Assembly: GCF_028274965.1 (NCBI RefSeq)
Contig: NZ_JAQCNO010000071.1
Span: 69,505-133,504, forward strand
Source: Natronomonas sp.
Lineage (GTDB): Archaea > Halobacteriota > Halobacteria > Halobacteriales > Haloarculaceae
Reading direction: 5' to 3'
Length of the DNA: 64,000 nt
Shown here: positions 1 to 64,000 of the stretch, one piece after another
How positions within the stretch are numbered: position 1 is the stretch's first letter
How the letters are laid out: each line of letters starts with the position of its first letter
Program-made: the position numbers and the translations under genes
The notes under the pieces: model-generated
The model's database searches: none
What the model was told of the DNA's origin: nothing
The model's input: only the letters and a program-made list of their open reading frames with translations

Positions 1-509
1 CCGAGGCGCTCCGGAAACTCGCCGAGGAGGCGACGCGGATCCGACACCTCACCGAGGCCCGCGACGTCGGGGGATCGATGGACTGCGTGCCGCTGTTGCG
101 GGACTGCCTGGCGGACTGTCGCCGGAGCCACCCCGGGGCGGACGTGCGCGAGGAACTGCCCGCCTCGGCGGACGTCCGCGCGACGCAGGACCTCCGGATC
201 GCCGTCGAGAGCCTCCTCGAGAACGCCGTCGAGCACAACCCAGCGCCGGACCCGATCGTCGGGGTTCGGATCGAGCGGGCCGCCGACGGCTGGATCGACG
301 TCTGCGTCGAGGACGACGGCCCGGCGATCCCGGCCTCCCAGCGCCGGATCGTGACCGGCGAGGCGGACATCACGCCGCTGCGACACAGCAAAGGGATCGG
401 GCTGTGGCTCGTCAAGTGGACGGCCGAGCGCCTCGGCGGCGAGTTGTCCTTCGAGTCGAGCGCCTACGGCGGCAACAGCGTCCGGATCCGGATCCCCTCG
501 GCGGAGTGA
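1..509 (+). CDS. Sensor histidine kinase, C-terminal fragment (gene starts upstream of the window)
   Basis: Reading frame is open to the window edge. HATPase_c motifs present: LLENAVEHN (N-box), EDDGPAIP (G1), GIGLWLV (G2). Confidence 0.8.
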   Translation, partial: EALRKLAEEATRIRHLTEARDVGGSMDCVPLLRDCLADCRRSHPGADVREELPASADVRATQDLRIAVESLLENAVEHNPAPDPIVGVRIERAADGWIDVCVEDDGPAIPASQRRIVTGEADITPLRHSKGIGLWLVKWTAERLGGELSFESSAYGGNSVRIRIPSAE

Positions 510-590
510 GCGCGCCCCGCCGGCGGGCGAGGCGAGAGCTCGGGGGCCGGAAGCGGAACCCTTGTTACCGGCCGCCCCCCTGTACCGGTA

Positions 591-1835
591 ATGAGTCTCG
601 TCGACACCGCGGCCGTCAAGCGGCTCGCGGACTGGGACGGCGAGCGTCTCGAACGCCTCGCCGCCGAGTACGGCACGCCGCTGTACGTCACCGACCACGA
701 TCGGATCCGGGAGAACTTCGAGCGGTTCAGTTCGGCGTTCGGGTTCGCCCACGTCATGTACGCCGCGAAGGCCAACACCGGACGGGCGGTCATCCGGACG
801 CTGTACGACGCCGGCGCGGACGTCGAGTGCGCGGCGGCGGGCGAACTCCACCGGGCGCTCGCGGCCGGCGTCGCCCCCGAGGACCTCCAGTACACCGCCG
901 TCAACCCGCCCGACGCCGACCTCGATTACGCGGTCGATCTCTGGGAGGACGCCCCCGAGTTGACCGTCACGGCCGGCGCGCCGATGACGCTCGATCGGCT
1001 CGCGGAGCGCGGCTTCGACGGGCGGCTGTCGATCCGCGTCAACCCCGGGATCGGGACCGGCCACCACGAGAAGGTCGCGACCGGCAAGGACGCGAAGTTC
1101 GGCGTGCCGTACGACGAGGTGGCCGACCTCGTCGACCCGGCCCGCGACCGCTTCGAGTTCGTCGGCCTCCACGCCCACGTCGGAAGCGGCGTGCTGTCGG
1201 CGGACCTGGACGAACACCGCCGCGCGCTGCGGAAGGTCGCGGCGCTGGCCGAGCGGATCGGCGACATGGAGTTCCTCGACCTCGGCGGCGGGTTCGGCGT
1301 CCCGTACCGCCCCGAGGAACCGCCCCTTGACATCGAGGCCGCCGCGGCGATGGTTCGGGAGGTGACCGCGGACGTGGACGCGACGATCGCCGTCGAGCCC
1401 GGTCGGTATCTCGTCGCCGACGCCGGCGCGCTTTTGACCCGCGTGAACACGATCAAGGAGACCCCCCAGACGCGCGTCGTCGGCGTCGACGCCGGCCTCA
1501 CGGCGCTGGTCCGCCCGGCGATGTTCGACTCCTATCACCACATCCGGAACGTGACCGGCGGCGACCGCGAGGCCGTCGAGTCAAGCGTCGGCGGGCCGCT
1601 GTGTACGAGCGCGGACGTGTTCTGTACGGACCGCCCGATCCCCCGTCCGGAGGCGAAGGACGTACTCGCGATCGGCAACGTCGGGGCCTACGGCATCAAC
1701 CTCGCGAGCCAGTTTCACTCACAGCCGAAGCCGGCGGAGGTGGCGATCGACGGCGGCGACGAGCGCGTCACCCGCCGCCGGGAGACGTTCGCGGACCTGA
1801 CGCGACTGGAGGACGAGGCCCCCGGCGATCGGTGA
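591..1835 (+). CDS. lysA: Diaminopimelate decarboxylase (Orn/DAP/Arg decarboxylase family 2)
   Basis: 414-aa ORF with PLP-lysine motif YAAKAN, plus GGGFGVPY, EPGRYLVADAG and CTSADV motifs typical of the family. Confidence 0.75.
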   Translation: MSLVDTAAVKRLADWDGERLERLAAEYGTPLYVTDHDRIRENFERFSSAFGFAHVMYAAKANTGRAVIRTLYDAGADVECAAAGELHRALAAGVAPEDLQYTAVNPPDADLDYAVDLWEDAPELTVTAGAPMTLDRLAERGFDGRLSIRVNPGIGTGHHEKVATGKDAKFGVPYDEVADLVDPARDRFEFVGLHAHVGSGVLSADLDEHRRALRKVAALAERIGDMEFLDLGGGFGVPYRPEEPPLDIEAAAAMVREVTADVDATIAVEPGRYLVADAGALLTRVNTIKETPQTRVVGVDAGLTALVRPAMFDSYHHIRNVTGGDREAVESSVGGPLCTSADVFCTDRPIPRPEAKDVLAIGNVGAYGINLASQFHSQPKPAEVAIDGGDERVTRRRETFADLTRLEDEAPGDR

Positions 1836-1910
1836 GGCGTCGCCGCCGGATGTCGGTCGGCCGAAGCGATCCGGCAGAGGCGGGGACGGGGACGGGAGCG
1901 CACCGGAGCG

Positions 1911-3308
1911 CTACCCGGGGCCCTCATCGAGTTCGTCGACGAGGTCGTCGGCGAGTCCGGTGTAGCCGGCGGGCGTCAGGTCGGCGAGTTCCGCCCGGAC
2001 GTCCTCGTCGACGTCGAGGTCCTCGAACAGCGCCCTGAAGTCCTCGAGCGTCGCGCGTCGCCCCCGGGTGAGTTCCTTGATGCGCTCGTAGGCGTCGGTG
2101 TCGCCCTCGCGGCGGAGGATCGTCTGGACGGCCTCGCCGATCACCTCGGGGTTCGCCTCGAGGTCCTCGCGCATGACGGCCTCGTTCGGCGTCACCTTCT
2201 CGAGGCCGGCTCGGGTCTTCTCGTAGGCGATCAGGCAGTGCCCGAGCGCCGACCCGACGTTCCGCTTGACCGTCGAGTCCGAGAGGTCCCGCTGGAGCCG
2301 GGAGGTGGTGACGTAGTCGGCGAGAAACGTGAGATCGGCGTTCGCCTTCGAGAGGTTGCCCTCGCTGTTCTCGAAGTCGATCGGGTTGACCTTGTGCGGC
2401 ATCGTCGAGGACCCGGTCTCGCCGGCGGCGGCGTCCTGCCCGAGGTACCGATCGGAGACGTAGAGCCACACGTCGAGATCGAGGTCCCGGAGGACGTTGT
2501 TGACGCCGCGGAGCGCATCGAACAGCGCCGCGAGATCGTCACAGGGGTTGACCTGCGTCGAGAGCGGGGTGTGTTCGAGCCCGAGCGAGGCGACGAACGA
2601 CCGCGAGAACGCCCGCCAATCGACGTCGGGGTACGCCGTTCGGTGGGCGGCGTAGGTGCCCGACGCGCCGGCGAGTTTGCCCGAAAGCTCCCCTGTTGCG
2701 GCCTCGAGCCGCCCGAGCGCCCGTCCGAGCCGGGCGGCGTAGACGGCGAGTTCCTTGCCGTACGTGGTCGGCGTCGCCGGCTGGCCGTGGGTCCGTGCGA
2801 GCATCGGGACGGCCCTGTGTTCGCGGGCGTCGGCGGCGAGGGCGTCGCGCACCGATCTGATCTCGGGGACGAGCACCTCCTCGATCGCCGGGCCGACGAG
2901 CAGCCGGTGGGCGAGGTTGTTGACGTCCTCGCTCGTGAGGCCGAAGTGGACCCACGGACCCTGTTCGGCCTCGTCGGGGAGGTGCAGCCGGAGGAAGTAC
3001 TCGACCGCCTTGACGTCGTGGTTCGTCGCCGCGTAGCCGGCGTGGCCGTCGGTTTCGAGCCGCTTGATACTCGAGGCGTCCTCGGCGTCGAAGCCGTCGT
3101 ACAGCCCCCGGAGGTCGCCCCGGGTCCGGTCGGAGAGCGTCAGCGGCGTCGCATCGAGCTCCGAGAGCGCGATGAGGTACTCGACCTCGACCTCGACGCG
3201 GGCGCGCATGAGCGCCGCCTCGCTCGCGTACGCCGTGAGCGGTTCCGTGTACCGGGCGTAGCGGCCGTCGAGCGGCGAAACGGCGTACAGTGGTCCCCGA
3301 TCGGTCAT
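1911..3308 (-). CDS. purB: Adenylosuccinate lyase
   Basis: Only the C-terminal 465 aa of the 1067-aa track ORF look real. Start is ATG at 3308 (MTDRGPLYAVSPLDGRY). Fumarate-lyase signature GSSTMPHKVNP is present. The upstream 600 aa are Arg/Pro-rich high-GC read-through. Confidence 0.9.
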   Translation of the reverse strand: MTDRGPLYAVSPLDGRYARYTEPLTAYASEAALMRARVEVEVEYLIALSELDATPLTLSDRTRGDLRGLYDGFDAEDASSIKRLETDGHAGYAATNHDVKAVEYFLRLHLPDEAEQGPWVHFGLTSEDVNNLAHRLLVGPAIEEVLVPEIRSVRDALAADAREHRAVPMLARTHGQPATPTTYGKELAVYAARLGRALGRLEAATGELSGKLAGASGTYAAHRTAYPDVDWRAFSRSFVASLGLEHTPLSTQVNPCDDLAALFDALRGVNNVLRDLDLDVWLYVSDRYLGQDAAAGETGSSTMPHKVNPIDFENSEGNLSKANADLTFLADYVTTSRLQRDLSDSTVKRNVGSALGHCLIAYEKTRAGLEKVTPNEAVMREDLEANPEVIGEAVQTILRREGDTDAYERIKELTRGRRATLEDFRALFEDLDVDEDVRAELADLTPAGYTGLADDLVDELDEGPG

Positions 3309-3414
3309 GGCTACGATTGGGTGGAGCCGCTGAAAAAGGATACCGGTCGGCGGCCGAGGCGGGCGTCGGGGCGTGCGCCGGGAGCGTTTTGATCGTCGGG
3401 AGCCTAACGCGGGC

Positions 3415-4092
3415 GTGTCGTTCAGCGCCGTCCTCTTCGATCTCGACGGGACCCTCTGTGAGCGGACGCAGTCGGCGGCAGCGGTATACGCCGGCGCGTT
3501 CGAGGCCGCCGCGGTCGAACCGTTCGGCGAACCGGGGGAGCTGTGGGCCGCCCTCGCCGAGCCGCCGGACCACGACGATCGGGTCGGGTACTTCGCCGCG
3601 GGGTTTGCGATCGTCGCCGCCAAACACGGCCGAGCGCCGACCGACGCGAGAGGGCTTGCCCGCGGCATCCTCGAGACGATCGACAACGCGCGGGTTCGGC
3701 CGACCGAGGGGGCGATCGAGGCGATCGAGGCGGCGGGACGCGTCGGTCCGGTGGGGCTGTTGACGAACGGGCCGCGGAGCCGACAGCGGACGAAACTCGA
3801 CGCGTTGCCGTTCGGGGACGCGTTCGAAACGACGGTGTACGCGGCCGATCTCCGGCGGCGCAAGCCGAACCGCGAGCCCTTCGAGCGGGCGCTCGGGTCG
3901 CTCTCGGTCACGGCGTCGGAGGCGCTGTACGTCGGCGACTCCCTCGAGTACGACGTCGCCGGCGCACAGAACGCCGGCCTCGAGGTGGCGTGGTGTCGAC
4001 CGGAGGCCGATGTCGAACCCGCGCCGTACGACCCGGAGTACGTGATCGACTCACCGGCCGAAATCGAGAGGGTGCTCGACGGGGACGGATGA
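3415..4092 (+). CDS. HAD-superfamily hydrolase
   Basis: Motif I FDLDGTL lies right after a GTG at 3415 (the track ORF starts at 3373). YVGDS..DV motif is present near the C-terminus. Confidence 0.75.
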   Translation: MSFSAVLFDLDGTLCERTQSAAAVYAGAFEAAAVEPFGEPGELWAALAEPPDHDDRVGYFAAGFAIVAAKHGRAPTDARGLARGILETIDNARVRPTEGAIEAIEAAGRVGPVGLLTNGPRSRQRTKLDALPFGDAFETTVYAADLRRRKPNREPFERALGSLSVTASEALYVGDSLEYDVAGAQNAGLEVAWCRPEADVEPAPYDPEYVIDSPAEIERVLDGDG

Positions 4093-5024
4093 GCCGGATC
4101 GAAGCCGCGCTCGGGCGGGTCGCCCCCGGGCGGCCCGTGGCGTCGGTCTGCCGTCCGGTCGAGGGAAACAGCGAGGAGACGGCGATCGTGACCTTCGACG
4201 ACGGCGAGCGCCTCGTCCTGCAGTGTTCGGACGATCCGGCGGCCTCGAGGGCCGAAACGCGGCTGGCCCGCGAGATCGGCGCCCGAACGGCGGTGCCGGT
4301 GCCGGATGTGCTCGAGGCGGGGCGGATCGGGAACTGTCGCTACCGGGTGACAGAGCACGTCGAGGGGGAGAACCTCCACAAGCGGTTCGGGGCGCTCGGG
4401 CCCGCGGCGCAAACGCTGATCGCGCGGCGGTTCGGGTGGGCGCTCGGGGCGGTACACGACGCGTTCGGGTTCGATCGGTACGGGAGCCTCGCGGCCGGCG
4501 ACGGCGGGTTGGTCCCAACGGGGGCGGACGCGGGAGCCGGGGCGTACGGTCGGTGGTTCGAGGCGTACGCCGAGGCCGGGATCGACGCGCTGCCGCCGTG
4601 TTTCGAGGACCTCAAGCGGCCGCTCGCCGAGGCGATAGAGCGGGCCGGACCGCCGGCGGACCCGACGCCGCGGCTGTTCCCGTGGGACCTGCGCCCGGGG
4701 AACGCGGTGGTGGCCGACGGGGAGATCGCCGCGTTTCTCGACTGGGGCGGCCCCCTCGCGGCGGGTGCCGGCCTCGCGGTCGCGAAGGCCGAGCGGCTCG
4801 TCTGCGAGTGGTACGTCGAGGATCCCGAGCCGCTCCGGCGGGCGTTTCGGGCGGGCTACGCCTCGGTCCGGCCGGTCACGACGGTGCGGCGGGCGGACCG
4901 ACTCGTCGCGACGGTCCGCTCGGTGGTCGACGGCGACGGCGAGGTGACCCGTCCGGGGTACCCCGAGCGCCAGGGGACCGCGGCCGTGACGTTTCACCGC
5001 GGCCGACTGGAGGCGCTGTTGTGA
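4089..5024 (+). CDS. Aminoglycoside/choline-kinase-like phosphotransferase (APH family)
   Basis: ATG at 4089 overlaps the HAD stop codon (ATGA). Kinase-like catalytic loop WDLRPGNAV and FLDWG are present. Lies in frame inside track ORF 3543..5024. Confidence 0.65.
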   Translation: MSRIEAALGRVAPGRPVASVCRPVEGNSEETAIVTFDDGERLVLQCSDDPAASRAETRLAREIGARTAVPVPDVLEAGRIGNCRYRVTEHVEGENLHKRFGALGPAAQTLIARRFGWALGAVHDAFGFDRYGSLAAGDGGLVPTGADAGAGAYGRWFEAYAEAGIDALPPCFEDLKRPLAEAIERAGPPADPTPRLFPWDLRPGNAVVADGEIAAFLDWGGPLAAGAGLAVAKAERLVCEWYVEDPEPLRRAFRAGYASVRPVTTVRRADRLVATVRSVVDGDGEVTRPGYPERQGTAAVTFHRGRLEALL

Positions 5025-5061
5025 GGCGATCCCGCACACGCACACGCGCCGCTCGAACGCA

Positions 5062-5088
5062 CGAGAGCGCGGCTGAAACGCGCTCTCG
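5062..5088 (+). other. Perfect 10-bp stem / 7-nt loop hairpin between the phosphotransferase gene and purH
   Basis: cgagagcgcg-gctgaaa-cgcgctctcg. No T-run follows. Confidence 0.5.
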
Positions 5089-5146
5089 CGGCACCGACGG
5101 GGCAACAACCGCAACTACTTTGCGTTCGGCGGCGGCCGTTCCGCGC

Positions 5147-6727
5147 ATGCAACTCGCCGGTATGGCGTCGAACCGCGGTCGGAACCTGTTACGCATCGCA
5201 GACGCGGCCCCCGGCGGCGCGAGCGTCGCCGTCGTGGTGTCGAACGAGGAGGACGCGCCCGTCCTCGGGGCGGCGGCCGAGCGCGGCGTGCCGACGGAGG
5301 TCGTCGAGCGGGGCACAGATGAGACGCGGGCGGACCACGAAAAGCGGATCCTCGATCGGCTGTCGGCGTACGACGTCGATCTCGTCTGTCTCGACGGCTA
5401 CATGCGGATCCTGACGGAGACGTTTCTCGACGCGGCGCCGACGACGCTGAACGTCCACCCGTCGCTGCTGCCGTCGTTTCCCGGGCTGGACGCCCACGAG
5501 CGGGTCCTCGAGGCCGGCGTCTCGGTGAGCGGCTGCACCGTCCACGTCGTCAACGAGACCGTCGACGGCGGCCCGATCGTCACCCAGGAGCCGGTCCCGG
5601 TCTACGCGGACGACGACGCGGCCGACCTCGAGCGGCGCGTTCGGTCCGAGGCGGAGTTCAGCGCCTACCCCCGCGCGATCGAGTGGTTCGCGGAGGGGCG
5701 CGTCACCGTCGCCGACGGGACGGTCGCGGTCGAGGGCGACGGCGGCGGGGCGTTCCCCGCGCGTCGCTTCGGGAGCGACGACCGCGGCCGCGAGCTCAGA
5801 TACGGCGAGAACCCCCACCAGGACGCCGCCGTCTACGTCGACCGGACGAGCGATGCCCCGAGCGTGGTCGACGCCGCCCAGCGGAACGAGGGCGCCAAGG
5901 CGCTGTCGTACAACAACTACAACGACGCCGACGCCGCGCTCTCTCTCGTCTCTGAGTTCGACGAGCCGGCCGCGGCGGTCATCAAGCACGCGAACCCGGC
6001 CGGCTGTGCGACCGCCGGGTCGCTGTCGGCGGCGTACGCCGACGCCCTCTCGACGGACCCGATGAGCGCCTTCGGCGGCATCGTCGCCGTGAACCGGCGG
6101 TGTGACGCCGCCACCGCCGAGGCGATCACCGACTCGTTCAAGGAGGTCGTCGTCGCGCCGGGGTACACCGACGCGGCGCTCGAGGTGCTCTTCGGATCGG
6201 ATAACCTGCGGGTGTTGGACGTCGGGGCGGACGCCGACCTCGCGGTCGCGGCCGACGCGCTCGTCGAGAGCGACCTCGTCGGGGGGCGGCTCGTCCAACA
6301 GCGGGACGCCCAATCGATCGACCCCGACGACCTCAAGATCCCGACCGACCGGGAGCCGACGGCGGCGCAACTCGAGACGATGGCGTTCGCCTGGCGGACG
6401 ATCAAACACGTCAAGTCGAACGCGATCCTCTTTGCCGACGGCACGGAGACGGTCGGCGTTGGGATGGGACAGGTCTCCCGGGTCGACGCCGTCCGGTTGG
6501 CGGCGATGAAGGCCGACGAGCACGCCGAGGGCAAAGAGGCGGCGGGCGCGGTGATGGCCTCGGACGCCTTCTTTCCGTTCCCGGACGGCATCGAGGTGGC
6601 GGCCGACGCCGGCATCGAAGCCGTCGTCCAGCCCGGCGGGTCGGTCAACGACGACGACGTCATCGCGGCCGCGAACGACCGCGACATCGCGATGGCGTTC
6701 ACCGGACGGCGGGCGTTCAAGCACTGA
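5147..6727 (+). CDS. purH: Bifunctional GAR transformylase (PurN) / AICAR transformylase (PurH AICARFT domain) fusion
   Basis: N-terminus has LAGMASNRGRNL and NVHPSLLPSFPG (PurN formyltransferase). C-terminal part has YGENPHQ, KHANPAG and ends FTGRRAFKH (AICARFT). No MGS-like IMP cyclohydrolase domain is present. Confidence 0.85.
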   Translation: MQLAGMASNRGRNLLRIADAAPGGASVAVVVSNEEDAPVLGAAAERGVPTEVVERGTDETRADHEKRILDRLSAYDVDLVCLDGYMRILTETFLDAAPTTLNVHPSLLPSFPGLDAHERVLEAGVSVSGCTVHVVNETVDGGPIVTQEPVPVYADDDAADLERRVRSEAEFSAYPRAIEWFAEGRVTVADGTVAVEGDGGGAFPARRFGSDDRGRELRYGENPHQDAAVYVDRTSDAPSVVDAAQRNEGAKALSYNNYNDADAALSLVSEFDEPAAAVIKHANPAGCATAGSLSAAYADALSTDPMSAFGGIVAVNRRCDAATAEAITDSFKEVVVAPGYTDAALEVLFGSDNLRVLDVGADADLAVAADALVESDLVGGRLVQQRDAQSIDPDDLKIPTDREPTAAQLETMAFAWRTIKHVKSNAILFADGTETVGVGMGQVSRVDAVRLAAMKADEHAEGKEAAGAVMASDAFFPFPDGIEVAADAGIEAVVQPGGSVNDDDVIAAANDRDIAMAFTGRRAFKH

Positions 6728-6729
6728 TC

Positions 6730-6747
6730 GGCGCTCCCGGGAGCGCC
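6730..6747. terminator. Perfect 18-nt GC palindrome between convergent genes
   Basis: ggcgctcccgggagcgcc begins 3 nt after the purH stop, in the 81-nt gap before the convergent kinase gene. A bidirectional hairpin is possible. Confidence 0.35.
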
Positions 6748-6808
6748 CGCGGGGCAAAGACAGGAACAGAGGCAGAGGCGTGGACGGCCCCGAAGGCGAG
6801 CGCGATCC

Positions 6809-8764
6809 CTACTCGGCGTCGACGCCGGTGAACTCAAAGCGCGCGCCGCCGCCGTTGCTCTCGGCGAGTTCGACGTCCCAGCCGTGGGCCTCGGCGATCT
6901 GTCGGACGATCGAGAGCCCAAGACCGGTGCCGTCCGACTCCGTCGAGTAGCCGTACTCGAAGACCCGGTTCCGTTCGGCCTCGGGGATCCCGGGGCCGTC
7001 GTCCTCGACGTAGAAGCCGTCCCGAAGGCGGCCGATCCGGACGGTCACGCCCGACTCGGTTGCGGTATCGCCCGTCGCGTCCGGGGCCTCCCCGGCCGGC
7101 CCGGTTGCGCCGTCGTCCGACGGCCCGTCGCCGGAGCCGTGCTCGGCGCTGTTCCGAAAGAGGTTCTCGAGGAGCCGCCCGAGGCGGTCGCGGTCGGCCT
7201 CGATCCTGATCGGGCCGGACACCGCCAGCCCGGCGGTGCCGGTGTCGACGTGTTCCCACGACGCCGCGGCGAGCTCCTCGAGGGACACGGGGTCGGTGGT
7301 TTCGACCGCCGCGCCCTCCCGGGCCATCGTGAGCACGTCGGAGATGAGCGCCTCGATCCGCTCGTGTGCGTTCCGGATCGGGCGGAGGCGCTCGGCGTCG
7401 ACGTCGTCCTTGAGCAACTCGAGGCGGCCGCGGGCGACGCTGAGGGGGTTCCGGAGGTCGTGTGAGAGCACCGACGCGAACTCGTCGAGGCGGTCGTTCT
7501 GACGCCGGAGGCGCCGCTCGACCCGCCGCCGTTCGAGCCCGTAGCTGATCCACCGGGCCATCAGGTCGACGAGCGTCACCTGCCACTCCGAGAACGGCGT
7601 CTTCCGCGGCGTCTCGTCGTAGAAACAGAACGTCCCGTACACGCGCCCGCCGACGTGGACAGGCGCGCCGACATAACAGCTGACGCCCCACTCGGTGTAG
7701 CCGGCCCGATCGGTGAGCTCCGGTGCGTCGGCCGCGATGTCGGCCAACACGAGCGACTCGTTCGTCTCGATGGCCCGCTCGCAGTGGGTCGCGGAGAGAT
7801 CGACGACGTCGCCGGCCTCGATCGTCCCGTCGGGGGCCCGGACCACCTCGAAGACGTACTCCTCGTCGCGGACCCGCGAGAGCGACGCGTACTCCGTGCC
7901 GACGACGCGGCGGCCGATGTCCAGGAGGGCGCTGGCCTGCTCGTCGAACGCGCGGTCGGTGTCGGAGACGACGTCGTACACCTCCCGGAGTATCCGCTCG
8001 CGGTTCCGGATCTCCGATTCGCGTCTGTGCTTTTCGGTCACGTCGAGGAAGTACACGGAGATGCCGTTTTCCGAGGGGTAGACCCGGATGTCGAACCACG
8101 TGTCGAGGGGGTCGTAGTACGACTCGAAGGAGACCGGCGTCTGGCTGTCCACAGCTTCGTGGTACCGCTCGTAGAACGCCGTTTCGGTCGCCTCCGGGAT
8201 CGTCTCCCAGATGTTCCGCCCCAGGAGGTCCGCCGCCGAGGGGTCCTCGCCGATCGCGTCGCCGACGAGTTCGGCGGCGCGGTCGTTGAGGTAGCTGAAA
8301 CGCCACTCGTCGTCGAGGGCGAACACGCCGTCGGTCATCCGATCGAAGACCTCGCCGCGCTCGTTTCGGGTCGGGTCGCGCCCGCCGCGGCCCCGGACGC
8401 TGGTTTGGATCCGGTTCGCGAGGAGGTCGTACCGATCGGGCCCCGCGTCGGTCCGGAAGTAGTCGGTCGCGCCCGCCGCGATCGCCTCGCTCGCGGTCGT
8501 TTCGCTCCCCTCGCCGACCGACACGACAACCGGGAGATCGCCGTGGGACTCGCGGACGGCCTCGAGGAACCCGACGGCGTCCGGCCCGGAGATTTCGGGG
8601 CCCGAGACGACGCAGTCGAAGGCGGTCGCGTCGAGCCGTTCGAGCCCCTCGTCGGTGCCCGTCGCCGCCTCGACGGCGACGCCGTCGTCCGCCCGCTCGA
8701 TGAACTCCGCCGTCTCGGCGGCTCGCTCCTCGTCGGCGTAAAGAACGCGGATCGGGCGGGCCAT
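6809..8764 (-). CDS. Hybrid sensor histidine kinase: atypical receiver, PAS, GAF, HisKA and HATPase domains
   Basis: 651 aa with H-box SHDLRNPL, N-box LFRNSAEHG, G1 EDDGPGIP and G2 GTGLGLSIV. The N-terminal CheY-like domain reads DCVVSGPEISGPD where DCVVSDYEMPGMDG is usual. Confidence 0.85.
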   Translation of the reverse strand: MARPIRVLYADEERAAETAEFIERADDGVAVEAATGTDEGLERLDATAFDCVVSGPEISGPDAVGFLEAVRESHGDLPVVVSVGEGSETTASEAIAAGATDYFRTDAGPDRYDLLANRIQTSVRGRGGRDPTRNERGEVFDRMTDGVFALDDEWRFSYLNDRAAELVGDAIGEDPSAADLLGRNIWETIPEATETAFYERYHEAVDSQTPVSFESYYDPLDTWFDIRVYPSENGISVYFLDVTEKHRRESEIRNRERILREVYDVVSDTDRAFDEQASALLDIGRRVVGTEYASLSRVRDEEYVFEVVRAPDGTIEAGDVVDLSATHCERAIETNESLVLADIAADAPELTDRAGYTEWGVSCYVGAPVHVGGRVYGTFCFYDETPRKTPFSEWQVTLVDLMARWISYGLERRRVERRLRRQNDRLDEFASVLSHDLRNPLSVARGRLELLKDDVDAERLRPIRNAHERIEALISDVLTMAREGAAVETTDPVSLEELAAASWEHVDTGTAGLAVSGPIRIEADRDRLGRLLENLFRNSAEHGSGDGPSDDGATGPAGEAPDATGDTATESGVTVRIGRLRDGFYVEDDGPGIPEAERNRVFEYGYSTESDGTGLGLSIVRQIAEAHGWDVELAESNGGGARFEFTGVDAE

Positions 8765-8838
8765 GCCCTACGAGTACACGCGCCGACTGATAACGGTCTG
8801 TCGGTTTCGGACGCCGGCTCGGAGGCGGATCGGTCGGC

Positions 8839-8979
8839 TCAGAGCAGAACGAAGATCAGGTACGGAACGCCGAACAGGAGCAGCGCCATCGCGCCGATGA
8901 CCAGTAGGTACGAGGCCAGCGTTCCGGCGGCGGCGGCGAACGAGTCGCGTCCGGGGTCCGAGCCGAGGTCGACGTCCAT
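8839..8979 (-). CDS. Possible 46-aa single-pass membrane protein
   Basis: Hand translation gives MDVDLGSDPGRDSFAAAAGTLASYLLVIGAMALLLFGVPYLIFVLL*. Codons are host-like (G/C-ending). The ORF is below the track's length cutoff. Confidence 0.35.
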   Translation of the reverse strand: MDVDLGSDPGRDSFAAAAGTLASYLLVIGAMALLLFGVPYLIFVLL

Positions 8980-9032
8980 AGACCGACGTTCGGCCACGGT
9001 CGCTTATAGCTGTTGGAGGGTCAGCGGCGGCG

Positions 9033-9230
9033 TCAGCCGATGATCTCCGTGATCCGGCGCGGTTCGCCCGACAGCGAGGGGTCCTCCTCGATCAGCTTGA
9101 GGACCTCGTGGTCGGTCACGTCCGGGTAGTTCTTTCGCGTGGCCTCCTCGATCAGCTCCTTGTCCATGCGGAACTCGGTCCCCTCGTAGACGACGTCGAC
9201 GCCCTCTTGATCGAAGGAAAGCACGGTCAT
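9033..9230 (-). CDS. Small acidic hypothetical protein (65 aa)
   Basis: ATG at 9230 (MTVLSFDQEGVDVVYEGTEFRMDKELIEEATRKNYPDVTDHEVLKLIEEDPSL...). Composition is non-repetitive and globular-looking. The longer 222-aa track ORF is Ser/Pro-rich upstream of this start. Confidence 0.6.
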   Translation of the reverse strand: MTVLSFDQEGVDVVYEGTEFRMDKELIEEATRKNYPDVTDHEVLKLIEEDPSLSGEPRRITEIIG

Positions 9231-9281
9231 ACCGCGGGTTCGCGGTCGGGGAGCATAAGCCCCACGCGTCCGGGAACGACC

Positions 9282-9301
9282 CGTCAGACGGCCGTCTGAC
9301 G
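9282..9301. promoter_or_regulatory. Perfect 20-nt palindrome in a divergent promoter region
   Basis: cgtcagacggccgtctgacg lies between the 65-aa gene (start 9230, minus strand) and the bactofilin-like gene. It is 10 nt upstream of the TATA-like atttaata (9312-9319). Confidence 0.5.
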
Positions 9302-9342
9302 CCGCGAGGGGATTTAATACGCGGGCTGTGGACTCTCCGATC

Positions 9343-10581
9343 GTGCTCGGTACGGACCCGCTCGAAGAGCTCTCGATCCCCGACGGAACGCACGTCGAGG
9401 AGCACGACCTCGCCGCCGAGGGCGACGTGCTCGTCGGCGGCCAAAGCACCGTCGAGTTGGGCGTTCGAGCGAAAACGGTCGTCGCCGGCGAGCGCGTCAC
9501 CGTCGAGGGCGACATCGAGGCCGACGGCGACTGCCGGCTCGACATGTGGTGTGACGTCGACGGAAACGTCCTCGTCGGCAGCGACGCGTACCTCGGCGAG
9601 CGCGTCCACATCACGGGACAGCTCATCGTGTCGGGGGACCTCGACATCGGCGACGACGTCGAGATCGAGGATGGCTTCGAGGCCAACGGCTGGATCGTCA
9701 TCAGGAACCCGATGCCGACGATCGTCTTTCTGTTCGTGTACCTCTCTCATCTGCTCCGGCTCGGCGAGAAGGAGGCCGCGGCCGAGGTCGCCGACGAGTT
9801 CCTCGCGGCCGACCGCGCCGCCGAACCGGTCGTGATCCCCCGCGGGGCGCGCGTGTCCGACGACAGCTGGCGCGTTTCGACGCCGGCGAGCATCGGCGAC
9901 GACTGTCGGCTCCACGGCAACATCCGGGCCACCGAGATCGACGTCGGGACGGACACGGAGGTGTTCGGCAGCCTGCGGGCCAAGGGGTCGATCGACCTCG
10001 GCGCCCGGACGGTCGTCCACGGCGACGTCACCACCCGCGGCGGGGACGTGACCGTCGGCCCGGGGACGCACGTCAGGGGCGACATCTCCTGTGACCGGTG
10101 TGAGCTCTCGGCGGCCGCCGAAATCGAGGGGACGATCCGCGCCCGCGACGGGATCTCGCTCGAGGACGCCCCGGAGGGCTCCACCGAGGCCGGGGAGACA
10201 GAAGCGGCCGACCCCGCGGCGGACGGCGAGGACACGGCGGAACCGGAGCCGACAGAGCCGGAACCGAAGGCTGAGCTGGAGGCGACGCGCCCGGTCGAAC
10301 CGGCGATCGTTCCGATCGGCGAGGGCGAACTGTCGCCCAGATCGACCGACGGCGGGGCGTTCGGGCCGCGCTCGTTCGATCGGATCGACAGGGCCACCGT
10401 TCCGATCGAGCGGGGCGACATCGAGTGGGAGTCCGTCGCGCGCCGTCGGAGCGGGACCGAGGGCGGACCCGAGGAAAGAAACGGAGCCGGGACCGGAACC
10501 GGAACCGGAACTGATGACGACGGCGACGGCGACGGCGCGGGGGACGAACCGACGGTGGTCGTCACCGACGCCGAGGAGTGA
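9343..10581 (+). CDS. Polymer-forming cytoskeletal protein with two bactofilin-like beta-helix subdomains (halofilin HalA-like)
   Basis: Two runs of degenerate beta-helix repeats (GDVLVGG..VVAGERVTVEGDIEADGD.. and HGNIRATEIDVGTDTEVFGSLRAKGSIDLGARTVVHGDVTT..) are separated by a hydrophobic helix, PMPTIVFLFVYLSHLL. The C-terminal tail is acidic and low-complexity. GTG at 9343 lies 23 nt after a TATA-like box; the track start at 9328 is also possible. Confidence 0.7.
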   Translation: MLGTDPLEELSIPDGTHVEEHDLAAEGDVLVGGQSTVELGVRAKTVVAGERVTVEGDIEADGDCRLDMWCDVDGNVLVGSDAYLGERVHITGQLIVSGDLDIGDDVEIEDGFEANGWIVIRNPMPTIVFLFVYLSHLLRLGEKEAAAEVADEFLAADRAAEPVVIPRGARVSDDSWRVSTPASIGDDCRLHGNIRATEIDVGTDTEVFGSLRAKGSIDLGARTVVHGDVTTRGGDVTVGPGTHVRGDISCDRCELSAAAEIEGTIRARDGISLEDAPEGSTEAGETEAADPAADGEDTAEPEPTEPEPKAELEATRPVEPAIVPIGEGELSPRSTDGGAFGPRSFDRIDRATVPIERGDIEWESVARRRSGTEGGPEERNGAGTGTGTGTDDDGDGDGAGDEPTVVVTDAEE

Positions 10582-10698
10582 TCCGGTTCGGACCGAGGCG
10601 TCGATCCCGTCGCCGGCGACCGACGGGGACGGTCGGCCGGGGGCGACCCCGCCGGACGCCATCGGGACGCATATACGCGAGCCCTCGGTAGTCCGGGT

Positions 10699-11880
10699 AT
10701 GCTTTCGGTCGCGCTCGCCGGGAAGCCGAACGCCGGCAAGTCGACGTTCTATCGGGCCGCCACGATGGCCGACGTCGACGTCGGCAACTACCCCTTTACG
10801 ACGATCGATCCGAACCGCGGGGTCGCTCACGTCCGGACGCGCTGTCCGTGTCTGGACCTCGACGGCCGGTGCGACGCCGACGCCTGTCGCGGCGGCAAGC
10901 GGTACGTTCCGGTCGAGCTCCTCGACGTCGCGGGGCTGGTCCCCGGCGCCCACGAGGGGAAGGGCCTCGGCAACCAGTTCCTCGACGAGTTGACCGACGC
11001 CGACGTCGTTCTCAACGTCGTCGACGCCTCGGGCGGAACGAACGAGGCCGGCGAGCCCGTCGAAACCGGCGAGTACGACCCCGTGGAGGACGTCGCCTTC
11101 GTCGAACGCGAGATGGACCTGTGGCTCGCGGGGATACTCGATCGCAACTGGGAGCGGATCGAGCGCGCGTCGCGCTCGCCGGCGTTCGACTTCGAAGAGG
11201 CGCTGACCGATGTCCTCACCGGCGTCGGCGCGAGCGAACACGACGTGGCGGCGATCCTCCGGGACACGGAGTACGACACGGACCCGATGGCCTGGAGCGA
11301 CGGGGACAGAGAGGAACTGGCCCGCTCGGTCCGCGAGCGGACGAAACCGATCGTCGTCGTCGCCAACAAGGCCGACGTCGCCCCCGAGGGAAACGTCGAA
11401 CGGCTCGAGGAGGCGGCCGAGCGGGTCGTTCCCTGCACCGCCGAGGGCGAACTCGCACTCCGAAAAGCGGCGGCGGCCGGCGTCGTGGAGTACGACCCCG
11501 GCGACGAGGGCTTTGCGATCACCGGGGAGGTCTCCGAGAGCCAGCGCAGCGGGCTCGATCGGGTCCGGTCGGTGATCGAGACCCACGGGGGAACCGGCGT
11601 GCAGGCCGCCCTCGACGGGGCCGTATACGACGTCCTCGATCGGATCACGGTGTACCCGGTGCGCAACGAGACCGGGTGGACGGACGGCCAGGGAACCGTC
11701 CTCCCGGACGCGGTTCTGTTGGCGGCCGGCGCGACGCCGAAAGACCTCGCGTTCGCCGTCCACTCCGACATCGGTGAGGGGTACCTCCACGCCGTCGACG
11801 GCCGCGAGGGGCGGCGGATCGGCGAGGACCACCCGCTCTCGGAGGGCGACGTGGTCAGGATCGTTTCGACGGCGAACTGA
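10699..11880 (+). CDS. ychF: OBG-family GTPase/ATPase YchF-like with C-terminal TGS domain
   Basis: P-loop GKPNAGKST, then YPFTTIDPN, DVAGLVPGAHEGKGLGN and NKAD motifs. Confidence 0.85.
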   Translation: MLSVALAGKPNAGKSTFYRAATMADVDVGNYPFTTIDPNRGVAHVRTRCPCLDLDGRCDADACRGGKRYVPVELLDVAGLVPGAHEGKGLGNQFLDELTDADVVLNVVDASGGTNEAGEPVETGEYDPVEDVAFVEREMDLWLAGILDRNWERIERASRSPAFDFEEALTDVLTGVGASEHDVAAILRDTEYDTDPMAWSDGDREELARSVRERTKPIVVVANKADVAPEGNVERLEEAAERVVPCTAEGELALRKAAAAGVVEYDPGDEGFAITGEVSESQRSGLDRVRSVIETHGGTGVQAALDGAVYDVLDRITVYPVRNETGWTDGQGTVLPDAVLLAAGATPKDLAFAVHSDIGEGYLHAVDGREGRRIGEDHPLSEGDVVRIVSTAN

Positions 11881-11913
11881 GCGAGACCGGATCGGCCGCC
11901 GTCGGAGGCGAGC

Positions 11914-13035
11914 TCACCGAACGGCGGCCGTCGCCTCCCGCATCACGCCGATTGCCTCCTTCAGCGTCTCGACGTCGGTCGCATAGGAGATCCGGGCGTG
12001 GCCGGCACCGCCGTCGCCGAAGGCCTCGCCGGGGACGACGACGACGCCGCGGTCGATGACGGCGTCGGTCCACCCCTCCGGTACCCGCGGCATCGCGTAG
12101 AACGCGCCCGCCGGCGTCGGGACGTCGAGGCCCATCGATTCGAGGCCGTCGAGCAGCACGTCGCGGCGCTGTTTGAAGGCCGCTTTCATCTCCGCGACGC
12201 AGTCCTGGGGACCCCGCAGCGCCCCTTCGGCGGCGTACTGGGCGGGCGCGGACGCGCAGGCCTGGACGTACTGGTGGACGCGGAGCATCCGCTCGATGCG
12301 CTCGTGGGAGCCGGTCACCCACCCGAGCCGCCAGCCGGTCATCGAGTAGGCCTTCGAGGCGGCGTTGACCACGACCACGCTGTCGGTGTCGGCGAAGTCG
12401 GCCGGCGAGTGGTGTCGCCCCTCGAAGACGAACGGCTCGTAGACCTCATCCGAGAGACAACAGACGTCGTACTCGTCGGCGATGCGGGCGAACTCCCGCA
12501 TGTCGGCCTCGCTTTGGACCGCCCCCGTCGGGTTGGCGGGGCTGTTGACGACAAACATCGCCGTGTCGTCGGTGATCGCCTCCTCGACGGCGGCCGGCGA
12601 CAGCGTCAGGTCCGCCCGGAGCCCGACCGGCTTCGGGTCGCCGCCAGCGAGGTGGGTCAGCGCCTCGTAGGAGACGAACCCCGGGTCGGGGATGATGACC
12701 TCCTCGCCCGCGTCGACGTGGGCTTCGATGGCGATGTGGAGCGCCTCGCTGCCGCCGGCGGTGGCGATCACGTCCGCCGGATCGACCGCGAAGGCGTTGT
12801 CGCGTTCGTGTTTCGCCGCGATCGCCTCCCGGAGGGACTTCGTGCCCTTGTTGGAGGTGTAGGCGTCCGTCGCGCCGGACTCGATCGCGTCGACGGCGGC
12901 CGCTCGGGCGTGTTCGGGCGTCGGGAAGTCCGGCTGTCCCAACCCGAGGTTGATTGCGTCCTCGCCGGCCGCCTCGAACACCTCGCGGATGCCGCTGATC
13001 GAGATCCGCTCGACGCGCGATGAAAACTCTCCCAT
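11914..13035 (-). CDS. Class I/II pyridoxal-phosphate aminotransferase (aspartate aminotransferase-like)
   Basis: Start is ATG at 13035 (MGEFSSRVERISISGIR). NSPANPTG and the PLP-lysine motif SKAYSMTGWRLGW are present. Confidence 0.85.
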   Translation of the reverse strand: MGEFSSRVERISISGIREVFEAAGEDAINLGLGQPDFPTPEHARAAAVDAIESGATDAYTSNKGTKSLREAIAAKHERDNAFAVDPADVIATAGGSEALHIAIEAHVDAGEEVIIPDPGFVSYEALTHLAGGDPKPVGLRADLTLSPAAVEEAITDDTAMFVVNSPANPTGAVQSEADMREFARIADEYDVCCLSDEVYEPFVFEGRHHSPADFADTDSVVVVNAASKAYSMTGWRLGWVTGSHERIERMLRVHQYVQACASAPAQYAAEGALRGPQDCVAEMKAAFKQRRDVLLDGLESMGLDVPTPAGAFYAMPRVPEGWTDAVIDRGVVVVPGEAFGDGGAGHARISYATDVETLKEAIGVMREATAAVR

Positions 13036-13138
13036 GTGCGTTTGACCGTGCGGAAGCGCAATAATTCTGCCGCGTCGACCGCGTTCGGACGGACCGTCCG
13101 GGCGGTCGCCGGGGCGTTTCGGTGCGGCCCGGTGCGGT

Positions 13139-13336
13139 TCAGTCGTCGTTGGCCGCGTTCCGGAGGGCTTCGATGTGGCGTTCGAGTCGCCGGAGCGTGG
13201 CGTCGGCATCGGCGTACCCCTGTTCGTACTCCTCGTACGTCGAATCGGCCTTCCGGAGGAACCGTTCGACGGCCGCGTCGGTCGCCTCGGTCGCGTCGGT
13301 TTCGGTCACACCGACCCGTTCGGACTCGACGCGCAT
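13139..13336 (-). CDS. Small acidic hypothetical protein (65 aa)
   Basis: MRVESERVGVTETDATEATDAAVERFLRKADSTYEEYEQGYADADATLRRLERHIEALRNAANDD. It starts 16 nt after the upstream amidotransferase stop, on the same strand. Confidence 0.5.
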   Translation of the reverse strand: MRVESERVGVTETDATEATDAAVERFLRKADSTYEEYEQGYADADATLRRLERHIEALRNAANDD

Positions 13337-13352
13337 AGGCGTTCCCGAAAGA

Positions 13353-14060
13353 TCACTCGGCCTCGATCCGTTCGGTCCGCACCTCGGAGACGTACTCGAG
13401 GAAGTTATCGAAGAGCCGTTTGGCCTCGCGGGCCGCCCGGTAGTTCTCCTCGTCGATGCCCTCCAGGACGGCCTCGATCCGCGCGTCGGGGAGCTGGTCG
13501 CGTTTGCCCTTCGTGACCGATTCGGCGGTCTCCGCGTCGTACTCGGGGTGAAACTGGACCGCGAACAGCCGGTCCTTCCGGAAGCCGTGGATCCCGTAGT
13601 CGTTTCGCGCGAACACCGTCGCCCCCGGCGGGGCCTCGGAGACCCGATCCGAGTGCGTCGTGAACACGGTCATCTCCGTGTCGACGCCCTCGAGAAGCCG
13701 GTTGCGGCCGTCCTGTTCGACGGTCCGGTAGCCGATCTCGTACTCGCCCATGTCCTCGACGCTCCCGCCAGCGACGTCGGCGATGAGCTGGTGGCCATAA
13801 CAGACGCCGAGCCCGGGCAGCCCGGCTTCGATCGCGCCGCCGACCCACGTCTTGAGCCGCCCGATCCACGGTTCGTCCCAGTAGACCGAGGCCCGCGAAC
13901 CGGTCACGACGAACCCGTCGTACCCGAAGCCCTCGGGGAGCTCCCCGGAGGGGCAGTGGAACTCGACGACGTCCGCATCGAGCTCCCGACGGAAGTTCCG
14001 GCTCGTGTCCGCGGGCTCGTGTGCCGCGTTCAACAGCGCGATCCGAGGGGCGTCCATCAC
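13353..14060 (-). CDS. Class I glutamine amidotransferase (GATase1 / peptidase C26-like)
   Basis: Catalytic triad context is present: GVCYGHQL (Cys) and QFHPEYD (His/Glu). Confidence 0.8.
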   Translation of the reverse strand: MMDAPRIALLNAAHEPADTSRNFRRELDADVVEFHCPSGELPEGFGYDGFVVTGSRASVYWDEPWIGRLKTWVGGAIEAGLPGLGVCYGHQLIADVAGGSVEDMGEYEIGYRTVEQDGRNRLLEGVDTEMTVFTTHSDRVSEAPPGATVFARNDYGIHGFRKDRLFAVQFHPEYDAETAESVTKGKRDQLPDARIEAVLEGIDEENYRAAREAKRLFDNFLEYVSEVRTERIEAE

Positions 14061-14129
14061 GTTGGGTTCGGGCGCTGTCGATCAAATCGGGTCGTGTACC
14101 GTCAGAATTTACCGCTTATCGGCCGCCGG

Positions 14130-15242
14130 TCAGTCGGTCGTGGCCGCCGCCGCCGTCCGCCGGACGTCCGCCGCGAGTTCCTCGGCGTACCGGAGCCGGA
14201 GCCGCCGCGCGTCGGGTTCGGTGAGCGTCCCGTCGGTGGGGAGCTCCTCGGCGATCGGTCGGTACGCCCCGACATCGAAGCCCATCCGATCGAGGTACGC
14301 CTTCAGCGCCGCGTCGTCGAGGCCCCGCCGGATCGCCGCCTCGACGTGGGACTCGATCGTCGGAAACGCCGGGAGGACGGTGACGTCGTCGGTCCGGACG
14401 CCGACCTCGCCGTCGATGCGGAGCTCCGCGTCGCGGAGCCGCTCGACGACGCCCGCCAGGTCGTCGGCGAGGCGGAGCGCCTGGCTCGGCAGCGTCGTGT
14501 CGGGCGATCGCCACTCGACGGTCGGGAACGTCTCTCGGAGTTTGACCGGCACCCAGACGGCGCTCTCGGGGTCGAACAGCGACTCGATCCGCGCCTCATC
14601 GACGCCGGCGCGCTCGGCCGCGCGAGCGAAGGCGTCGTAGCCGTCCCGGAGCCGGCGGCGCCACTCGTCGGTGTCGTCGACGTACGGCCACAGCTCCCCC
14701 TGTCTCTCGAGGCCGTCGTACGCCGAGCGGTACAGCTCCGAGCGCGCCCCGGGAACGAGGGGGCTGCGACCGGCGTACGGCGAGGAGTTGACGAGCGCCA
14801 ACGCGGGGTCGAGCGCGGTGAGGACGTTCAGCTGCTCGGCCTCCCGGCCGGGGAGTTGCTCGACGTGGACGTGCGTTCCCGCACACCGCCGCACGCGCCC
14901 GAAGGACTCGCCGACGGCGCGCCGTTGTATCCGGGTCCGCTCGCTCGGCAGCTGCTCGATCGGATCGTCGGTCATCGGGGTCGCAAGCGGGACGAGCCCC
15001 CGGTCGGAGGACTCCGCGCGGGCCACCACCGCGCCCATTCGTTCGAACAGTTCGGACCCGAGTTCCTCGGTCGTCTCGCAGGGCGTCGTCTTGATCTCCA
15101 AGAGCGGTTCGACGAACTCCCGTTCGACCCCGGGGGCGGCGTCGACGAGGTCGCCGGGTTCGGCGAGGCGGCCCTCGGAGTCGATCACCCAGTACTCGAG
15201 TTCGACGCTTCTCCGCATCGGGTCCCGGTCGGTCGGCGTCAC
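14130..15242 (-). CDS. gshA: Glutamate-cysteine ligase, family 2 (YbdK-type carboxylate-amine ligase); haloarchaeal GshA
   Basis: 370 aa with N-terminal [17 protein letters not shown], typical of GCS2 enzymes. This family is the gamma-glutamylcysteine ligase in Haloferax. Confidence 0.75.
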
Positions 15243-15554
15243 GGGCGGATCAGCCGAGGCGGTCGGTACCGGGCGCCCGTCGGCCCGCGGTCGCGGGGGC
15301 CGACGGCGCCGGAGTCGGGTTCGGTGCCGATCGCGCGGCGTCCGCTCGGTTCCTCCTGCGTGAGTTTGTCACACGAGGCCGGTCGGGTGCCGAGGGTAAT
15401 AAGTGTTCAGGTATTGTATTATACCTGCTTTCGGACGCGTATCGTGTATTTCGATCCGTAAAATACGGTTGTTCGTTTCGCGTATCTCTCTGTGAGACCA
15501 CGTTCGGAACCGTCGATCGTCGCGGCGAACGCGCCGCCGGAGCGGATCCCGTCG

Positions 15555-15563
15555 TTTATCATA
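15555..15563 (+). promoter_or_regulatory. TATA-like box for carS
   Basis: tttatcata lies 20 nt upstream of ATG 15584. Confidence 0.5.
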
Positions 15564-15583
15564 CCGCCGACCGCAGACGCCGT

Positions 15584-16120
15584 ATGGTCCTCGAAACGGT
15601 CGTCGTCGCCGTCTGGGCGATGCTCCCGGCGTACGTTCCGAACAACGTCGCGGTGCTCGCCGGCGGCGGCCGCCCGATAGACGGCGGACGGACGCTCGAG
15701 GACGGAACGCGGATCCTCGGGGACGGCAAGACGTGGCGCGGCACCGCCGTCGGCACCGCCGCCGGGATCGGCGTCGCGCTCCTTTTAAACCGGATCAGCC
15801 CCCTCGTAGGTGGTCTCGCGCCCGAACCGTTCCCGGTCGTCGCGGCGGTGTCGCTCGCCTTCGGGGCGATGCTCGGGGACGTCCTCGCCTCGTTTCTCAA
15901 GCGCCGGACCGGCAGACAGCGCGGGGCCGCCTTCGTCGGCGTCGACCAACTCGATTTCGTCGTGGCCGCGCTCGCGTTGACCGCGGTCGCCGCGACCGGG
16001 TGGTTCCTCGAGACGTTTTCGCTCGCCGTCCTCGTCGCCGTGTTCGTTCTGACCCCGGTGTTGCACGTCTCGACGAACGCCGCGGCGTACGCGCTCGGGC
16101 TGAAGGACGAGCCGTGGTGA
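15584..16120 (+). CDS. carS: CDP-archaeol synthase (CDP-2,3-bis-O-geranylgeranyl-sn-glycerol synthase)
   Basis: 178-aa polytopic membrane protein with [27 protein letters not shown] and DQLDF motifs of the DUF46/CarS family. A TATA-like box (tttatcata) lies 20 nt upstream. Confidence 0.8.
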
Positions 16121-16204
16121 CCCGGGGGTCCGACCGCGCCGACGGGCGCCGGACCGCCCGAGGCGGCGACGTGGTTATTTGTCCGCTCCGCGCGACGCGC
16201 CGGT

Positions 16205-17311
16205 ATGGACCCCGATGCCCTCCGAGAGGAAGTCGAGACGTGGGTTCGCGACGACCTCATCACCGAAGCGCAGGCGGAAGCAATCATGGCGCGGTACGAG
16301 ACGGCGGACGGCGGCGATCGCTCGCGGGCCGTCGTTGCGCTGTCCGTCGTCGGGGCCGCGCTCGTGTTCGTCGGTGTGACGCTGTTTTTGGCGACCAACT
16401 GGGAGGACCTCCCGAGGCTCGCGCGGGTCGCCGTGCTGGTCGCGGCCCCCGGGGGCGCGTACGCGGGCGGGATCGCCGCCTACCGCCGGGCGTTCGACCG
16501 GGTCGGGCTGGCGTGCTGTCTGCTCGGGGCGTTGCTCGCCGGGCCGTCGCTGTTCTTGCTGGCCGATCTCTCGGCGGCGACCGTCGCCGAGGCGTGGGTG
16601 CTCTTGGCGTGGACGGCGATCGCGCTCCCGAGCGGCCACGCGCTCGGATCGCGGGTCGGCGTCTGGATCGGCCTCGCGGTGCTGGCCGCCCTCGTCGCCG
16701 AACTCGCCGCGCCATCCGACCCCGTCGTGCCGGTCGCCGCGCTCGGCGTCGGGCTGTTCGCCGTCGGTCGGCTCCGGACCGACCGGGTCGGGCGGGCCTA
16801 CGGGCTCGCCGGCCCGGCGCTCGCGCTCCTCGGGGCGCTGGCGCTGACGCGGGTCGAGGGGCGGTACGCGGGGTTCGACCTCGGTCCGACGGCCGTCCTC
16901 GTCGCGACCGCCGCCGCCGCGGTCCTCGGGGCCGCGGTGCTGTTTCATCGACGCGACCGCATAGGCGGCGCGTGGGCGGCGGCGGCGATCGGCTGTGTCA
17001 CGGCGGCGGCGGCGCTGGCGCTCTCGACGCCCGATCGGCTCCCGGAGACGGTCGCGTTCGTCGGCGCGCACCTCTCGGCGCTCGGCCTCGTCGCCGCGAC
17101 GGGGTACCTCGGCTACCGCAGCGGGTCCCGGGACCGCATCGATCTCGCGGTGCTCGCCGCGCTCGCACAGACGGTGTCGTTCGTGGCCTCGACGGTCGTC
17201 GACGCCCTGTCGGGGTCTGTTGCTCTCGTCGTCGCCGGCGTCCTGTTGCTCGGGGCCGGGGTCGCGATCGAGCGCGGCCGGCGGACGCTGTTGCGGCGCC
17301 TCGAGCGCTGA
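16205..17311 (+). CDS. Polytopic membrane protein, DUF2157-like
   Basis: A soluble N-terminal helix (LITEAQAEAIMARY) is followed by about 10 hydrophobic segments. Confidence 0.6.
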   Translation: MDPDALREEVETWVRDDLITEAQAEAIMARYETADGGDRSRAVVALSVVGAALVFVGVTLFLATNWEDLPRLARVAVLVAAPGGAYAGGIAAYRRAFDRVGLACCLLGALLAGPSLFLLADLSAATVAEAWVLLAWTAIALPSGHALGSRVGVWIGLAVLAALVAELAAPSDPVVPVAALGVGLFAVGRLRTDRVGRAYGLAGPALALLGALALTRVEGRYAGFDLGPTAVLVATAAAAVLGAAVLFHRRDRIGGAWAAAAIGCVTAAAALALSTPDRLPETVAFVGAHLSALGLVAATGYLGYRSGSRDRIDLAVLAALAQTVSFVASTVVDALSGSVALVVAGVLLLGAGVAIERGRRTLLRRLER

Positions 17312-17386
17312 GAGACGGCGCCCCGTCCGGAAGCGCCGCGGGCGGTCGCGGGGGGTTTTTCAACGCGACCCACGTACGTATGGCCG

Positions 17387-17911
17387 ATGAGTGAGGACAC
17401 GGCGCTTCCGGAGCGGGCCGCCCGGCCCTTCGAGCGCCACGACGCGTTCGAGCGCAACGGCGAGTGGTTCGAGGTCACGACGACGCGGTTCGACGGCCGC
17501 GCGAGCGCCGAACCGGCGGCGGGGCGAGCGATCGCGTACACCGTCGAGGTGCGGGCGCCGATGCTCTCGGCGGCCGTCGAGGGGTCCGTCGGACCGGCCG
17601 TCGAGGACGGCTGGTTCGAGACGTACGAGCGCCGCCTCGAGGACGCCCCGATGGCCGTCCGGGGCGAACTCTCGCTGTCGGAGCAGCGCGTCGTCGAGGA
17701 AACCGGCGACGCGGTCGCTGTCTTCGGGTTCGAGCTCGAAAACGCCGACCGGGCCCCGGACGTGATCAAGGCGATCGCCGAGTACGTCGAGGGCACCTAC
17801 GTCGAGGGGGTCGTCCCCGGGTACGACTACGTCCCGCCGGTGTCGTCGCTGCTCTCGCGGGCGATGCGGACCGGCGGCGGCGGTCGGGACGAGCGCGACA
17901 CGTCGCCGTGA
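17387..17911 (+). CDS. Acidic hypothetical protein of haloarchaeal type
   Basis: 174-aa ORF with non-repetitive acidic composition. I recognise no motif. Confidence 0.55.
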   Translation: MSEDTALPERAARPFERHDAFERNGEWFEVTTTRFDGRASAEPAAGRAIAYTVEVRAPMLSAAVEGSVGPAVEDGWFETYERRLEDAPMAVRGELSLSEQRVVEETGDAVAVFGFELENADRAPDVIKAIAEYVEGTYVEGVVPGYDYVPPVSSLLSRAMRTGGGGRDERDTSP

Positions 17912-18094
17912 CCGACCGCTTCGACGGAGCCGACCACCGATCACCGATCGTCGGTCGGCGTCGATCCGGACCACTCGCCCTCTGAACGCGCCGTGGGCCG
18001 TCGGGTGTAGCGGTGAGCGCGGTGACTCACCCGCACGGGGCGGGCCGTCCGGGGGACGCCGGGGTTTTTGTCCGATCGCGCCGAGCGTTCTCGT

Positions 18095-19909
18095 ATGTCA
18101 GATCTGGGCGATTTCGCGAACCACGATCCCGACGACGACGAGGACGCGCCGGCGTCGTCCGGGAGCGCCGACTCCCGGGGTGAGACGGCGGGGTCGTCGG
18201 AGGACTTCGAGGCGGTTTCGGTCGCGCCGGCCGGGTCGGACCGGGGGATCGGGACGCTGTCCGCCTCCGAGGGGCTCGTCATCAGCGAGCGCGAGGACGA
18301 CACGCGGCTTCGGGCGTACGTCACCGTCGAGAACCGCTCGTCGGTCCGCATCGGGAGCTACCTCGTCGCGTCGTATCCGGACGGCGAGCGGCTCTTCTGT
18401 CGGATCGTCGCCTTGGAGTACGCCCAGGAGTTCCGCTCGGACGACGCCACGGAGATCCACGCAAAGCGGGCGATGCGCCGCGAGACGGTCGACGAGCAGG
18501 ACTACAAGTTCATCGCAACGCTCGAGCCGGTCGCCGTCCTCTACGACGACGGCGGCGGGCTCAAACGCCGGATGACCGATCGGGTGCCGAAGCCCGAAAC
18601 CGTCGTCAGGCAGGCCGAGGACGACGACGAGATCAAGACCGGGCTGAAGATCCCGGAGTCAGGGGTCTTTCTCGGGCACCTCGCGGTCGGGGGCGAGACG
18701 GTCCGGACGGCGGCGAGTCCGCCGACGATCGACTACCGGCTGAAGGACGACTACGAGGCCGGCGATCCGCTCGTGTTCAGACACACGCTCGTCGCGGGCG
18801 GCACGGGATCGGGCAAGACCCACGCGGCGAAGAACGTCCTCCGGCAGTACCTCGCCGACGGGAGGCGGTACCCGACCGAGGACGGCCGGACGATCGCGCC
18901 CGCGATCGTCCAGTTCGACCCCCAAGACGAGTACGCCCAGATGCACGACGACAACCCGGGGATCGACGCCGACTACGAGCGCCGCCTCGAGCGCGAGGGG
19001 ATCGCCCACGGCGGCGTCGAGGACACGAAGGCGTTCGTCCCGAAGGTCGGCGCGGCGAGTTACGCCGCCGCCCACCACGGCGCGGAGCAGATCGCGTTCA
19101 CGATCCCGTTTTCGATGGTCCACGACAACCCGTGGCTCGTCGCCGGAGGCGGGCTCAACGACAACCAGTACGGCGCGCTCGTCGGGGTGTTGTTGCCGCA
19201 GTTCGAGAAGCAGTACGGCGCGGACGGGACCTACGAGCAGTTCGCGGCGTTCCTCGATGACCCTGCGCTCAGAGAGGAACTCGACGAGTCCGGGCGGGTA
19301 CACGAGGCGACGTTCGACGCGGTCCGGCGGCGGATCAGGGGGTTCGACGGGGTGTTCGATCGGGACGCGCCGCCGATCACCGAGCTCGTTCCGGAGTTCG
19401 TCCGGCCCGGCGGGATCACGACGGTCCCGACGTACCACATCAACGACTCGCGGGCGACGACGACGGTCGTCCTCGCGGTCGCGTCGCTTTTGATCGACGA
19501 GAAGCTGTCGAACGACCCCGAGTTCGACCGGATCAAGCGGACGCCGCTGGTGATCGGGATGGACGAGGCCCACAACTTCCTCACCGACGCCGACAGCGTA
19601 CAGGCGACCCGCGTGATCGGCAAGTTCGCCGAGGCGGCAAAGCAGGGCCGCAAGGAGCGACTCGGGCTCTTTTTGATCACCCAGGACCCCCAGGACATCG
19701 CCGACCCGATCTTCAAACAGATCAACACGACGGTCGTGCTCAACCTCGGCGACGAGGAGGCGATCAAGGCCGTCAACATCCCCTCGAACCTCGAGGGCAA
19801 GGTGCCGTACATGGAGAAGGGCCAGATGGTCGTGTACTCGCCGGACAACTCCGAGCCGGTCGAGTTGATCGGGCTCTCTGAGTGTCTGACCGGACACGGC
19901 CGGAACTGA
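18095..19909 (+). CDS. HerA/DUF87-like P-loop ATPase (FtsK-HerA superfamily)
   Basis: Walker A GGTGSGKTHAAKN and Walker B LVIGMDEAHNFL, with an N-terminal HerA-barrel-like region after an acidic disordered head. ATG at 18095 lies 23 nt after gtttttgt. Confidence 0.75.
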   Translation: MSDLGDFANHDPDDDEDAPASSGSADSRGETAGSSEDFEAVSVAPAGSDRGIGTLSASEGLVISEREDDTRLRAYVTVENRSSVRIGSYLVASYPDGERLFCRIVALEYAQEFRSDDATEIHAKRAMRRETVDEQDYKFIATLEPVAVLYDDGGGLKRRMTDRVPKPETVVRQAEDDDEIKTGLKIPESGVFLGHLAVGGETVRTAASPPTIDYRLKDDYEAGDPLVFRHTLVAGGTGSGKTHAAKNVLRQYLADGRRYPTEDGRTIAPAIVQFDPQDEYAQMHDDNPGIDADYERRLEREGIAHGGVEDTKAFVPKVGAASYAAAHHGAEQIAFTIPFSMVHDNPWLVAGGGLNDNQYGALVGVLLPQFEKQYGADGTYEQFAAFLDDPALREELDESGRVHEATFDAVRRRIRGFDGVFDRDAPPITELVPEFVRPGGITTVPTYHINDSRATTTVVLAVASLLIDEKLSNDPEFDRIKRTPLVIGMDEAHNFLTDADSVQATRVIGKFAEAAKQGRKERLGLFLITQDPQDIADPIFKQINTTVVLNLGDEEAIKAVNIPSNLEGKVPYMEKGQMVVYSPDNSEPVELIGLSECLTGHGRN

Positions 19910-19921
19910 CCGGCGGAGCCC

Positions 19922-21424
19922 TCACTCGAGGTACCCGAGCTCGCGGAGCCGCCGCCTGACCGACGCGTTCATTTCCGAGCGTCCGTCGGGCGGCGATCGG
20001 CGCCCCGCCGCACCCTCGGAGCGTGCGGCGATCGGACTCGCGGCGGTGCGCGCCTCGAACCGCTCGAGCGCGGCCGACAGCTCGCGGGCGATCGACCCCT
20101 CAGTACCGATCGCCGTCCGATCGCCGCCCTCGCCCCGGCGGTAGGCCTCGTCGGGGAACCGCTCGTTGCGGACGTACGTGGCGTCGGGCCGGCGGACGGC
20201 GCCCATTCGCGAGTCGAACCGCGAGTCCGGGTCGATCTCGACCCCGGCAGCCGTCGCCTTCGCGTCGAGTTGTGCCCGCTCGATCTCGGGGCGGTGGTAC
20301 TCGACGAAGCCGCACTCGCCGTCAGGGATCGCCCGACCCGCGGAGAGCAGCGACCGCTCTGGATCGAACGGGCGGCCGCCGACGCGGTCGGCTGCCCCCG
20401 TCGCGGCCGCGCTCTCGAGGACCGTATCGTAGAGATCGAGCAACTCGACCGTCCGGCCGACGCGCCCGGCGCCGAGATCCGGGTGCTTCAAGAACAGCGG
20501 CACGGCGACGAGGGGGTCGTACACCGCGAACTCGTGGCCGTAGAGGCCGAACTCGCCGTGGAGCTCCCCGTGGTCCGCACAGACGATCACGACGGTGTCG
20601 TCCCACCGCCCGGTCCGTCGCAGCCACCCGAACAGCCGCCCGAGTTCGGCGTCCGCGTGGCTGATCTCGGCGTCGTAGAGCCGCCGGATCGCGTCGAACT
20701 CCGCCTCAGAGACGTTCCTCGCGCCCGCGTTGTACTCTTTTGAGTTCTGACAGACCGCGTCCGGGTCGACGCCCGGGGCGAACGCCTCGCGGTACGGGCG
20801 CGGCGGGTAGTACGGGAGGTGCGCGTCCATCAGGTTACAGAAGGCGAACCACGGGGCCTCGGCGTCAGCGATGAACGCCCGGGTCCGATCGATCACCGCG
20901 GGGGTCCTCGAGGCCGTTTCGCTCGCCGCCAGACGCTCGTGAACCGCGTTGCCCAACCCGACGAGGCGGTCGGCGAGCGGCCGGAGTCGACCGTCCGCGA
21001 GGCGTCGCCAGACCGCGGCCGCCGCCGACGGGACCGTCCCCGGAAGCGCCTCGAAGAAGCTGTCGTGGTCGTCGAACCCGGCCGTCAGGCGGGTGTAGGG
21101 CGTGATCCAGGCGTTCGACGAGTAGCACGCGCTCCGGTATCCGGCAACCGAGAGCGCCTCGGCGAGCGTCGTGGCCCCCTCGGGGAGGTGCGGCGACTCC
21201 TGTGTCGCCCCGTGATCGGAGGGGTACCGGCCGGTGAACATCGACGCGTGGCTCGGCAGCGTCCAGGGGGCCTGCGCAACGGCGTTGTCGTAGACGACCG
21301 CCTCCTCGGCGAACGCCTCAAGCGTCGGCGTGGTGGGGCGGTCGTGCCCGTACGGCGTCAGGTGGTCCTTCCGGACGGTGTCGAGAACGACGAACAGGAC
21401 GTTTCGGCCGCCCTGGCGGGGCAT
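19922..21424 (-). CDS. Sulfatase-like hydrolase/transferase (alkaline-phosphatase superfamily), non-canonical active site
   Basis: VLFVVLDTVRKDH is the metal-binding N-terminus. The signature position reads WTLPSHASMFTGR instead of C/S-x-P-x-R..LTGR. Confidence 0.75.
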   Translation of the reverse strand: MPRQGGRNVLFVVLDTVRKDHLTPYGHDRPTTPTLEAFAEEAVVYDNAVAQAPWTLPSHASMFTGRYPSDHGATQESPHLPEGATTLAEALSVAGYRSACYSSNAWITPYTRLTAGFDDHDSFFEALPGTVPSAAAAVWRRLADGRLRPLADRLVGLGNAVHERLAASETASRTPAVIDRTRAFIADAEAPWFAFCNLMDAHLPYYPPRPYREAFAPGVDPDAVCQNSKEYNAGARNVSEAEFDAIRRLYDAEISHADAELGRLFGWLRRTGRWDDTVVIVCADHGELHGEFGLYGHEFAVYDPLVAVPLFLKHPDLGAGRVGRTVELLDLYDTVLESAAATGAADRVGGRPFDPERSLLSAGRAIPDGECGFVEYHRPEIERAQLDAKATAAGVEIDPDSRFDSRMGAVRRPDATYVRNERFPDEAYRRGEGGDRTAIGTEGSIARELSAALERFEARTAASPIAARSEGAAGRRSPPDGRSEMNASVRRRLRELGYLE

Positions 21425-21498
21425 GGTCCGTGTCTTCGCGCCGGGGGACAAGAAACGGACGGATCCGGCCGGCGGCGTCGCCATCGGAGCCCGCCGGC

Positions 21499-22452
21499 TC
21501 AGGCGTCGGTGGCGGCCCCCGACTGGAACGCCTCGACGGTCTCGTACAGCGCCTCGCGGCGGTCTTCGAGGTGGACGAAGTGCGTCCCGCCCTCGATTTC
21601 GGCGTAGACGGCCGCGTCGTCCGGGACCGACAGCGCGTCGTACACCGACAGCGCGTCAGCCCTGGTCGCGGTCGGATCGAGCGACCCCCGCACGACGAGC
21701 GTCGGGACCCGGATTGCCGCGGGGTCGTAGGGGCGTTCTCCCGCGGCGGCCGCCGACAGGTCCGCGAGCGTCCCGTTCGGCGCGACGATGGCGTCTTTCC
21801 CATCGACGCCCTGCCCGGAGGCGGCGAGCGAGTCCCAGAACGCCTCGAAGACGGGGTCTTCCTCGGCGGTCCCGCCCCTGATCGCCGCCGCCGGCTCGGT
21901 CGGGACCTGGTCGTTCCACCGCGAGCGCGCCTCGGCGCGGGTCAACTCGCGCGTCGCCCCCGGGTCGTCGGGAGCGAGCCCCTCCAACAGCGACTCGTCG
22001 GGGTCGAACACCGGCGCGTGAAGCGTGACCGAGGCGACCTCGGGGGCGTCCGGGCGGCCCAGGAGGGCCCCGGAGATCATCGTCCCCCAGGAGGTCCCGA
22101 CGAGGTGGACGGGGCCAGAGGCCCGCTCGCGGACGGTCCCGATCGCGGCCGCAACGTCGGCGGTCGCCTCGGGGAGACGCGAGGGCAGCGGCTCGTCCGG
22201 TCCGACCGTCTCCGGCGGGCGTTCGCTGTCGCCGTACCCGCGGACGTCGACGGCGAAGGCCGCCTTGCCGGCGCCGGCGACCCACCGGAGCCACGAGCGT
22301 TCGGGGGCGCCGATCGGGTCGAACGCGGCGCGGCCGGCGTAGGTGGCACCGTGGACGAAAAGAACCGCGCCGTCGGGGTCGTCCGGGGACCGCTCCCGGA
22401 GGTTGATCGTGACGCCCTCCGTCGGCTCGATGCGGTGCGTTTCGGTGCGCAT
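21499..22452 (-). CDS. Alpha/beta-fold hydrolase
   Basis: Oxyanion-region motif LFVHG and a nucleophile-elbow-like motif GTSWG are present. Confidence 0.7.
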   Translation of the reverse strand: MRTETHRIEPTEGVTINLRERSPDDPDGAVLFVHGATYAGRAAFDPIGAPERSWLRWVAGAGKAAFAVDVRGYGDSERPPETVGPDEPLPSRLPEATADVAAAIGTVRERASGPVHLVGTSWGTMISGALLGRPDAPEVASVTLHAPVFDPDESLLEGLAPDDPGATRELTRAEARSRWNDQVPTEPAAAIRGGTAEEDPVFEAFWDSLAASGQGVDGKDAIVAPNGTLADLSAAAAGERPYDPAAIRVPTLVVRGSLDPTATRADALSVYDALSVPDDAAVYAEIEGGTHFVHLEDRREALYETVEAFQSGAATDA

Positions 22453-22507
22453 ACGCCCGCTTCAGCCGACGGTTCCCTAACGGTTTCGGCGAGCGCCGCC
22501 GGTCGGG

Positions 22508-23347
22508 TCAGCCCTCGAGTGCCAACAGGACATTCGAGGGGCCGACGCGGTACGAGCGCGCGGGCCCCCAGTCGGTCTCGACCGTCTCGTACTCGCGCTC
22601 GCCGGCGGCGATCTCCCGGAGCCCCTCCGAGAGGTCCTCGACGATCGAGAGGTCCTCGCCCGAGATCGGTTCGTTGTGGCTCGTTGCGAGCGTGTCGAAC
22701 GCGCCCCGGTCGCACAACCCGCGGATCCGAGCGAGCGAACCGACGTACGCCTCGAGGTCACAGCCCTCGAACATGACGTAGAGATCGCGGTCGACGTGGA
22801 TCACGTCGCCGCCGTACAGCGTCGCCGTCGCCGGATCGAGGAGGCCGATCTGTCCGGGGGAGTGCCCCGGGAGTTCGACGACCTCGAGGGCGCGGTCGCC
22901 GAGATCGAACGGCTCGTCGGTCGGCATCTCGCTCGCCGCGGCGGGGTCGATCGCGTACTCCGTGGGGTCGAACCCCGCGGGAAGTTCGTAGCCGCGGTCA
23001 CTCCAGCGCTCGATGAGCGCCGCCGGGCGGTCGAGGAACTCCTCGGAGAGGCTGTCGATCCGGACGCGCCCGTCGGCGGGCAGCTCGGCCGAGGCCACGC
23101 GGACGTCCTCGAACTGCGACGCCGCCCCGATGTGGTCCCAGTGGGTGTGCGAGAGCACGAGCGTGACGGGCGTGTCGACGAGCCCCTCGGCGAGCCCGCG
23201 GAGGTCGCCGATTCCGGCCCCGGCGTCGAGGAGGACGGACCGCGATTCGCCCTCGATGAGAAAACAGCCGTAGCCGCCGGCCTCATCGATGCGGTAGCTC
23301 CGGTCGTTCAGCCGCGACACGTCGTACCACTCGTCGGTCGCGTTCAT
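22508..23347 (-). CDS. MBL-fold metallo-hydrolase
   Basis: Metal-binding motif SHTHWDHIG. Start is ATG at 23347 (MNATDEWYDV). Confidence 0.8.
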   Translation of the reverse strand: MNATDEWYDVSRLNDRSYRIDEAGGYGCFLIEGESRSVLLDAGAGIGDLRGLAEGLVDTPVTLVLSHTHWDHIGAASQFEDVRVASAELPADGRVRIDSLSEEFLDRPAALIERWSDRGYELPAGFDPTEYAIDPAAASEMPTDEPFDLGDRALEVVELPGHSPGQIGLLDPATATLYGGDVIHVDRDLYVMFEGCDLEAYVGSLARIRGLCDRGAFDTLATSHNEPISGEDLSIVEDLSEGLREIAAGEREYETVETDWGPARSYRVGPSNVLLALEG

Positions 23348-23440
23348 GCGACCCGGTACTCCGCCGACGCCCAAAAACCGCAGGTCCGACCGCGGGCGGC
23401 GTATCAACACTTATACTCGTCGCTGAACAGTCCTTAGTGT

Positions 23441-25132
23441 ATGCTACACGGCACCGGACCGCTGTTGACGATCGATCTCGCCGGCGCGGCGACGACCGAG
23501 ACGGACATCGAAGCGGCGCAGCGACGGTACATCGGCGGTCGTGGGCTCGGGACCAAACTCGCACACGACCGGATCCCGTTCGACGCGGACCCGCTCGGAC
23601 CCGACAACCGCCTGTTTTTCACCACGGGGCCGATGCAGGCCTCGCAGATGAGTTTCACCGGCCGGATGAACTGTACCGGCGTGTCGCCGCTGACCGACGG
23701 GCTCCTCTCGTCGAACGCCGGGGGGTTCATGTCCCGGAACTTCGCGGACACCGGCTACGGCGCGGTCGAGTTGGCGGGGGCCGCCGAGGAGCTGACGATC
23801 GTTCACGTCCGGGACGACGGCGTCGAGTTCGAGGCCGTTCCGGATCTCGCGGGCGCGACCGTCCCGGAGACGTCGGCGTACCTCGAGGACGAACACGGCA
23901 TCGAGAGCGACCAGACGGCGATAATCGGCCCCGCGGGCGAAAACGAGGTCCGGTTCGCCTCGATCATGACCACCGAGGAGCGGGCGTTCGGCCGCGGCGG
24001 GTTGGGCGCGGTGATGGGCGCGAAGAACCTCAAGGCCATCACGGTCGGCGGGGACTCCGCGCCGGAGATCGAGATCCCGGCGACGCAGGCGGAGATCCAC
24101 CGCGAGGCGGCGACGGACGACCACATCATGAAGCGCCAGGGGACGGTCTCCGTGATGTCGCTTGCGAACGAACTCGAGGGGCTGCCCTCGTACTACTTCT
24201 CGGAGCGCTCCTTCGAGGGCGTCGAGGGGATCAACGGCGAGGCCGTCGAGGAGAAGAAGTACAAGAAGGGGACCTGCTCGGCCTGCGCGTTCGCGTGTAA
24301 GCTCCCGACGAAAGACGAGGCGGCCGGTGTCGAGACCGAGGGCCCCGAGTTCGAGGTCGCGATGGCGTTCGGCTCGAACTCCGGCGTCGACGACATCGTC
24401 GAGGTGATGAAATCGAACGAGCTCTGCGACAAGTACGGGTTGGACGCCATCTCGGCCGGGAACACGGTGGCGGCGTACCTCGCAAGCGAGGACGCCTTCG
24501 GCGACACCGAGTTGATCCACGACCTCGTCGGGAAGATCGCCCGCCGCGAGGGGGTCGGCGACACGCTCGCCGAGGGGATCGACCGCGTCCACGACGAGTT
24601 GGGCGTCGAGAACTGGTCGGTAAAGGGGATGGACTTCGCCGCCCACGAGGGGCGCGTCCTCAACGGGCAGGGGCTCTCGTACGCCGTCTCGAACCGCGGT
24701 GCCGATCACATGTACGCCACGTTTTACTCCGTCGAGTACCCCCTCGTCGACGCCGAGGAGGCCGTCGATCCGGAGGGCACACTGGGGAAGGCCGACGTGC
24801 TCATCGAGCGCGAGAACCTGATGGCGCTGAACGACAGCGGCGTCGTCTGTAAGTTCTCCAGGGACTACATGACCCCGGAGCGGTACGAGGCGCTGTTCGG
24901 GGCCGACTTCGAGGAGCTACTCGAGGTCGGTGCCAGGACCGTCACCCTCGAGAGACACTTCAACAACCGGCGCGGGTTCGACGCCGCCGACGACACGCTG
25001 CCGTACGACCTCCCGGACCTCGAGGCCGGCATCGAGGAGTACTACGACGCCCGCGGGTGGGACGACGGCGTCGTCCCCGACGCGGCGCTGCCGGACGACG
25101 GGACGGCCGGCGCTCGGGCGGGGTCGGACTGA
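23441..25132 (+). CDS. aor: Aldehyde:ferredoxin oxidoreductase family (tungsten/molybdenum pterin enzyme)
   Basis: 563 aa. The N-terminal AFOR_N-like region reads RRYIGGRGLG..GPDNRLFF. A Cys-containing segment, KKGTCSACAFAC, is also present. Confidence 0.75.
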   Translation: MLHGTGPLLTIDLAGAATTETDIEAAQRRYIGGRGLGTKLAHDRIPFDADPLGPDNRLFFTTGPMQASQMSFTGRMNCTGVSPLTDGLLSSNAGGFMSRNFADTGYGAVELAGAAEELTIVHVRDDGVEFEAVPDLAGATVPETSAYLEDEHGIESDQTAIIGPAGENEVRFASIMTTEERAFGRGGLGAVMGAKNLKAITVGGDSAPEIEIPATQAEIHREAATDDHIMKRQGTVSVMSLANELEGLPSYYFSERSFEGVEGINGEAVEEKKYKKGTCSACAFACKLPTKDEAAGVETEGPEFEVAMAFGSNSGVDDIVEVMKSNELCDKYGLDAISAGNTVAAYLASEDAFGDTELIHDLVGKIARREGVGDTLAEGIDRVHDELGVENWSVKGMDFAAHEGRVLNGQGLSYAVSNRGADHMYATFYSVEYPLVDAEEAVDPEGTLGKADVLIERENLMALNDSGVVCKFSRDYMTPERYEALFGADFEELLEVGARTVTLERHFNNRRGFDAADDTLPYDLPDLEAGIEEYYDARGWDDGVVPDAALPDDGTAGARAGSD

Positions 25133-25612
25133 TCAGGCGTCGGTGTCCTCGGGGTCGGTGTCTACACCGCGTCGGCGGACGATGTTGTACGAGTGGACGG
25201 TCAACACGTGGTCGGTTTCGGTGTAGGTCCGTCGCTGGAACTCGACGTAGCCGCGGTCCTCGCGGCTCTCGGATGGCGTCGTTTCGACGACCTCGACTTC
25301 GATGCGCAGCGTGTCCCCCGGGCGGACCGGTTCGTGCCACTGGAGGTCGTCCATCCCGAGTCCCCCCATGTTCCGTAGCTCCGGCCCGGCGTTGACAAAG
25401 CCCGTGACGAACAGCCGAACCGACAGAGAGAGCGTGTGGAGCCCGCTCGCGACGAGGCCGCCGAACATCGAGTCCGCCGCGGCCTCCGGGTCGGTGTGGA
25501 ACGGCTGGGGGTCGAACTGCTCGGCGAAGGAGACGATCTCGTCGGCGTCGATCGTGTACGCGCCGGCCTCGTACTGATCGCCCACGTCGAGATCCTCGAA
25601 GTACAGCGACAT
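25133..25612 (-). CDS. MaoC-like (R)-hydratase/dehydratase (hot-dog fold)
   Basis: Start is ATG at 25612 (MSLYFEDLDVGD). FAEQFDPQPFHTD and GGLVASGLHT are hydratase-2 motifs. Confidence 0.8.
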   Translation of the reverse strand: MSLYFEDLDVGDQYEAGAYTIDADEIVSFAEQFDPQPFHTDPEAAADSMFGGLVASGLHTLSLSVRLFVTGFVNAGPELRNMGGLGMDDLQWHEPVRPGDTLRIEVEVVETTPSESREDRGYVEFQRRTYTETDHVLTVHSYNIVRRRGVDTDPEDTDA

Positions 25613-25739
25613 ACGACCCTCGTAGGACCGTCCTCGGCTTGTGTCTTTGGCCGCGGCGGGCGGAGCCGTTTCGCTCCGGGGCGCGGGCGGCGAAAAGAGA
25701 AAAACGGGACCCGAAGGTCGTCGCGTCGGCCGCGGGCGG

Positions 25740-26930
25740 TTAGCCGCCGACGCTGCGGATCTTCTTTCCGAACAGCGAGACGTACTTCGAGACCGTCTCG
25801 CCGAGCAGCGCGGTGACGCCCGAGGGGCCGTCCTCGGAGAACCGCACGCCGGCGACGGCCAGCCAGGCACGGAGGCGGTTGATGCCGCCCGCGACCCCGT
25901 TATCGAGGAAGAGGACGACGATCAACAGCAGGATGCCGAAGCTGAGCTGCCAGTACGACTCCAACAGCGGGAACTGCCGGATGGCCCACCGGAGGTACTC
26001 GTAGGCGAAGGCGCCGAACGCCGGCCCCAAGAAGGAGTAGGGGCCGCCGATGACCGTCATCAGGACCGGCACCGCCGAGAACGACCAGTGGGCGTGGGAC
26101 TCGGGGGTGACCGAGCCGCCGAGCGAGATCAACAGCGCGCCGGCCAGCCCGGAGAACGCCCCCGAGATAATGAACGTCACCCACTGGTGGTGGGTCACGT
26201 CGACGCCGAGCGCCCGGGCCCGTTCGGGGTTCTCGCGGATCGCCTTACACACCATGCCGAACGGCGATCGGACGATGCGCCAGAGGGCGTACATCCCGAG
26301 CGAGACGACGAACAGCGCCAGGAAGTAGTAGTGGAACGGGTTGACCAGGCTCACCAAGGGGAACTCGAAGCCGAACACGTCCATCTGGCCCATGAGGAAC
26401 GTCAGGCCGTCGGACTCGTTGCTGAAGTTTCCGTCGCCGATGCCCGCGGCGCCGAGCAGTCCGCCGATGGTGTCCTGGAGGAACACCACGTAGATCGCCA
26501 TGCTGAACGCCAGCGTGATGAGCGCGAAGTAGATCTCCGTGAGCCGCACCGAGAGGTAGCCGATGACGACCGCCACGATCGTCGCGACGACGACGCCGAT
26601 GACGAGCGCCAACAGCCACGTCACAAACGGTGCCACCCCGCCGAAGATGCTCGCAAAGCCGAGTGCGGGCGCGACGACGCCGATCGTCTTCGCGACGCTG
26701 TAGCCGGCGACGGCGACGAACATCGCGTGTCCGAACGAGAGCAGCCCGGTGTAGCCGTACAGCAGGTTGAACGCGGTCGCGAACAGCACGAAGATGACCG
26801 TCCGCGTCAGCAGCGACGTCTGGAACCCGCCGAGGAAGAACGGCGCGGCGAGCAACAGCGCCGCCACTACGATGACGGCCACCGAGGTCGTTCCCGTTTG
26901 TGCGAACCGTTCTCTGAATGCGTAGCTCAT
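25740..26930 (-). CDS. livM: Branched-chain amino acid ABC transporter permease (LivM-type)
   Basis: 396-aa polytopic protein with LSFGHAMFVAVAGY, typical of the LivM family. It is adjacent to the substrate-binding protein gene. Confidence 0.8.
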   Translation of the reverse strand: MSYAFRERFAQTGTTSVAVIVVAALLLAAPFFLGGFQTSLLTRTVIFVLFATAFNLLYGYTGLLSFGHAMFVAVAGYSVAKTIGVVAPALGFASIFGGVAPFVTWLLALVIGVVVATIVAVVIGYLSVRLTEIYFALITLAFSMAIYVVFLQDTIGGLLGAAGIGDGNFSNESDGLTFLMGQMDVFGFEFPLVSLVNPFHYYFLALFVVSLGMYALWRIVRSPFGMVCKAIRENPERARALGVDVTHHQWVTFIISGAFSGLAGALLISLGGSVTPESHAHWSFSAVPVLMTVIGGPYSFLGPAFGAFAYEYLRWAIRQFPLLESYWQLSFGILLLIVVLFLDNGVAGGINRLRAWLAVAGVRFSEDGPSGVTALLGETVSKYVSLFGKKIRSVGG

Positions 26931-26942
26931 TGTGCCCTCCTG

Positions 26943-28361
26943 TTAGAGGCCCGGCGGGAGTTCGCTCCCCTCGAGCAGGTCGGTCGCCGTGTCTCGATCG
27001 AGCGTGTACGTCTGGGTGTTCACCTGGCCCGCGCCCTCGTAGGGGACGTCCGCGTCGAAGGACGACTCGCCGATCACGCACGGCGCGTTCGCCTGGTGGT
27101 GCGTGGAGTCAAGCGTGGTCGCGCCCCGGGGGTCGTCCTCGTAGGTGTAGCCCTCCATGAAGCTGATGATGTCGTCGGGGTTGGTGCTGCCGGTCTCCTC
27201 GATCGCGTCGGCGTAGATCTGGATCGCCGCCCACGTGCTCCCGCCGGTGAAGGTCGGGTACTCGAGGACGTTGTCGTCGTCCGCGTAGGTCTGCTCGTAG
27301 AAGTCGACGAAGTCCTGGTCGGTCTGCGTGTCGTACGAGCCCGGCCAGTACCACCCGGAGTAGTGGACCCCTTCGGGCATCGTGTCGCCGATGGCCTCGA
27401 AGTTCGTCCCGTCGGCGCCGATGGTGTCGTAGACGTCGACGACCTCGTCGAACAGCCCGGCCTCGGCGGCCTGGGTGGTGAACGTGACCGTATCGCCCGC
27501 CCAGAAGCTCGTAAAGAGGAGGTCCGGGTCGGCGTTCTGGACGTTCGTGATCTGGGGCGTCATGTCGCCCGAGCCGAGTTCGGGGAACTGCGACTCGACG
27601 ACCTCGTAATCGAAGCCGAGCCCGTCGAGGTACGCCTGGAAGTACTCCCAGGTCTGCTGTCCGTACGCGTAGTCCGGCCCCATGTTCGCGATGCGGGTCA
27701 CCTCGTCGCTGTAGTTGTCGACGGTGAACTGCGCGAGGGCGTACGTCATGTGCGACGTGTTGGAGTTCGTCCGGAACAGGTTCGGGATCCCGGCGGCCTC
27801 GCCGTCGCTGTTGTAGTAGTCCCCGTAGGTCTCGGTGTCGTGTTCCGTGATGAACGGCGTCCCGATGTCGGTCAGGGTGACCGGGATGCCGAGTTGTTCC
27901 CACGTCGGGCCGGTGTTCAGCGTGACGCCCGAGGAGGTCATCCCGAGCAGGACGTCGGCGCCGTACTCCTGGGCGAGGCTCCGGACCTGCGCCTGTGGAT
28001 CGTCGCCGTGGTCTCGAACCTGGATCTCGAGGGGACGGCCGTTGACGCCGCCGTTTTCGTTTATCGAGTCGACCGCGGCTTCGGCCGCTGCGGCCGACCC
28101 GGCGCCGAGCGCCTCGGCGAGCCCCGAGAGGAGGTACGTCGCGCCGATGCGGATCGGCTCGCCGCTCGGTCCGTCACCGTTGCCGTTACCGCCGCCACCG
28201 TTGCCGCCGCCGTTGCCGCCACCGCCGTTTCCGTTTCCGTTGCCGGAACAGCCGGCGAGAGAGACAGTTGCACCGGCGCCCGCGGCGGTCAGAAAGCCCC
28301 GTCGGCTGAATCGGTTCGAAAGACCGTCGTTGTCGTGTGATCGCTCACCATGTTCAGACAT
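26943..28361 (-). CDS. ABC transporter substrate-binding lipoprotein (Leu/Ile/Val-binding family)
   Basis: Tat signal RRGFLTAAGAGATVSLAGC, a Gly/Asn-rich linker, then a type-1 periplasmic-binding fold sequence. Confidence 0.8.
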   Translation of the reverse strand: MSEHGERSHDNDGLSNRFSRRGFLTAAGAGATVSLAGCSGNGNGNGGGGNGGGNGGGGNGNGDGPSGEPIRIGATYLLSGLAEALGAGSAAAAEAAVDSINENGGVNGRPLEIQVRDHGDDPQAQVRSLAQEYGADVLLGMTSSGVTLNTGPTWEQLGIPVTLTDIGTPFITEHDTETYGDYYNSDGEAAGIPNLFRTNSNTSHMTYALAQFTVDNYSDEVTRIANMGPDYAYGQQTWEYFQAYLDGLGFDYEVVESQFPELGSGDMTPQITNVQNADPDLLFTSFWAGDTVTFTTQAAEAGLFDEVVDVYDTIGADGTNFEAIGDTMPEGVHYSGWYWPGSYDTQTDQDFVDFYEQTYADDDNVLEYPTFTGGSTWAAIQIYADAIEETGSTNPDDIISFMEGYTYEDDPRGATTLDSTHHQANAPCVIGESSFDADVPYEGAGQVNTQTYTLDRDTATDLLEGSELPPGL

Positions 28362-28403
28362 GACTACTACCCGCTGATGGACACCAGGGTAATAAATGTT
28401 GTT

Positions 28404-28413
28404 TTACATGTAA
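28404..28413. promoter_or_regulatory. Perfect 10-nt palindrome in the divergent liv promoter region
   Basis: ttacatgtaa sits inside the AT-rich 146-nt spacer between the substrate-binding protein gene (start 28361, minus strand) and livH (start 28508). Confidence 0.4.
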
Positions 28414-28507
28414 GCAGACGACTAACGACGATCGCCGCGGTATCGGGCGAAAGACCGGTTCTGTGACGTCGAAAGGTTTAACCTATGAGTGACAGACGTA
28501 GACTATA

Positions 28508-29389
28508 ATGGTAGATGCTGGAATTGTTATCGAACAGATCATTACCGGACTGAGCATCGGGAGTTGGCTGTTTCTCGTCGCCATCGGCCTGAGTCTCGTG
28601 TTCGGTGTGTTGGGTGTACTGAACTTCGCGCACGGCGTCCTGTTCGCGATCGGGGCCTACGTGGCGGTCACGACCGTCCAGTCGGCCGTCGGCAACTTCT
28701 GGATCGGTGTCGTCGCGGCAGCCGTCGTCGTCGGGGTGATCGGCCTCGTCATCGAGATGGGGTTCATCAGACAGCTGTACGGCCGCGCCGAGGAGGACCT
28801 CGATCAGCTGCTTTTGACCTTCGCGTTCGTCCTCATCATCGAGGACATCATCCGGATCATCTTCGGGTCCGGGACCAGACAGATGAGCCCGCCGGCGGTG
28901 TTCGGGTTCACCGTCTCGGCCGCCGGGTTCTCCATCCCCGCCTACCGCCTGTTCGTCATCGCCGTCTCCTTTACCGTGATGGGTGCCATCCTCGTGACGC
29001 TGAAGACGACGAACTTCGGTCGGCTCGTGCGGGCGACATCGAGCGACCGGGACATGGCCTCGCTCCTCGGTGTCAACGTTCCCCGGCTGTACACCATGGT
29101 GTTCGTCATCGGCGCCGCCCTCGCCGGGATCGGCGGGGCCTTCGCCGCGCCGCTGCAGTCGGTCACCCCCGCGCTCGGCGAGACGGTCATCATCGAGGCG
29201 TTCGTCATCGTCGTCATCGGCGGGCTGGGCTCGTTCGTCGGGACGTTCATCGGCGCGTACCTCGTCGGCCTCATGATCGCCGTCGGGAGCATCTTCGCGG
29301 CCGGCGCAGGCGAGCTGTTCCCCTTCATCGCGCTCATCGCCGTGTTGCTTCTGAAACCCGAGGGCCTCGTGGGAGGTGCGGAAGCGTGA
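28508..29389 (+). CDS. livH: Branched-chain amino acid ABC transporter permease (LivH-type)
   Basis: 293-aa polytopic protein with typical LivH N-terminus QIITGLSIGSWLFLVAIGLSLVFGVLGVLNFAHG. Confidence 0.85.
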   Translation: MVDAGIVIEQIITGLSIGSWLFLVAIGLSLVFGVLGVLNFAHGVLFAIGAYVAVTTVQSAVGNFWIGVVAAAVVVGVIGLVIEMGFIRQLYGRAEEDLDQLLLTFAFVLIIEDIIRIIFGSGTRQMSPPAVFGFTVSAAGFSIPAYRLFVIAVSFTVMGAILVTLKTTNFGRLVRATSSDRDMASLLGVNVPRLYTMVFVIGAALAGIGGAFAAPLQSVTPALGETVIIEAFVIVVIGGLGSFVGTFIGAYLVGLMIAVGSIFAAGAGELFPFIALIAVLLLKPEGLVGGAEA

Positions 29390-30156
29390 CGACCGTCCTC
29401 GAAACCGACGGGCTCGAACGCCGCTTCGGGAAGCTGCTCGCGGTCGACGACGTCTCCGTCGCGATCGACAGCGACGACGTCACGAGCATCATCGGCCCGA
29501 ACGGGGCCGGCAAGACGACGTTTTACAACCTCCTGTCGGGGCGGCTCAAGCCGACCGGCGGGACGGTGAAGCTCCTGCCCAGCGGCGGGACGGAACTCGC
29601 CGACATCACCGGGATGGAGCCCTTCGAGATCAACAACAAGGGCCTCTCGCGGGCGTTCCAGATCAACAACATCTTCGAGGGGCTGAGCGTCACCGACAAC
29701 ATCCGCGTCTCGCGGATCAGCCGCGACGACCGGACGCTCGACATCCGGTCGGTCGCGCGCGAAGACGAGGGGCTGACCGAGGCCGCCTGGGAGATCATCG
29801 AGCTCGTCGGCCTCGAAGAGGTCGCCGAGACGCAGTGCGCGAACCTCTCGCACGGCGACAAGCGGAAGGTCGAGATCGCGCTCTCGCTCGGCACCGACCC
29901 GTCCGTCGTGCTGCTCGACGAGCCGACGGCCGGGATGAACGCCACCGAGACCGAGAAGATGGTCGACCTGATCGACGACCTCAACAGACAGACCGACACG
30001 ACGTTCGTGCTCACGGAACACGACATGGGGGTCGTACTGGAGATCTCCGATCGGATCCTCGTCCTCGACGGCGGGGAGCTCATCGCGGACGGCGAACCGG
30101 AGAAGGTGATGCAGAACGAGCAGGTGCGCGAGGCGTACCTCGGGGGTGAAGCATGA
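29386..30156 (+). CDS. livG: Branched-chain amino acid ABC transporter ATP-binding protein (LivG-type)
   Basis: GTG at 29386 overlaps the livH stop (GTGA). Walker A GPNGAGKTT, ABC signature LSHGDKRK and Walker B VLLDEPTAG are present. Confidence 0.85.
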   Translation: MTTVLETDGLERRFGKLLAVDDVSVAIDSDDVTSIIGPNGAGKTTFYNLLSGRLKPTGGTVKLLPSGGTELADITGMEPFEINNKGLSRAFQINNIFEGLSVTDNIRVSRISRDDRTLDIRSVAREDEGLTEAAWEIIELVGLEEVAETQCANLSHGDKRKVEIALSLGTDPSVVLLDEPTAGMNATETEKMVDLIDDLNRQTDTTFVLTEHDMGVVLEISDRILVLDGGELIADGEPEKVMQNEQVREAYLGGEA

Positions 30157-30869
30157 GCACCCTCGAGTTGGAGGACGTCAACGGCTACTACGGCAACAGC
30201 CACATCCTGTACGACCTGGATCTCCAGGTCGATCAAAACGAGGTCGTGGCGCTGCTGGGGCGGAACGGCGCCGGCAAGACGACCACGCTCCGTTCGATCA
30301 CGGGGACGATCCCGCGCCGGGAGGGGCGCATCGAGTTCCGCGGGGAGAACATCGCCGACGACTCCGTCGACGAGATCAGCAACAAGCGGGTCAAGCTCGT
30401 CCCGGAGGAGCGGCGCATCTTCCCGACGCTCACCGTCCACGAGAACCTCCTGTTGTCGCGGGACTCGTGTAAGGGGACCGAGCCCCGCGACGTCGAGGAG
30501 ATGTACGACATCTTCCCCATCCTCGACGACCTCCGGGAGAACAACGGGCGGAACCTCAGCGGCGGCGAACAGCAGATGCTCTCCGTCGCTCGGGCGCTCG
30601 TGCAGAACCCGGATCTCCTGTTGCTCGACGAGCCGACCGAGGGGCTGGCCCCGGTCATCGTCGACGACCTCGAGGAGATCCTCGAGGACATCGTCAGCGA
30701 AGACGTGACCGTCCTCATCACCGAACAGAACGTGGAGTTCGCGCTCGAGCTCTCCGAGCGGGCCTACATCATCGAGAGCGGCGAGAACGCCTGGGACGGA
30801 ACGATCGACGAGCTCCGCGACCGCGAGGACCTCCTCGAGAAGTACCTCTCGGTCGGCGTCGAGGAGTAG
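30153..30869 (+). CDS. livF: Branched-chain amino acid ABC transporter ATP-binding protein (LivF-type)
   Basis: ATG overlaps the livG stop (ATGA). Walker A GRNGAGKTT, signature LSGGEQQM and Walker B LLLDEPTEG are present. Confidence 0.85.
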   Translation: MSTLELEDVNGYYGNSHILYDLDLQVDQNEVVALLGRNGAGKTTTLRSITGTIPRREGRIEFRGENIADDSVDEISNKRVKLVPEERRIFPTLTVHENLLLSRDSCKGTEPRDVEEMYDIFPILDDLRENNGRNLSGGEQQMLSVARALVQNPDLLLLDEPTEGLAPVIVDDLEEILEDIVSEDVTVLITEQNVEFALELSERAYIIESGENAWDGTIDELRDREDLLEKYLSVGVEE

Positions 30870-30924
30870 TCCGGCGCGTTCCGTTCTCGGCCCGGGCGCC
30901 GGGGGCCGATCGGATCCGTCTGTT

Positions 30925-31821
30925 CTACAGGTCGACGCCGTGGTGTTTCAGGTAGCCGTCCGTGACCAGCGCCACGTAAAACGAGCCGACCGCGTCGCCG
31001 TAGGGCGGGGAGATGTCGAGTAGCTCCTCGGCGACAACCCGCCGGGTCGCCTCGGGTGAGCCGGTGGCGTCGTACGCCTCGCGGATCCGCTCGTCGAAGC
31101 GCCGGAGTTCGGTTCGGGCGGTCTCGACGGCCGCCTCGGGCGTCTCCGGCCAGACGCCGTAGTGCGGAAACACGATCAGTTCGGGATCGAGCGCCTCGAT
31201 CCGGTCGATCGACGCCTCACAGACGTCGGGATCGAAGTTCGGGAGGGTCGACGGCGGCACCCACTGTTCGGCCGCCGGCAGGTAGCCGCCGAGTGCCTCG
31301 GCGGCGAAACAGAGCTCCCGTTCGGGGTTGTACACGGCGAAGTGATCCGGCGAGTGCCCCGGCGCGGGGACGAGTTCCAGGCTGTTCGTGCCGATGTCTA
31401 TGGTCGTTCCCGACTCGGGGACGGCGGTGATGTTCTCCTCTGGCACGGGGCGCTGTTCGCCCATCCCCTCGAAGTGTTCGCCCATCGCGCGTCGGCTGCT
31501 CGCGATGAGTTCCGCCGGATCGGCGAGGTGCGGGGCGGTCATCTCGTGGATGTACACGTCGGCGTCGGGCGCGTGCTCAAGCAGGCCGCCCGCGCCGCCG
31601 GCGTGGTCCGTGTGGACGTGTGAGAGGACGATGTTTTCGAGGTCCTCGGGCGGGACGCCGAGCTCCCGGAGCCCCTCGACGACGGTGTCGACGCGGGCGG
31701 CCGCCCCGCTGTCGACGAGCGTCGGCTCGACGTCGTCGAAGAGGTACACCGACGTGAACGACGCGTCGAACAGCTCGGTATCGATCCCGTAGACGCCCTC
31801 CGTCGCTTCGAACGTGGCCAT
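30925..31821 (-). CDS. MBL-fold metallo-hydrolase
   Basis: Metal-binding motif SHVHTDHAGG. A TATA-like box (ttttttata on the minus strand) lies 19 nt upstream of the ATG. Confidence 0.8.
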   Translation of the reverse strand: MATFEATEGVYGIDTELFDASFTSVYLFDDVEPTLVDSGAAARVDTVVEGLRELGVPPEDLENIVLSHVHTDHAGGAGGLLEHAPDADVYIHEMTAPHLADPAELIASSRRAMGEHFEGMGEQRPVPEENITAVPESGTTIDIGTNSLELVPAPGHSPDHFAVYNPERELCFAAEALGGYLPAAEQWVPPSTLPNFDPDVCEASIDRIEALDPELIVFPHYGVWPETPEAAVETARTELRRFDERIREAYDATGSPEATRRVVAEELLDISPPYGDAVGSFYVALVTDGYLKHHGVDL

Positions 31822-31929
31822 GGGGTCGGTTCCGGCGTGGTATAAAAAAGCGTTCGGTGGGCGGGGCGCGGACGGCCCGATGAACAGGAGAACGGAGGGC
31901 GGACGACCGGACGGTCAAAAGCCCGGAGG

Positions 31930-32118
31930 CTACTCCCAGGCGCTCGGAGCGACGCCGAGATACACGACGACGGGGCGGTACGCCAGCGCGACGACGAGGA
32001 CGAAGACGAACTCGAACCAAAAGCCGATGTCGCTCGCAACGGTCCGGACGGCGGTGAGCGTCCCGAAGACCAGCGCCAGCATCACGAGACAGCGGCGCGT
32101 AAACATCAATTTCGCCAT
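31930..32118 (-). CDS. Possible 62-aa two-TM membrane protein
   Basis: MAKLMFTRRCLVMLALVFGTLTAVRTVASDIGFWFEFVFVLVVALAYRPVVVYLGVAPSAWE. It overlaps, in another frame, the read-through tail of the truncated lipoprotein ORF. Confidence 0.3.
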   Translation of the reverse strand: MAKLMFTRRCLVMLALVFGTLTAVRTVASDIGFWFEFVFVLVVALAYRPVVVYLGVAPSAWE

Positions 32119-32398
32119 CAAGGTCGCTTTCGACGTTGAGTTCGCCGTGTAGAATAACGAATTTCGCCCCCTCGTGGGCGGTTCGTCCCGGCGACTCCGG
32201 CGCGTCGATCGTCTTGGTTGTGCGTGTGGCGTACCGGAGCGACAGCGACGTCGTCGGGTCGTCCGGTGTGTGGTTCTCGGCGGTAATCGAGACCGGCTCG
32301 ACCGTCGACTTGGATGTGGATTCATCGGCGTTACTCGTACACCCGGTAAGGCCGACGAGACCGGCGGCCGCTAGCTGGAGGACGTTGCGGCGGCGCAT
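32100..32398 (-). pseudogene. Truncated Tat-lipoprotein gene (DUF4352-like N-terminal part only)
   Basis: Begins MRRRNVLQLAAAGLVGLTGC (twin-arginine plus lipobox) and reads sensibly to ..EGAKFVILHGELNVESDLDGEIDVY. After about codon 100 it degenerates into Arg/Pro-rich read-through that runs into the neighbouring MBL gene (track ORF 31577..32398). Confidence 0.35.
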
Positions 32399-32476
32399 GG
32401 GGACTATCCCTTGCCGGCGTGAAAAATATCTGTCGCTGATTAGATTCCGACATAGTGCCGCTTCAGTCGTGAATCG

Positions 32477-32543
32477 CTAGATTCCAGGAATACAGCCTCT
32501 CTCGGTTAATTCTAGCAGTTTAAGCGTGAAGGGGCACTAATAG
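32477..32543. repeat. Left copy of imperfect direct repeat flanking the islet
   Basis: ctagattccaggaatacagcctctctcggttaattctagcagtttaagcgtgaaggggcactaatag. About 46 of 64 positions match the right copy when aligned by hand. Confidence 0.6.
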
Positions 32544-32545
32544 AA

Positions 32546-32670
32546 CATCCAGTAAATTCGTACTCAGCTAAGAAATCGCCAGAAGACACGCAATCAACCA
32601 CCCCATGGGCAAGCGGCCAAGTCCGTGGCTTGGAGACCTGCTGGGAAACCGGATAAGAACTTACTGGATG
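32546..32670. repeat. Long-range inverted repeat (14 nt, 1 mismatch) enclosing 97 nt
   Basis: catccagtaaattc (32546-32559) pairs with gaacttactggatg (32657-32670). It starts 10 nt downstream of the stop of the 199-aa gene on the minus strand. An inner hairpin ccaag-tccgtgg-cttgg is present. Confidence 0.55.
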
Positions 32671-32679
32671 CTCCACTAG

Positions 32680-33279
32680 CTATGACGAGAGAGTAGGTTT
32701 CTTCCGATGCAGGTAAATTGTCATGCCGACTAGAAGGGCAGTCCCGACGAGTAGCAACGCATCATTAGCGAACGGTGGGAGTCGTATTCGCCCAAAGCCA
32801 AGGATCGTGACGAAGTTACTAAGCGGGTCCAAGAGTGGCAAGTTGAGCCTTGCATACCCGACACCGGGCATAGCGAATCGTGACATGTACGCAACGAACC
32901 CAACAAGGTTGATGACCGTGATCGTGGTCAGTGCGTAAAGGGCGGCTTGGACGCTTCGAGTAGTTCGACGCTTCAGTCCAATCACCGTCGTCGTCCAAAG
33001 CCCTATTCCTACGATTGAGGCGACGTAGAACAACGGTTGCGTTGAGAAGCTTACTGATAAGCTTGCGGCCCGACTTGCAGTAGCGGTATTCCAGAGGCCG
33101 AGCAGAAGAAATACGATTGAGATCGCTGCAATGAAGATGTAGCTGGTTGCTAAATCAGCACCAGGGGTCGAATACTCCCCAGCTTGCTGGTCGATGCTGT
33201 CTTCGAAGACTGCCCCACAATTCGGGCAAACACTCGCGTCTTCATCAACGTCACTCTGGCAGTTTGTACAGACAGGCAT
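32680..33279 (-). CDS. Zinc-ribbon-headed polytopic membrane protein (199 aa), unknown family
   Basis: N-terminus is MPVCTNCQSDVDEDASVCPNCG (CxxC-x10-CPxC), followed by 4-5 hydrophobic segments. Codons are A/T-ending, unlike host genes. Confidence 0.65.
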   Translation of the reverse strand: MPVCTNCQSDVDEDASVCPNCGAVFEDSIDQQAGEYSTPGADLATSYIFIAAISIVFLLLGLWNTATASRAASLSVSFSTQPLFYVASIVGIGLWTTTVIGLKRRTTRSVQAALYALTTITVINLVGFVAYMSRFAMPGVGYARLNLPLLDPLSNFVTILGFGRIRLPPFANDALLLVGTALLVGMTIYLHRKKPTLSS

Positions 33280-33293
33280 TGTTCGCTCTGGTG

Positions 33294-33635
33294 TTACTTC
33301 TGTTTCGTCGCCGTTTCCGCCCCGGATGGTTCTTTGGTTGCCGTCTGGGTACCACTGGACTGTTTTTTTGCGGTCTTTTGCGCTGTCGGTGTCGATCCCT
33401 GTCCACGGTTTCCTTTATCAACTGCATCGGCAATGACTTTGTACGTTGTGCCGAAGATACCGGCGTACAGCGAAACTCCACCGAGCAGAACAACGATAAT
33501 ACCGATAGCTGGTGAGTTCCTGATCAATACGAAGCCCCCAATTGTTAGGACTAGCCCGAATATGAAGACTCCGAGGAGATACCCGAGGAGTCCAAACCCA
33601 TACCTGATGCCCTCCGCAGCACTAACCCGTGCCAT
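33294..33635 (-). CDS. Small two-TM membrane protein with Lys/Thr-rich basic tail (113 aa), holin-like topology
   Basis: Starts MARVSAAEG. It has two TM helices and the tail KGNRGQGSTPTAQKTAKKQSSGTQTATKEPSGAETATKQK. The minus-strand TATA box tttttata lies 20 nt upstream of ATG 33635, so the longer track start at 33680 would contain the TATA box. It ends 14 nt before the next gene. Confidence 0.6.
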   Translation of the reverse strand: MARVSAAEGIRYGFGLLGYLLGVFIFGLVLTIGGFVLIRNSPAIGIIVVLLGGVSLYAGIFGTTYKVIADAVDKGNRGQGSTPTAQKTAKKQSSGTQTATKEPSGAETATKQK

Positions 33636-33655
33636 GGCAGTCATGATACACGGGT

Positions 33656-33663
33656 TATAAAAA
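33656..33663 (-). promoter_or_regulatory. TATA-like box for the two-gene minus-strand operon of the islet
   Basis: Minus-strand tttttata lies 20 nt upstream of ATG 33635. Confidence 0.45.
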
Positions 33664-33729
33664 TAATTTCCGCATACCACAACTGAGTAATCAATGCAAC
33701 CGTATTCGTCGATACATCTTGTCAGAAGG

Positions 33730-33737
33730 TTTAATTA
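33730..33737 (+). promoter_or_regulatory. TATA-like box for the 81-aa zinc-ribbon gene
   Basis: tttaatta lies 24 nt upstream of ATG 33762, a geometry that fits a leaderless transcript. Confidence 0.5.
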
Positions 33738-33761
33738 CGTCACCTCGGTAACCGACATAGC

Positions 33762-34007
33762 ATGAAATGTAGTAACTGTGGGGAAGAAATCCATCCAGAA
33801 GCAAGTCAGTGTCCGTCATGCCAAGCTACATTCAAATCCGAGCAAAATAACTCCCTTCTCGCCAAGATCCCATCGAGTTTTCTCGGCGTCCTTACCGGCT
33901 TCATCGTCCTTCTTATGCTTGTCCCACTTGGAAGTCCAGTCACCGCAATCGGAGCCGCAGCGATACTTACAATTGTCGTGTGGCTCGGCGGTTCATACCT
34001 TAGGTAA
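33762..34007 (+). CDS. Zinc-ribbon-headed two-TM small protein (81 aa), unknown family
   Basis: N-terminus is MKCSNCGEEIHPEASQCPSCQ (CxxC-x10-CPxC), followed by two TM helices. The TATA box tttaatta lies 24 nt upstream of the ATG. Codons are A/T-ending. Confidence 0.65.
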   Translation: MKCSNCGEEIHPEASQCPSCQATFKSEQNNSLLAKIPSSFLGVLTGFIVLLMLVPLGSPVTAIGAAAILTIVVWLGGSYLR

Positions 34008-34050
34008 CAGTTCCTCCCGGTATTACCACTGCGGTCTCAGCGATGAAACA

Positions 34051-34114
34051 CTAGATTGACATGATAGAGCATCTCTCGATTGATTCCAGCAGCTCAAAAT
34101 TGAAGCATCAATAG
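34051..34114. repeat. Right copy of imperfect direct repeat flanking the islet
   Basis: ctagattgacatgatagagcatctctcgattgattccagcagctcaaaattgaagcatcaatag. It ends exactly at the low-GC to high-GC transition. Confidence 0.6.
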
Positions 34115-34342
34115 TGCGGGGCGACCCCGAGGAGGCGGTCGGTGTCCATGCCGGGGGTTCGGGCAGGGGGGTCTCAAAGCTTCCTCTCCGGGCGCCCTCT
34201 CGCGTCCGGCCCGCGAGGCGGAGGCTAAGCCAGCGGGGTCACGGAGGCGAGAACCGAAGACAGGAAGCGAAGCGTCGGATCCGAAAAGACGGCGTTCGGC
34301 GGAGACGGGCGGGGCGGCGAACGGATCGGGATCGGGACCGTC

Positions 34343-34705
34343 TCAGAACGGGGCTTCGGGGCCTTCGTTCCCGTCGTCGCTGCTGGTCTCGCCGGGGAAG
34401 GAGGGCGACGTCTGACCGCCGGCCATGCCCTCGGTGCCGCCGTCCATCCCGGTGTCGGCGTGGACGGTGTCGATCTCCGGGATCTCCTGTGTCATGCGGC
34501 TCTTGATCGCCTGGATCGTCATCGGCGAGATGCCGCACCCCGAGCAGGCCCCGCCGAGCATGACCGTCACCTCGCCCGCCTCGCGGTCGAGGTTCTGGAT
34601 CGCGGCGCTGCCGCCGTGCATCTGGATCTGCGGGAAGTTGCGGCGGAGGAAGTTGCTGATGCGCTCGCGGAGTTCGTCGTCGGAATCGGCCGTTTCGGTG
34701 CTCAT
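34343..34705 (-). CDS. NifU C-terminal-domain (Nfu-type) Fe-S cluster protein
   Basis: Start is ATG at 34705 (MSTETADSDDELRERISNFLRRNFPQIQMHGG). The CxxC motif GGACSGCGISPMT is present, with an acidic tail ending EGPEAPF. Confidence 0.8.
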   Translation of the reverse strand: MSTETADSDDELRERISNFLRRNFPQIQMHGGSAAIQNLDREAGEVTVMLGGACSGCGISPMTIQAIKSRMTQEIPEIDTVHADTGMDGGTEGMAGGQTSPSFPGETSSDDGNEGPEAPF

Positions 34706-34804
34706 AAACCCCCTACGCGGCGCAGCCGTATGAACATTTGGCTCCGGGGTCGCGCGGCCGATGTCTGACGTAGGTTTATTCGGATCGGACGCGGACTCCG
34801 GCGT

Positions 34805-35251
34805 ATGCACACGCGTCGGCACCTCCTCGTCGCGCTCGGGGCCACCGCGACGGCCGGCTGTACGGGCGCACTCGGGAGCGGCGAGGACGGCGAGGGCGAC
34901 GAGACGTCCGGTCGCGTTCGGCTCGAGGAGCTGTCCGTCCAGAACGACCACGCCGCCGCGCGGGACGTACAGGTGGCCGTCGAGGCCGACGGCGACGTGC
35001 GGCACCTCGACACGTACGACCTCGCGGGCGGCGGCGGCCGGCGGACGGTCGACGGCGAGTGGGGCGAGGCGGCGGCCTACCGCGTACACGCGCGTCTCGA
35101 CGGTGGCGACGTGCGGACCGCACACCTCACGCGGGGCATCGAGGCGGACGCCGAGTGCGTCCGGGCGCTGTTGCGCATCGACTCGACCGGCGAGTTGACC
35201 GTCTGGAGCGGGACGGACTGCGGCGACGACCCGGACGGCTCGGAGGACTGA
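34805..35251 (+). CDS. Small Tat-lipoprotein, unknown function
   Basis: Begins MHTRRHLLVALGATATAGC (twin-arginine plus lipobox). The mature part is acidic. Confidence 0.55.
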   Translation: MHTRRHLLVALGATATAGCTGALGSGEDGEGDETSGRVRLEELSVQNDHAAARDVQVAVEADGDVRHLDTYDLAGGGGRRTVDGEWGEAAAYRVHARLDGGDVRTAHLTRGIEADAECVRALLRIDSTGELTVWSGTDCGDDPDGSED

Positions 35252-35274
35252 GAGCGCGGATCGCGGCGCCGAAA

Positions 35275-35583
35275 TCAGCCGAACGTGGCTTCGAGTTCGG
35301 ATTCGAGTTCGGTCCGGTACTCCTCGAGCACCGCCTCGAAGCGCTCCTCCGCGACGGCGACGCCGGTGAGCCGGTCGTAGGGATCGTCGGGCAACTCGAC
35401 GACGAACGACTCCGTGTCGTCGTCGTAGAACGGCTCGGACTCGTTGAGGATCTGCTGGTCGATGCCGTGGATCAGCGTCGAGTCGTAGCGGTCGTTCATC
35501 CGGCTGAAGACGTTCTTGTACGCCTGCTGGAGCTGCGGAAAGAGATCGACGTACTTCTCCTCGTCGAACGTGTCGGCGTCCAT
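35275..35583 (-). CDS. Acidic hypothetical protein (102 aa)
   Basis: Start is ATG at 35583 (MDADTFDEEKYVDLFPQLQQAYKNVFSRMNDRYDSTLIHGIDQQ...). Composition looks globular. Confidence 0.55.
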   Translation of the reverse strand: MDADTFDEEKYVDLFPQLQQAYKNVFSRMNDRYDSTLIHGIDQQILNESEPFYDDDTESFVVELPDDPYDRLTGVAVAEERFEAVLEEYRTELESELEATFG

Positions 35584-35698
35584 ACAGGCGGGTTGTGCGG
35601 CGACAACTAAAAGCCGGTCGGACCGACCGGACGCTCCGGCCGACTGTCGGGGGGTGGGCGAGCGCAACCGCTTTTAGCCCCCGGGGAGACGCGGGGGC

Positions 35699-36169
35699 AT
35701 GTACCGAAGCGGCCGCTTCGTCGCCGAACGGGTCGAGCCCACGTCGGACGAACAGATACAGCCCAACGGCGTCGATCTAACGCTCGATGCGGTGTTCGAA
35801 CAGCGCTCACGCGGCCGGATCGGGCGGGACGGAAAGACCGTCGGCGAGCGCCGGACGGTCACGCCCGACGCGTCCGAGGACTCCGTCTACGAGCTCTCGC
35901 CAGGGGGGTACGTCGTTCGGTACGGCGAGGCGATCGCGATCCCGGAGGGCCACGTCGGCTTCGTCTACCCGCGCTCGTCGCTGCTTCGGAACGCCTGTAC
36001 GGTCGATACGGCGGTCTGGGACGCCGGCTACGAGGGCAGAGGCGAGGGGCTCTTAGAGGTACACAACGGGATCGAACTCGAGGCCGGCGCCCGGATCGCA
36101 CAGCTCGTGTTGGCCCGAGCAGACCACGAGGACACCTACGACGGGAGCTACCAGGGCGAGAACCTCTGA
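35699..36169 (+). CDS. dut: Archaeal-type dUTP diphosphatase (dCTP deaminase/dUTPase superfamily)
   Basis: 156 aa with IQPNGVDLTL, GFVYPRSSLLRN and WDAGYEGRGE motifs of the family. The length fits the dUTPase subgroup. Confidence 0.7.
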   Translation: MYRSGRFVAERVEPTSDEQIQPNGVDLTLDAVFEQRSRGRIGRDGKTVGERRTVTPDASEDSVYELSPGGYVVRYGEAIAIPEGHVGFVYPRSSLLRNACTVDTAVWDAGYEGRGEGLLEVHNGIELEAGARIAQLVLARADHEDTYDGSYQGENL

Positions 36170-36173
36170 GGGG

Positions 36174-36854
36174 TCAGGCCGGGGCGACACCGACCGTCAG
36201 AAGCGTTCCGAACTCGCGGTACCGCTCGATCATCTCCTCGCGGGTCTCCCAGTCGTCGGTCGGAAACGCCGACTCGTCGGGGATCTCGGTCTCCCGGTCT
36301 GGGACGGTGTCCTGGGAGGCGACGAACAGCCCGGCCTCCCGGAACGCCGCCCGGTACTCCGGCATCGACCAGCGCGTCATCTCGACGGCGATGTTCTCTT
36401 CCCACTCGTGGGAGTGGACGTTCTCCTCGTAGTAGTTGACCGCACAGAAGAACGTGCCGCCCGGGCGGAGCACGCGGCGGATCTCCGAGAGCGCCTCGAG
36501 TGGCGCTCTCGCGTAGTAGAAGGCCTCCATCGAGAACACGTGATCGACGGAGTCGGCGGCAAACGGAAGCGCGCCGAAATCGCCCCGGAGGAACCCGACG
36601 TCGTCGTCGGTGTAGCGTCTGGCGTTCCGGAGCATCTCCGGGGCGGCGTCGAGCCCGTAGCTCGCCCCGGCGTCGCCGGCCGCCCGCAGCGCACGGGCGG
36701 CGTACCCCGAGCCCGTCCCCAGATCGAGCACCGCGTCGCCGGGCTCGATCGGCATCCGGGCGAGGACGTGTTTGGCGGTGTGCCAGTGGCGGTCCTCCAT
36801 GCCGCGGTCGCGGCCGTCGGCCGCCCACGCGTCGAACTCGTCGGCGATTCCCAT
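36174..36854 (-). CDS. Class I SAM-dependent methyltransferase
   Basis: Motif [11 protein letters not shown]. Start is ATG at 36854 ([10 protein letters not shown]). Confidence 0.75.
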
Positions 36855-36957
36855 ACGCCCGACACGGCGGGGAGTCAAAAAAGCGACACGCTCGGCCCGC
36901 CGACGCCGCAGGGCGCGAACGCGACGCGAGCGCGGCGCCCCGGACCCCACGTTCGCA

Positions 36958-37476
36958 TCAGACGCCGGTTCGGTGCCACTCCTCGAGGGTGAAGCGGTCG
37001 TGCGGCGTCGTCTCCGCCAGCGTCCACTCGCCTTCGGACCACGCGGGGTAGCGCGTGTCGCCGTCGTACTCGCCGTGGACGCGGCTCAGGAGCATGCGGT
37101 CGAGGTGCGGTTGGAACAGTTCGTACACCGCGCCGCCGCCGATGACGTAGGCCCGCCCGGCGCCCAGCGATCGGAGCCGTTCGACCGCGCTCTCGACGTC
37201 GGCGGCGTGGTACGCGTCGGCGGGATCGTACGCGCGGTCGCGCCGGCTCAGGACGATCTGTGCCCGCCCGGGGAGGTCCTCACGCATCGATTCGAACGTC
37301 CGGCGGCCGAGGACCACCGGATCGTCCGCGATCCGGGCGCGGTACTGCGCCCTGTCGGCCGGGATCGACGCCCAGGGGAGCTCCCCGTCCCGGCCGATGA
37401 CGCCGTTTTCCGAGACCGCGGCGACCGAGATCAGCTCGATGCCGGAGGTGTCCGGGGCGGAGACCCCATCCGTCAT
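36958..37476 (-). CDS. folA: Dihydrofolate reductase
   Basis: [29 protein letters not shown] and VIGGGAVYE motifs are present. Confidence 0.85.
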
Positions 37477-38042
37477 CAGTCGGCCTCGTAGCGCTCACCG
37501 GCCGGGATCGCGACCTCAAGCCAGTTCTCCTCGGGCGGAAGCGGGCACTCGTAGGCCCCGCTGTAGGCGCAAAACGGGTTGTACGCGAGGTTGAAATCCA
37601 GCGTGAACGTCACGCCGTCCTCAAGGGTCCCGTCGTAGTGCAGCTCCATGTACCGGCCGCCGGGGTAGGTCTGTTGGCCCGTCGTCTTGTCGCGGAACGG
37701 GACGAAAAGCGAGTCCGACCGATCGACGCGCTGGTAGCCGACGAGCGTGTGCTCGCCGGTCGACCCGCGCTGGTCGGGGATCTCGAAGCGAAGCAGCGCC
37801 GTCCGCTCGTAGAGCTCCTCGCCGTCGGCGGTCGTCTCCATCGTCACCGTCTCTTGGCTCTCGTCGAGTTCGACCGTCGCCTCGACGCGGTACTCGGGGG
37901 CCGGATCGAAGTAGTCCAGCCCGTCGAACTCCCGGCGGCCCTCCGGGCCGAGCGGCGAGGAGTGCGGAACGCCGAACTTCTCGTCTTTCTGTTCGCGGTG
38001 GGCCTGCAGTTCCGAACGCCAGGCGTCGACATCGAAGTCCAT
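37476..38042 (-). CDS. DUF1684 family protein
   Basis: Start is ATG at 38042 ([11 protein letters not shown]). The C-terminal signature is [25 protein letters not shown]. Its stop overlaps the folA start by 1 nt (TGATG). Confidence 0.7.
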
Positions 38043-38151
38043 ACCGGTAGTGGGGCGTTCGGAAGGATATATCTCCGGATGTCGGCCGGCTCGCCGACGG
38101 GACGGCCGGGCGGTCGATACGTCTTTAGGTGATGACGAGTCAGTTCCGTCC

Positions 38152-40521
38152 GTGTCCACCCCGCCCGACTGGCTGGATATCTTCGGTCACGACGAGCCCT
38201 ACGAGGACCAGGCCGACGGGATCGAGACCGCGATCGAGACGGCCCGCAGCGACGGCTTCGTGGCCATAGAGGGTGCGTGTGGGACCGGCAAGACGATGCT
38301 CGCGCTCACCGCGGGCATCGAGTTGGTCAGGGATCCCGAGTCGTCCTTCGAGCGCGTGTTCGTGCTGACGAGCGTCAAACAGCAGCTCAGACAGTTCGAG
38401 GCCGACCTCCGGACGATCAACGAGAACCTGCCGGCGGCGTACCGCCCCGTGTCGGCGCTGACGCTCGTCGGCAAGGCCGATCTCTGCCCGTACAACCTCG
38501 AGGGCGCCGGCGGCATCGACGGATCGAACGTCTACGAGCGCTGCGAGCGCCTCAGAGAGCGGACCAGGGGGCTCGTCGACGGCGAGACGACGGCCGCCTC
38601 GCTGGTCTCGCGGGCCGAGAGCCAACAGATCGGGCTGGCCGACTCGGGCGGCGGGGCGACGTACTTAGAGGCCGCCGGCGAGCCGACGCCGTTCGCCCCA
38701 GAGATGCCGAACGCGGCGGAGGGCGACACCGAGTACTGTCCGTTCTACGCGGGCTTTCTCGAGGACCTCCCGGAGGACGGCGATCCCCTCGAGGCCGTCC
38801 CCTTCGACCCGACGGATCGCGGCGTGATCGACGCCGGGGACCTCGTCGAACTCGCGGCGGGCCACGGCAGCTGTCCGCACTCGGTGATGGGCGCGCTCCT
38901 CCCGCACGTCGAGGTGCTCGTCGGGAACTACTACCACGCGTTCGACCCGACGACGGTCGAGTCGTTCACCGGCGGGCTCATCGACGACGAGACGTTCGTC
39001 GTCTGCGACGAGGCGCACATGCTCGAACCGCGGGTCCGCGGTCTCGTCGGCGACGGCGTCTCCGATCGGGCGCTGGAGGACGCCGAAAGCGAGCTCTCGC
39101 GCGTCATCGAGCCGCTCGCCGCCGTCGAGGAGGCCGGCGCGGACGCCCGCCGCGGCGGGGAGGCCGAGGAGACGGCCGTAGCGATCCGCTCGGAGCTCGA
39201 AAAGACGGACGTGACTCTCGGGGAGCTCCGGGACACGCGGCGGTTTGTGTCGGCGCTCGGCGACCGCTTGGGATCGCGCGTGGAGGCGTACCTCGAGGAG
39301 TCGACTCCGGGGTGGCGCGGGCGCCTCGCGGACCTCGACGACGAGGAGATCCCGCTTCGGGACCCGGAGACCCCCGCGACGGACGAGTTGACGCGGTGGG
39401 CGAACGAGCGGGGCTTCGACGCGCGGCTCTGGAGGCGCGCCGAGAGCGTCTGTGCCGTCGCCGCGCGGGTGCTCGACGCCGTAGAGGACGACGAAAAGCG
39501 CCGCGCCGCGCCGGCGGTCGGCCGGACGCTCGCGCTGTGGCGGCGGGCGGACCACACCGACTTCTTCCGGGAGATCGAACTCGAACGGACGTGGGACGAC
39601 GCCCGGCCGGCCGAGGCGTGGCAGCGGGCCTACACCGCCAGGTACAGCCTGCACAACTGCCTGCCGGCGGACGTGATCGGCGAGCGGCTCGACGCCTTCG
39701 GCGGCGGCGTCCTGATGAGCGCGACGCTCGAACCGCTCGACGTGTTCGCGGAGGTGACCGGGCTCCGTCACCTCGCGGAGGAGGCCGACCGGCCCGTCGT
39801 CGAGCGGACGTACGGCCTCGAGTTCCCGCCGCAGAACCGCGCCTCCTTCGCCGTTTCGGCGCCGAAGTTCACCTACGAGAACCGCGGCGATCCCGGGGCG
39901 TCGGAGTCGAGGGCGACGGAGGCACGGACGCCGGCGCGGACGGCGCACGCCCGCGCGATCAGACAGGTCGCGGCGGCGCCGGGGAACGTCCTCGTCTGTA
40001 TGCCCTCCTACCGGGAGGCGGAGTGGGCCGCCGGGGTGCTCGAAGCGGCCGACAAGCCCGTGCTCCGCGACGAGGCGGCCGACGACGTGGCGACCGAGCG
40101 GCTGAAACAGGAGTTCTTCGACGGCGAGCCGAAGGTGCTCGTCACCAGCCTCCGGGGGACGCTCACGGAGGGCGTCGACTACCGCGGCGATCGCCTCGCG
40201 GCCGCCATCGTCTGTGGCGTTCCGATCATCAACACGGCCAGCCCGCGGACCCGGGCGGTCCGGACGGCGTACGACCGGGCCTTCGGCGACGGCTTCGAGT
40301 CCGCCCTCGCCGTCCCGGCCGTCCGGAAGGCGAGACAGGCGGTCGGCCGCGTGATCCGCGGGCCCGAGGAGTGCGGCGTCCGCGTGCTCTGCGACGAGCG
40401 CTACGCGACGGAGTCGTGGGACAGCGTCAGACACCTCCTCGGCGAGGCCGAACGCGAGGAGTTCCGGCCGGTCGGCGCGGAGATGCTCGAGTACGCCCTA
40501 GAGCAGTTCTGGGAGCGATAA
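38152..40521 (+). CDS. XPD/Rad3-family (DinG-like) Fe-S DNA helicase
   Basis: Walker A GACGTGKT and DEAH box VCDEAHML are present, with four Cys (LCPY, RCER, YCPF, SCPH) between them, matching a 4Fe-4S domain. The start is uncertain: I favour GTG 38152, the track gives 38050. Confidence 0.8.
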   Translation: MSTPPDWLDIFGHDEPYEDQADGIETAIETARSDGFVAIEGACGTGKTMLALTAGIELVRDPESSFERVFVLTSVKQQLRQFEADLRTINENLPAAYRPVSALTLVGKADLCPYNLEGAGGIDGSNVYERCERLRERTRGLVDGETTAASLVSRAESQQIGLADSGGGATYLEAAGEPTPFAPEMPNAAEGDTEYCPFYAGFLEDLPEDGDPLEAVPFDPTDRGVIDAGDLVELAAGHGSCPHSVMGALLPHVEVLVGNYYHAFDPTTVESFTGGLIDDETFVVCDEAHMLEPRVRGLVGDGVSDRALEDAESELSRVIEPLAAVEEAGADARRGGEAEETAVAIRSELEKTDVTLGELRDTRRFVSALGDRLGSRVEAYLEESTPGWRGRLADLDDEEIPLRDPETPATDELTRWANERGFDARLWRRAESVCAVAARVLDAVEDDEKRRAAPAVGRTLALWRRADHTDFFREIELERTWDDARPAEAWQRAYTARYSLHNCLPADVIGERLDAFGGGVLMSATLEPLDVFAEVTGLRHLAEEADRPVVERTYGLEFPPQNRASFAVSAPKFTYENRGDPGASESRATEARTPARTAHARAIRQVAAAPGNVLVCMPSYREAEWAAGVLEAADKPVLRDEAADDVATERLKQEFFDGEPKVLVTSLRGTLTEGVDYRGDRLAAAIVCGVPIINTASPRTRAVRTAYDRAFGDGFESALAVPAVRKARQAVGRVIRGPEECGVRVLCDERYATESWDSVRHLLGEAEREEFRPVGAEMLEYALEQFWER

Positions 40522-40546
40522 GCTCCGTGCGGCGCGCACCCGCCGT

Positions 40547-41605
40547 TCACCCGATCACCCAGGCGTCCCGCGGGTCGAACCCGACGGTCAGGGTCTCGGA
40601 GTCGGGCGGGGCCGGGAGGGACACGACGAGGCGGTGGTCGGCCCACCCCAACCGGACGCGGGTCGTCTCACCGAGGAACTCGCTGTCGAGGACGCGGGCC
40701 TCGATCCGGTTGTGCGAGGCCGCGGGGTCGAAGGCGCCGGGGCGGACGCAGAACGTCACGTCGCCGTCGGCGTCGGCCGCGATCTCGAAGGACGCCTCTC
40801 CGACCCGGACGGTCGTCGTGTCCGACATCGCACCGGCGGCGGCCGTCCCGTCGAAGAGGTTGTTCTCGCCGACGAACTCGGCGACGAACCGGCTCCGCGG
40901 GCGACGGTAGAGCGACTCCGGATCGCCGACCTGTTCGACGCGGCCCTCGGACAGCACGGCGACGCGATCGGAGACGGCGAGGGCCTCGGCCTGATCGTGG
41001 GTGACGTAGACGGTCGTCACGCCGAGTTCGGTCTGGATCGATCGGATCTCGCGGCGGAGTCGCTGTCTGAGTCGCGCGTCGAGGGCGCTCATTGGCTCGT
41101 CGAGCAACAGTAACGCGGGGTCGGGCGCGAGCGCACGCGCGATGGAAACACGTTGCTGTTGGCCGCCGGAGAGCGCGGTCGGATCGCGGTCCCCGAGCCC
41201 CTCGAGATCGACCAACTCGAGCAGTTCCGCGACGCGTTCGTTCCTGCTGAGCCCCCGCGGCGGGTCGGCGAATTTGAGCCCGTAGGCGACGTTCTCGGCG
41301 ACGCTCATGTGTTCGAACAGCGCGTAGTTCTGGAAGACGACGCCGACGTTTCGGTCCTCGGGACCCACCCCGCGGACGTCCTCGCCGGCGAAGCGGACCG
41401 TCCCCGTCGTCGGCGTCTCGAAGCCGGCGATGAGCCGGAGCGTCGTCGTCTTGCCGCACCCAGAGGGCCCGACGAGCGTGAAGAACTCGCCGTCACGGAT
41501 CGACACGGAGACGTCCGCCACCGCGGTCGCCGAGCCGTACCGCTTCGAGACGCCGTCGAGTTCGACGGCCGGCGGCCCGCCGTGATCAGAGGCCAAAGCT
41601 CTCAC
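40547..41605 (-). CDS. ABC transporter ATP-binding protein (PotA/ThiQ/FbpC type)
   Basis: Walker A GPSGCGKTT, signature LSGGQQQR and Walker B LLLDEPMSALD are present, plus a C-terminal TOBE-like domain. Confidence 0.85.
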   Translation of the reverse strand: MRALASDHGGPPAVELDGVSKRYGSATAVADVSVSIRDGEFFTLVGPSGCGKTTTLRLIAGFETPTTGTVRFAGEDVRGVGPEDRNVGVVFQNYALFEHMSVAENVAYGLKFADPPRGLSRNERVAELLELVDLEGLGDRDPTALSGGQQQRVSIARALAPDPALLLLDEPMSALDARLRQRLRREIRSIQTELGVTTVYVTHDQAEALAVSDRVAVLSEGRVEQVGDPESLYRRPRSRFVAEFVGENNLFDGTAAAGAMSDTTTVRVGEASFEIAADADGDVTFCVRPGAFDPAASHNRIEARVLDSEFLGETTRVRLGWADHRLVVSLPAPPDSETLTVGFDPRDAWVIG

Positions 41606-43460
41606 CCCCGAGTCGGTCGATGAGGACGAAACTGACGCTCGTGACCGCGAGCAGGACGACGCCCATGGCGGTCGCCGGGCCGAGGCGTCGGCCGATGAGC
41701 CGCTCGATCGCGACGGGCATCGTGAACTGGTCGGTCCCCGAGGCCAACACGACCGTCGAGGAGAACTCCCCCATCGAGATGGCGAAGGCGAACGCCGCGC
41801 CGGCGACGACGCCGGGCCACACGAGCGGGATCTCGATGTCGAGAAGCGCCCGGGTCCGCGCCGCCCCGAGCGCGCGAGCGGACTCGACGAGGGCCGGGTC
41901 CAGGCCCTCGAGGCCCGGCGCGACGGTCCGGACGACGAAGGGGTAACAGGCGACCGCGTGGGCGGCGACGATCGCGACCGTGCCCCCGGCGGCGAACCGC
42001 CAGCCGCCGACCTCGACGCCGAAGACGACGCCCCGAAGCAGCCCGAGTCCGACGACGATGCCCGACACCGCGAGCGGGGCCATCGCGACGACGTCGACGA
42101 GCTTCCGGCCGCGGTACCGGCGGGTCGTCAGCGCCGCGACGACGACGCCCATCGGCAGGGCGAGCGCCAGCGCCGCCGCGGCGAACAGAACCGAGTTCCG
42201 GACCGCCTCGAAGGGCTGGACCTGAAACGACGCGCCGGTGGCCTGCCGCTGGAGGAGAAACCGGTAGTGCGCCAGCGTGAGCCCGTCGGGGCCGGCGACG
42301 CTCGCGTACACCATGCTCGCGATCGGGGCGACGAAGACGAAAAGCGCAACGATGGCGTACGCGGCGATGCCGAGTCGGGCGAGAAGCTCCCGGGGCGACG
42401 GCGCGTCGGGGACGAGCGGCTTTCGGGCGAGCGGTCGCCGGCCGCGAGAGCGGACCGCGTGACTCGCCTCGTAGCGGAGGTAGCCGTACAGCAGCCCGAG
42501 CGTGATCGCGAGTTCGACGATCGCCAGCGCCGCCGCCTCGGCGTAGTCGAGATCGCTGATCAGCCGGAAGACGAACACCTCGACGGTCGCGAGTTCGAAC
42601 CCGCCGAGGGCCAACACGATCGGGAAGGTCCCGAAGGTGAAGACGAACGTCAGCGTCGCGCCCATGAGGACGGCGGGGTACAGCCGCGGGGCGACGACGT
42701 CGAGGAAGGCCCGAAGCGGGCTCGCGCCGAGGCTCCGGGCGGTCTCGACAGACCCCGCGTCGATCGACTCCCAGGCGGCCGTCGTCACGCGCGCAACCAG
42801 CGGGGCGTTGTAGAACGCGTGGGCGATGAGGATGAGCTCGAGGGTGAACATCAGCTCGATCGACGGCAGCCGGAGCGCGCCGAGAAGCGCGTTCAGCGTG
42901 CCGTTCGCCCCGAACGTCGCCGCGAACCCCGCCGCGACCATGATCGAGGGGACGACGAACGGCAGGATGGTGAGCGAGCGGAGCGTGCGGCGGCCGTAGA
43001 ACTCGAAGCGCGCCAGCAGGTACGCGGCGGGCACCCCGAGGGCGACGCTCAGAAGCGTCGAAAGGAAGGCCTGGTAGGCGGTGAACCCGACGACGCCGAG
43101 ACGGCGGTCCGCAGAAAGCAGGTCCCGACCGACCGCGAGTGGGGGCTCGCCGGCGAACAGCCGGGCGAACTCGCCGAAATAGAGCGGGTCCCGGAGGAGT
43201 TCGCCGAACGCCGACAGCGTGACCCGCCCCCCGACGACGAACGCCTCGACGAAGACGGTCGCGACCGGATAATAAAACAGCGACGCCACGAGCGCGATCG
43301 TCCCCGCGCCGAAAAGCAGTAGCGCGCGCCGCTCGAAGCGGTGTCGGACCCGGCGGCCGCGGTCCCGTAGCCCGGCCGCAAAACGCTCGCCCTCCGGCGG
43401 CCCCGACGCGTCGGTCGGCCGCTCCGGCCGCGCCCCGGCGCTTCGGTCGGCGTCGGTCAC
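41586..43460 (-). CDS. ABC transporter permease with two fused permease domains (ThiP/FbpB type)
   Basis: 624-aa polytopic protein. It overlaps the ATPase gene by 20 nt. Confidence 0.8.
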   Translation of the reverse strand: MTDADRSAGARPERPTDASGPPEGERFAAGLRDRGRRVRHRFERRALLLFGAGTIALVASLFYYPVATVFVEAFVVGGRVTLSAFGELLRDPLYFGEFARLFAGEPPLAVGRDLLSADRRLGVVGFTAYQAFLSTLLSVALGVPAAYLLARFEFYGRRTLRSLTILPFVVPSIMVAAGFAATFGANGTLNALLGALRLPSIELMFTLELILIAHAFYNAPLVARVTTAAWESIDAGSVETARSLGASPLRAFLDVVAPRLYPAVLMGATLTFVFTFGTFPIVLALGGFELATVEVFVFRLISDLDYAEAAALAIVELAITLGLLYGYLRYEASHAVRSRGRRPLARKPLVPDAPSPRELLARLGIAAYAIVALFVFVAPIASMVYASVAGPDGLTLAHYRFLLQRQATGASFQVQPFEAVRNSVLFAAAALALALPMGVVVAALTTRRYRGRKLVDVVAMAPLAVSGIVVGLGLLRGVVFGVEVGGWRFAAGGTVAIVAAHAVACYPFVVRTVAPGLEGLDPALVESARALGAARTRALLDIEIPLVWPGVVAGAAFAFAISMGEFSSTVVLASGTDQFTMPVAIERLIGRRLGPATAMGVVLLAVTSVSFVLIDRLGGESFGL

Positions 43461-43541
43461 GCCCCGACACCCCGTTCCGGCGGCGGGGCCGGGCCGGGCC
43501 GATGGGAAATCCCTTTGCGAGCGGGCGACGAACCCGAGGGC

Positions 43542-43853
43542 ATGACCGCGTTCGCACTCCTGCGCGTGACGCCGATCAAGACGGGCGACATCACGGCCGA
43601 CGTCGCGGCCGCCGTCGAGGCCTTAGAGGGGTTCGACGTCGAGTACGAGACGACCCCGATGGCGACGACGCTCGAGGCCGAGGACGTCTCGGAACTGTTC
43701 GCCGCGTGTGCGGCCGCCCACGAGGCGGTCGATGCCGCCGAGGTCCACACCCTCCTCCAGGTCGACGACAAAGAGGGGTCGATGACGGCCGACGACAAGG
43801 TCGATGCAGTCGAGACCGAACTCGGCCGCGAGGCGCGAAGCGACGGCGGGTGA
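43542..43853 (+). CDS. MTH1187/YkoF-family (DUF77) thiamine-binding-type protein
   Basis: ATG at 43542 begins MTAFALLRVTPIKTGDITADVAAAVEALEGFDVEYETTPMATTLEAED.., the typical single ACT-like repeat of this family. Confidence 0.65.
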   Translation: MTAFALLRVTPIKTGDITADVAAAVEALEGFDVEYETTPMATTLEAEDVSELFAACAAAHEAVDAAEVHTLLQVDDKEGSMTADDKVDAVETELGREARSDGG

Positions 43854-43889
43854 GCCCCACCGGGGACGACGGGGGCGCTCGGGGCCGTC

Positions 43890-45029
43890 TCACCGGCTGC
43901 CGACGACCTCTCGCTCCCAGTCACTGATCCATCCCTCGAGGTTGCCCTCGAGTCGGTCGTACCCGAAGAAGACGATCTCGTCGGGCTCTTGGGCGAACTC
44001 GCGGTAGACCTCCGGGGGCGTCGCCTCGGTGTTGACCGGGCCCGTGACGTTGAGTTCGGCGATCTTCGCTTGGACCTCGGGTTCGAGGACGAACTCCATG
44101 AACCGGGCGGCGAGTTCGTCGTCGGTGCCCTGCGCGAAGCGGGCCATCGCGTTGAGGTTGGCGTAGCCCTGGTCGTTCAGGAAGCCGACGCGGTGTTTCT
44201 CGAGGTCGTTGCCGAACCGACTCGCGAACACGCGGTCGTTCGAGTACGAGACGATGACCGGGATCTCGTCGTCCTGAAACCGGCCGTAGAGGGTGTTCCA
44301 GGAGTCCACGATCCGGACGTCGTTTTCGAGGAGGTCGTTCCAGTAGTCGAGGTAGTCGTACTCGCCGCCGGTGCCGAACTCGTGGATCGTCCACAGGAGG
44401 AAGTACAGCCCGGTGTTGCTGCCCTCGGCCGGGTTCGAGACCCCGAAGTTGCCGCTGAAGCGGTCCTCGAGCAGCGCCTCGAACGTTCCGGGGCTCTCGA
44501 AGCGCCGCCCGTCGTAGACGAGGCTGGCGTAACTGGAGTACGCCGGGACCATCCGCTCTCGGGGGTCGAAAAAGAACTGCTCGCCGATGTTCTGGCCGTG
44601 TTCGAGCGCGGCGACGTCGACCGGCTGGAACAGTTCGCCGTCGGTGTTCTGGTCGATCCGGACGAGTTCGTTCGGCTTGACCCCCATGTACACCTCCGCG
44701 TCGATGTCGACCCCGGCGTTGTGCCGTTCGATGAAGTGGTTGATCGGCTGCTCCGGGACGACCCACTCGAAGTCGACGTCGTGGCGCGCTTCGAACTCGG
44801 TCTTGATCCACTCGCCGGGGCTGTCGCTCGGGGCGTCGACGAAGGAGTCGTACGTCGCGACCGAGAGCGAACCGGAGCCGCCGCTCGCAGAGCCGGTCGT
44901 CGTTCCTCCGGTGTCGCCGTCCCCGCCGTCGCCGTTGCCGTTACCCTCGCCGGTGCGTTCGGCGGTGCACCCGGCGAAGCCGACTGTCGCCGCCGAGCCG
45001 CCGACGACGAGGAGATCGCGTCGTTTCAT
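43890..45029 (-). CDS. ABC transporter substrate-binding lipoprotein (ThiB-like thiamine/Fe3+ family)
   Basis: Start is ATG at 45029 (MKRRDLLVVGGSAATVGFAGC, Tat plus lipobox). A Gly/Asp/Thr-rich linker precedes SVATYDSFVD..GEWIKTEFE, which resembles ThiB. Confidence 0.7.
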   Translation of the reverse strand: MKRRDLLVVGGSAATVGFAGCTAERTGEGNGNGDGGDGDTGGTTTGSASGGSGSLSVATYDSFVDAPSDSPGEWIKTEFEARHDVDFEWVVPEQPINHFIERHNAGVDIDAEVYMGVKPNELVRIDQNTDGELFQPVDVAALEHGQNIGEQFFFDPRERMVPAYSSYASLVYDGRRFESPGTFEALLEDRFSGNFGVSNPAEGSNTGLYFLLWTIHEFGTGGEYDYLDYWNDLLENDVRIVDSWNTLYGRFQDDEIPVIVSYSNDRVFASRFGNDLEKHRVGFLNDQGYANLNAMARFAQGTDDELAARFMEFVLEPEVQAKIAELNVTGPVNTEATPPEVYREFAQEPDEIVFFGYDRLEGNLEGWISDWEREVVGSR

Positions 45030-45130
45030 TACCCGGTGGTTGCATGCAGTGGTACGTAAGGCTCCCGGTCGAGGGGTCGAACCGGGAGGAGCGGCCTGAG
45101 CCGACGCGGCCGGCGGACGGCCGCGTCCGG

Positions 45131-46870
45131 CTACTCCTCTGTCGGGAGCGCGATCGTCCCGTCGGTCGGAACGGCGGCGGTCGGATCGGCGAGATCGAGC
45201 CGTCCGGTGGCCGCGAGGGTCCGCAGCGGGTAGAACCCGGGCGGCTCCTCGAAGGCCTCGAGCAGTTCCGGGAGGACGGCGCCGTCCCACGCGAGCGGGT
45301 GAGAGCCGGGTTCGGTCCACGCCGACCGGGGGGCGAGAAACGGCGGTGCCCAGTCGCCGCCGCGCTCGGTGAACTGCCGGGCGGGCGTGTGCCGGACGAG
45401 CGAGAGGTGCCTATCGAGCGCCGAGAGCGACCGGTCGGTCACCCCGGCTCGGTCCGCCGTGACGTCGCCGGCCGAGCGGTAGTACTCGGCCGCGAGCGCC
45501 GCGTGCAGCCGCTTGTTCCGGCGCGAAGCGAGCGGGAGCCGCTCCCAGGCCCGGACGTAGGCCGGGTCCCAAAGCGGCAGCCACCACTCGAGGCCCGCGT
45601 CCTCGTAGACGCGGAGATCGCCGTTCGTGAACGTCGTCATGCGCCCGGCCCACTCCCATCGCTCGTAGGCCGCCGCCGCGGTCTCGGGGTCGGCGACGGC
45701 GTCGGAGTCCCGACAGCCGAGTGCCCCCCGCCGGATCCGCTCGCGGGCCGCCGCGGCGAAGGCGTCGTCGTCGAAGTCCCACAGGGAGTGCCGCCGCTCG
45801 AGGATGCGATCGACGAGCGCGTCGATCGTCGGATCGATCGGCTCGTCCGCCGCCTCTAGGTCGGCTCGATCCGCCCGCTCGGTCTGATCGGAGTCCACGT
45901 CGCCCGCCCCGCGGGGCGGTTCGCCGACGAACACCGGGAGGCGCTCGCTCGGCGTGGCGACGGTGTGTCCCGGGCAAAACAGCGCGTCGTCGGGCACCCG
46001 ATCGGTCGCAACGAGACGGTGGACCGCGGGCCACTCGGCGAGAAACGGCAGCGCGTCACCGCCGAAGGCCCACGTCCGGTAGCGCTCGCAGTCCGCGCCG
46101 TGGTACGCCTCGCGCCACGTCGCCGCGTCGTAGGGAACGAACTCCCAGCGGACGCCGAGGCGGGCGGCGACCTCCCGGCTCACTTCGACGTCCGGGTGCC
46201 CGGAGCGACCGAAGGTGAACGTCACGACCTCGTGTCCGCGGGCGCGGAGTCCGGCGGCCAAGAGCCGGGAGTCGTGCCCGCCCGAGAGGGGGACGACGAT
46301 CGGTCGGCCGTCGGCGACGCGCTCGAGGCGATCGAGGGCGGTCTCGAAGCCGGACCGAAGCGTTCCCAGCGGGTCCTCGGGGGGGTCGGTCCCCGCCGGC
46401 CAGTACGCCCAGTACCGGTCCCGTCGGACGCCCCCGTCGGCGAGCGCGACGACCTCGCCGGGGCGGGTCGCCGCGACGCCGGCCCAGACGGTCTCGGGGC
46501 CGGTGACGTACCGCGTGAGGAGGAACTCGCTCTCGGCGACCGGGTCGGCGTCGGCGTCGGTCGCCTCGCGGACGAGGCGGCCGCGGTCGCTGACGATCCG
46601 CCCGTCGGTCGCGTAGTACAGCGGGATCGATCTGGCGCGATCGGCGACGAGGTACGTCGCCGCGGCCGCGGGGACGACGGCGGCGAAAAAGCCCTCCAAC
46701 GCCGAGGCGAGGGCGGCGATCGACTCGGCCGGATCGGGTCCCGACGCGGCCTCGGCGAAGCGCTCGGCGAGCGCCGCCGCCGGGTAGTACGCCGCACCGT
46801 CGACGGCGGCCCCCCGAGCCGAGACGCCGCCGGCCGTCTCCCACCCGTCGGCGCGGAGCTCAGTTCGCAT
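45131..46870 (-). CDS. Asparagine synthetase-related PP-loop protein without N-terminal glutaminase nucleophile
   Basis: PP-loop PLSGGHDSRLL is present. The N-terminus is MRTELRADG, so there is no Cys2. Confidence 0.65.
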   Translation of the reverse strand: MRTELRADGWETAGGVSARGAAVDGAAYYPAAALAERFAEAASGPDPAESIAALASALEGFFAAVVPAAAATYLVADRARSIPLYYATDGRIVSDRGRLVREATDADADPVAESEFLLTRYVTGPETVWAGVAATRPGEVVALADGGVRRDRYWAYWPAGTDPPEDPLGTLRSGFETALDRLERVADGRPIVVPLSGGHDSRLLAAGLRARGHEVVTFTFGRSGHPDVEVSREVAARLGVRWEFVPYDAATWREAYHGADCERYRTWAFGGDALPFLAEWPAVHRLVATDRVPDDALFCPGHTVATPSERLPVFVGEPPRGAGDVDSDQTERADRADLEAADEPIDPTIDALVDRILERRHSLWDFDDDAFAAAARERIRRGALGCRDSDAVADPETAAAAYERWEWAGRMTTFTNGDLRVYEDAGLEWWLPLWDPAYVRAWERLPLASRRNKRLHAALAAEYYRSAGDVTADRAGVTDRSLSALDRHLSLVRHTPARQFTERGGDWAPPFLAPRSAWTEPGSHPLAWDGAVLPELLEAFEEPPGFYPLRTLAATGRLDLADPTAAVPTDGTIALPTEE

Positions 46871-46924
46871 GCGTCGGAACGCGGGAAGCGAACGACAAAC
46901 CGTTTTCCATCGGCGGGCCGGGGC

Positions 46925-48193
46925 TCACCACGCCGTTTCGAGGATCCCCCCGACGTCCTCGGCGGAGATGTGAAACTCCGGCGGCGCGTGCGGCGACCCG
47001 CTCCAGCCGACGGCGCTGTCGAGCGGATCGGCAGAGGACGGCGCCGCGTTCGGGGCGTCGTTCGCAAGCAGAAAGCTATCGGCCGTCATCGCCGCGATCC
47101 CCTCGATCATCGAGCGATCGATGCCGTCGATCTCGCCCAGTCGCGTCGGCAGGCCGAGGGCGTCCCGGAGGTCCCGCACCGCCCCGACGACAGCGTCGGC
47201 CGGGTCGGCGGCCTGTCCGACGCCGAGCGCGGACGCCAACAGCGCGCGACGGCCGTCGACGGCCCCGAAGAGCCACTCGAGGGCCGCCGGCGCGACGACG
47301 CCGTGTGCGATCCCGAGTTGGACGTCGGTGTGGATCCGGAGGGCGTGCCCGAGGGCGTGAAGCAGCGAAAACGTCGTTCCGCTGCCCCGCGAGACGCCGT
47401 ACTGTGCGAGGGTAACCCCTCGGAGCGCGGCGTCGAGGGTCTCGACGGTGGGGTCCGACCCGAGCGATCGAAGCGCCGTCGAAAGCGTCTCGAGGCCCTG
47501 CGTCGCCGTCGCGTCCGTTATCGGCGTTCGCGCGCTCGAGTACAGCGTCTCGAGGCCCTTGTTGAAGCCGTTCATCGCCGATCCGGCGAGCACGTCCCGC
47601 GGCGTCGTCGCGACCAGTTCCGGGTCGTACACGACCGAGTCGGGCATCAATCGCGGGTCGCCGACGCCGCCGCCGACGGGGGAGTCGACGAGCCCGGAGT
47701 CGGGGTCGGCGGTGACGCCGGCGAGCATCGAGAGGCTCCCGCCGGCGAGCGTCGTCGGGACCGCCGCGACCGGCACCGTCCCGTCGGGGACGGCGATCGT
47801 CGCCGTCGAGGCCAACTGCTCTCCGAGGGCCGCGGGGGACCGCTCCGAGGCGGCGACGGCGCTTGCGACCCGGGCGACGTCGATGCTGCTCGCGCCGCCG
47901 AGACCGACGAGGACGTCCGCCTCGAGTTCACGGGCCCGTTCGGCGCACGCGATCGCCGTGTCGAGGCGCTTTTTCGGGGTCGTTCGGTCGAAGACCCCGA
48001 CGAAGCGGTCACCGAGCCCCTCACGAACCGGCCCGATGACCTCCGAGCGGGACCCGACGGTCCGGCCGCAGACGACGAGGGCGCGCCCGAGGCCGAGCGC
48101 GCCGAGTTCGCCGCCGAGGTTGTCGACGCAGCCGACGCCGTGGCGGATCGCGGGGGGGTCGTACGCGAACCGGTAGCCTCCGGTCGTGTCCAT
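46925..48193 (-). CDS. Iron-containing (group III) alcohol dehydrogenase family protein
   Basis: N-terminal Rossmann-like region reads ALVVCGRTVG..VGLGGASSIDVA. A His-rich metal site (LLHALGHALRIH) is present. Confidence 0.7.
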   Translation of the reverse strand: MDTTGGYRFAYDPPAIRHGVGCVDNLGGELGALGLGRALVVCGRTVGSRSEVIGPVREGLGDRFVGVFDRTTPKKRLDTAIACAERARELEADVLVGLGGASSIDVARVASAVAASERSPAALGEQLASTATIAVPDGTVPVAAVPTTLAGGSLSMLAGVTADPDSGLVDSPVGGGVGDPRLMPDSVVYDPELVATTPRDVLAGSAMNGFNKGLETLYSSARTPITDATATQGLETLSTALRSLGSDPTVETLDAALRGVTLAQYGVSRGSGTTFSLLHALGHALRIHTDVQLGIAHGVVAPAALEWLFGAVDGRRALLASALGVGQAADPADAVVGAVRDLRDALGLPTRLGEIDGIDRSMIEGIAAMTADSFLLANDAPNAAPSSADPLDSAVGWSGSPHAPPEFHISAEDVGGILETAW

Positions 48194-48348
48194 GGTCGTA
48201 CTCGCGGGCAGACTTACATAGGTGTACGGGACGAGGCGGCGGCCCGACCGGTAATCGACATCAGACGCGCCCGAACGCCCGGAGATCCGGCGGCCAGGGG
48301 CGTCCGACCCGACAAAGGGTTTTGCCCCCGGGAGATGAACCTCGGGCC

Positions 48349-49353
48349 ATGTCCTCGCTCCGCCGACGGCGCCGCGTGCTCGCCGGGCTGTTGATCGCCG
48401 CGGGCGTCCTCGCCGCCGCCGTCCTCTGGAACGTCGTCGAGACGGTCTTTTTTGCGGTCACGGTCGCGTACGTGCTGTATCCGGTCCGCCAGCGGCTCGT
48501 CGGACGGGGGGTCCCGCGCCGCCTCGCGAGCGGGCTCGCCACGACCGCCGCGTTGGTGGCCGTCGTCGTCTTGGTGGCCCCGATCGCGCTGACGCTGTTT
48601 CGGCGCCGGGAGGCGATCGTCGCGTTCCTCAACGGCCTCCCGGAGGAGATCCCGCTGGAGCTGTTCGGGTTCGTCGTGCCGATCGACATCGGGTCGCTCA
48701 CCGAGGCGGCGGCCGCGCTGTTGCGCTCGCTCGCGATCTCCGTCGCCGCCGACGCGATCTTCATTGTGCTTCAGCTCACGCTTTTCGTGCTCGTGTTGTA
48801 CGGGCTGTTGTTGCGCCCGCGGGCGATCGGACACGCGACGTTCAGGATCGTGCCCCCGGAGTACCACGACATCATCGAGGCCCTCCAGCGCCGCATCACC
48901 GGGACGCTCTACGCGCTGTACGTCATCCAGGCCGCGACGGCCGTCGTCACGTTTCCGATCGCGCTCGCCGTGTTCTATGTCCTCGGCTACCCGGACGTCG
49001 TCGAACTCGCGGTCGTGGCCTCGCTCCTCCAGTTCTTCCCGATCGCCGGCCCCGGCATGCTCGCCGTCGGGTTGGCCGGGTACGACGTCCTGATCGGCCT
49101 GCCGCAGCGGGCCGCCGGGGTGATCGTTCTCGGGCCGCTCGTGATCGGGCTGCTTCCCGACGTGCTCGTCCGGCCGCAGTTGGCGTCGAGTCGCGCACAC
49201 CTCCCGGCCAGCCTGTATTTCGTCGGCTTCGTCGGCGGCGTCCTCACCGTGGGCGTCATCGGTATCATCGCCGGGCCGCTCGTCGTCGCCGTGCTCGTCG
49301 AGGTCGTCGATCTCCTCAGCGAGCGAACGTCGATGCAGGCCCGGATCGGCTAA
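48349..49353 (+). CDS. AI-2E (PerM/YhhT) family transporter
   Basis: Polytopic membrane protein with family-typical length and topology. I favour ATG 48349; the track gives TTG 48322. Confidence 0.65.
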   Translation: MSSLRRRRRVLAGLLIAAGVLAAAVLWNVVETVFFAVTVAYVLYPVRQRLVGRGVPRRLASGLATTAALVAVVVLVAPIALTLFRRREAIVAFLNGLPEEIPLELFGFVVPIDIGSLTEAAAALLRSLAISVAADAIFIVLQLTLFVLVLYGLLLRPRAIGHATFRIVPPEYHDIIEALQRRITGTLYALYVIQAATAVVTFPIALAVFYVLGYPDVVELAVVASLLQFFPIAGPGMLAVGLAGYDVLIGLPQRAAGVIVLGPLVIGLLPDVLVRPQLASSRAHLPASLYFVGFVGGVLTVGVIGIIAGPLVVAVLVEVVDLLSERTSMQARIG

Positions 49354-50216
49354 CGCTCCATCTCGCGTTCGATCTCCCGGAGCTTCTCGATGCGGCTGTC
49401 CGTCGGGGGGTGCGTCGAGGCGAGCTTCCCGATGAACCCCCGGGAGATGGGGATGATGAAGAAGGCGTTCATCTCGGCTTGCTCTCTGAGGTCCTCGTCG
49501 GGGACGTTCTCCATGCGGCCGGAGATCTTCATCAGCGCCGTCGCGAGCGCCGAGGGGTTGCCGGTGATCGATGCCGCCCCGCGGTCGGCGGCGTACTCGC
49601 GGTACCGGCTGAGCGCGCGGATGAGGAGAAACGAGATCACCCACACGAGCAGCGAGACGAGGATGGCGACGATGAGCGGCGTCTGGTTGCGGCCGCGGCC
49701 GCCGAAGAGCCAGCCCCACCGGACGATGAAGAAGGCGATCGTCGAGAGGAACGAGGCGATCGTCATCACGGCCACGTCGCGGTTCTTCACGTGGGCGAGT
49801 TCGTGGGCCAACACCCCCTCGAGTTCGTCGTCGTCGAGCGTCCGGAGGAGTCCGGTGGTCACACAGACGACCGCGTTCGACGGCGACCGGCCGGCCGCGA
49901 AGGCGTTCGGCGTGTTGCTGTCGGCGACGGCGACCGTGGGCTTTGGGAGATCGGCCTGCTGGGAGAGCCGACCGATCCGGGCGTGTAGGTCCGGGCGCTC
50001 GGCCTCGGAGACGGTCTGTGCCCCCATCGAGCGCAGCGCGAGTTTGTCGCTGAAGAAGTACTGGACGATCGAGAAGCCCCCGAGGAGGACCGCCGCGAAC
50101 AGGATGTTCCCGAAGTACAGCGTCAACACGGCGACGAAGACGAGGTACAGCGCAAAGAGGAGAAACATCGTAAACCCCATGCGGGCACGGAGCCCCCAGT
50201 CGGTTTTCCACTCCAT
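49350..50216 (-). CDS. htpX: M48-family zinc metalloprotease HtpX
   Basis: HELAHVKNRD zinc motif and four TM segments. Ends ASTHPPTDSRIEKL. Confidence 0.85.
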   Translation of the reverse strand: MEWKTDWGLRARMGFTMFLLFALYLVFVAVLTLYFGNILFAAVLLGGFSIVQYFFSDKLALRSMGAQTVSEAERPDLHARIGRLSQQADLPKPTVAVADSNTPNAFAAGRSPSNAVVCVTTGLLRTLDDDELEGVLAHELAHVKNRDVAVMTIASFLSTIAFFIVRWGWLFGGRGRNQTPLIVAILVSLLVWVISFLLIRALSRYREYAADRGAASITGNPSALATALMKISGRMENVPDEDLREQAEMNAFFIIPISRGFIGKLASTHPPTDSRIEKLREIEREMER

Positions 50217-50350
50217 ACGAACGCTTTGCGTCCGACAAATAAAAACCTACGAATCGCGGTCGGCGCCCGCCGGCGGGAGTCCAGGCGGCGGCGCTTGTTC
50301 TCGCTCCGCGGACCAGAATCTTCTTTGTGCGTCTCATCGGACGTTCGAGC

Positions 50351-51145
50351 ATGGTTCCGATCGACGACGCGCCGCTGTGTCGGGACGGGAAGGTACTCAT
50401 CCTCGCGTACGACCACGGTCTCGAACACGGCCCCGTCGACTTCGAGGGCGTCCCCGAGAGCGCCGACCCCGAGCGGACGTTCGAGGCGGCGACCCACCCC
50501 GCCGTGACGTCGGTCGCCGTCCAGAAGGGGATCGCCGAGGCGTACTACCCGAGCTACGAGGACGACGTCGACCTGCTCGCGAAGCTCAACGGGACGTCGA
50601 ACCTCTGGATGGGCGAGCCGGACTCGGCGGTCAACTGCTCGGTCGAGTACGCGGCCGAACTCGGGGCGTCCTCTGTCGGGTTTACGCTGTACGGCGGCTC
50701 GAACAACGAGATCGAGATGGCCGAGGAGTTCAGAGAGGTACAGGAGGCCGCCCGCGAACACGACCTCCCGGTCGTGATGTGGTCGTACCCGCGGGGCCAG
50801 GGGCTGAAAAACGACACCGATCCCTCGACGATCGCCTACGCGGCGCGACTCGCCTTGGAGTTGGGCGCCGACGTGGCGAAGGTCAAGTACCCGGGCAGCC
50901 GGTCGGCGATGGAGGAGTCCGTCCGGATGGCGGGGCCGACGAAGGTCGTCATGTCCGGCGGGTCGAAAACGAGCGACCGGGCCTTTCTCGAGAGCGTCAA
51001 ACGGACGATCGACGCCGGCGGCAAAGGCCTCGCCGTCGGGCGGAACGTCTGGCAGCGCGAGAACCCCGAGCGGATACTCGACGCGCTTGAGGCGGTCATC
51101 TTCGAGGCGGCGACCGTCGACGAGGCGCTCGCCGCGGCCGAGTAG
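50351..51145 (+). CDS. fba: Class I fructose-bisphosphate aldolase (DhnA/archaeal type)
   Basis: Begins ILAYDHGLEHGP. Schiff-base lysine context is ADVAKVKYPG. It is followed immediately by fbp. Confidence 0.75.
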   Translation: MVPIDDAPLCRDGKVLILAYDHGLEHGPVDFEGVPESADPERTFEAATHPAVTSVAVQKGIAEAYYPSYEDDVDLLAKLNGTSNLWMGEPDSAVNCSVEYAAELGASSVGFTLYGGSNNEIEMAEEFREVQEAAREHDLPVVMWSYPRGQGLKNDTDPSTIAYAARLALELGADVAKVKYPGSRSAMEESVRMAGPTKVVMSGGSKTSDRAFLESVKRTIDAGGKGLAVGRNVWQRENPERILDALEAVIFEAATVDEALAAAE

Positions 51146-52006
51146 ATGTCCGGACCCCTCGACGACATCGTCGCGACGATCGCCGAGACCGCCCCCGACG
51201 TGCGGGGTGGACTCGCCGGGCGTCGGGTCTACGAGTCGGGCGCGAACCCCTCCGGGGAGACGCAACTCGCGGCCGACGTGTACGCCGACGAACTGCTGGC
51301 CGAGCGCCTCCTCGGCGTCGAGGGCGTTTCGGCGTACGCGAGCGAGGAACGCGGGTCCGTCCGCCACAGCGACGGTAACGGCGACGGAGCGTACCGCGTC
51401 GCGGTCGATCCGCTCGACGGCTCCTCGAATCTCAGATCGAACAACGCGATGGGGACGCTTTTCGCCGTCTACGACGAGCCCCTCCCGGCGCCCGGGGCGG
51501 CGGTCGTCGCGAGCGGGTTCGTCCTCTACGGTCCGATCACGACGATGGTCGTCGCCCGCGACGGGACCGTCACCGAAAGCGTCGTCGAGGACGACGGGAC
51601 GCGCCGGGTCGTCGATCCGGACCTGACGCTTCCCGACGAGCCGACGGTGTACGGCTTCGGGGGCCGGGTCCCGCAGTGGAGCAACGCCTTCGCCGCGTAC
51701 GTCGAGGCGGTCGAGTCCGAACTCAAACTGCGGTACGGCGGCGCGATGATCGCGGACGTAAACCAGGTGTTGACCCACGGCGGGGTGTTCGGATACCCCG
51801 GTCTCGCGGACCGACCCGAGGGGAAACTCCGGCTCTGCTTCGAGGGCCACCCGATCGCACACGTCGTCGAGTCGGCCGGCGGCGCCTCCTCGAACGGCGA
51901 TCGGTCGCTGCTCGCGTGCACGCCGGGGGGCCTACACGACCGAACCCCGCTTTTCGTCGGCGACGAACGGTACATCGAGCGGTTGGAGGCGGCGCTGTCG
52001 GGGTGA
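51146..52006 (+). CDS. fbp: Class 1 fructose-1,6-bisphosphatase
   Basis: The ATG abuts the fba stop. ETQLAADVYADE, VDPLDGSSN and KLRYGGAMIADV motifs are present. Confidence 0.8.
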   Translation: MSGPLDDIVATIAETAPDVRGGLAGRRVYESGANPSGETQLAADVYADELLAERLLGVEGVSAYASEERGSVRHSDGNGDGAYRVAVDPLDGSSNLRSNNAMGTLFAVYDEPLPAPGAAVVASGFVLYGPITTMVVARDGTVTESVVEDDGTRRVVDPDLTLPDEPTVYGFGGRVPQWSNAFAAYVEAVESELKLRYGGAMIADVNQVLTHGGVFGYPGLADRPEGKLRLCFEGHPIAHVVESAGGASSNGDRSLLACTPGGLHDRTPLFVGDERYIERLEAALSG

Positions 52007-52105
52007 TCTGAGTCGGCTCGGGTTCGGAGGGGCGACGACGGCTCCGAGTCCGACGACCGGGGGCTCGGCCGCCAGACCCATGCCGCCGGAGAGCCCAGCG
52101 AACGC

Positions 52106-52633
52106 ATGATCCACAACGGGCAGACGGCCCCGGATTTCGCGCTGCCGGGCGTCGAGGGGGAGACGCCGGCGGTCTACGAGCTGTTCCGTCCGGTGGAGGC
52201 GGGCGACGCGGTGGTGCTCTGGTTCGTGCCGGCGACGTTTCTCCCGGTGCCGACGGCGGAGCTGCGGGCGATCGAGGCGGCCGGGTGGCACGGCGTGGAC
52301 GGGCTCCGGGTGTGGGCGCTCTCGGCGGACAGCATCTACGCGGCGGCGGCCTACGCCGATCGCCACGGGTTTTCGATGCCGTTTCTCGGCGACGCGGGCG
52401 GGGCGGCGGAGACCTACGGCGTCGCCTACGAGGAGTTCGAGGGTCACTACGGCGCGCCCAAGCGGGCGGTCTTCCTCGTGGATCCCGACTGGACGGTCGG
52501 GTTCAGGTGGGCGACCGACGACGCCTTCGCGGCGTCCGATCCCTCGCCGGTCGCAGCGGTGACAGAGGAGATAACAGGACGGTTTCCCGAGGCGGAGCGG
52601 CCCCCGAGCGTCGAGTACGGGGCCGAGCGGTAG
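52106..52633 (+). CDS. Peroxiredoxin-fold (AhpC/TSA) protein with no cysteine
   Basis: Reads FVPATFLPVPTAEL where peroxiredoxins have F.P..FTPVCTTEL. The 175-aa sequence contains no Cys. Confidence 0.65.
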   Translation: MIHNGQTAPDFALPGVEGETPAVYELFRPVEAGDAVVLWFVPATFLPVPTAELRAIEAAGWHGVDGLRVWALSADSIYAAAAYADRHGFSMPFLGDAGGAAETYGVAYEEFEGHYGAPKRAVFLVDPDWTVGFRWATDDAFAASDPSPVAAVTEEITGRFPEAERPPSVEYGAER

Positions 52634-52711
52634 CCGCTCGCTCGATCGAGATCGGAGGGGCGGAAGCGGAAACGGGACAGCGTTATGCGAGCGCCGGGTG
52701 TACGGCGGGGC

Positions 52712-53554
52712 ATGGCCCGACGAAGCGTGCTGTTTTCGCCCGGTGACGAGCCGGAACTGATGCGGAAAGCCCCCGGGACGGACGCCGATACGGTCGTGTT
52801 CGACCTCGAGGACGCCGTCGCTCCCGGTCGGAAGGCGACGGCGCGGGCGGCGGTCAACGAGGTGCTGACCGACCCGGCGTTCGATCCGGACTGTGAGGTC
52901 TGCGTCCGGTTCAACGCCGACCCCGAGACGGCCGCCGAGGACGCCGCGGCGGTTCTCGAGGGCGACGGCCGGATCGACGCGGCGATGGCGCCGAAGGCCG
53001 GGTCTGCGGCGGACGTCGATCGCCTCCACGAGGAACTCGAAGCGAACGGGCGCGATCTGCCGGTCATCGCGCTGTGTGAGTCCGCGGCGGGCGTGCTCAA
53101 CGCAGAGGGGATCGCCGGGGCCGATCCGGTCGACGCGATCGCCTTCGGGGCGGAGGACCTGGCGGCCGACATCGGCGCGACCCGGACCGAGGCGGGCACG
53201 GAAATCTCCCACGCCCGACAGCACGTCGTCTTAGCGGCCGGCGCGGCGGGCGTCGACGCCATCGACACGCTCGTGACCGACATCGGCGCGACCGAGCGGC
53301 TGGCCGAGGAGACGGCGTTCGCCCGGGGGCTCGGATACGACGGGAAGATGGCGATCCACCCGGGGCAGGTCGGCGTCATCAACGAGGCGTTCACGCCCGA
53401 CCCCGAGGACGTCGAGTGGGCCAGGAAGGTCCTCGACGCGGCCGAGACGGCCGACCGGGGCGTCTTCCGCGTCGACGACGAGATGATCGACGCGCCGCTG
53501 ATCGCGCGCGCAGAGACGATCATCGACAGACACGACGCCGCGACAGACGGGTGA
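52712..53554 (+). CDS. citE: HpcH/HpaI aldolase / citrate-lyase beta-subunit-like (CitE, acyl-CoA lyase) protein
   Basis: SVLFSPGD, VVFDLEDAV, FGAEDLAADIG and KMAIHPGQV motifs are present. Confidence 0.75.
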   Translation: MARRSVLFSPGDEPELMRKAPGTDADTVVFDLEDAVAPGRKATARAAVNEVLTDPAFDPDCEVCVRFNADPETAAEDAAAVLEGDGRIDAAMAPKAGSAADVDRLHEELEANGRDLPVIALCESAAGVLNAEGIAGADPVDAIAFGAEDLAADIGATRTEAGTEISHARQHVVLAAGAAGVDAIDTLVTDIGATERLAEETAFARGLGYDGKMAIHPGQVGVINEAFTPDPEDVEWARKVLDAAETADRGVFRVDDEMIDAPLIARAETIIDRHDAATDG

Positions 53555-53623
53555 GGCGATCGCCCTCCGGGGGGTGTCGGACGCGGACGGGAATTTAAGC
53601 CGCAGGTGCCCGACAGTGTATGC

Positions 53624-54883
53624 ATGACCGACGCAGCCAACCCCTTCGAGAGCCTCCAAGAGCAGATCGAGGACGCCGCCGAGTACGTCGAGGTCTCCGC
53701 CGACGCCCTCGAACGGTTCAAGAACCCCGAGCGCGTGCTCGAGACGAACCTCTCGGTGGAACTCGACGACGGCTCTCTCGGCGTGTTCCGGGCGTACCGC
53801 TCGCAGTTCAACGGCGACCGGGGGCCCTACAAGGGCGGCATCCGGTATCATCCCGGGGTGACGCGCGACGAGGTCAAGGCGCTGTCCGGCTGGATGGTTT
53901 ACAAATGCGCGGTCGTGGACATCCCCTACGGCGGCGGGAAGGGCGGGATCGTCATCGACCCCCGGCAGTACTCGGCGGCCGAACTCGAGCGGATCACGCG
54001 GGCCTTCGCGGTCGAACTCCGGCCGCTCATCGGCGAGGACCGCGACGTCCCCGCGCCGGACGTCAACACCGGCCAACGGGAGATGAACTGGATCAAAGAC
54101 ACCTACGAGACGCTGGAGAACACGACCGAACCGGGCGTCGTCACGGGGAAGGCGATCGAGTCCGGCGGGTCGCGGGGCCGCGTCGAGGCGACGGGGCGCT
54201 CGACGATGCTCACCGCCCGGGAGGCGTTCTCGTACTTCGATCGGGAGATCGAGGGCGCGTCCGTCGCCGTGCAGGGCTACGGCAACGTCGGCAGCGTCGC
54301 GGCGAGGCTCATAGACGCCGAACTCGGCGCGGACGTCGTTGCGGTCTCGGACTCCTCGGGGGCGGTACACGACCCCGAGGGCCTCGATCCGGACGCGGTC
54401 AAGGCGTTCAAAAACGAGACCGGATCGGTCTCCGGGTACGACGGGGCCACAGAGGAGTTCGGCAACGACGAGCTGTTGACCCTCGACGTGGATCTCCTCG
54501 TCCCGGCGGCCTTGGAGAACGCGATCGACGGCGACCTCGCCCGGGACGTCGAGGCCGACGTCATCGTCGAGGCGGCGAACGGGCCCCTGACGCCGGCGGC
54601 CGACGACGTGTTGCGCGAACGCGACGTCGCCGTCTTCCCGGACATCCTCGCCAACGCCGGGGGCGTCACGGTGTCGTACTTCGAGTGGGTCCAGAACCGC
54701 CAGCGGTTCAGTTGGACGAAAGAGCGCGTCAACGAGGAGCTCGAGCGGCACATCGTCGAGGCGTTCGACGGCCTGATCGACTGTTATGAGTCGTACGGCG
54801 CCCCGAACTTCCGGACCGCGGCCTACGTGGTCGCGCTCCGGCGCGTCCTCTCGGCGTACGAGGAGTCCGGCAGTTGGCCCTGA
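53624..54883 (+). CDS. gdhA: Glutamate dehydrogenase
   Basis: [18 protein letters not shown] and the Rossmann motif QGYGNVG are present. ATG at 53624 lies 24 nt after aatttaag. Confidence 0.9.
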
Positions 54884-54907
54884 TCTTCTCCCCTTCGCCC
54901 GGACGGG

Positions 54908-55381
54908 TCAGGCCGCTTCCACGGCGGCGATGATCTCCTCGTAGTCGGGCTCGTCGACCAGTTCCTCGGCGACCCAGCGGTACGCGACCGTCCCGTCGCC
55001 GTCGAGGACGAAGACGGCGCGGTCGGCGATGCCGTACCGGCCCTGTTCGGGGATGTCGATCTCGACGCCGTAGGCCCGCAGCGCCTCGCCGCTCATGTCG
55101 CTGACGAGGTCGAAGGAGATCCCCTGTTGGTCGCCGAACGCCTCAAGAGAGTACGCCGCGTCGGCGCTGATACCGAAGACGGTCGCGCCGGCCTCGCGTA
55201 TGCGGTCGAGGTGCTCCTCGAGGACGACGACCTCGTTCGAGCAGACCGGGGCGAACGCCGCCGGGAAGAACGCGAGGACGACCGGGCCGTCGCCGAGGTG
55301 ATCGGACAGTTCGAACGGGTCGTGATCGCTCGTTCCGAGCGTCGCGGAGATGTCGGGAGCGGCGTCACCTTCTCGTGGCAT
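54908..55381 (-). CDS. bcp: Peroxiredoxin (Bcp-like)
   Basis: Start is ATG at 55381 (MPREGDAAPD). The active site is FFPAAFAPVCSNE. Confidence 0.8.
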   Translation of the reverse strand: MPREGDAAPDISATLGTSDHDPFELSDHLGDGPVVLAFFPAAFAPVCSNEVVVLEEHLDRIREAGATVFGISADAAYSLEAFGDQQGISFDLVSDMSGEALRAYGVEIDIPEQGRYGIADRAVFVLDGDGTVAYRWVAEELVDEPDYEEIIAAVEAA

Positions 55382-55484
55382 TACCCGGTACCAGCGAGGG
55401 GACGGTCTTAAATCCACCACCGGCGCGGGGGCGAAGCGGGGGGCGTAGCGAAAGGACAAAGACGCGCCCCGCGCAGGGGTCGGT

Positions 55485-56456
55485 ATGAAGGCGACCGCGA
55501 GGGCGCACCCGATACAGGGGCTGATCAAGTACCACGGGATGCGCGACGAGACGCTCCGGCTCCCGTACCACGATTCGATCTCCGTCTGTACGGCGCCGAG
55601 TCACACCACGACGACGGCGGCGTTCGATCCGGAGCTGTCCGCCGACCGCTACGTCGTCGACGGCGAGGAGATCGACGAGACGGGGGCCGAGCGGCTCGAA
55701 CGCGTCGTCGATCACGTCAGAGAGCGCGCCGGGATCGACCACCGGGTCCGCTTCGAGTCGGTCAACGACTTCCCGACGAACATCGGGTTCGGGTCCTCTT
55801 CGTCGGGGTTCGCCGCCGCCGCGGTCGCGCTGGCCGAGGCCGCCGGGCTCGAGTTGAGCCGCCCGGAGCTGTCGACGATCGCCCGCCGGGGCTCCTCGTC
55901 GGCCGCGCGCGCCGTGACCGGGGCGTTCTCGCAGCTCCGGACCGGGCTCGACGACGCCGACTGCCGCGCCGAGCGCATCGACACCGGTCTCGGGGCGGAA
56001 CTCCGGATCGTCGCCGCCGAGATCCCGGCGTTCAAACACACAGCTCGCGCACACGAGGAGGCCGCCGACAGCCACATGTTCCGGGCGCGTCTGGCGCACA
56101 TCCACGAGCAGATCGCGACGATGCGGAACGCGCTCCGGGAGGACGATTTCGGTCGGGCGTTCGAACTCGCCGAGGACGACTCGCTGTCGCTGGCGGCGAC
56201 GACGATGACGGGCCCCTCCGGGTGGGTCTACTGGCAGCCGGAGACACTCGAGGTGTTCGAGACCGTCCGGACGCTGCGGGAGGAGGGCCTGCCGGTGTAC
56301 TTCTCGACCGACACCGGCGCGTCCGTGTACGTCAACACGACCGCCGAGCACGTCGATCGGGTCGAAGGGGAGATCGACGAGTTGGGCATCGAAACGCGCG
56401 TCTGGGAGGTCGGCGGTCCGGCGACCGTCCTCGGGGCGGACGACGCGCTGTTTTGA
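55485..56456 (+). CDS. Phosphomevalonate decarboxylase (diphosphomevalonate-decarboxylase family GHMP enzyme)
   Basis: N-terminus is ARAHPIQGLIKYHG and the GHMP motif is GFGSSSSGFAA. In haloarchaea this family acts on phosphomevalonate. Substrate specificity cannot be read from the sequence alone. Confidence 0.7.
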   Translation: MKATARAHPIQGLIKYHGMRDETLRLPYHDSISVCTAPSHTTTTAAFDPELSADRYVVDGEEIDETGAERLERVVDHVRERAGIDHRVRFESVNDFPTNIGFGSSSSGFAAAAVALAEAAGLELSRPELSTIARRGSSSAARAVTGAFSQLRTGLDDADCRAERIDTGLGAELRIVAAEIPAFKHTARAHEEAADSHMFRARLAHIHEQIATMRNALREDDFGRAFELAEDDSLSLAATTMTGPSGWVYWQPETLEVFETVRTLREEGLPVYFSTDTGASVYVNTTAEHVDRVEGEIDELGIETRVWEVGGPATVLGADDALF

Positions 56457-56562
56457 GCACCCAGGGAGTGTGGTGGAGGCGGTCGTAGGGGCTCGCGCCA
56501 CGGAAGCCGCGGCTCCTGCCGGGAAGAGGGGGGTTGAAATATCTCCCGGGTAAGGTACGATC

Positions 56563-58419
56563 GTGGCTTCGAGCATACTTTCGGTGATGGCGGCCATCTT
56601 AGTGTTGGGTATTGGGGCACAGCTCGTCGCCAGGCGGCTCAAGGTCCCCAGTGTTCTCTTTTTGATCCTCATCGGGCTCGTGTTGGGCGAGTCGGGGATC
56701 GGGCTCGTCACGCTCGAGACGTTCGGGGACGGACTCGGCGTCATCGTCGGGCTGAGCGTCTCTATCATCGTCTTCGACGGCGCCTTCGACCTCAAACTCG
56801 AGCGGCTCCGGGAGGCCCCCAACTCGCTGTTGCGGATCGTCACGGTCGGCGCGCTGATGACGTTTCTCGGGACGGCCCTCGCAGTCCGGCTCCTCGTCGG
56901 GACCGAGTGGCCGACGGCGCTTCTCATCGGTGCGCTCCTCGTCGCGACGGGGCCGACGGTCATCACGCCGATCCTGGAGGTCGTTCAGGTCCGGGAACAC
57001 GTCGCGTCGCTGCTCGAGGGCGAAGGTATCGTCAACGACGTGACGGCCGCCATAACAGCTGTCGTCATCTTCGAGGTGCTCGTCATCGGCGAGGGCGGGG
57101 TGACAGAGAGCCTCATCGAGTTCGGGATCAGGTTCGGTCTCGGCGTGACGATCGGCATACTCATCGCCGTGATCGTGTACAAGATCCTCCAGGCGGACAT
57201 CACGCCCGAGAGCGCCCCGCAGGCGTCGCGTTTCCTGACCATCGCGGCGGCCGTCGGGGCATACGGGGCGGCCGAGGTGTTTGCGACAGAGGCCGGGATC
57301 GCGGCCGCCGCAACCGCGGGGGTCGTCCTCGGCAACCTCGAGGTGCCCCACCGCGAGGAGATGGAGGAGTTCGGGCGCGACGCGACGCTTATCGTCCTCT
57401 CGTTCGTCTTCATCGCGCTGGCCGCGCTCATCGACATCGGCGCGATCGCCGCGTTGGGGCTCGCGGGCATCGGCATCGTCCTGGCGGTGGCGCTCGTCAT
57501 CAGACCGCTCGTCGTCGGCGTCGCAACGGCCGGGATCGAGCGGTTCACCCGCGGGGAGAAGCTCTTTTTGAGCGCCGTCGGACCGCGCGGGATCATCCCC
57601 GCCAGCGTGGCGACGCTTTTCGCCATCGAGTTGGCCGAAAGCGGAGCCCCCGAGACCGGACAGACGCTTCTCGGGGCCGTCTTCGTCGTCATCTTCGCAA
57701 CCGTCGTCCTCGAGGCGGGGCTGTCCAGACAGATCGGGGACTTCTTCGGAGTAACACCAATGCGCACACTCATCGTCGGCGGCGGCCGGGTCGGTCGGGC
57801 GCTCGCCACACGGCTGGAGAACAGAGGCGAGTTCGTCGTCATCATCGAACGCGACGAGGAGAGACTCGAACGCGCCCGCGACGAGGGCTTTACCGTCCGT
57901 TCCGGCGACGGAACCGAGGCCAGCGTGCTACAGGACGCGGGGATCGACGAGGCGAAGATGGTCATCGCGGCCACCGGGGACGACGACCGGAACCTGCTCG
58001 TCTGCCAACTCGCCCGCTCGAAGTTCGGCGTCGAGCGCGTCTTCTCGCGGGTGAACAACCCCGACAACGTCGACGCCTTCGACACGCTCGACGTGACCGC
58101 GATCGACGTTTCGACGGCGACCGCATTCACCATCGACAACGAGATCGAGCGGCCGGCGATCGCCCACTGGATGAACGAGCTGGGCGACGACCACGACGTC
58201 CAGGAGATCGAAGTGACCGCGGAGAACCTCGTGGGCAAGACGATCGCCGAGCTCAACGCGGAGATCCCCGACGGCGTCATCGTCGCCGTCATCGGCCGGG
58301 GCGACGACTCACACGTTCCGTCGGCCGAAGACTCACTCGAGTACGGCGATCACATCACCTTCGTCGGCGACGTGGCCGGGGTCAAACAGGCCGTCAAGCG
58401 GTTCCACCCCCACGAGTGA
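56563..58419 (+). CDS. CPA1 Na+/H+ exchanger (NhaP-type) fused to TrkA-N and TrkA-C (RCK) domains
   Basis: About 400 aa of polytopic sequence starting GIGAQLVARRLKVPSVLFLILIGLVLG. This is followed by IVGGGRVGRALA (Rossmann) and a C-terminal TrkA-C-like segment. Confidence 0.8.
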   Translation: MASSILSVMAAILVLGIGAQLVARRLKVPSVLFLILIGLVLGESGIGLVTLETFGDGLGVIVGLSVSIIVFDGAFDLKLERLREAPNSLLRIVTVGALMTFLGTALAVRLLVGTEWPTALLIGALLVATGPTVITPILEVVQVREHVASLLEGEGIVNDVTAAITAVVIFEVLVIGEGGVTESLIEFGIRFGLGVTIGILIAVIVYKILQADITPESAPQASRFLTIAAAVGAYGAAEVFATEAGIAAAATAGVVLGNLEVPHREEMEEFGRDATLIVLSFVFIALAALIDIGAIAALGLAGIGIVLAVALVIRPLVVGVATAGIERFTRGEKLFLSAVGPRGIIPASVATLFAIELAESGAPETGQTLLGAVFVVIFATVVLEAGLSRQIGDFFGVTPMRTLIVGGGRVGRALATRLENRGEFVVIIERDEERLERARDEGFTVRSGDGTEASVLQDAGIDEAKMVIAATGDDDRNLLVCQLARSKFGVERVFSRVNNPDNVDAFDTLDVTAIDVSTATAFTIDNEIERPAIAHWMNELGDDHDVQEIEVTAENLVGKTIAELNAEIPDGVIVAVIGRGDDSHVPSAEDSLEYGDHITFVGDVAGVKQAVKRFHPHE

Positions 58420-58489
58420 CCGCGTCCGCGTCGGCCGTCCGTCCGACGCCGGCGGTACACATACGTACCGGGAAGGACAGATCGAACCC

Positions 58490-59227
58490 GTGAGCGAGTA
58501 CTACGTCGGGAGCGTCGCCCGGAACGGCGTCTGGCTCGCGGTCGCGTACGCCGACGGCGAGTACGACCACGCCGCCGTCGTCGACGGCGTCGGGGAGCTT
58601 TGGACCCGCTACGAGGAGACCGCGGCCCGGATCGCCGTCGACGTCCCGATCGGGCTCGGATCGACGGCGTCGCCCCGCCCGAACGAGCGGGCGGCCCGCG
58701 AGTTGTTGAGCGAGCGGGCCGACGCCGTCGTCCCCGCGCCGGTCCGGGAGGCGGTCAAGAAACAGCGCTACCGGACCGCCTCGCGCGTCCACGAGCGGAA
58801 GACCGGCCGGGAGCTCCCGCGGGCGGCCTTCGAATCGGCGGGCCGAACGGCGGCGATGGACGAGTTCCTCGACGCGATCGACGAGGCGCGGCCGGTGTTC
58901 GTCGAGGCGGCCCCCGAGATCTGTTATTACGCGTTCGCCGGCGAGGCGATGTCCGACGCGCCCGGGTTCGCCGCCGGGTACGCCGAGCGGATGCGGACGC
59001 TCGCCGAGTTCGACCGGGACGCGCCGCCGACGGTCCAGTCGGTCGCGGAGGCGACGGTCGGCCACCGGGTCCCGGTGCCGGCCGTCGTCGACGGCGTCGC
59101 GCTCGGGCTGACGGTTCGGCCCGGTCCCGGGGAGTTGCGCTCGCTGCCGGCCGATCCGCCGAGGGACGACCGGGGGCTTCCCACGCGGTACGTCTACCGG
59201 AGCGAATCGGCGATACCCGACGCCTAA
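58490..59227 (+). CDS. DUF429-like protein
   Basis: GTG start. VGVDVPIGL-type motif is present (IAVDVPIGLG). Family assignment is tentative. Confidence 0.5.
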   Translation: MSEYYVGSVARNGVWLAVAYADGEYDHAAVVDGVGELWTRYEETAARIAVDVPIGLGSTASPRPNERAARELLSERADAVVPAPVREAVKKQRYRTASRVHERKTGRELPRAAFESAGRTAAMDEFLDAIDEARPVFVEAAPEICYYAFAGEAMSDAPGFAAGYAERMRTLAEFDRDAPPTVQSVAEATVGHRVPVPAVVDGVALGLTVRPGPGELRSLPADPPRDDRGLPTRYVYRSESAIPDA

Positions 59228-59233
59228 ACTGCT

Positions 59234-60376
59234 TCACTCGCCGTAGACGGTCGTGTTCGGGTTGAAGTTCGACCAGCCCCGCCAGAACATCGGCGGGTCG
59301 TCGTTCGCCCGTTCGAGCCGTTCGCCCTCGCGTGGGCCGTCGATCGCGCGGCCGCTCGACCGTTCGAACCGCGAGCCGTCGATCTCGATGTAGCGCTCGC
59401 CGGCGGCGGCGACGGACCGTTCGGTCCCGTCGAGGCGGCGCTCGTAGGCGACGAGCGTCCCGTCCGGCGTGACCGTGACGACGACCGGGAGGCCGCCGAC
59501 GGAGTCGGTGACGACGCCGCGTTCGGAGACGACGCCGAAGGGGTACGCCCGCGTCTCGGAGCCGTTCGAGACGCCGACGACGAGCGTCCGCGGCTCTAAG
59601 CCCTCGCCGTCGAACCCGATGATCTGTGACTCCGACTCGTAGCTGTACTTCGACTCGAAGTACGCCGAGTCCCGGTGTCGTCCGGTGATCGTCTCCGAGT
59701 CCGGCGGCGGGAGCAACACGTCGGTCCCCGGGTGTGAGCGCCGCCACTCGCCCCACGAGGACAGCGTCGAGCGGACGACCCCGAGGCGTTCGCCGGTCCG
59801 GGGCCCGCGGATCGCGGTCGCGAAGATCTGGCTCCAGAGGCTCTCCGTGGCCGCGTCGTACATCACGAGGTCGTCGCGCCACAGCCGCCCGGAGACGCCG
59901 AACACCGTCGGCTCGCCGTCGACGCGGCGCTCGACGACGACGCTGCTGCCGCACAGCACGCAGTACGTCACCGCGATCGGACCGCCGAACTCGTCGTTGA
60001 CGATCTCGTGCCAATCGAGGACGCGGAGCGGGTACGCCCGGGCGTCGCCGTCGCGTTCGATCCCGATGACTGCGGTCTCGTCCGGGAGCGTCGGGTCCTC
60101 GACGTCGTCGGGATCGAGGCCGCTCCAGTCGTCGGCGAACGCCGGCTCCGTGATCGCCGGGATGAAATCGCGCCCGACCTGCGTCCGGAGGTCCTCGCGC
60201 GGAACGGGGAGTTCGACCCCGGGGATCGTCTGGGGCGGGTCCTCGCCGCCGGTATCATCTTCGCTCGTGTCGCCGTCTCGGGGCCCCTCCGGGGGCTCGT
60301 CTCCGGCGTAGCCGACGACGCAGCCGCCGCTGGGGACGGTCGCGGCGGCGATCCCGAGAAAGCGGCGGCGGTTCAT
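59234..60376 (-). CDS. DUF3179 domain lipoprotein
   Basis: Tat-like signal MNRRRFLGIAAATVPSGGC. AYPLRVLDWHEIVND..VTYCVLCGS..VSGRLWRDDLVMYD is typical of DUF3179. Confidence 0.65.
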   Translation of the reverse strand: MNRRRFLGIAAATVPSGGCVVGYAGDEPPEGPRDGDTSEDDTGGEDPPQTIPGVELPVPREDLRTQVGRDFIPAITEPAFADDWSGLDPDDVEDPTLPDETAVIGIERDGDARAYPLRVLDWHEIVNDEFGGPIAVTYCVLCGSSVVVERRVDGEPTVFGVSGRLWRDDLVMYDAATESLWSQIFATAIRGPRTGERLGVVRSTLSSWGEWRRSHPGTDVLLPPPDSETITGRHRDSAYFESKYSYESESQIIGFDGEGLEPRTLVVGVSNGSETRAYPFGVVSERGVVTDSVGGLPVVVTVTPDGTLVAYERRLDGTERSVAAAGERYIEIDGSRFERSSGRAIDGPREGERLERANDDPPMFWRGWSNFNPNTTVYGE

Positions 60377-60501
60377 TGCGGTGTGATACCGCGTTGTCGA
60401 ATAAAAACGCGACGGGCTGGTGTGTGACGATCACACGAGTGCGCGTCGCCCGCGAAACGCCGCGACGCAACGTTTAGTACCGGACCCTCGTATGGAGGCT
60501 C

Positions 60502-61938
60502 ATGGACGGGTTCGCCTCGGCGGCCGACATCGCGGCGGCCGTCCGGAGCGGCGAGTCGAGCCCCACGGCGGTCGTCGAGGCGACCCTCGACCGGATCGAG
60601 TCCCGGCGCGACGTGACGAACGCGTTCGTCAACGTGTTGCCGGGCGAGGCGAGATCGCGCGCACGGGCGGTCGAGGCGGACCTCGAGGCGGGCGCGGACC
60701 TCCCGCTCGCGGGCGTGCCGGTGGCGATAAAGGACCTCTCGGAGACGAAGGCCGGCGTTCCGAACACGATGGGGCTCCGCCCGTTCTCGGACAACGTCGC
60801 CGAGCGGACGAGCGTGACGGTCCGGCGGCTCGAGGCGGCCGGAGCGATCGTCGTCGGGACGACGAACACCCCCGAACTCGGCCACCGCGTCAGGACGGAC
60901 AACCTGCTGTGCGGGCCGACGGCGACGCCGTTCGAGGCGGGCCGAAACGCGGGGGGCTCCTCGGGCGGGTCGGCGGCCGCCGTCGCCGACGGCCTCTGTG
61001 CGCTCGCGACGGGCTCGGACGTCGGCGGGTCGCTCCGGAACCCCGCCGCGTGTTGCGGCGTCGTCTCGATCAAGCCGAGCCACGGCCTGATCCCGCGCGG
61101 AAACCGGATCAACGGGTTCCGGGGGCACACGCCCGTCGGGACGCTCGGGCCGATCGCGCGGGACGTCGAGAGCCTCGCGATCGGCCTCGACGTGATGGCC
61201 GGGGCCGACCCGATCGATCCGTTCAGCGTCCCGACGCCGGCCTCGTACCGACCGGCGGTCGGCGGAGAGCCCGCCCCCGAGGAGGTGTCGATCGCGTACA
61301 CGCCGGATCTGGGCGCGTTCGCGGTCGATCCGGCCGTTAGAACGGCGATCGAGGGGACGCTCTCGGAACTCGAGGCCGCCGGGGCGACCGTCGAGGAGGT
61401 CCCGATCGAGACGCCACAAAAGGCGGCGATGACCCGGGCGTATCTGACCACGGCGACGACGTACTTCGCCACGGCCGTCGCCGAGATCGGCGAGGCGTTC
61501 GGCATCGACCTCCTCGCGGACCACCGGGAGGAGCTCCCCGAGCGGCTCCGGTCGATCGTCTCGGTCGGCGAGCGAAACGACATCGCGGCGTACACCCGCA
61601 GCGACTTCGTCCGGACGGAGCTGTACCACGCCGTCGAGACCGCCCTCTCGGGGCACGACGCCGTGGCGTGTCCCGCACTTGCGACGCCGCCGCTGACCCA
61701 CGAGGAGCCGTTCCCGACGACGATCGACGGCGAACCCACCGAGGGCCTGCCGAGCGACTGGACCCTCGCGTGGCCGTTCAATCTGAGCGGCCACCCCGTC
61801 CTCAGCGTGCCGGCCGGCACGGCCGAGGGGCTTCCCGTCGGGATGCAACTCGTCGGCGCGACGTACGACGAGACGACGCTTCTCCGCGTCGGGGCGGCGA
61901 TCGAGGCGGTCTCGCCGTGGACGTACCCGGACGCCTGA
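60502..61938 (+). CDS. Amidase-signature family amidase (GatA-like)
   Basis: GVPVAIKDL (catalytic Lys) and GGSSGGSAAAVA (Ser-cisSer) are present. Confidence 0.85.
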   Translation: MDGFASAADIAAAVRSGESSPTAVVEATLDRIESRRDVTNAFVNVLPGEARSRARAVEADLEAGADLPLAGVPVAIKDLSETKAGVPNTMGLRPFSDNVAERTSVTVRRLEAAGAIVVGTTNTPELGHRVRTDNLLCGPTATPFEAGRNAGGSSGGSAAAVADGLCALATGSDVGGSLRNPAACCGVVSIKPSHGLIPRGNRINGFRGHTPVGTLGPIARDVESLAIGLDVMAGADPIDPFSVPTPASYRPAVGGEPAPEEVSIAYTPDLGAFAVDPAVRTAIEGTLSELEAAGATVEEVPIETPQKAAMTRAYLTTATTYFATAVAEIGEAFGIDLLADHREELPERLRSIVSVGERNDIAAYTRSDFVRTELYHAVETALSGHDAVACPALATPPLTHEEPFPTTIDGEPTEGLPSDWTLAWPFNLSGHPVLSVPAGTAEGLPVGMQLVGATYDETTLLRVGAAIEAVSPWTYPDA

Positions 61939-61984
61939 AAGCGGGAGGCGAAGTCGACCCGGAGTCAGAAGGGAGGCGGGCGGC

Positions 61985-62317
61985 TCAGTCGTCGGCGGCG
62001 GCCGCGTCCGAGCCGTCGAGTTCGGCGTCGGCCTCGATGCTCGGCGGGTACTTCCCGCGGTCGAGTCTCAGATCGGACTGCGGGCGGGCCATGCAGGTCA
62101 GCGCGTAGCGCTCGCGCTCGGCCTCGGTCAGGCCGCGGGCCGCGGGCTGGGTGACGCTGCCCTCGAGGATCTCGGCCGAACAGGCCAGACACATCCCGAC
62201 GCGACAGGAGTACTCCTGTGCGATGCCCTCCTCGATGCACCGCTGGAGGATGGTGTCCTTCTCGGAGACCGTGATCGTCTCGCCGGTCCCGACGAACTCG
62301 ACGGTGTGCTCGGTCAT
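61985..62317 (-). CDS. Plant-type [2Fe-2S] ferredoxin
   Basis: Start is ATG at 62317 (MTEHTVEF). Cys pattern is CRVGMCLAC ... LTC. Confidence 0.8.
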   Translation of the reverse strand: MTEHTVEFVGTGETITVSEKDTILQRCIEEGIAQEYSCRVGMCLACSAEILEGSVTQPAARGLTEAERERYALTCMARPQSDLRLDRGKYPPSIEADAELDGSDAAAADD

Positions 62318-62380
62318 GCCCGCCGTTTGGGGGAACCCGGACAAAACTCTTTACCAACGCGGCGCTCGGAGCCGCGGCCG

Positions 62381-63349
62381 CTACATGTAGCCGAGATCGC
62401 GGAGCCGCTCCATCAGGTCCTCTTTGTCCTGGGCGCGGCCGGCCCGTTCCGTCGTGTTCTCGAGGTCCTGGAGCCACGCCGGCTCCTCGTCGCTCTTTTC
62501 GGTGGAGATCTCGCTGCCGAGCGACCGGAACCCGGCGAAGTACTTCGGGGAGACCGGGATGTCCTCGTGCGTGAGGCCGTTCGGCAGGTCGTCGTAGTCC
62601 TGCGGGACGTACCCGTCGTCCGGGAAGTCCTCGACGGACTCGGGGACGACGTAGTACCAGAAGGCGTCCCACACGTCGCTCTCGTCGAACTGCAGGATCG
62701 GCTGGATGCGGTCGTGCGGCGGGTAGATGTCGGGGTCGTGTCGCGGCGAGAAGAACGTCTCCTCGGCGCGGGCCTCCTGTTCGTCCCACCGGATGCCCGA
62801 GATGATGCCGTCGATGTCGCGCTCCTCGAGGGTGTTGTTGAGCGCGACCGTCTTCAGCAGGTGGTTGCCGACGTACGTGTCGAGCAAGAACGGGAACGTC
62901 TCGTCGTCGTACTCGAGGATCTCCCGGACGTGGTGTCGGTTGTGCTCCGAGAGCTCGGCGACCTCGATGTCGTCGCCCGGCTCGAGGCCGTGTTCCTCGA
63001 CGTACGCGCCGACGTCCTCGTTGCGGGCGAAGACGACCTCGAGGTCCCACGCGTCGGCCCAGCGGTCGACGAACTCGAGCAGTTCGTCGAAGTGCTGGTA
63101 GTGGTCGATGAAGACGGTCGGCGGGAGGTCGAACCCGTACTGTTCGACGACCTCCTTGACGAAGTACAGCGTCAGCGTCGAGTCCTTCCCCCCGGTCCAC
63201 ATGATCGCCGGGTTCTCGTACTCCTCGAGGCCGGTCGTGACGACCTCGATCGCCTTCTCGATCTTGTCCTCCAAGGCGGGGTAGTCGGCGGCGGTCTCGC
63301 CCTCCCCCTCGGCGTACGATACGTCGACGTACTCCGGGAACTCGCTCAT
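62381..63349 (-). CDS. PAPS reductase / CysD-like PP-loop ATP pyrophosphatase family protein
   Basis: PP-loop WTGGKDSTL is present. The C-terminus ERAGRAQDKEDLMERLRDLGYM resembles CysD-type ends. Confidence 0.7.
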   Translation of the reverse strand: MSEFPEYVDVSYAEGEGETAADYPALEDKIEKAIEVVTTGLEEYENPAIMWTGGKDSTLTLYFVKEVVEQYGFDLPPTVFIDHYQHFDELLEFVDRWADAWDLEVVFARNEDVGAYVEEHGLEPGDDIEVAELSEHNRHHVREILEYDDETFPFLLDTYVGNHLLKTVALNNTLEERDIDGIISGIRWDEQEARAEETFFSPRHDPDIYPPHDRIQPILQFDESDVWDAFWYYVVPESVEDFPDDGYVPQDYDDLPNGLTHEDIPVSPKYFAGFRSLGSEISTEKSDEEPAWLQDLENTTERAGRAQDKEDLMERLRDLGYM

Positions 63350-63406
63350 GGTGTGTAATGAGATATAATTAGCGAACTAATGTGCGTTTCGGGTTCGGGC
63401 GGCCGC

Positions 63407-63925
63407 TCACGCCGGGGCGTCCCGCTGTGGGGGCTCGGCCCGGAGCGCGTCGAGTTCGGCGAGTATCTCGTCGACGTCGGGGCGATCGAACGTCGAGGAG
63501 CCCTTGTGGACGTACGCTATCTCCGGGTCCGAGCCCCGCCTGTCGACGACGACCACCTCCGGCATCCGGCCGAAGAAATCCGAGAACTTCCCGAGGATCC
63601 CGAACCGGACGGGCTGGTCGTACGCGTCGCCGGCCTCGACGTCCGGGTCCGCCAACAGCGGGTACGGGAGCCCGAACTTCTCCTGCCACTGCTCGACGCG
63701 CTCGATCGGTTCGGGGACGATCGAGACGACCTCCGCGCCCCGTCCGTGGAACGCCTCGATGCGATCGGCGAGGTCCCGGACCTGCTTGCGGCAGTTCGTG
63801 CAGTAGTGGTCGCGCTGAAAAAAGAGCACGGCGAACTCGACGTCGTCCGGAAGCGCCGAGAGCGAGAAGGGGTCCGGGCCGACGGCGACGTTCGGGAGCG
63901 AGAACTCCCTTGCTTCCTGTGTCAT
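63407..63925 (-). CDS. Redoxin/AhpC-TSA family thiol-disulfide oxidoreductase with CxxC
   Basis: FFQRDHYCTNCRKQ sits at the peroxiredoxin active-site position, in a thioredoxin-fold context. Confidence 0.7.
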   Translation of the reverse strand: MTQEAREFSLPNVAVGPDPFSLSALPDDVEFAVLFFQRDHYCTNCRKQVRDLADRIEAFHGRGAEVVSIVPEPIERVEQWQEKFGLPYPLLADPDVEAGDAYDQPVRFGILGKFSDFFGRMPEVVVVDRRGSDPEIAYVHKGSSTFDRPDVDEILAELDALRAEPPQRDAPA

Positions 63926-64000
63926 GCGCGGTCATACGCGCCCGGCGAACAAAACGGTACGGTCCGGTCGGTCGATCGAGCGTCACTCGGCAAACGTTCC

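Follow-up and report, generated by a model that had tools for sequence, protein, structure and literature searches.

Here, I propose that a low-GC islet at positions 32452-34114 of a 64-kb stretch of haloarchaeal DNA (64,000 nucleotides of a Natronomonas contig, hereafter the window) is very probably a non-autonomous composite transposon, in which two directly oriented copies of an 89-nt repeat, PE-A and PE-C, bracket a cargo of three genes, and which was moved by an IS630-family transposase acting in trans. Two copies of the element surround the cargo, one target duplication lies outside them, the unit occurs at several loci, and a relative keeps the empty site. No IS630-type transposase gene is encoded in the 64-kb window, so that mobility at this locus is inferred for the past.

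Composition and insertion site of the islet

The islet is the sole long low-GC stretch within the window. Its G+C content is 50.5 % (32452-34114; 0.505 over 32456-34110), about 5 SD under the window mean (0.694, sd 0.045, over the whole 64 kb in 400-nt windows), and the 2-kb flanks of the islet stand at 0.672 and 0.692. An earlier note on this DNA had described a foreign fall in G+C to 40-45 %; the foreign, low composition holds, but that figure is local only (minimum 0.457 to 0.47), the average being about 51 %. The switch in third codon positions that it reported is borne out by GC3 values of 0.57, 0.54 and 0.48 in the three islet ORFs versus 0.85-0.95 in neighbouring genes, and its map of three ORFs, with 14 nt within the minus-strand pair and a 126-nt spacer, is exact throughout. 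As for the limits it gave, 32400-34114, the right end is exact and the left end moves to 32452, while comparison with a relative extends the DNA foreign to the locus leftward to 32093. A second low-GC dip, at 28201-28700, was considered as a similar feature and is an ordinary divergent promoter region. The absence of integrase, transposase, tRNA and capsid genes, also claimed before, agrees with scans of the islet ORFs against Pfam, PHROGs, PADLOC and NCBIfam, which returned no integrase, transposase or capsid match, and with a tRNA scan, which found none in the window; an Rfam scan of 31800-34800 gave no match.

The relative is locus L053, which aligns with window positions 28336-38709 at 92.6-94.7 % identity and from which 32093-34110 is missing. 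At its empty site, an intact 65-codon gene (L053:4561-4758) contains a single CTAT and no copy of the repeat. In the window this membrane-protein gene is split: its 5' 13 codons (MDTDRLLGVAPHY) lie at 34111-34149 on the minus strand, collinear with L053:4561-4758, and its 3' 52 codons lie at 31930-32092 on the same strand, where the L053 alignment resumes at 32092 and GC3 switches frame. Rejoined, the two parts specify a 65-aa protein with a single change, Y13C. The earlier note had called for a comparison with related genomes at this interval; in L053 the flanks are kept and the islet is absent. Its view of the islet as foreign and self-contained stands, and acquisition was recent; the relative that lacks the islet has flanks 93-95 % identical. 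Five other genomes, among them Natronomonas aquatica, were considered as empty sites; their synteny ends just beside the MBL gene, which makes them uninformative.

The composite begins with ATAG at 32452-32455 (CTAT on the other strand, as in the single CTAT of the empty site) and ends with a second ATAG at 34111-34114, the outer end of PE-C. Its counterpart in locus L007 has GTAG at both outer ends. The inner 4-mers of the window copy, CTAA and the non-TA CCAC, are unlike the outer ones. Most solo copies of the repeat have CTAG at both ends, and concordant 4-mers other than CTAG are found in L016 (CTAC), L031 (CTAA), L037 (TTAG) and L040 (ATAG). Textbook IS630 elements duplicate TA alone; six concordant cases versus one discordant (L019) suggest that the IS630 group represented here duplicates four bases, not two.

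A further segment of 359 nt (32093-32451, minus strand), missing from L053, separates PE-A from the point where the host gene resumes; it holds the start of a Tat-lipoprotein gene, from the promoter to codon 102. Its G+C is 0.61 and its in-frame GC3 0.8-0.9; a MITE end is absent, and its far junction reads CTGT where CTAT is expected. The extra 359 nt and the CTGT junction imply that a simple two-ended transposition at this site leaves part unexplained. Neither a further copy in the window or the collected loci nor a plasmid homologue was found, and the far end was rejected as a MITE pseudo-end, a match of 7/12 first bases (by eye) being too weak. The fragment would have arrived with the unit, probably from an earlier insertion site. 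The 3' 52 host codons are fused to it out of frame, so the 273-aa ORF at 31577-32398 is a chimera, and the adjoining 'lipoprotein' is a gene-calling artefact resulting from the insertion.

The bracketing repeats and the IS630 family

PE-A (32452-32540, flanking 4-mers counted in; nhmmer 89 bits, E=4e-26) and PE-C (34026-34114; 44 bits, E=3e-12) are 89-nt copies of one repeat, both on the plus strand. The repeat is an imperfect palindrome, its two arms joined by a linker of about 20 nt, and holds no transposase gene; the PE-A hairpin has a z-score of -4.1. Both copies align with solo copies from plasmids and metagenomes, which were found in 15 plasmid records (at least 9 full-length copies, haloarchaeal) and on at least 18 metagenome contigs, with nhmmer E-values down to 1e-27 and flanks that are all different. 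PE-C is the more degenerate copy (44 bits versus 89 for PE-A), which counts against the composite reading. A Salinigranum plasmid has a DUF5518 gene between two PEs, a unit found nowhere else. The sequence GATTAGAT, common to two PE flanks, does not exceed chance expectation.

The arms of the repeat correspond in sequence to the terminal inverted repeats of IS630-family insertion sequences 1225 bp long, which identifies it as a MITE. They agree with the two termini of the 1225-bp element at locus L041 in 32/40 and 28/40 bases; the IS in L042 has the same ends, and the arms of PE-A match both. The ORFs of the two elements contain HTH_32 (1.7e-16) and DDE_3 (2.9e-27) domains and are annotated as IS630 family. 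In L033, a third such IS adjoins a PE copy. By these matches, each bracketing MITE joins both termini of a 1225-bp IS630-family element. PE-A and PE-C have the IS-matching terminal repeats (TIRs), small size, lack of transposase, dispersal and NTAN target duplication of IS630-derived MITEs. The earlier note, correct that the islet has no transposase gene, had overlooked these two elements at its ends.

Next to PE-A, and with a CTAA junction common to both, lies PE-B (32537-32679, plus strand), a MITE from a second family, 143 nt long, with the TIR CTAGTGGAYGRTCCAGTAARTYC and 26-nt inverted arms (I1). Its relatives, roughly 140-150 nt long and with the same ends, occur in plasmids of Haloterrigena turkmenica (L051) and Natrinema (L052). 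PE-B is lacking in the L013/L014 variant of the unit, whose homology to the window ends at 32677.

The whole 1.66-kb unit, about 94 % identical, recurs in at least three further sequence contexts, without viral neighbours; nearly all the other copies of the composite come from contigs no longer than 2.5 kb. In blastn alignments with the window, L007-L010 all break off at 32453, and L007 and L008 also at 34114; on the PE-C side, the limit of homology for L007, L008, L013 and L014 lies at 34113/34114. The flanks of the window, of L007/L008 and of L009/L010 are mutually unrelated, and L013/L014 have the PE-C end of the window in different surroundings; each outer end of the unit has three different flanks among the contexts compared.

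The unit would have been assembled in DNA of about 50 % G+C, its 1.3-kb cargo consisting of three membrane-protein genes with divergent promoters and the unrelated MITE PE-B. Owing to the direct orientation of PE-A and PE-C, the unit has a left-type IS terminus at one outer end and a right-type terminus at the other, as a single long IS would. A DDE transposase of the IS630 family, provided in trans, would bind these outer ends, excise the unit and reinsert it at an NTAN site, with CTAG preferred and CTAT used here, all four bases being duplicated. The unit would recently have entered a 69 % G+C Natronomonas-like chromosome, splitting the 65-codon host gene, and may have brought along the lipoprotein 5' fragment from where it previously stood.

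A provirus remnant, the likeness drawn in the earlier note, is highly improbable. The foreign composition of the islet would fit it, as would small ORFs for membrane and zinc-ribbon proteins, of a kind common in archaeal viruses, and weak matches to PHROG families of unassigned role; against this, integrase, capsid and tRNA/att site are all absent, IS630-type MITEs and a target duplication mark the ends, and the unit recurs with exact ends and no viral neighbours. Virus collections are negative as well: no match was found for the islet DNA or the 113-aa cargo protein in 50,697 phage records, nor for the 113-aa and 199-aa families in the 2.9 million contigs of IMG/VR. The bracketing repeat has no genuine match in IMG/VR, that of one arm to L022 being a chance hit within a bacterial-phage HNH gene.

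It is also very unlikely that the repeats are attC-like or other att sites and that the unit moved by site-specific recombination, even though they are attC-sized imperfect palindromes folding as hairpins and mark module borders (PE-A/PE-B, PE-B/cargo). Their arms match the ends of IS630-family elements that encode a DDE transposase, the L053 empty site has no repeat copy, no recombinase adjoins any annotated copy, and site-variable 4-nt duplications around solo copies and the composite are the mark of staggered-cut transposition. Along the same line, the array and the recombinase of an integron gene cassette were not found at any annotated repeat copy. A chimeric join from metagenome assembly might be suspected, for the window is apparently a metagenome-type assembly and other contigs (L008, L021) break within or at repeats; yet a separate Logan assembly, L021, has the junction of host, lipoprotein fragment and PE-A at 100 % identity, and a 4-nt duplication of the exact L053 target together with a clean ORF split is not expected from assembly error, which makes such a join scarcely credible.

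The cargo genes

Cargo gene 1 (33762-34007, plus strand) diverges from the other two and encodes an 81-aa protein with an N-terminal zinc ribbon, based on weak zinc-ribbon Pfam matches, and two TM helices. Cargo gene 2 (33294-33635, minus strand) encodes a 113-aa protein that, according to the alignment of homologues and to AlphaFold2, forms a two-helix TM hairpin with a disordered K/T/Q-rich tail. Cargo gene 3 (32680-33279, minus strand) encodes a 199-aa protein with an N-terminal zinc ribbon (Pfam Zn_Ribbon_1, 25.6 bits, cut-off 25 bits) and four or more TM helices. Hydrophobic segments of TM length (4, 2 and 2 in the 199-, 113- and 81-aa proteins) are predicted in all three, as the earlier note had it in calling them membrane proteins, and the two zinc ribbons, of the CxxC...CxxC type, are at or near the Zn_Ribbon_1 threshold. 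The 113-aa family has an invariant motif of the YKVIAD.V.KG type, and the start at 33635 is supported by homologues that begin MARVSAAEG. AlphaFold2 models the 113-aa protein as a simple hairpin of helices, with pLDDT 83-94 in that part; its prediction for the 199-aa protein is too poor for use (pLDDT 51).

The 126-nt spacer between the divergent genes (33636-33761) has 41 % G+C and contains one TATA-like, A/T-rich box per start codon, predicted about 25 nt upstream. Despite diverged surroundings, L007, L013 and L012 keep both boxes in position, and L046 and L045 keep the one next to the 113-aa gene; the divergent TATA boxes proposed earlier are thus supported across relatives, and they would be the cargo's own promoters.

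The 113-aa protein has 10 homologue clusters, all metagenomic. In an exhaustive HMMER search of 1.84 billion representative proteins, the 199-aa family has two full-length representatives at 50 % clustering, the remaining matches covering the zinc ribbon alone or little more; three 90 % clusters and L046 also carry this protein. In L044, L045 and L046, a homologue of the 81-aa protein, at 32-40 % identity, is likewise encoded divergently at this place, and in L046 the order and orientation of the cargo are preserved at 40, 70 and 31 % identity. Synonymous codon differences exceed non-synonymous ones in the 199-aa gene versus L007 (17 and 9) and in the 113-aa gene versus L012 (47 and 9), and are at least as many in all comparisons except that of the 113-aa gene with L013 (5 versus 7). 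Judged by these comparisons, the cargo is a set of real genes under purifying selection and in conserved order.

That none of the three proteins belongs to a named family, another claim of the earlier note, is confirmed in so far as Pfam, PHROGs, PADLOC and NCBIfam give generic zinc ribbons only. None of the 5027 PADLOC models (systems described by 2023) matches any ORF, profile searches against PDB sequences were empty, and the 113-aa model found no Foldseek match in PDB or BFVD at E below 0.1. Two of the 11 members of the 113-aa family have sub-threshold matches to Phage_holin_3_6 (E=0.09), and a match to phrog_6586 (E=6e-5) leads to small Zn-ribbon/TM phage proteins of unassigned role. With low confidence, the modelled 113-aa hairpin may have a holin-like or toxin-like architecture, with the two zinc-ribbon membrane proteins as partners.

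Compatible with a composite transposon, if rather unlikely, is a membrane-acting cargo, be it for toxin-immunity, exclusion or defence or of a holin-like kind, that favours retention of the transposon; the earlier note had likewise raised an exclusion, toxin or defence-type cassette. The charged, disordered tail of the hairpin, the sub-threshold holin matches and the existence of small Zn-ribbon/TM proteins in phage families point that way, as do the conserved order, the purifying selection and the predicted promoters of the module. Set against these are the lack of any PADLOC match or of a significant Pfam, NCBIfam, PDB or Foldseek match, the lack of relatives among phage records or IMG/VR, and a helical hairpin fold that is too generic as evidence for a toxin or holin role.

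Known systems and biological meaning

No archaeal MITE-bracketed composite unit was found in the searchable literature, where bacterial ones are described. In Acinetobacter, according to a review (PMC10969869), class 1 integrons lie between two MITEs. The composite transposon resembles such bacterial units in having two transposase-less inverted-repeat elements around passengers, one target duplication and a transposase supplied in trans; it differs in its archaeal host, in a MITE from the IS630 family, in a cargo of orphan membrane-protein genes instead of resistance genes, in the second MITE family nested inside, and in the 359 nt of flanking DNA carried along. 'Integron mobilization units' and Tn3-derived TIME-COMP elements are further MITE-bracketed composite units. 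In the Bacillus cereus group, mobile insertion cassettes (MICs) are passengers without transposase between the terminal repeats of a single IS (IS231), mobilised in trans; they too place transposase-less passengers between IS-type inverted repeats, whereas each end here is a complete, separately dispersed MITE.

With IS630/Tc1-mariner insertion sequences and Stowaway-type MITEs, the repeats share matching TIRs (of elements with an HTH and DDE_3 transposase) and a TA-centred NTAN target with CTAG preferred; unlike in that group, co-varying flanking bases here imply four duplicated bases and not TA only, and two MITEs jointly carry genes. Among haloarchaea, the MITEs and small mobile repeats (SMRs) of Haloquadratum walsbyi are 80-110 bp long, and the SMRs are reported to lack a target duplication and to have ends that resemble no transposon (Dyall-Smith et al. 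2011, PMC3119063). Both SMRs and PE are haloarchaeal, have prominent TIRs and no transposase, and often lie next to mobile elements; SMRs are set apart by their description, since PE has a target duplication and transposon-related ends, and the PE sequence is absent from the supplementary tables of PMC3119063.

To sum up, the compositional anomaly is explained at base-pair resolution, with element ends, target, empty site and a candidate transposase family, and the non-palindromic target sites supplied here bear on whether the IS630 group duplicates four bases or two. The three-gene membrane module is small, conserved, experimentally tractable and without known relatives. A bolder conjecture, and an improbable one, is that pairs of IS630-derived MITEs are a general shuttle of hypersaline communities, by which small modules of membrane-protein genes with their own promoters would travel between haloarchaea of low and of high G+C, and that the cargo, made up of the hairpin protein that carries the YKVIAD motif and its two zinc-ribbon partners, would be an undescribed membrane-acting addiction, exclusion or lysis-control system. 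As for the unit itself, it shows the movement of genes from DNA of roughly 50 % G+C into a haloarchaeal chromosome of 69 % G+C.

The islet and its recurrence in other contexts

Between positions 32456 and 34110 the G+C content falls to 0.505, against 0.67-0.69 in the 2-kb flanks and a mean of 0.694 (sd 0.045, 400-nt windows) over the window, of whose 64 kb this islet is the sole extended low-GC tract. A shorter dip at 28201-28700 (0.50-0.54) is unremarkable: it is the stretch from which the promoters of an ABC substrate-binding protein gene and a permease gene diverge. The three ORFs of the islet encode proteins of 199 aa (32680-33279, minus strand), 113 aa (33294-33635, minus) and 81 aa (33762-34007, plus); their GC3 values are 0.57, 0.54 and 0.48, compared with 0.85-0.95 in neighbouring genes. 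Transmembrane (TM)-length hydrophobic segments are present in all three proteins, and the 199-aa and 81-aa proteins also carry an N-terminal CxxC...CxxC zinc ribbon. The window contains no tRNA, and in family scans the islet ORFs matched nothing among integrases, transposases, capsid proteins or defence families. The compositional break, the foreign codon third positions, the membrane-protein prediction and the lack of an integrase, transposase, tRNA or capsid-like gene, all read from the sequence in an earlier note, are thereby borne out, and its ORF coordinates, 14-nt gap and 126-nt spacer are correct.

Homologues of the 199-aa protein form just three clusters among 5.8 billion proteins. The contigs encoding them (retrieved loci L007-L014, all <=2.5 kb and about 49 % G+C throughout) share both the three genes and their arrangement. 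At the DNA level, the homology of these contigs to the window ends at 32453 and, in the contigs reaching the right-hand end (L007, L008), at 34114; the flanks past these limits are unrelated to the window and mutually different in L007/L008, L009/L010 and L013/L014. Because homology stops at fixed ends and the flanks are unrelated, the islet forms a discrete unit that recurs in several contexts.

Terminal repeats, their parent element and target duplication

Plasmid blastn matches are confined to the terminal ~90 nt of the islet. Alignment resolves the two ends as copies of one imperfect palindrome of 89 nt (consensus CTAGTGCCGCTTCAGCCGTGAATCGCTAGATTC...GAATTCTAGCAGTTCAGACCTGAAGCGGCACTAG), namely PE-A (32452-32540, plus strand, 89 bits) and PE-C (34026-34114, same orientation, 44 bits). 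Solo copies occur in 15 haloarchaeal plasmid records, nine of them at full length, from genera including Natrinema, Haloarcula, Salinibaculum, Salinirubellus, Salinigranum and Halorubrum, and the repeat is also found in 18 metagenome loci, with different flanks every time; no Rfam family matches it. Partial plasmid matches to one arm lead to 1225-bp insertion sequences (IS) in Halapricum desulfuricans (L041:5001-6225) and Halobellus ramosii (L042:3806-5030), in which each of the two ends corresponds to one repeat arm (identities 32/40 and 28/40). Their ORFs combine HTH_32 with DDE_3 and are annotated as IS630 family, elements which archaea are known to have (PMC13343696). Since the IS ends correspond to its two arms and the IS ORFs are of the IS630 family, the 89-nt repeat is a MITE of the classical kind, in which the two ends of an IS630-family element are fused. 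A third IS of this type (L033:1058-2359), with a transposase 41-60 % identical to that of L041, directly adjoins a MITE copy, the junction 4-mer being common to both; one and the same genome thus contains both the autonomous IS and its MITE. Some MITE copies (L031:4700-4806, L029, L036) have a 19-nt palindromic insert (TACTCAGCTCTGAGTCTAG) at the internal CTAG, which resembles the footprint of an excision or else a very small insertion by a different CTAG-targeting element.

For most solo copies the 4-mer on either side is CTAG, a palindromic target and hence uninformative. Solo copies at other sites are flanked on both sides by the same 4-mer (CTAC in L016, CTAA in L031, TTAG in L037, ATAG in L040). 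As for the whole composite, it is bounded by ATAG...ATAG in the window (32452, 34111) and by GTAG...GTAG in L007, and the inner 4-mers of PE-A and PE-C are unlike these outer ones, a pattern that is the signature of whole-unit transposition. As the same 4-mer stands at both ends of non-palindromic target sites, this IS630-type element appears to duplicate NTAN (4 nt) and not just TA (2 nt). The 4-mer discordance in L033 is due to the IS adjoining the MITE copy; the solo copy in L019, also discordant, is an exception without explanation. The direct orientation of PE-A and PE-C gives the islet one right-type and one left-type IS end as its outer ends, and with such a pair the composite mimics one long IS.

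Inside the composite lies a 143-nt inverted-repeat element, PE-B (32537-32679), of a second MITE family that also ends in CTAG and has copies in Haloterrigena and Natrinema plasmids. It adjoins PE-A, with one 4-mer common to both, and in the L013/L014 variant its place is taken by different sequence. Each insertion would re-form CTAG-like sites at the element ends, so that clustering of such elements would be expected. In a Salinigranum marinum plasmid (NZ_CP100462.1; L020:3307-4079), two inverted MITE copies bracket a single DUF5518 membrane-protein gene; this unit, absent from all other plasmids searched, may be a second MITE-bracketed cassette.

An empty site and a probably co-transferred fragment

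Look-up of the neighbouring NifU-like protein located a 104-kb metagenome contig (L053) that is 92.6-94.7 % identical to window positions 28336-38709 and is without 32093-34110. At the insertion point this contig reads through an uninterrupted ORF of 65 codons (MDTDRLLGVAPHYLVMLALVFG...), which has two TM segments and contains CTAT once. The window has the gene in two pieces: codons 1-13 (34149 down to 34111) end at PE-C, and the other 52 resume at 32092. The earlier note had proposed looking for an empty site in related genomes; here is a close relative without the three genes, the opposite of a core locus carried by all. In Natronomonas aquatica (L005), an ABC-ATPase (91 % identity) and an MBL hydrolase (73 %) are syntenic with 30153-32000, and synteny stops just beside the MBL gene; quite apart from the insertion, this host region marks a boundary of rearrangement within the genus.

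The DNA missing from L053 amounts to 2018 nt, not the 1659 nt that the element (1655 nt) and a single copy of the duplication make up together. PE-A is separated from the point where the host gene resumes by 359 nt (32093-32451, 61 % G+C), which carry a TATA-like box and, from a Tat-signal lipoprotein gene, the initial 102 codons; the junctions on the minus strand read CTAT/PE-C...PE-A/CTAT/fragment/CTGT/host gene. The ORF at 31577-32398 (minus, 273 aa) has the look of a Tat-lipoprotein gene with a frameshift but is chimeric, joining these 102 codons to the out-of-frame 3' part of the split host gene; its structure is identical, at 100 % identity, in a Logan assembly from a different run (L021). 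On the simplest reading, the composite would earlier have been located in a different high-GC replicon, upstream of the lipoprotein gene, and would then have moved, or recombined, into its present site along with 359 nt of flank. A history of two events at the same CTAT may be an alternative. The far end of the fragment weakly resembles a MITE terminus (7/12 first bases, counted by eye), and no donor copy of it was found in the window, the retrieved loci or plasmids.

The cargo and the kind of element

Synonymous codon differences equal or exceed non-synonymous ones in all comparisons (47 and 9 for the 113-aa gene versus L012, 17 and 9 for the 199-aa gene versus L007) but one, the 113-aa gene versus L013 (5 and 7); judged by their codons, all three cargo genes are real. 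The module, in the order small zinc-ribbon protein, divergent promoter, hairpin protein, large zinc-ribbon protein, is kept in full in L046 (40, 70 and 31 % identity), and L044 and L045 keep the divergent pair alone; A/T-rich boxes lie, at a conserved position, ~25 nt upstream of both start codons. More paralogous genes of the zinc ribbon plus TM kind adjoin the conserved pair in divergent contigs (L044:1278-2288, 336 aa; L046:2082-2324, 80 aa). The zinc-ribbon N-termini of all these proteins are mutually similar (36-56 % over ~28 residues), which points to a modular family whose membrane domains have been exchanged.

Among 1.84 billion clustered proteins, the 199-aa family is represented at full length only twice. 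The family of the 113-aa protein comprises 10 clusters, exclusively from metagenomes; its members share a conserved N-terminus (MARVSAAEGIRYG) and, following the second helix, an invariant YKVIAD.V.KG-type motif, and they have a variable K/T/Q-rich tail. In the AlphaFold2 model, the 113-aa protein is a two-helix hairpin, predicted with confidence, and its tail is disordered. Searches of the cargo against Pfam, NCBIfam, PADLOC, PDB sequences and Foldseek gave nothing significant, just as the earlier note could name no family, and neither did phage records, plasmid records or IMG/VR. The two TM helices and charged tail of the 113-aa protein are holin-like, and two of 11 family members have sub-threshold matches to Phage_holin_3_6; as architecture is the sole functional pointer, a toxin, holin or exclusion module is held to be an unlikely reading of the cargo.

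The earlier interpretation is supported in part. The islet is foreign and mobile, given the unit in several contexts and the empty site in L053; it is not a provirus remnant, for it lacks the defining features of a provirus and has no phage-record or IMG/VR match. The defining features of a known defence system and of an integron cassette are likewise lacking. Every testable defining feature of an IS630-derived MITE was found, as was every one of a composite transposon, and by mechanism the islet is a composite transposon with MITE arms. Mobile insertion cassettes are close to this kind of element. So are the MITE-bracketed integrons of Acinetobacter, composites with MITE arms like the islet, an arrangement described for bacteria (cited in PMC10969869). 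Among haloarchaea, MITEs and 'small mobile repeats' are documented in Haloquadratum (PMC3119063), in the tables of which the PE sequence was not found, and the searchable literature yielded no example of an archaeal MITE-bracketed gene cassette. The present composite stands out by a conserved cargo of orphan genes, by an empty site that can be demonstrated and by the apparent transfer, unusual in itself, of a flanking fragment along with it.
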